20,000 nucleotides of DNA, taken from NCBI GenBank assembly GCA_010015585.1, contig ML975149.1; one strand, 5' to 3'. Each line of letters starts with the position of its first letter. Positions within the stretch are counted from its first letter, which is position 1. The notes beneath the pieces are model-generated. The model ran no database searches. It was given only the letters and a program-made list of their open reading frames with translations, and was not told where the DNA came from. Source of the DNA: Eremomyces bilateralis CBS 781.70 (Eukaryota). Both the position numbers and the translations under genes were made by a program. Of the stretch, positions 1 through 20,000 are shown piece by piece.

Positions 1-1137
1 TAGCCAGGATTATCGTATGCATCCAGATTCCAGCGCGTATTCCACAATATGCAGTGGTCTAAGCCTTGTTGGTTTTCGGCGGTGCTCAAGGCAGAAGATG
101 TCAGCAGATATCCGGAAGGAGTTAGATTATCAAGAGAATCAGTCTTGAAGAAAACTAGGGGGAGCACCATGGCTACGTTGGCCAATGCATCAGGGTAATG
201 TATCTGCTGGCCAAGAGCCCAAGGCGCGATGGAAGCCGGAGTTGTCGGATGTGCGATTGAAGAGAGAAATTACCCAATAGGCATGGGAAAACTCGGCTGC
301 TCTTTGACCTCGTATTCACGACATGGCGGAATTGAAATTGAAGCGAAAAGGAAATGATCGACCGCCGATGAATGGCCAATGGATAAAACAACCTCGCCAT
401 CTGATGCTGGATTAAACTGCTGTTCTTACTTATATAAGGTATGTAATATTCCACCTTTTGATTGACTAAAAGACTTGACTATCACCACTCAGAAACGAAA
501 TGCTTCAGATAAACAACACTGGAATGGTTTCCACGCTATTAGAGTTAGGAAAGCCCAAGTCGTAATGCGGTTAGCGTGGAATGGCACATGTTACACAAGT
601 GAAGAAAAGGGGCTGTGAAATGTGAATCACAATTTATAGAAACATGACAAGGGTTAGAACATTTCCATCCTTACTGCCTGGTCATCGGATTGTTTCACCA
701 TGTCGTCCAATCCTCTTCCTGTGCTTCCAGTCAACGAGTCAGCATTGATCGATGCTCGACGCTCGTTATTCAAAGGCATCCTTAGCCGACCGATGAACAA
801 ACCAAGAATTCGGGATGAAAACTTCCATCTTGACCTTTGTCCTCATTAGGAATAGCCAATAGCTACGGAGTACTAAGGAATGAGTTCCTTGTATGGTAGG
901 GTAGCATCACTCTTAATGAGCAATAATATGGACCGAGTTCTAACTACACCAGCATTTTAAGTCCATCTTTCTTGTTCTCTTGATAATGTTGCATTAATTG
1001 TCACCCATGTTATCAATAGCTATACGGATATTGTGTGACGCTTCTCGGGGAGTGGTTTCACAACCTTTCTCTCATAAAGCCAGTCAATATCATCGTTCTC
1101 CGTAAACTAAACTCCGCGACCCATCATTAAACAAACA

Positions 1138-2190
1138 TGATGTGTTCCCCTCAAACTGCGATGAGGTGCATCAAACCATCAATCATCGCACCGTCTCGCC
1201 TCACATTTCTTGATCCCTAGTGCAGCAGTCAGACCCTGACCCTCCCCGACGGCCGCATCCTAGGCTATGGCGGATTCGGCCACCTCAATGATTTCCCCGT
1301 CATCTACTTCCACGGCTTCCCCTCCCCCCGCCTCGAACCGCATGTCATCGACAAGCTCACCCGCCGACGCCGCATCCGCGTCCTGTTGCTCGACCGTCCG
1401 GGATTCGGCCTCTCGACCTTTCAGCCCGGACGACGGATCATAGATTGACCGGCTGATGTGCGAGCGTCCGCGGAGCACGTGAAGCTGAAGCAGTTTGCGA
1501 TCATAAGAGACTCGGGGGTAGGCCGTATGCTTCAGCGTGTGCGTATAAGCTGCCGAAGGAGATGATGTCTGCAGTCGGCATGCTTGCAAGGGCGCCGCTG
1601 GGGAGGCGGGGGTACATGATGTGGTGAAATACAGGCGCGTCGCGGCGGTGGTGGCGAGCTCTGTCCCAGGGGCTTCAGGGTCTTCACGGATGCGCTGGTG
1701 GGCGTTGGTCGCTTTATCGCGCCGTCTGGGCCGGGTGAAGAAGCGGATTGACACCTGGTTGGAGCTAGAACGTGGGGAAGGTAAGGTTGAGGCGAAGAGT
1801 GAAGTCTCGAAGGAAGGGAGCAGTGAGTCACCAGTAGCCGAGAAAGAGGAAGACTAGACGATAAAGAGAAGAGGGAGCAGCTTTTCCGCATCGTATTTGA
1901 TGGGTTTGCGCGGATCTCTTAAGCGATGGTACAGGAAACGCAGTTATTATCGGCGAATAGATGGGGGTTCAAGTTCGAGGATATATCCTTCAACCCTATT
2001 CTGATATGGCACGGCACAAAGGATGCCAATTCTCCAATCTCCATGATAGGGATGCATGGCGAAGCGTCTGCCACACGGCGTTTTTCGGGGGTTCGAGGGC
2101 GAGACTCGTTATACCCTGGTGAACCTTAAACGAATTACGCAGATCTTGACGGAGCTGGACCCATTAGAGGAGACATCGACGGTAAGAGAG
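1138..2190 (+). pseudogene. Alpha/beta-hydrolase pseudogene
   Basis: Manual translation gives QTLTLPDGRILGYGGFG..PVIYFHGFPSPRLE..DRPGFGLSTFQPGRRIID*PADV (TGA at 1446-1448 where W is expected). The nucleophile elbow is damaged and frameshifted (IRDSG/RPYA at ~1503-1530, family consensus GxSGGGPYA), and further frameshifts or stops follow (e.g. TAG 1855-1857). C-terminal motifs WGFKFEDI..ILIWHGTKDANSP and MAKRLPHGVFRGFEGET lie in different frames. Both ends are approximate. Confidence 0.85.
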
Positions 2191-2689
2191 TATGGGCTAG
2201 GGGATGTCCATGGGATGCATTCATCATTTAGATATACCTGTAGGCATGTAATTATAGGTTGATAGGATAGCGATCACCCTCTCGTACTCAATTTCAAATC
2301 AACCGGTCTACCCGGCTCTTTCATGCTTTCACCTTCAGGACAAGAACTATTGAGTCGAAGCCGTCCAGTAATTGTATGTATTAATATTACGCGTCCCTTG
2401 ACTGACTACCGGAGGCTCGGAAGTCGGAAGTTAGACCACGATTGACTATTAGGGCCGAGGGGCAAGGGCGGTGGGCACACGCCACGTGTGGTTGACAGAG
2501 GCCCGACGTCTAGGGAGGCCTCCGCTGATTGGTCCAACTTCACCGCCATCCATACCTGTACAGAGAGATATCAAACTCGTGCTTTTTGGTCCCAACATCT
2601 TTATTCTTCCTCTTTATCAAGTATTAGCGGACATTGCATTGGATTTCCCTTGTCCAGTCAGACATCCCTTGTCTAAGGAACTAATCATC

Positions 2690-4582
2690 ATGCTTCAAAA
2701 CAAGTGTTTTCTTCCCCTTCGTGCTACAGGACGCGACGCTCTTATCAGTTCGAAAACTGCGTCTCGACCTCTTGTGAGATGGCACGGTTCGCAATTTCTT
2801 GCTTTTCCAAAAAGAAACCTACATTCGTCTCCAGTACATGCGGCATCTCGTCCGAGTCCAGTGTATTTAAAAAAATCTTCGAAAGACCAGAGGGCTGAAA
2901 GCAAGAAAGAGTCAGAAGGCAGTGCAGCGCCGAAAAATAATCCTTTCGGTTGGGGTGCCACGGCTATCTTTGCAGTAGCGACAACGTTAATGGCAGAGTC
3001 GCTTTTAAGGAATCCGCCTGATCGCAGCTCAACACAATCACTAGAGAAGTCCGCTACGGCTAAGTACAGTGTCTCGCCAGACACATTACGCAAGGCGATT
3101 GGACAACTCAAAAAGGACATTGCCGCGGACCGAATCATACGGGATGTCGGAGAGTGCACCAATAAGTCAAGTACCGCATGGTCTCCTGCCCCGGAAGAGA
3201 CGGACTGCCCTTCGTTTATCGTCTACCCCATCTCGACCTTGGAAGTGAGTAAGATAGCGAAGGTATGCCATGAGTTAGGGATCCCCATGCTGCCATACTC
3301 AGGCGGAACCAGCCTTGAAGGAAGCCTGGCAATGACTACCAAAGGTGGTTGCTGCATTGACTTCAAGCTGATGGACCGCGTCATTGGAGTCAATAAAAAG
3401 GATATGGACGTTGTCGTGCAACCGGGAGTCGATTACATGGAATTGAATCAAACGCTCGCGGAACAGAATCTCTTCTTCCCGCCTGACCCGGGCCCAGGCG
3501 CCAAGATCGGTGGCATGATTGCTCAGGGTTGCTCAGGCACAAACGCATACCGATATGGGCCGATGAAGGAGTGGGTCCTTGGACTAACAGTCGTCCTCGC
3601 CGACGGCACAATCATTAAAACCAGACATCGACCGCGCAAATCAAGTGCTGGTTATGATTTGACGCAGCTCATCGTTGGATCCGAGGGTACTCTAGGGATC
3701 GTCACCGAAGCGTCCCTCAAATTGACCAGCAAACCTCAGAACGTTCGCGTTGCGGTCGTTGCATTCCCTTCAATACCAAATGCGGTGGACAGTGCCATCA
3801 AGGTCGTCCAGGAGGATCTCCCAGTAGCGGCATTGGAATTGCTCGACGACTTCACCATGAAGGCCGTCAATGAAGCCGGATACTGCGAGAAGCAGTACGC
3901 TGAAACAGCAACGCTGTTCTTGAAATTCTCCGGGTACTCGGACCGGATGGTTCAAGAGATTATAGGGAAAGTCATGGATATTGCGAAAGCAAACAACTGC
4001 AGCTCATTCGAGATTTCGAAAACGGAACGTGAAGCTAGCGACTTGTGGCAAGCACGTAAAACGGCGTTGTGGAGCGTTCTTGCATTGAGAAGGAAACCAG
4101 AGGACAAATTTTTGAGTTCCGATGCCGCCGTCCCTATCTCGAGACTAGGCGATCTAATTGAAGCGACCCAAGCCGATATCAAGGAATCCGGCGTCCTCGG
4201 ATCTTGTATTGGACACGTTGGAGACGGCAACTTCCATGCTGGCATCCTGTATGACCCCCAGGACGAAAAGATTGCGCGTACCATCATCCAAAATGTCCAG
4301 AGGCGGGCAGTTAAAATGAAGGGAACTGTGTCGGGAGAGCACGGCATCGGTCTGGAAAACCGCGACGCGCTGACGGAAGAGCTGGGACAGCAGAGTATCG
4401 ACACGATGCGAAAGGTCAAGGCGGCACTGGATCCGAAGAATCTGCTCAACCCCGATAAGATATTCCACCAGAAATGGGTCGCGAAAGACAGTTGGATTCC
4501 TTTTTCATCGAGCGCGTCATCCAAAGGATACCAGGATCAAGACATTGTCCAGGATATTAAGTCCACGTTGGGTTGGTCTTGA
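2690..4582 (+). CDS. DLD1: D-lactate dehydrogenase (cytochrome)-like FAD-linked oxidoreductase, mitochondrial precursor (VAO/PCMH family), 630 aa, no intron detected
   Basis: Motifs PYSGGTSLEG, FFPPDPGPGAKIGGM, GCSGTNAYRYG, RPRKSSAGYDLTQLIVGSEGTLG, GHVGDGNFH, GTVSGEHGIG and LLNPDKI. First in-frame ATG is at 2690 (the ORF track starts at a GTG, 2471). The N-terminus is Arg/Ser/Leu-rich like a mitochondrial presequence. The symbol is a family-level call, orthology untested. Confidence 0.88.
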   Translation: MLQNKCFLPLRATGRDALISSKTASRPLVRWHGSQFLAFPKRNLHSSPVHAASRPSPVYLKKSSKDQRAESKKESEGSAAPKNNPFGWGATAIFAVATTLMAESLLRNPPDRSSTQSLEKSATAKYSVSPDTLRKAIGQLKKDIAADRIIRDVGECTNKSSTAWSPAPEETDCPSFIVYPISTLEVSKIAKVCHELGIPMLPYSGGTSLEGSLAMTTKGGCCIDFKLMDRVIGVNKKDMDVVVQPGVDYMELNQTLAEQNLFFPPDPGPGAKIGGMIAQGCSGTNAYRYGPMKEWVLGLTVVLADGTIIKTRHRPRKSSAGYDLTQLIVGSEGTLGIVTEASLKLTSKPQNVRVAVVAFPSIPNAVDSAIKVVQEDLPVAALELLDDFTMKAVNEAGYCEKQYAETATLFLKFSGYSDRMVQEIIGKVMDIAKANNCSSFEISKTEREASDLWQARKTALWSVLALRRKPEDKFLSSDAAVPISRLGDLIEATQADIKESGVLGSCIGHVGDGNFHAGILYDPQDEKIARTIIQNVQRRAVKMKGTVSGEHGIGLENRDALTEELGQQSIDTMRKVKAALDPKNLLNPDKIFHQKWVAKDSWIPFSSSASSKGYQDQDIVQDIKSTLGWS

Positions 4583-4644
4583 TACATAAGGTTATTTCGT
4601 GGATCCGAATCTATTCAACATCGTTTATAGGATATTCTGCATCT

Positions 4645-6714
4645 TCAAAACCCACCGAGGCCTCTGACCCGTTGTACGGCTCCAACCAGCCCTTTGAGCG
4701 AAGCGAATCGGCCAGGATCAGCACCAGTTGCACCTTCGGCCTCTCTTCCTTCTTTATCTCTCCAGATGCCGTCATCCTGGGAAATTCCGTAGATACGGGA
4801 ATCTTCACCTTTGTCAGATATATCAAAGACCAAATGAGGCGAGGACTTACTCTGATTCTTTTCCAACAAGTCCATCCACTCTCGACAAATCTCCTTCGAA
4901 TCAATCATAACGTTGATCTCCTGGCTATGTGCCCAGCTCTGGGTGTCTTGATTCCCGCTCCCGGTAATACCCACTTCTCCGTCGACGATCATGAGTTTGG
5001 TATGGCAACTGCGCTTCTTGTGTCCTGCCCAGATCGGCCGATCTTGATCCGCAGCGACGTACCATTGCACGACTAGTCGCCCTGCAACATCCTCCCCACT
5101 CTCTCTCGCCTTTCTCCTGAGTCTTGCGACTGTTGTCTCATTGACGCCGCCTTGTCCAGGCAGCATCTCTCCGGCGTCGTTGTATCCAAGACAGAGATGA
5201 AGCGTGACTATGATTCCACGTTTCACTGCGTCAAGGATTGCAGGCTGTAGTACACTGGCATTGAGATCGGGTGTTTGGATGAAGATGGAATGGCGGGCAT
5301 TCCGAAACGCGGAGAGCCAGGCCTCGTTCTGAGGAGTGTGGATAGAGGAATTGTTCGGTGCTGCCCATGGATTTCGGTTGACTAATGCCATCGCAACGGG
5401 AGCGTGCGGCTTGTGCAGCTTCAGAGGGAAGAACTGGACAGGGGTGTCATCTGGCAAAGCTGTTTTCACGTCTCCGCCGAAAGGCTCATTTAGGTGATGT
5501 GAAAGCGCGTCGATGGCCGACATTCCCTGCCCTGGTGAAAGCAGTTTCTGTACTGTCCGAACCTCATCCTGGATGCTCTGGGAGAAGCTGAATTCGCGCG
5601 GTGACCGAGCCAACTCATCCGACATCCGCGGCTCCTGCGGCCGGGAAAGGTCGATTTTGAAGTTCTCAGCAAACTTTCCAAATTCCGGATCCTCAAATGT
5701 GGGCGGGCGTTGTGTCGACGCCGGGCGTGTCAGCGTCTCCAGGGGCGGATCGAGAGCTTCATGCCACGAGATAATGAAATTGTCGTAGATAGAATCGACA
5801 ATGTCGCCTTCCAGATGAACCATCATTTCAAAGTTCTCGTTGTTCTGAATATTGTTGCTTCCCACCACCCCGACCTTCCTGTCGACGACTAGGAACTTGG
5901 CGTGGAAGGTGCCCATCGCCGGCCGATGATAATTCATGACTTGCATGGATACGTTCGGGATCTCGCTTGCTGGCGGCAAGTTCAAGCTGGAGTGCGTATA
6001 CTCCCTCTCGGATACCATAGTGTGATTCTGGATGAATTGCTTGAGGTGTCCACGGTCATAGATGATCTTTACGTTCGCCTTCTGTCCACGTTCCCCAGCT
6101 CTTCTTGACAATTCTTTGAGCGCTTCTCGCAGGACATCGCTTGCCCGGGAACCGACCCAGTAATTCGTGGCTAATAAGACTTCACTCTCTGCTCGAGCAA
6201 TAAGGTTCGCGATATGTCTAACGCAATCTAGCATCGTTCCTGCGATTGTCGCCGGCACTACGCCAGTTGCACCCATAAGGCATGGGGAGACACAGCCCAC
6301 ACGAGGGTCTGCGTCAATTGGAAGTAGAGCATCGTGAAAGAGACGCAAAAAGAGCTCGCTCGGTTCGCTATTCTTGAACTTTCCGCATTTTCTTGCCCTT
6401 TCGAGGCCTGCCTTGGTAGCTCTTTCGATCGCTTTAGGTTCCCTTTCGCCAAAAATATGCGGATGCCGCTTGCCAAACAGATCGTTCTGGATTGATCCCG
6501 GCGACCGTGATGGATTTTTTGCAAGCAAAGATGAAATCGACTCGGATTGACATAAGGAAACAATGCGATCTGTCAGAACTTCCGGCATGGCGACGCTCTT
6601 TCTCCACAGTTCAAGATGCCAAAGGTAGACGCCAGTCGCTAAAGCCACAACGAAGGTCAACGAATTGGGAATAGTAAAACTCAGATAGAAGTCATAGAAG
6701 ACTTCGGGGAACAT
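4645..6714 (-). CDS. Phospholipase D/nuclease superfamily protein with two HKD motifs; probable 48-nt intron at 4803-4850
   Basis: HAKFLVVD..GSNN and HTKLMIVD..GSGNQD are two HxKxxxxD(x6)GSxN motifs. Putative intron GTAAGT..CTGAC..AAG (4850 to 4803) splices to KNQNSRIYG. The start is either ATG 6714 (adds a hydrophobic segment) or ATG 6588 (MPEVLTDRIVSLC). Confidence 0.85.
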   Translation of the reverse strand: MFPEVFYDFYLSFTIPNSLTFVVALATGVYLWHLELWRKSVAMPEVLTDRIVSLCQSESISSLLAKNPSRSPGSIQNDLFGKRHPHIFGEREPKAIERATKAGLERARKCGKFKNSEPSELFLRLFHDALLPIDADPRVGCVSPCLMGATGVVPATIAGTMLDCVRHIANLIARAESEVLLATNYWVGSRASDVLREALKELSRRAGERGQKANVKIIYDRGHLKQFIQNHTMVSEREYTHSSLNLPPASEIPNVSMQVMNYHRPAMGTFHAKFLVVDRKVGVVGSNNIQNNENFEMMVHLEGDIVDSIYDNFIISWHEALDPPLETLTRPASTQRPPTFEDPEFGKFAENFKIDLSRPQEPRMSDELARSPREFSFSQSIQDEVRTVQKLLSPGQGMSAIDALSHHLNEPFGGDVKTALPDDTPVQFFPLKLHKPHAPVAMALVNRNPWAAPNNSSIHTPQNEAWLSAFRNARHSIFIQTPDLNASVLQPAILDAVKRGIIVTLHLCLGYNDAGEMLPGQGGVNETTVARLRRKARESGEDVAGRLVVQWYVAADQDRPIWAGHKKRSCHTKLMIVDGEVGITGSGNQDTQSWAHSQEINVMIDSKEICREWMDLLEKNQSKSSPHLVFDISDKGEDSRIYGISQDDGIWRDKEGREAEGATGADPGRFASLKGLVGAVQRVRGLGGF

Positions 6715-7098
6715 ATTGCCACGAAATTGATATAGAAGAGATCAGTGACAGGAATGAACCGGCACGAGGGTAGTGGTAGCTCTGCTGGCTTCCAAGACGC
6801 ATGATATCTGCCACTCTGGGAAAGCTGGGCATCGAGTCTGGGCAGGATGATTGACCTACTTTGTTCCAGACCTAAGCAAACCAAGAAATTATTCGAGTAA
6901 TATGGGTATCTAATACTGGTATTAATGGACTCTCTTGGAGATGACGTTGAACGCGTGGTGGCAGACGTGACAAAACGTCTCCGTCTGGTATGACGTCGAC
7001 TTCCTGATACGGCTAGACTGGCGCCTCGGGAACGACTTCAGATTTACAAACATCCAGCATCTCCCCAACTAAACCTCAAGCGTCCGATTGTCAATTTC

Positions 7099-7185
7099 AA
7101 GTAACTAGTTAGTTAAGTTAACTTAACTAGTTAACTAAGTTAACTTAGTTAACTTAACTAGTTAGTTAAGGTAACTTAACTACTT
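7099..7185. repeat. AT-rich nested palindrome / direct-repeat block built from TAAC/GTTA units
   Basis: 28-bp direct repeats with one mismatch (7102-7129, 7155-7182) flank a perfect 26-bp palindrome AGTTAACTAAGTTAACTTAGTTAACT (7129-7154). Each repeat holds a 20-bp perfect or near-perfect palindrome (7110-7129, 7163-7182). Confidence 0.9.
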
Positions 7186-7827
7186 TCGATTTTTATATGC
7201 GGCTGTCAGTCTAGGTGAATCATTCTCGAGTTGAAAATCGTGCATGCGAGGTCGTTGGTCTATGAAATCCGTTTAGAGAGGCCGTCCGTTCTTTGCAGTT
7301 CATTCTGCTGTCAAATATGGGAGCCTTGGTGTCCTCTATCCTGTAGACTGATTTATGCAAAGCCAGCAGAGCGCTGCTTTTTCTTAGACCGTTTCATCCT
7401 CTTCCGCTTCTTGCTAGATTCTTCTGCCGCAGCCAACAATAACCGTTAAACACAGCTCAAAACTGTGACATCATCTATACTTATCTTAGGACTCGACCGT
7501 GCCCAAATCTACTCAACTAAAGGTTGCATTAGATATAGACCTGCTTTTAGAGATAGCAATAGAGCGTAATGAGTTGAACGACACAACTTCAAGATCAATG
7601 TTGAGGAATGGATTCATGGCCTTATGGCCTGAGAAAGGGATCACGTCGATCAAGCATGAGTTGACTATATTGACTGTTACACGAAGTGAATGTGACACCG
7701 CTTACAACTACCTGTATATTAGTTTTTCCTTTCTCTTCTCTTCCACTTCTTCGTTTCGTTTGGTCCAATACTAGCTATATATCTACAGACAGTTCCATCA
7801 GATATCCCCCTGTGTAGCATTGTGACA

Positions 7828-8099
7828 ATCATGCCCGTTCCCTACACCCACGACAGCCGCGTCTGACCGTCATCTTTCGAGTCCGCTTCGACGCCGTCCC
7901 GCTCGACCCGCAGCCGCACTACTACCTCGTGCCCATTCTCTACCGCCCACGACAGCGGCGTCTGACCGTCACTGTCCTTTGAGTCCGCTTCGACGTCGAC
8001 CCGTTCGACCAGGAGCCGTACCGCTGCCTCGTGCCCATTCGCTGCCGCCCACGACAGCGGCGTCCGACCGTAACTATCCTTCGAGTCCGCTTCGATGTC
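7828..8099 (-). repeat. Tandem ~102-bp (34-aa) ankyrin-repeat units, about 2.7 copies, highly similar at DNA level
   Basis: Repeated GAAGCGGACTCRAARGA..GGTCRGACGCSGCTGTCGTGGG..AAYGGGCAYGA, translating as EADSKD.(Y/D)G(R/Q)TPLSWA..NGHE. Confidence 0.9.
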
Positions 8100-9126
8100 G
8101 AGACCTCCATGTTTGCCTTCCAAAAGCTTAGTTGTCAAGTAAACCTGTCCATGCCTCGCTGTGAATTGCAGTCCGCTCGTTCCTTCCGGGAACTGACTAC
8201 TATAGCCTTCATATTTATAGTCTGACATCGACACAGCTTGTACGGTGGAGTCAACTAAGGTGCTATCGCGGAGAAATTCTAGTGCTAAACAAGAAGTGAT
8301 GATTTCGACATGTCGTATATGTTCGCTCCAGTAATGTGCTGAGTAGTCGTAAATTGCATTCTCGATGAGCCTCTGTTCGAATGCTCTATCATTAGCACAG
8401 CTGCCGCTCCGAAACACGTCGAAAGATAGATACGTTAAGCAGGCTACCGCTATCTCTTGCTGAGCGCTAGTGTTCCATACCAGGCGTATGCGCTCAAAGT
8501 ACTCCTATGTCGTATAGTGCACGAGCCGGATGATGTTGCTCTCCTCGTCTACAGTAACAAGCCCAGCGCAGACGGAGGAAATGTCTTCCACGTCATAAAC
8601 ACTGTCATGGTTCAGAGCTTTATCGCCTGGCTCGATAGCCAGCGCATGGCATAGCTCTCGAGTAGTAAGTGGTCTCTGAGCATATGTTATCCAGAATAAA
8701 GCACGCCTAGCCAGCGAACGGTCATCTTCTAGTTGTCCGTCTATTCGCTTGATTGCCTCTCCATAGGCTTTTTCGAGCGCCGTCGAGCCTTTAGATAGCT
8801 TCTCTAGCGTGAAAATAACACTCTGTTTATTCCTTTTGTCAAGGAGCGAGTCGACGTGAAGACGCGCGAGAAGGAACCTGACCACTCCGTAAGTAAAAAG
8901 GCTTTGCAGTTAAACCGCTAGAGAGCACCTACATGCCATCAACGGCTTCCGCAATCTTGTCCTGAACAAGATGCTGGAGCTCCTCGTCGCGTCGAATGCA
9001 TTTCGGTAGACGTGGTATCCGACCCTCTATAAAACGTCTGACGTCCGAATCACTGGCTCGCACCTCTAGAGTTGGGCTTGATCGAAATCTCTGCGTTACT
9101 TCGGGAATAAATCGGGAGGTAAGCAT
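7828..9126 (-). pseudogene. 5'-truncated NACHT-ankyrin (fungal NLR-like) pseudogene
   Basis: LTSRFIPEV..EVRASDSDVRRFI..AVDGM, then intron 8932 to 8878 (GTAGGT..CAG), then [71 protein letters not shown], then ankyrin repeats. In-frame TAG at 8505-8507 (Q expected), a frameshift and stop in the third repeat at ~7842, and no P-loop-coding sequence upstream of 9126. Confidence 0.88.
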
Positions 9127-9752
9127 ATAGTAATGGTACCAGAGCTATGTTTGGCTTGCAATCGAATGACGGTTCATTTTCAAGGACTAGACAGCTATAT
9201 CCGCTGCATAGCACATGTGACATGTCCTCAATCTGATCGTCGAGAATATAATTTCAGCATTAAAATCGGGCGATCACAACGTGGCGATGGCAGCTTGTAT
9301 TCTTACTCCGTATAATTAGATTCAGGGAACTTGACCTGGAAAATTGCAGGGAAATATGGGGAGTTCTCCAGGTCATTTTCCCTCGAGGCTTCGCTGGAGT
9401 GATAACAATACCTACGCGCTTGCCAAGCACCCCAGAAGCTTTCGGCCAATCAATCCGGCGCTGGTGGTGCTGTGGGCATCTTCCAGCATCGTCTACGGTC
9501 TAGACCGGAAACTCCACGGTTGAAGGGTTTGATAGTTGTTACAAACTTTATTTCAACAGTACAGAAGCAGCTTTGCAGCCCCAAAATTAATGCTTTGGAG
9601 CTTAACAAAAACGCGCTCGAAGACAAGGTTACTCACGAACTTGGAATGATCCGCTGACAACGAGAAGAGTTTGAAAAGATGCAAAATATTCTCATAAAAA
9701 TAATCAAAAGGAAAATCTGAAAAACAAATCTTTGATAGGCTGGGCCTTTCAC

Positions 9753-12055
9753 TTAAGTAGCGCCTCCATTCGCACCATCCCCAGCAAGGGAGTCGAGGAA
9801 ACCCAAGTCTATCCCTGATAGATTCCAATTCATGAACGGCCATTCTGCATCGGGAAGTTGCTCCAAAGACTGCAAAGTTTGTTCGACCCCGTCGAGGCTC
9901 AGTGCTGCTTCGTCAATCTGGGGATATACACCGTCGGTTGCTGTTGGTAACTCCTGACTCGGTACAGCTTCAGTGGGCAATACAGAAATATCATTCGCGG
10001 CTCGGTTGATAAATGATCCCACCTTAGAATGAAGCTGTTCAAGTGCGTCGATCAAGTCCGTAAGCCGTTCTCGAGGGGACATTTGGCCAAGGCATGACAT
10101 TGCCCTCCGATAGTATCTATCATGTGTATCGTAAGAACTCAAGTCGTGCAGTGTGGCTAAAGCTAGGATAAAGCAAGCGGTCTCAAGGAATAATTCGTGA
10201 TTGCAGAGTATCTGAGAGGATCCAAGTCAGTTGAGTTCCTGGAGACTTTCATGATAAAGAGTACCTCAGCCACTGGATGTAATGAGATAACAGTGTCCGC
10301 AAGGACAATGATGGATCGAGCAGCGTCAATGCAACGATCGCAAGCATCTTGCAAAGTCGAGTCGATGGTGAGCATGAGGGACTGGGTTGGTGTCAGGCTC
10401 TCTGAGTCCGTTTGACGTCTAAATTCAAGCGACAGGAGCAGGAAAGGCCTGAAAGTTAAACAGACGATATTGAAGTATTCTGGCATTTGTCAGTAAGAGC
10501 AGCCTAACCGTGTAAAAAGTCATACGTACCGTATGAGAGAACAACGTGCTGTACCAGATTTTCGCTGCTGTTGTGTTCTAGAGGCTTTCCGATAAATATT
10601 TCTAGATCTGATTCCAAAATTCGCCGGAGTGATTGCAAATCATGAAAAATCTTATAGGCCGTCTTGAGATCAGCGTTGATAGTGGTATGGCAACACCGAT
10701 AGAGTTTGTGTATTTCTTGCATCACTTCACACATTCTGAATAATGCCCAGGTGAATGTGCCGTGTTCCGGGATAGAAAAATCCATATCGCTTATCTGGAG
10801 CAATATGGGCCATCCAAATGTGAGAGAAACAAGGCTGCTAAAGTGTAAGCAACCCATTTTGCTGCCATGCGCCACAACTTTGACTTTAGCACCACTTACG
10901 TCTCGTAACAATACACGGACCAGAATGTACGGGTCGCTTCTGCGGACTTATGATGTGGTTGCCGATATGACGGGTCTAGTCGATGCAGTCCGGCTGCCAG
11001 TGACTTTTGTAGACTGCGGCCTAGAATGAGGTAGGCAACCTGTGGACTGCCCCAAATGAACTCACAATGAGCGTAAACAGTAGCTTGTCAGTTGGAGACG
11101 AGCATCAGGCGGGAGATTGACTTATCAGCAATAATTCTGTTTGGACGACCTCCATGTTGATGTCATAAAGTGATTTTTCTGATTCTTTTAATGCTTTCTC
11201 GAAGAGAATTTTCCTCCATCCGTCATGTTTGTAGCCTGCTCCAATCGCCAAAGTGGCAAGGACAAGTGCTTTTTCGGAGCTCCCGACAACATTCGATGGA
11301 TTTGGGTCATAGAGACGTAGGAGGAGAGGCTGCACAGTCTCAGCAGATACCAATGGAAAAAGGTGATGAACTGTCCTGAGATAGACGTCTTGAAAGCCTT
11401 TGGCAAGGTCGTACTGAAGGAATGCAACATCCGCATCTTGCGCACTGGGTATAGATCTGAAGGCTCTCTCGCGATAATTGAAAGCATCCAGACTCTCATT
11501 GTCATCATAGAACTGCCCCGGGCAAACCAATGGGCTTGAATCTCGAATACTTGGAAGTTCAAGGTGCGCATGAAGATGGCGGAGTAATGAAAAGCTAGAC
11601 AATGGACCGTACAAGAGTTCCGAAATGCACAGGGAGGAATCTCGAGAAACGTCTGTAACACGGATGCTGTTGAAAATATGCCTACGGGGGAGAGTTGATT
11701 GAATCTGTTCCATGCCGATCTCGTTCAATCCTGATGCTTGCTGTTCGATTGAAATACCGCTGGTGGTCGCATGGGATCTTGAATTCAGAGTTCCGTGTTC
11801 CAAGTCGGCATCTTCGGAGGTAACCTGGCGTGAATTTCTTGTTCTTGTAACCACCCGGTACCAGCATGTTGCACCGCGCCTTTGACAAGTGATGCATGGA
11901 CTCTCGCCACTGCAGCGCTGCTTTCTCCGACGACATTCTTCGCATGCTTTTGAGGTGTTCTTTGCATGAGACCCTATTATGTCTCATTCAGTCTACTCTG
12001 AAGCATCAGGTGATCTAGTAGACTTACTAGCGGCTTTGGTCATGATGGTGGCCAT
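9753..12055 (-). CDS. Zn(II)2Cys6 transcription factor with fungal-specific (Fungal_trans/MHR) domain, ~675 aa, 6 exons
   Basis: Exons 12055-12028, 11973-11126, 11072-10900, 10834-10530, 10479-10265, 10211-9753 (total 2028 nt, phases consistent). Zinc cluster ACEECRRRKQRCSGESPCITCQRRGATC is not shown in the ORF track. Middle-homology motifs YLRTVHHLFPLV, AAGLHR, RTFWSVYCYE, SLTFGWP and LTFRPFL. Intron 2 (11125-11073) is modelled as AT-AC. An alternative in-frame ATG lies at 12067. Confidence 0.87.
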
Positions 12056-12146
12056 GGTGTGTGTCATGGACCGTTAGGGGCTAATAATGGTGTCGGGATT
12101 ATAGATTCGGGGGAAATATCAAGATGTTGAACTTTTATTTCGCCAT

Positions 12147-12166
12147 CGGAATAAACATTATTTCCG
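12147..12166. promoter_or_regulatory. Inverted CGG half-site pair (CGGAATA-N5-TATTTCCG) upstream of the TF gene; candidate Zn2Cys6 site
   Basis: About 90-110 bp upstream of the TF ATG; same half-site as the cluster upstream of the ABC gene. Zn2Cys6 proteins typically bind CGG triplets. Confidence 0.45.
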
Positions 12167-12225
12167 ATGACGTGGTTGGGTGCCGGGCCATGTTCCGGTA
12201 GAGTAATTGATTGATTGGGTCGGCC

Positions 12226-12541
12226 CAGGGTGGCTATTTAGGCATTCCGGCTTTGTCTCCACTTTTGAGTGATTTGGCCTGGCTCATTTCCACTTTGTAC
12301 CATGGTTGTGTCTACCACCTTACCAAATCGCTTCCTCTTACCAGTGAGTTACCACTGCTATTTTCACAGTAGAAATATGGGATTGCGAGCAATTGATTAT
12401 CAGAAACCAAGAAGTTATGGTAGGCTAGAGGTGAAAACTGTTTGGCTTGTACCGGCTTGCAGGCCGAGTCAATTATAAGCCGTTAATTCAGGGTCCAAAT
12501 ACGGTTTTACACAAGCCGATCCGGCTTAAATAGCCACCCTG
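12226..12541. mobile_element. Non-autonomous MITE, probably hAT superfamily (316 bp)
   Basis: Perfect 15-bp TIRs CAGGGTGGCTATTTA (12226-12240) and TAAATAGCCACCCTG (12527-12541), 17/18 when extended. 8-bp direct repeat GGTCGGCC at 12218-12225 and 12546-12553. Internal CGGCTT/AAGCCG motifs, no convincing coding capacity. Confidence 0.75.
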
Positions 12542-13657
12542 CGACGGTCGGCCTACGTGGGGAACTAGCTGACTAATCTACATTGTATGAGGTCCATTGT
12601 CGATTTTTCTCTCTTGTCCTCCTTGTTTAGATCCAAGTGGCCGAGATGGCCAATACTGATGGTCCTCTAGGTTATCTACTACATATTGGGATTTGGGAAC
12701 GCTGTTCTTACTCGCGGCGCAGCGTTGCTTTGCGCTTGAGGACATCTCAGCATGTTGTCTGGATCTATCGTCGTGTGTCCAATCTGTTTGTCTCCGCGAA
12801 GGCCAGAGTCGCGTTAACCACCTCTGTATCCGGTTTCCATTTATCGATAGGCCCGTCCCTTTCTAGTTACGTATATGCTCCTAGAAGGTAGGCAATGTCA
12901 TCGTGCCTTCTTCCGACTTTGGCTCTCAAGGTTGCTCTTGGTGTATTCCACAACTCGTAAATGAGGAGAAAACGTTCCACCGTTTCCGTTTCTCCGCATT
13001 CGCATGACGACCCGGGAGCGCTTTATCGAGATGTTTGATTAACTTGCCAGTTACGCTTTTACGAAAGCTTCTTGTTTTTGGCGTTGATCTGTCTTACCGA
13101 GTTTCAGGGCCACTGTGGGCCGTCTGGGCTGATTCAACCGGTTTAGTGACTCGATGATAGCTTCCTCATGAAATTAGGTGAAATGACTTGTATTGCTTAT
13201 TCTAAGATGTAGAAGATAGGATTCCTTTTATGGTAGGAATTGTTATGATAACACATTTTCCTGTGTTCTCTTCCTTGACACTTCCAGTCATCCTCTTTTC
13301 CAACACTTCCGCCTCTAGGCTCCTGTCGTCGGTCACTTTAGCGTCGGTTAGGATTCTCTGCAAGGCGAGCGATGGGACCATCGGCGTTGTGACTACTATT
13401 TCAGCGCGGTCGGCATGCCGGGCAGCGATCCCGACCAGGGAATGCAGTGGCGGTTGGTGGTTCTGCATTTCTTGGTTGGTGATTCGTTTCGTGGAGATTC
13501 GGGGAATCCAGGGTGCCACCAAGAACGCTGGTTTGGTTTGTATCTTCCAAAGATCGATCTGCTGGAACGTTCTTTCGGTATGCTCTAGCGGGGACCGAGG
13601 GGCTTTATCTGTAGTTAGTGAGGATTCCGGTAGTTGAAAAGTGGTCCTTCACGTTCT

Positions 13658-13772
13658 TTCGGAAATAACGCTGGGCATTTCCGAACACTGGAAAGAGGGT
13701 CTGCTACTTGCCTCAACCCGACGTTCGGAAATATAGCGCCAGCTTTTCAACAGCCTGATGCTCCTATTTCCG
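13658..13772. promoter_or_regulatory. Cluster of four CGGAAAT half-sites in two inverted pairs upstream of the ABC transporter
   Basis: TTCGGAAAT(13658-13666)-N10-ATTTCCGAA(13677-13685); TTCGGAAATA (13724-13733) and TATTTCCG (13765-13772). TATA-like TATATA at 13936-13941. Confidence 0.55.
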
Positions 13773-14002
13773 CTCACAGCAGTGAACTTACTACGATCTG
13801 CATCAGTCAGCAGTGTCCTTCCAGGTCCAAGTGGAGACTATATGAGGACGCTGGCTTGAAGAACCTGATCGCGGATGCCACGACCCATCGGATTTATCAA
13901 AGATCGGAGAAACGGGAATAAACAAGCAGGAAGAGTATATAGGAGGCCCGGCATGGCTGAGTCTCTTGAGCTGTATGTTCTCATTCGTCTCGATTTTTGA
14001 AG

Positions 14003-17000
14003 ATGTCGGACCTAACATCATGGCAGGCTGGCCAAAGCAACCCCTCTGGAGGACCTTGGCCAGAGCAGGGCGAGAAGCAAGAAGACGGGTCTCGCTCGGA
14101 ACTAGAGTCATCAGAGGGGCACGACATCCCGTCCAGCTCACCCGACAATGATATCAAGAATGGAAGCTGCTGGACTGGTATCAAGAAGCGCTTGACGGTT
14201 ACCTTTAAGGATCTTTCTATCCTGGTAAATGAGCGCGGAACCGATTATTGCGAAACCTTCGCTTCACGGATCGATCCAAGAGGGATAATCAACGGCATAA
14301 AAGCCAGGAAGCTTCCTCAAAAGGTGAGTGACACAAGAGAGTCTCTTAGTTCTGCTGCTTACGCAAAGAAGCACATCCTTCATCAAGTCACCGGCCAGGT
14401 TCGGCCTGGAGAAATGGTATGTCATTGGTGTCCTTCATCACTGCTTCTGTCCTAATCATGCTGTAGTTGCTTGTTGTTGGTCGCCCGGGATCCGGCTGCA
14501 CCTCTCTACTTCGCATGCTAGCCAATGATCGCGCATCACTCAAGAGCATCCAAGGCGAAGTTCATTTTGGCAACGCGGACCATGTAGAAGCCAAGCAATT
14601 CCGGCATCAAATGATACTCAACAACGAGGATGACATTCACTTTCCCACGCTTTCTGTAGCTCAGACTCTGGAGTTTGCTCTGTGGACTAATGTACCTGAT
14701 TATCGACCAGACGAACTGAAGAAGATTAATCATTACACAAGCAACGCTTCGTCAGATATTCTTGGGTCTCTGGCAATTGGACATACGGCAGACACTCTGG
14801 TCGGGAACGAGTTTGTCAGGGGTGTTTCTGGTGGAGAAAGAAAGCGTGTCTCAATTGCCGAAGTCATGGCAGGGCAGGTAAGATCATCATCCTCTCTTGT
14901 CTTTTATCCCTGGCCAACTTAAATTGCGTAAAGGCACCCGTCCAGTGCTGGGATAATTCAACAAGAGGCCTTGATGCCAGCACAGCCTTGGATTTTGGTC
15001 GTACACTCCGCAGCTCTGCACAGAAGCAAGAGAAAACAGTCATTGCCTCATTCTATCAGACCGGTAATGCATTATATAACCTGTTCGACAAAGTTCTAGT
15101 ACTTTGCGAAGGAAGAGAGATCTACCACGGCCCGCGAGAACTTGCAAAATCATATTTTGAGGACATGGGCTTCATCTGTCCAAAAGGCGGCTCAGTGGCA
15201 GACTTCCTCACCGGGGCGGCGGTTCATACCGAACGCAAAATCAAACCTGGCTTCGAGAGCAGCGTTCCAAACACCGCAGATGAGTTTGAACAGAGGTTCA
15301 AACAAAGCAAGGTTTATATCGCCATGATCGAGGACATGGTCGATCCAGCGGCTCTGGAGTACGAAATTGAAGACTTGAAGCAGGCGATGACTCTAGAACG
15401 GCAAAAGTCGCCACTCTTCAGGCAGATTCATAGTGCCTATACGGTCAGTTTGTGGGATCAAACGATCGCTTGCGCTGTGAGGTCGGTCTATTCCAGCTCC
15501 ATATCATATTACTCTGCTGATGTACGACAGATCATTCCAGATCATGTGGGGAGACCGCTGGTCCCTCATAATGAAGGTTGTTTCCGCGCTTGTTCAAGCC
15601 CTGATGACTGGATCCTTGTTCTACAACCTTTCCACAACGAGCAGCTCTGTCTTCCTTCGACCAGGAGCACTCTTTTTTGGAATTCTATACTTCTGCTTGC
15701 AAATGCTTTCCGAAACCACAGCTTCTTTCATGGGCCGACCGATCATCTCTCGTCACAAACGCTTTGGCTTTTACCGACCTACCGCATACTGCATCGCTGC
15801 TGTGCTGGTTGACATTCCGATCGTCTTTACGCAAGTCACAATTTTTACCATTGTTTATTACTTCATGGTTCATTTCCAGGTCTCGGCAGCCAAGTTCTTC
15901 ACATACTGGGTTGTACTCAACGCTATCACGCTCTGCTTCGCGTCCCAGTACAGGGCAATCGGAGCTCTGTTCCGGCATTTTGGGAATGCATCCAAGGTTT
16001 CGGGGACAATTACAATGATCATGATGATTTACTCCGGTATGTGCACCTTCTACGGGCTGATCCCGAATGACGCTAAGTTTAAACTCCAGGTTATTTGATA
16101 CCATTTACGTCTATGCATGTATGGTTCCGTTGGATATTCTGGATCAATCCTGCTTCATATGCCTTCGAGTCACTCATGGGGAACGAATGGTCCGGCTTGC
16201 AGCTTTCCTGCCAGTCTCCACAGTATCTACCATACGGTGCCAGCTACGATAATGATCACTATCGGGCATGCAGTGTTATTGGATCCAACGGAAACACTAT
16301 CTCTGGAGACGCATATATCGCTTCCCAATACAACTTCTCCAGGTATCATGTTTGGAGAGGTTTTGGCGTCATAATCGGTTTCTGGATTTTCTTTGCTTGT
16401 CTTACTGCAATCGGCTTCGAAATGGCAGACAGCACCGGTGGCTCCGCTAAACTCTTATTCAAGCGCGGTAGCAATCCCAGCATTGACGGAGACGTACTTG
16501 ACGAAGAGAAGACGGTCGTCAGTACACAAACGACAGCGTCTACGGCAGGCCCTGCGACCGAAGAACTGAACAATTCCAGTCACCAATCGATTTTCACTTG
16601 GAAGGATCTTGACTACTTTGTCAACGTTCATGGGGACGAGAAACAACTTCTCCAGAAAATTTCGGGCTTCGCTAGGCCTGGTCAGCTAGTTGCTTTGATG
16701 GGCACATCTGGCGCTGGGAAGACAACGCTTATGGACGTCCTGGCTCAACGAAAGGATGCAGGGAGAATCGAAGGCTCTATTCATGTCAATGGAAAGCCAC
16801 AAGATATTACCTTTCAGAGGACCACCGGATACTGCGAGCAAATGGATGTCCACGAATCCACATCCACAGTTCGAGAGTCCCTGTTATTCTCAGCTCGATT
16901 GCGACAAGAGCACAGCATCCCGGATCAGGAGAAGGTAGACTACGTGGAGGAAATCATCGACCTTCTTGAGCTCCGCAAAATTAAAGACGCAATTGTTGGA

Positions 17001-18602
17001 GAACCTGGAGCTGGCCTCAATATCGAGCAACGGAAACGCCTGACTCTGGGTGTTGAGCTTGTCGCAAAGCCTCGACTTCTCTTCCTGGATGAGCCCACCA
17101 GTGGCTTAGACGGTCAGAGCGCATTCAACATTGTCCGGTTCATGCGAAAACTTGCAGACAGTGGACAGGTAGTAATTTGCACCGTTCATCAACCATCAGC
17201 AGCCCTTTTTGATGCCTTCGACTCCCTCTTGTTATTGGCTAAAGGTGGTCGAACCACGTATTTTGGCAAGACTGGAGAGAACTCGACACATTTACTGGAT
17301 TACTTTGCCAGGAATGGCGCAACGTGCGACCCCGATGCGAATCCAGCGGAGCATATCATTGATGTGGTTCAAGGTCGCAGTACCACAGGAAAGGACTGGG
17401 TTCAGATCTGGGAAGAATCACCTGAACGGCAGAATATGATGCAAGAACTTGAAAGCTTGGATAGAGAAGCTTTGCAGCACGCGCCCATTATTGATGAAGA
17501 AAGCCAACACGATCAGGTCCATGACTTTGCGACACCCATCCCATATCAGATTCGTCTGGTAACCATACGCCAGTCAATTGCCTTGTGGCGAAATCCAGAC
17601 TATGTTTGGAACAAGATTCACATGCATATTTTGCAGGCGCTCTTTGCTGGATTCACATTCTGGATGATTGGAGATGGTAGCTTCGACCTCCAACTTAGAC
17701 TAATGGCCGTTTTCAATTTCGTCTTCGTGGCACCAGGCATGATCAACCAGTTGCAACCTCTATTCTTGCGAAACAGAGACGTATTTGAGACCCGGGAGAA
17801 GAAGGTAGTCACCCGTCCGAATCACAAAATGGAACGCTTACTGATCCTCTACTGTAGTCCAAAACATACCACTGGCTCGCTTTCATTGTTGCTGAATGCG
17901 TCTCGGAAATTCCATGGTTGATCATCTGCGGCACGGTTTACTTCGCATGCTGGTACTTTACAGCAGGCTTCCCTGTACAAGCGTCAATATCGGGTCAAAT
18001 CTACGTACAAATGCTTCGTAAGAACTTCGGCGCGTCTAAACTGAGGTCTTGCTAACTCGATTCCAGTATACGAATTCCTCTATACTGCCATTGGCCAAGC
18101 CATTGCTACCTACTCTCCGAATGCCTACTTTGCCTCCCTCCTGAATCCTGTCATCATTGGAGCAGTTCTCATCAACTTCTGCGGCGTCGTAGTGCCATAC
18201 GATCAGATTGTCGTATTTTGGCGTTACTGGATCTACTATCTCAACCCCTTTAGTTATCTTGTGGGAGGGCTTCTCGCCGCTCTCCTATGGGATGTTCCAG
18301 TTAACTGCAAGGGAAGCGAGCTTACCGATATTCCTCTCCCTTCGGGACAGACCTGTGGGGAATACATGTCGGCGTTCCTGGGTAACAACGCCGGCTACAT
18401 TGTGGACGGCAACAGCACATCTTCCTGCCAGTATTGCCCTTACAAGGCTGGAGCAGAGTATGCCCAAACTTTTAATCTCAAGGCCAAATACTACGGCTGG
18501 AGAGACGTGGGTATCACAGCCCTCTTCTGTATTGCGTCGTATGGCTTGGTAGTTCTCATGATGAAGATTAGAACCAAGGCCACGAAGCGATCATCAGATT
18601 AG
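14003..18602 (+). CDS. Full-size PDR/ABCG multidrug ABC transporter (AtrB-like), ~1414 aa, 8 exons
   Basis: Exons 14003-14323, 14369-14416, 14467-14877, 14934-15481, 15531-16036, 16090-17804, 17858-18017, 18067-18602 (4245 nt; all GT-AG introns of 45-56 nt). NBD1 GRPGSGCT, VSGGERKRVSIAE, CWDNSTRGLDA; NBD2 GTSGAGKTT, LNIEQRKRLTLGVEL, FLDEPTSGLD. NBD-TMD-NBD-TMD topology with Cys-containing extracellular loops. Confidence 0.95.
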
Positions 18603-18769
18603 TTGATTTGGTGGAGGTTGAGGGCGACGTAATATGGCAATTTGTTGACAGCGAAGGATGTAGGAATTGTCGTCGACGGTCGGAGTGGGATTGTTTTGCA
18701 TCAGGAGTTTTATGGTTAACTAGGACATATCATAAGGGTTATCTCAGCAAGCTCAGACGGTATCCAAGA

Positions 18770-18850
18770 CGGATGGTCCTGCGCGTACACGTTAGGTATT
18801 CTACACGTACACGTCCCCGGCTTCTACACGTACCGTACACGTCCCCAAAT
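18770..18850. repeat. Array of five TACACGT motifs; candidate left terminus/TIR of the Mutator-like element
   Basis: TACACGT at 18786, 18802, 18808, 18825 and 18836, with the longer unit TTCTACACGTAC..ACGTCCCC present twice; ~430-500 bp upstream of the transposase ATG. Confidence 0.6.
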
Positions 18851-19277
18851 ATGGTTAGCCTACTAGTTTCTGTGACCACCAACTCGCTCAACGTGCAGCT
18901 GCAGAACTCGCGGAAATGGTGATAGAAGTATTAAATATCAACTGTCAGAGATCAGAATGTCTCCTGTCCTCCAATTTCCTATCCATGACCCCATATTCCT
19001 AACTATGACAACGCATCATGCATCCCGCGATGTTACCAGCCCCCCATTCTTTGCTTTTTCGCTCGTCTTGAGCAAGTCAAGGTCTCTAGGGCCATGAAAT
19101 GTATACAGAACTTAAATATGGACGTATTCCCGCAGTTTCTATACTCATTAGGATCAAGGTCAATCTATCTATGCTCTTTTGGAATCTAACGGTGTTTTCC
19201 CACTGTATCGCTGCAATGATCACCTGATTGAGCAAAACCGCCATTTATCTCACATCAACGCCAATCTTGTTCTAAAT

Positions 19278-20000
19278 ATGGCTCTCCGCCCAACTAATTC
19301 GCTGGGCCTAGTCCCGTATCTCGATCCGTCAGATTTTGATGGAAATGAGGAGGGAGGTGAGGAGGGAAGTGAGGAGGAAAGTGAGGCTGGAGATAGTGAT
19401 ATGGAGGAGAGCTTTGCGACTGCAGACGAGGAGATTAACGATGAGGTCGACCAAGATATAGAGGACTTACCTGACTCCTTCTTCAACGACTTCCTAAATA
19501 CGATACAGGAGGACTATATCAATCTTTCCGCCCCACCGGTCCAGCCTGATCAAGGCTGGAAAGATATCGACGATGCCTACCAATATCTCCTCCAATACGC
19601 GCGTGATCGGCGTTTCGGTATCCGTAGAGGTAAGACCTTTACGGATAAGTACTGGGATGAGAAGAATCGTGCCTGGTTCGAGTGCGATCGGTCCGGAAAA
19701 CCTCCCAAAATCTCGTCCTTAATCCGCAAGACTGGAAGCTCGAAAACCGGCTGTGGATGGGCGGTTAAGATCAAACTCGACCGTGATACGCGGCGTTGGG
19801 TTATTCATACCATGGTTCTAGGGCATAACCATAACGTTGTCTCCTCGGCATCAGCTCACCGCAGCCACCGCAAATTGACTGTGGAACAGAAGCAGGAAAT
19901 TGACAAGATGACAATGGCTGGATGTACGCCAAAACAGATCTATAACGCCATCCAATCCGGCACAGATTTGATCAGGAGAGATATATATAATCGACGCGAC
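19278..20000 (+). CDS. Mutator-like (MULE) transposase N-terminus with FAR1/WRKY-like DNA-binding domain, partial, runs off the window
   Basis: 241 open codons absent from the ORF track: acidic N-terminal tract, then AYQYLLQYARDRRFGIRRGK..FECDRSG..RKTGSSKTGCGWAVKI..WVI..HNH..SAHRSHR..AGCTPKQI..RDIYN, the C..C..HNH zinc-binding signature of FAR1/MULE transposases. Confidence 0.85.
   Translation, partial: MALRPTNSLGLVPYLDPSDFDGNEEGGEEGSEEESEAGDSDMEESFATADEEINDEVDQDIEDLPDSFFNDFLNTIQEDYINLSAPPVQPDQGWKDIDDAYQYLLQYARDRRFGIRRGKTFTDKYWDEKNRAWFECDRSGKPPKISSLIRKTGSSKTGCGWAVKIKLDRDTRRWVIHTMVLGHNHNVVSSASAHRSHRKLTVEQKQEIDKMTMAGCTPKQIYNAIQSGTDLIRRDIYNRRD

Follow-up and report, generated by a model that had tools for sequence, protein, structure and literature searches.

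The minus strand of the window (the whole 20,000-nucleotide stretch of DNA analyzed here) carries a gene for a Zn2Cys6, fungal-specific transcription factor of the ascomycete Eremomyces bilateralis. The second intron of this gene, at 11125..11073, is very probably a genuine AT-AC II intron, spliced out by the major (U2-type) spliceosome and old and frozen in the gene family. Judged from DNA and protein sequences, an AT-AC intron of the form ATAAGT...YAC lies at the same codon in many paralogues and orthologues in the Dothideomycetes, Sordariomycetes, and Eurotiomycetes. The AT-AC II class itself is known; what is new is that one codon has kept such an intron, its ATAAGT invariant, in three or more classes of Pezizomycotina.

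Gene structure and transcript evidence

All features of the gene lie on the minus strand. Exon 1 (12028..12055), which opens with the ATG at 12055, is followed by intron 1 (11974..12027, 54 nt) and by exon 2 (11126..11973), which encodes the Zn2Cys6 cluster and the start of the regulatory domain. Intron 2 (11073..11125, 53 nt, phase 0) separates it from exon 3 (10900..11072; AHCEF...GLHR...CYET), which is placed by the transcript contig described below and by the family alignment. Intron 3 (10835..10899, 65 nt, with a tandem acceptor, TTTAG/CAG), exon 4 (10530..10834), intron 4 (10480..10529, 50 nt), exon 5 (10265..10479), intron 5 (10212..10264, 53 nt, phase 0), and the coding part of exon 6 (9753..10211, stop codon at 9753-9755) complete the gene. 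Introns 1, 3, 4, and 5 are GT-AG, and the 53 nt of intron 2 fit the lengths of these neighbors, as the earlier note on this DNA had remarked. Exon borders were taken from the contig, and the end of exon 6 also from the list of open reading frames (ORFs). The resulting exon model translates into 675 amino acids, identical to the public protein P0001 of E. bilateralis CBS 781.70. Pfam finds Zn_clus (PF00172) in the exon 2 translation (E = 6.1e-08, 33.1 bits, cut-off 21); Fungal_trans (PF04082) comes from a precomputed listing on the whole of P0001, the single-exon translations giving no match to it.

A 2658-nt contig of run X1 (depth 126, 0 mismatches) spans 9500..12086 and lacks all five introns. 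The run is labelled "RNA? (a guess)," and because the five introns are cleanly gone from the contig, we take it to be RNA. At intron 2, the gap is exactly 11073-11125 and joins 11126|11072; its plus-strand ends, GT..AT, correspond to AT..AC on the gene strand. This cut cannot be shifted, as no bases are shared by its two sides ("both = 0"). The other four introns missing from the same contig are all GT..AG on the gene strand. The junction evidence is a single assembled contig of one run, of a kind blind to minor isoforms, intron retention, splicing efficiency, and expression level, and the end bases of the intron (11125 and 11073) are read from the genome assembly only. Within this scope, the contig bears out the earlier proposal, made from the DNA alone, of a 53-nt, phase-0 AT-AC intron whose removal restores the reading frame, and a canonical junction in its place, which had been named as an outcome against that proposal, is absent from it.

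Splicing signals of intron 2

Read on the minus strand, the last codons of exon 2 are ...CAA ACA GAA TTA TTG CTG (QTELLL), ending at 11126, and exon 3 opens with GCT CAT TGT GAG (AHCE) at 11072. The 53 nt between them, 11125..11073, read ATAAGTCAATCTCCCGCCTGATGCTCGTCTCCAACTGACAAGCTACTGTTTAC. The 5' splice site, ATAAGT (11120..11125), is the U2-type consensus with A at +1. For U2-type AT-AC introns, the available text of PMC5029451 speaks of a "very strong /ATAAGT consensus," and in that paper, as in PMC1557818, such introns are set apart by a donor that equals the U2 consensus except at +1. In the putative branch site, CTGAC (11087..11091), the branch A (11088) precedes the last intron base by 15 nt, and the 3' splice site is TAC (11073..11075), that is, YAC instead of YAG. 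An in-frame TGA is present at 11105..11107, and since the ORF 11105..11983 stops there, a retained intron 2 would run into this stop (11107..11105).

The donor, the normally spaced CTGAC, the acceptor, and the stop codon met on retention all lie where the earlier note had placed them. Its wider reading, an AT-AC intron with major-spliceosome signals, agrees with the junction in the contig, with the ATAAGT consensus, with the absence of U12 motifs from the intron, and with the literature on Ascomycota considered below. Non-spliceosomal excision, whether of the HAC1 type or by self-splicing, was considered and rejected, as standard donor and branch signals are present.

Conservation at homologous loci and in homologous proteins

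The DNA survey comprised 18 metagenome loci, 17 of which cover the junction; the remaining one (L018) falls short of it and was left out. In 17/17 loci, the stretch between the protein matches to the end of exon 2 and to exon 3 is 50-77 nt long, begins with ATAAGT, and ends with AC, these ends being set by protein-profile matches, not RNA. The recurrence at this codon that had been suggested as a check was found in every informative locus, and the 17 loci represent 14 distinct intron sequences. The 3' ends of 15 distinct homologous introns are CAC (7), TAC (7), and AAC (1). Branch-like CTAAC, CTGAC, TTGAC, or ATGAC (CTTAC in L001) mostly lies 11-17 nt before the 3' end, and 22 nt before it in L002. 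As a control, the intron that follows in these loci starts with GT in 17/17 and ends with AG in 16/16 (one locus stops short), and its donors comprise nine different hexamers, in contrast to the invariant ATAAGT at the AT-AC codon. The 17 loci are a biased sample of the family, because the query alignment was made from intron-truncated relatives, and they sit in two subclades, neither of which is that of the E. bilateralis gene; for its own subclade the evidence consists of protein tails.

Homologous proteins, gathered by an exhaustive search and reduced to 150 representatives (an exon 2 query for longer proteins had returned only the gene's own protein), give a matching picture. In the family alignment, 108/150 are contiguous over the AT-AC junction and have no extra residues, a state in which protein alone cannot tell the lack of an intron, a GT-AG intron, and a correctly modelled AT-AC intron apart. 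None of these 108 carries the added ITTVY residues that had been held up as a possible sign against the intron. Twenty-one of them are the exception to this ambiguity: they behave as uninterrupted ORFs that end at the next intron and so have no intron at this codon. Seventeen of the 150 end at the junction, with a read-through tail that starts with I (16 proteins) or M (1) and never with V, and nine further representatives have an insertion or misjoin there that begins with I. Such tails and misjoins occur in Lasiodiplodia theobromae, Truncatella angustata, Penicillium oxalicum, Neofusicoccum parvum, Aspergillus oryzae, Botryosphaeria dothidea, and Fusarium solani. In all, at least 26 homologous proteins from three classes of Pezizomycotina show an Ile or Met (AT...) tail at the junction and none a Val (GT...) tail, in contrast to the phase-0 GT-AG intron after residue 523, where V tails are seen in 3/3 truncated relatives. 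A protein tail beginning with IS fits ATAAGT and ATATCC alike.

Phylogenetic distribution and proposed mechanism

In a FastTree phylogeny (151 rows), 4 changes suffice to account for the states "AT intron" (41) and "no intron" (21), against a shuffle mean of 17.7, with 0/500 shuffles as low. This is a quick tree, unrooted and with many weak forks, in which 89/138 representatives have no assigned intron state and some of these could hide a GT-AG intron at this codon. Because it is unrooted, gain and loss of the AT-AC intron are not separable. We infer an old intron that has stayed frozen within this family of transcription factors.

Paired AT-AC ends can compensate each other, which a contact of the first intron base with the last would explain. 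In intron 2, U1 and U6 would recognize the donor via positions +2 to +6 (TAAGT), a perfect match to the fungal consensus, and U2 would pair with CTGAC at its distance of 15 nt from the 3' end. The second catalytic step usually needs a G...G contact; an A as first base and a C as last base would take its place, so that the two changes would compensate each other. Reversion at one end would yield GT-AC or AT-AG, both of which are expected to splice badly, and this is a likely reason for the persistence of the intron. The only easy exits would be a double change or clean intron loss. The assignment to the major spliceosome is also consistent with reports that Ascomycota have no minor-spliceosome snRNAs or minor introns (PMC2396436; PMC10639083); these papers are at the level of the phylum, and the presumed lack of U11, U12, U4atac, and U6atac in E. 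bilateralis follows from them.

Alternative explanations

The odd ends might be kept for slow or conditional splicing, in which case the retained form would give a DNA-binding stub and hold down a regulator of the neighboring ABC pump. Retention would indeed cut the protein after the zinc cluster (stop at 11107-11105), a gene for a PDR-type ABC transporter, divergently oriented, occupies about 13970-18602, and an ABC N terminus also adjoins the homologue in loci L006, L008/L009, and L010; the conservation of the AT-AC ends would fit as well. Such a role is nevertheless unlikely. The effect of retention is not uniform, since several homologous introns keep the frame and have no stop codon, the ORF reading straight through in P0114, P0120, P0085, P0017, and P0035. 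The intron is missing from other family members (21 rows), and the two-step barrier to reversion is a simpler account of the conservation. A regulatory role of this kind would be compatible with the intron being an AT-AC II intron of the major spliceosome.

For the history of the intron, a bolder proposal is that it descends from a pre-Dikarya U12-type AT-AC intron that was converted in place after loss of the minor spliceosome and then frozen, which we regard as very unlikely. Conversion may have changed ATATCC to ATAAGT and created a new CTRAC branch site, with the AT-AC ends kept. What speaks for this descent is the AT-AC ends and nothing else; the intron is in phase 0, and the family members that can be named are all Ascomycota, the deepest of them Pezizomycetes and Saccharomycotina. 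If the proposal is true, these introns would be among the few remnants of minor introns to survive in Ascomycota.

It is more doubtful still that most splicing uses a nearby canonical GT/GC-AG pair, for instance the 38-nt GTCAAT..ACAAG, and that the AT-AC junction is a minor product. Ten in-frame, stop-free GT/GC..AG pairs lie near the junction, so the 38-nt pair is not the sole GT-AG alternative that the earlier note had taken it for, and contigs can drop rare or alternative forms. However, the donors of the 38-nt pair and of all the other canonical candidates are poor, each candidate would insert or remove conserved residues, and none is used in the X1 contig. This contig, the sole one on the gene and at depth 126, uses the AT-AC junction, at which 108/150 relatives are gapless and insertion-free. 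These candidates were rejected.

U12-type introns have the donor ATATCCTT and the branch motif TCCTTAAC, and the branch site usually lies about 10-26 nt from the 3' splice site. That intron 2 is such an intron, removed by a minor spliceosome, is extremely improbable, even though it shares the terminal AT and AC with U12-type AT-AC introns and even though AT-AC ends mostly mark U12-type introns in animals and plants, according to the available part of PMC7072748. The donor ATATCCTT was not found in intron 2, whose own donor, ATAAGTCA, agrees with ATATCC at positions 1-3 only (PMC2846911 quotes the U12 donor rule as RTATCCTT), and ATAAGT stands in its place in 17/17 loci as well, in line with the earlier statement that the U12 donor is not used. 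Nor was the branch motif TCCTTAAC found in intron 2, where the most similar string, TCTCCAAC, lies 18 nt before the 3' end and matches at 5/8 positions. Across the 15 introns, matches to this motif are mostly 4-6/8, the single 7/8 match (L001) being 31 nt away. The branch sites are instead of the fungal CTRAC type, and Ascomycota are reported to be without minor snRNAs or minor introns.

An artefact, either a true GT-AG intron with assembly errors at both ends or template switching or mis-assembly in the contig, is just as improbable: the junction does come from one contig of one run and the intron ends from the assembly, but two errors would need to hit exactly the bases at the two ends of the intron, no sequence is common to both sides of the cut although a repeat is required for template switching, ATAAGT...AC recurs in 17/17 independent metagenome loci, and this junction is also used in independent public models and proteins from other species.

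Relation to known AT-AC introns

Introns of the U2-type AT-AC class are rare, with 24 among about 610,000 introns of five model species in SpliceRack, as given in the available text of PMC1557818. The closest known counterparts are the animal AT-AC II introns, as in human SCN4A and SCN5A (Sheth et al. 2006, PMC1557818), which have the same AT...AC ends and ATAAGT donor, are likewise rare, and, from what is accessible of that paper, have borders conserved over long distances, from human to pufferfish. The E. bilateralis intron differs from them in being short (53 nt), with a CTRAC branch site near its 3' end, in residing in a phylum reported to be without a minor spliceosome, and in being common to many transcription-factor paralogues. 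Spliceosome dependence of the SCN4A and SCN5A introns was established by experiment, according to the part of the source available, whereas the U2-type assignment in E. bilateralis draws on its signals and on the papers on the phylum.

That an ascomycete without a minor spliceosome can splice AT-AC introns is indicated by Saccharomyces cerevisiae, in which an engineered AT-AC actin intron splices (Parker and Siliciano 1993, cited in PMC5029451). Together, the actin and RPL30 cases described in the available sections of PMC5029451 resemble intron 2 in that a paired change of the ends is tolerated. According to the same sections, the nested RPL30 intron is non-coding, its donor does not resemble ATAAGT, and the case concerns 1-2% of transcripts; the E. 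bilateralis intron, in contrast, is a constitutive coding junction with a perfect ATAAGT and is conserved.

RNA-backed AT-AC junctions are also recorded at low frequency in RNA-seq surveys of Pezizomycotina, as far as the accessible text of these goes. In Fusarium graminearum, AT-AC introns were found in 2 genes (PMC3577648, supplement file 4); that of FGSG_10073 is 52 nt long (PMC3577648), and this gene could be a relative of the E. bilateralis family. A literature search for the name FGSG_10073 found no paper. Trichoderma longibrachiatum has 69 AT-AC junctions (PMC4324775), a cross-kingdom survey of such junctions is presented in PMC7072748, and fungal xylanase genes are "hypothesized" to have AT-AC II introns in the available text of PMC1557818. 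These surveys give counts or single genes, and the portions accessible to us report no case of an AT-AC intron conserved at one codon throughout a gene family and between fungal classes. Likewise, the literature searches turned up no paper on an AT-AC intron shared throughout a family of fungal Zn2Cys6 genes; apart from PMC3577648, the hits were judged by title and abstract to be chance word matches. The family offers a natural series for how the spliceosome tolerates the A...C pair and why the rest of the donor must be perfect. It is also a natural series for the lock-in of an intron, in that loss is seen and reversion is not seen among the family members examined.

Consequences for public gene models

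The earlier expectation that gene predictors would mis-model the intron did not hold for E. bilateralis, whose 675-amino-acid public model is correct, and did hold for many homologues. Public models in Neofusicoccum, Lasiodiplodia, Botryosphaeria, Aspergillus oryzae, Penicillium, Fusarium solani, and others are zinc-cluster stubs or mis-spliced. Annotation that allows ATAAGT...YAC at this position would mend a whole series of transcription-factor models. A 695-amino-acid protein of the Neofusicoccum cluster has a clean AT-AC junction. Truncatella has both outcomes: a 302-amino-acid model runs on into IS..., and a second public model, of 692 amino acids, splices exactly there.

An AT-AC intron is spliced from the transcription factor mRNA

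The Zn2Cys6 transcription factor gene, on the minus strand, has six exons and reads from an ATG at 12055 to a stop at 9753-9755. Exon 2, which encodes the Zn2Cys6 cluster (Pfam Zn_clus, E = 6.1e-08), ends at 11126 with ...QTELLL, and exon 3 starts at 11072 with AHCEF. Between them lies a phase-0 intron of 53 nt (11125..11073, minus strand) reading ATAAGTCAATCTCCCGCCTGATGCTCGTCTCCAACTGACAAGCTACTGTTTAC, in which the putative branch A of a CTGAC is 15 nt before the last base. The remaining four introns measure 54, 65, 50, and 53 nt and are each GT-AG, and the AT-AC intron fits their length, as an earlier note on this DNA had remarked; the stop that the note predicted on intron retention is also present, with translation ending at TGA 11107-11105. 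Joined, the six exons give 2028 nt, or 675 codons, whose translation is identical to the public protein P0001 (hypothetical protein, Eremomyces bilateralis CBS 781.70; PF00172 and PF04082 precomputed), so the deposited gene model already uses the AT-AC junction. A taxonomy look-up places E. bilateralis in Dothideomycetes, Pezizomycotina.

Contigs of X1, a public sequencing run that contains 77% of the gene's sampled words and whose RNA nature is a guess rather than on record, were compared with window 9500-12400. One contig (2658 nt, depth 126, no mismatches) spans 9500..12086 and lacks five stretches: 10212-10264, 10480-10529, 10835-10899, 11073-11125, and 11974-12027. As all five introns are missing, this contig derives from spliced RNA, and the four canonical introns show that it reads in the gene's sense orientation. 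On the gene strand, four of the five stretches have GT..AG ends, while 11073-11125, exactly the intron proposed earlier, has AT..AC.

Near this junction, ten GT/GC..AG pairs are in-frame and stop-free. They include the 38-nt GTCAAT..ACAAG that the earlier note offered as the GT-AG alternative; it exists, but it is one of ten and is absent from the contig. All ten pairs were rejected, as their donors are weak, each gains or loses residues, and none is used by the X1 contig. It is possible that one of them sees minor use; contigs can hide minor forms. Template switching as the source of the AT-AC junction is argued against by the absence of shared letters at the cut, which is unshiftable ("both = 0").

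Intron 3 has a tandem acceptor (10835-10843, minus strand; ...CTTTAG CAG|CC). With the distal CAG, chosen in the X1 contig, the intron is 65 nt long; the proximal TAG is likewise frame-preserving and would give one residue more. The contig ends at 12086, 31 nt upstream of the ATG, with Illumina adapter letters beyond, and at its other end runs 322 nt past 9500, downward; either the 3' UTR is longer than ~570 nt or the transcript of a neighboring gene overlaps. Two other X1 contigs (depths ~300 and 57) match a 34-42-nt stretch at 12258-12299 at 90-95% and diverge from the window beyond it; this is probably a short repeated intergenic element.

Splicing signals point to the major spliceosome

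Apart from its A at +1, the donor ATAAGT follows the U2 consensus, and it shares only its first three bases with the U12 donor ATATCC, in agreement with the earlier note. The U12 branch motif is matched at no more than 5 of 8 positions. PMC5029451 gives ATAAGT as a very strong donor consensus of U2-type AT-AC introns and reports that yeast, without a minor spliceosome, splices an engineered AT-AC intron; PMC2396436 and PMC10639083 report neither minor snRNAs nor convincing minor introns in Ascomycota. From the donor, the poor U12 match, and this literature, we infer that the AT-AC intron is processed by the major spliceosome.

Introns of this kind are already known. PMC1557818 defines AT-AC II, a rare U2-type class, with 24 counted over five species and fungal xylanase genes as hypothesized cases. 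AT-AC junctions are counted in fungal RNA-seq surveys (PMC3577648, PMC4324775, PMC7072748), and an entry in supplement file 4 of PMC3577648 gives Fusarium graminearum FGSG_10073 an RNA-supported 52-nt AT-AC intron; our literature search did not find this gene name in papers. Nor did it turn up any account of a fungal gene family in which an AT-AC intron is conserved.

Given the observed junction, signals, and conservation, a mechanism may be proposed. TAAGT at +2 to +6 would be recognized by U1 and U6, U2 would pair at CTGAC, and in the second step the A(+1)...C(-1) pair would take the place of the G...G contact; a perfect donor may be required to compensate for A at +1. Reversion of one end would yield GT-AC or AT-AG, predicted to be poorly spliced, which would render the AT-AC state stable. 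The observed exits from this state would then be intron losses.

The AT-AC intron is conserved among relatives

An exhaustive HMMER search with P0001 returned 940 proteins at E <= 1e-3, of which the best 150 were examined. Alignment ends cluster at query residues 292-297 and 349-354, the sites of introns 2 and 3. The earlier note had considered that homologues might align better with extra residues; scored between P0001 residues 292 and 293, 108 of these best 150 representatives are contiguous with zero extra residues, 17 stop at the junction, 17 have an indel, and 8 do not cover it. A GT intron read through in phase 0 would give V first. The read-through tails of the 17 stopping representatives begin with I (16) or M (1), never V, and I is also first in at least 9 of the 17 with indels. 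Most tails of the stopping representatives open IS, IC, MS, or IR, which ATAAGT, ATATGT, ATGAGT, and ATACGT, respectively, would encode, although IS fits ATAAGT and ATATCC alike and protein tails cannot separate them. In three read-through relatives, the last residue ahead of the downstream exon is Y or H, in keeping with an NAC codon. At a control phase-0 GT-AG intron, after residue 523, tails are V-first in 3/3 truncated relatives.

At the DNA level, 18 loci came from scanning metagenome contigs with 13 aligned truncated relatives as the query; their three-frame translations were searched with profiles of residues 235-292 and 293-349. Recurrence of AT..AC at the homologous codon, raised in the earlier note, is borne out: in 17/17 loci that cover the region, a sample selected by a query built from intron-truncated relatives, the gap between both profile matches is 50-77 nt, starts ATAAGT, and ends AC (L018, which does not reach the region, was left out). 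The loci contribute 14 distinct introns, 15 with the window's own, whose 3' ends are CAC (7), TAC (7), and AAC (1). A CTAAC/CTGAC/TTGAC-type site lies mostly 11-17 nt before the 3' end, and 22 nt in L002. By the same method, the next intron has a GT start in 17/17, an AG end in 16/16, and nine different donor hexamers. The method itself therefore does not create AT-AC ends, and the invariance of ATAAGT stands out against this ordinary neighbor.

Public gene models and relatives without the intron

Cluster look-ups found tails or misjoins at this site in Dothideomycetes (Lasiodiplodia theobromae, Neofusicoccum parvum, Botryosphaeria dothidea), Sordariomycetes (Truncatella angustata, Fusarium solani), and Eurotiomycetes (Penicillium oxalicum, P. 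lagena, another Penicillium species, Aspergillus oryzae, Cladophialophora immunda, Ascosphaera acerosa), with the class assignment checked for three species. For Truncatella, a 302-aa public model reads on as ISWFL..., and a second, of 692 aa, has a splice at precisely this point. In the Neofusicoccum cluster, three public models contain ALLM|ISLPKPLRQR|YLYIGSA, and an unnamed 695-aa protein has ALLM|AYCEFTVGNPNSSYLYIGSA. The Botryosphaeria model jumps from shortly before the junction to far downstream. Thus, the earlier expectation that gene predictors mis-model the intron fails for the window's gene, where P0001 already has the junction, and holds for many relatives. Re-annotation would give back full-length regulators. 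Mis-modeled proteins include P0014, P0157, P0158, P0151, P0041, P0083, P0164, P0169, P0114, P0017, P0035, P0089, and P0129; relatives' models appear as ~300-aa stubs, intron read-throughs, or wrong-acceptor jumps.

In 21 representatives, an uninterrupted ORF crosses the junction and ends at the next intron, indicating that they have no intron at the AT-AC site. A FastTree phylogeny was built from 151 rows (138 representatives, after removal of 12 with many gaps, and 13 distinct loci, after removal of four duplicates). On this unrooted tree, with many weak forks and 89 rows without an assigned intron state, "AT intron" (41 rows) versus "none" (21 rows) requires four changes; shuffled labels average 17.7, and 0/500 shuffles are as low as four. 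One 44-row clade contains most "none" rows, and all AT-AC loci fall in two subclades, neither being the window's own. Most simply, a single old AT-AC intron would have been lost a few times, with gain and loss formally indistinguishable.

Neighboring genes

Divergent to the transcription factor gene is a PDR/CDR-type ABC transporter gene (~13970-18602, plus strand; Pfam). Next to the homologue there is again an ABC N-terminus in L006 (4715-5068), L008 (4740-5002), L009 (3160-3422), and L010 (4767-5022), directly downstream and on the same strand in three distinct loci (L006, L008/L009, L010); the pairing recurs, and its arrangement differs from the window's. Long uninterrupted ORFs encode an FAD-linked oxidase (2453-4582, plus strand; FAD_binding_4 and FAD-oxidase_C) and a phospholipase-D-like protein (4645-6741, minus strand). 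An open frame at 19152-20000 (plus strand), running past the window edge, has a FAR1 DNA-binding domain (E = 1.8e-08) and looks like a transposase-derived gene. An NLR-like gene (minus strand, ORFs 7842-8909), with a GPI inositol-deacylase winged-helix domain and ankyrin repeats, is broken by one in-frame TAG at 8505-8507 (LVHYTT*EYFE). Because Q is usual at this position, the TAG looks like a C-to-T nonsense change, i.e., a pseudogene or an error.
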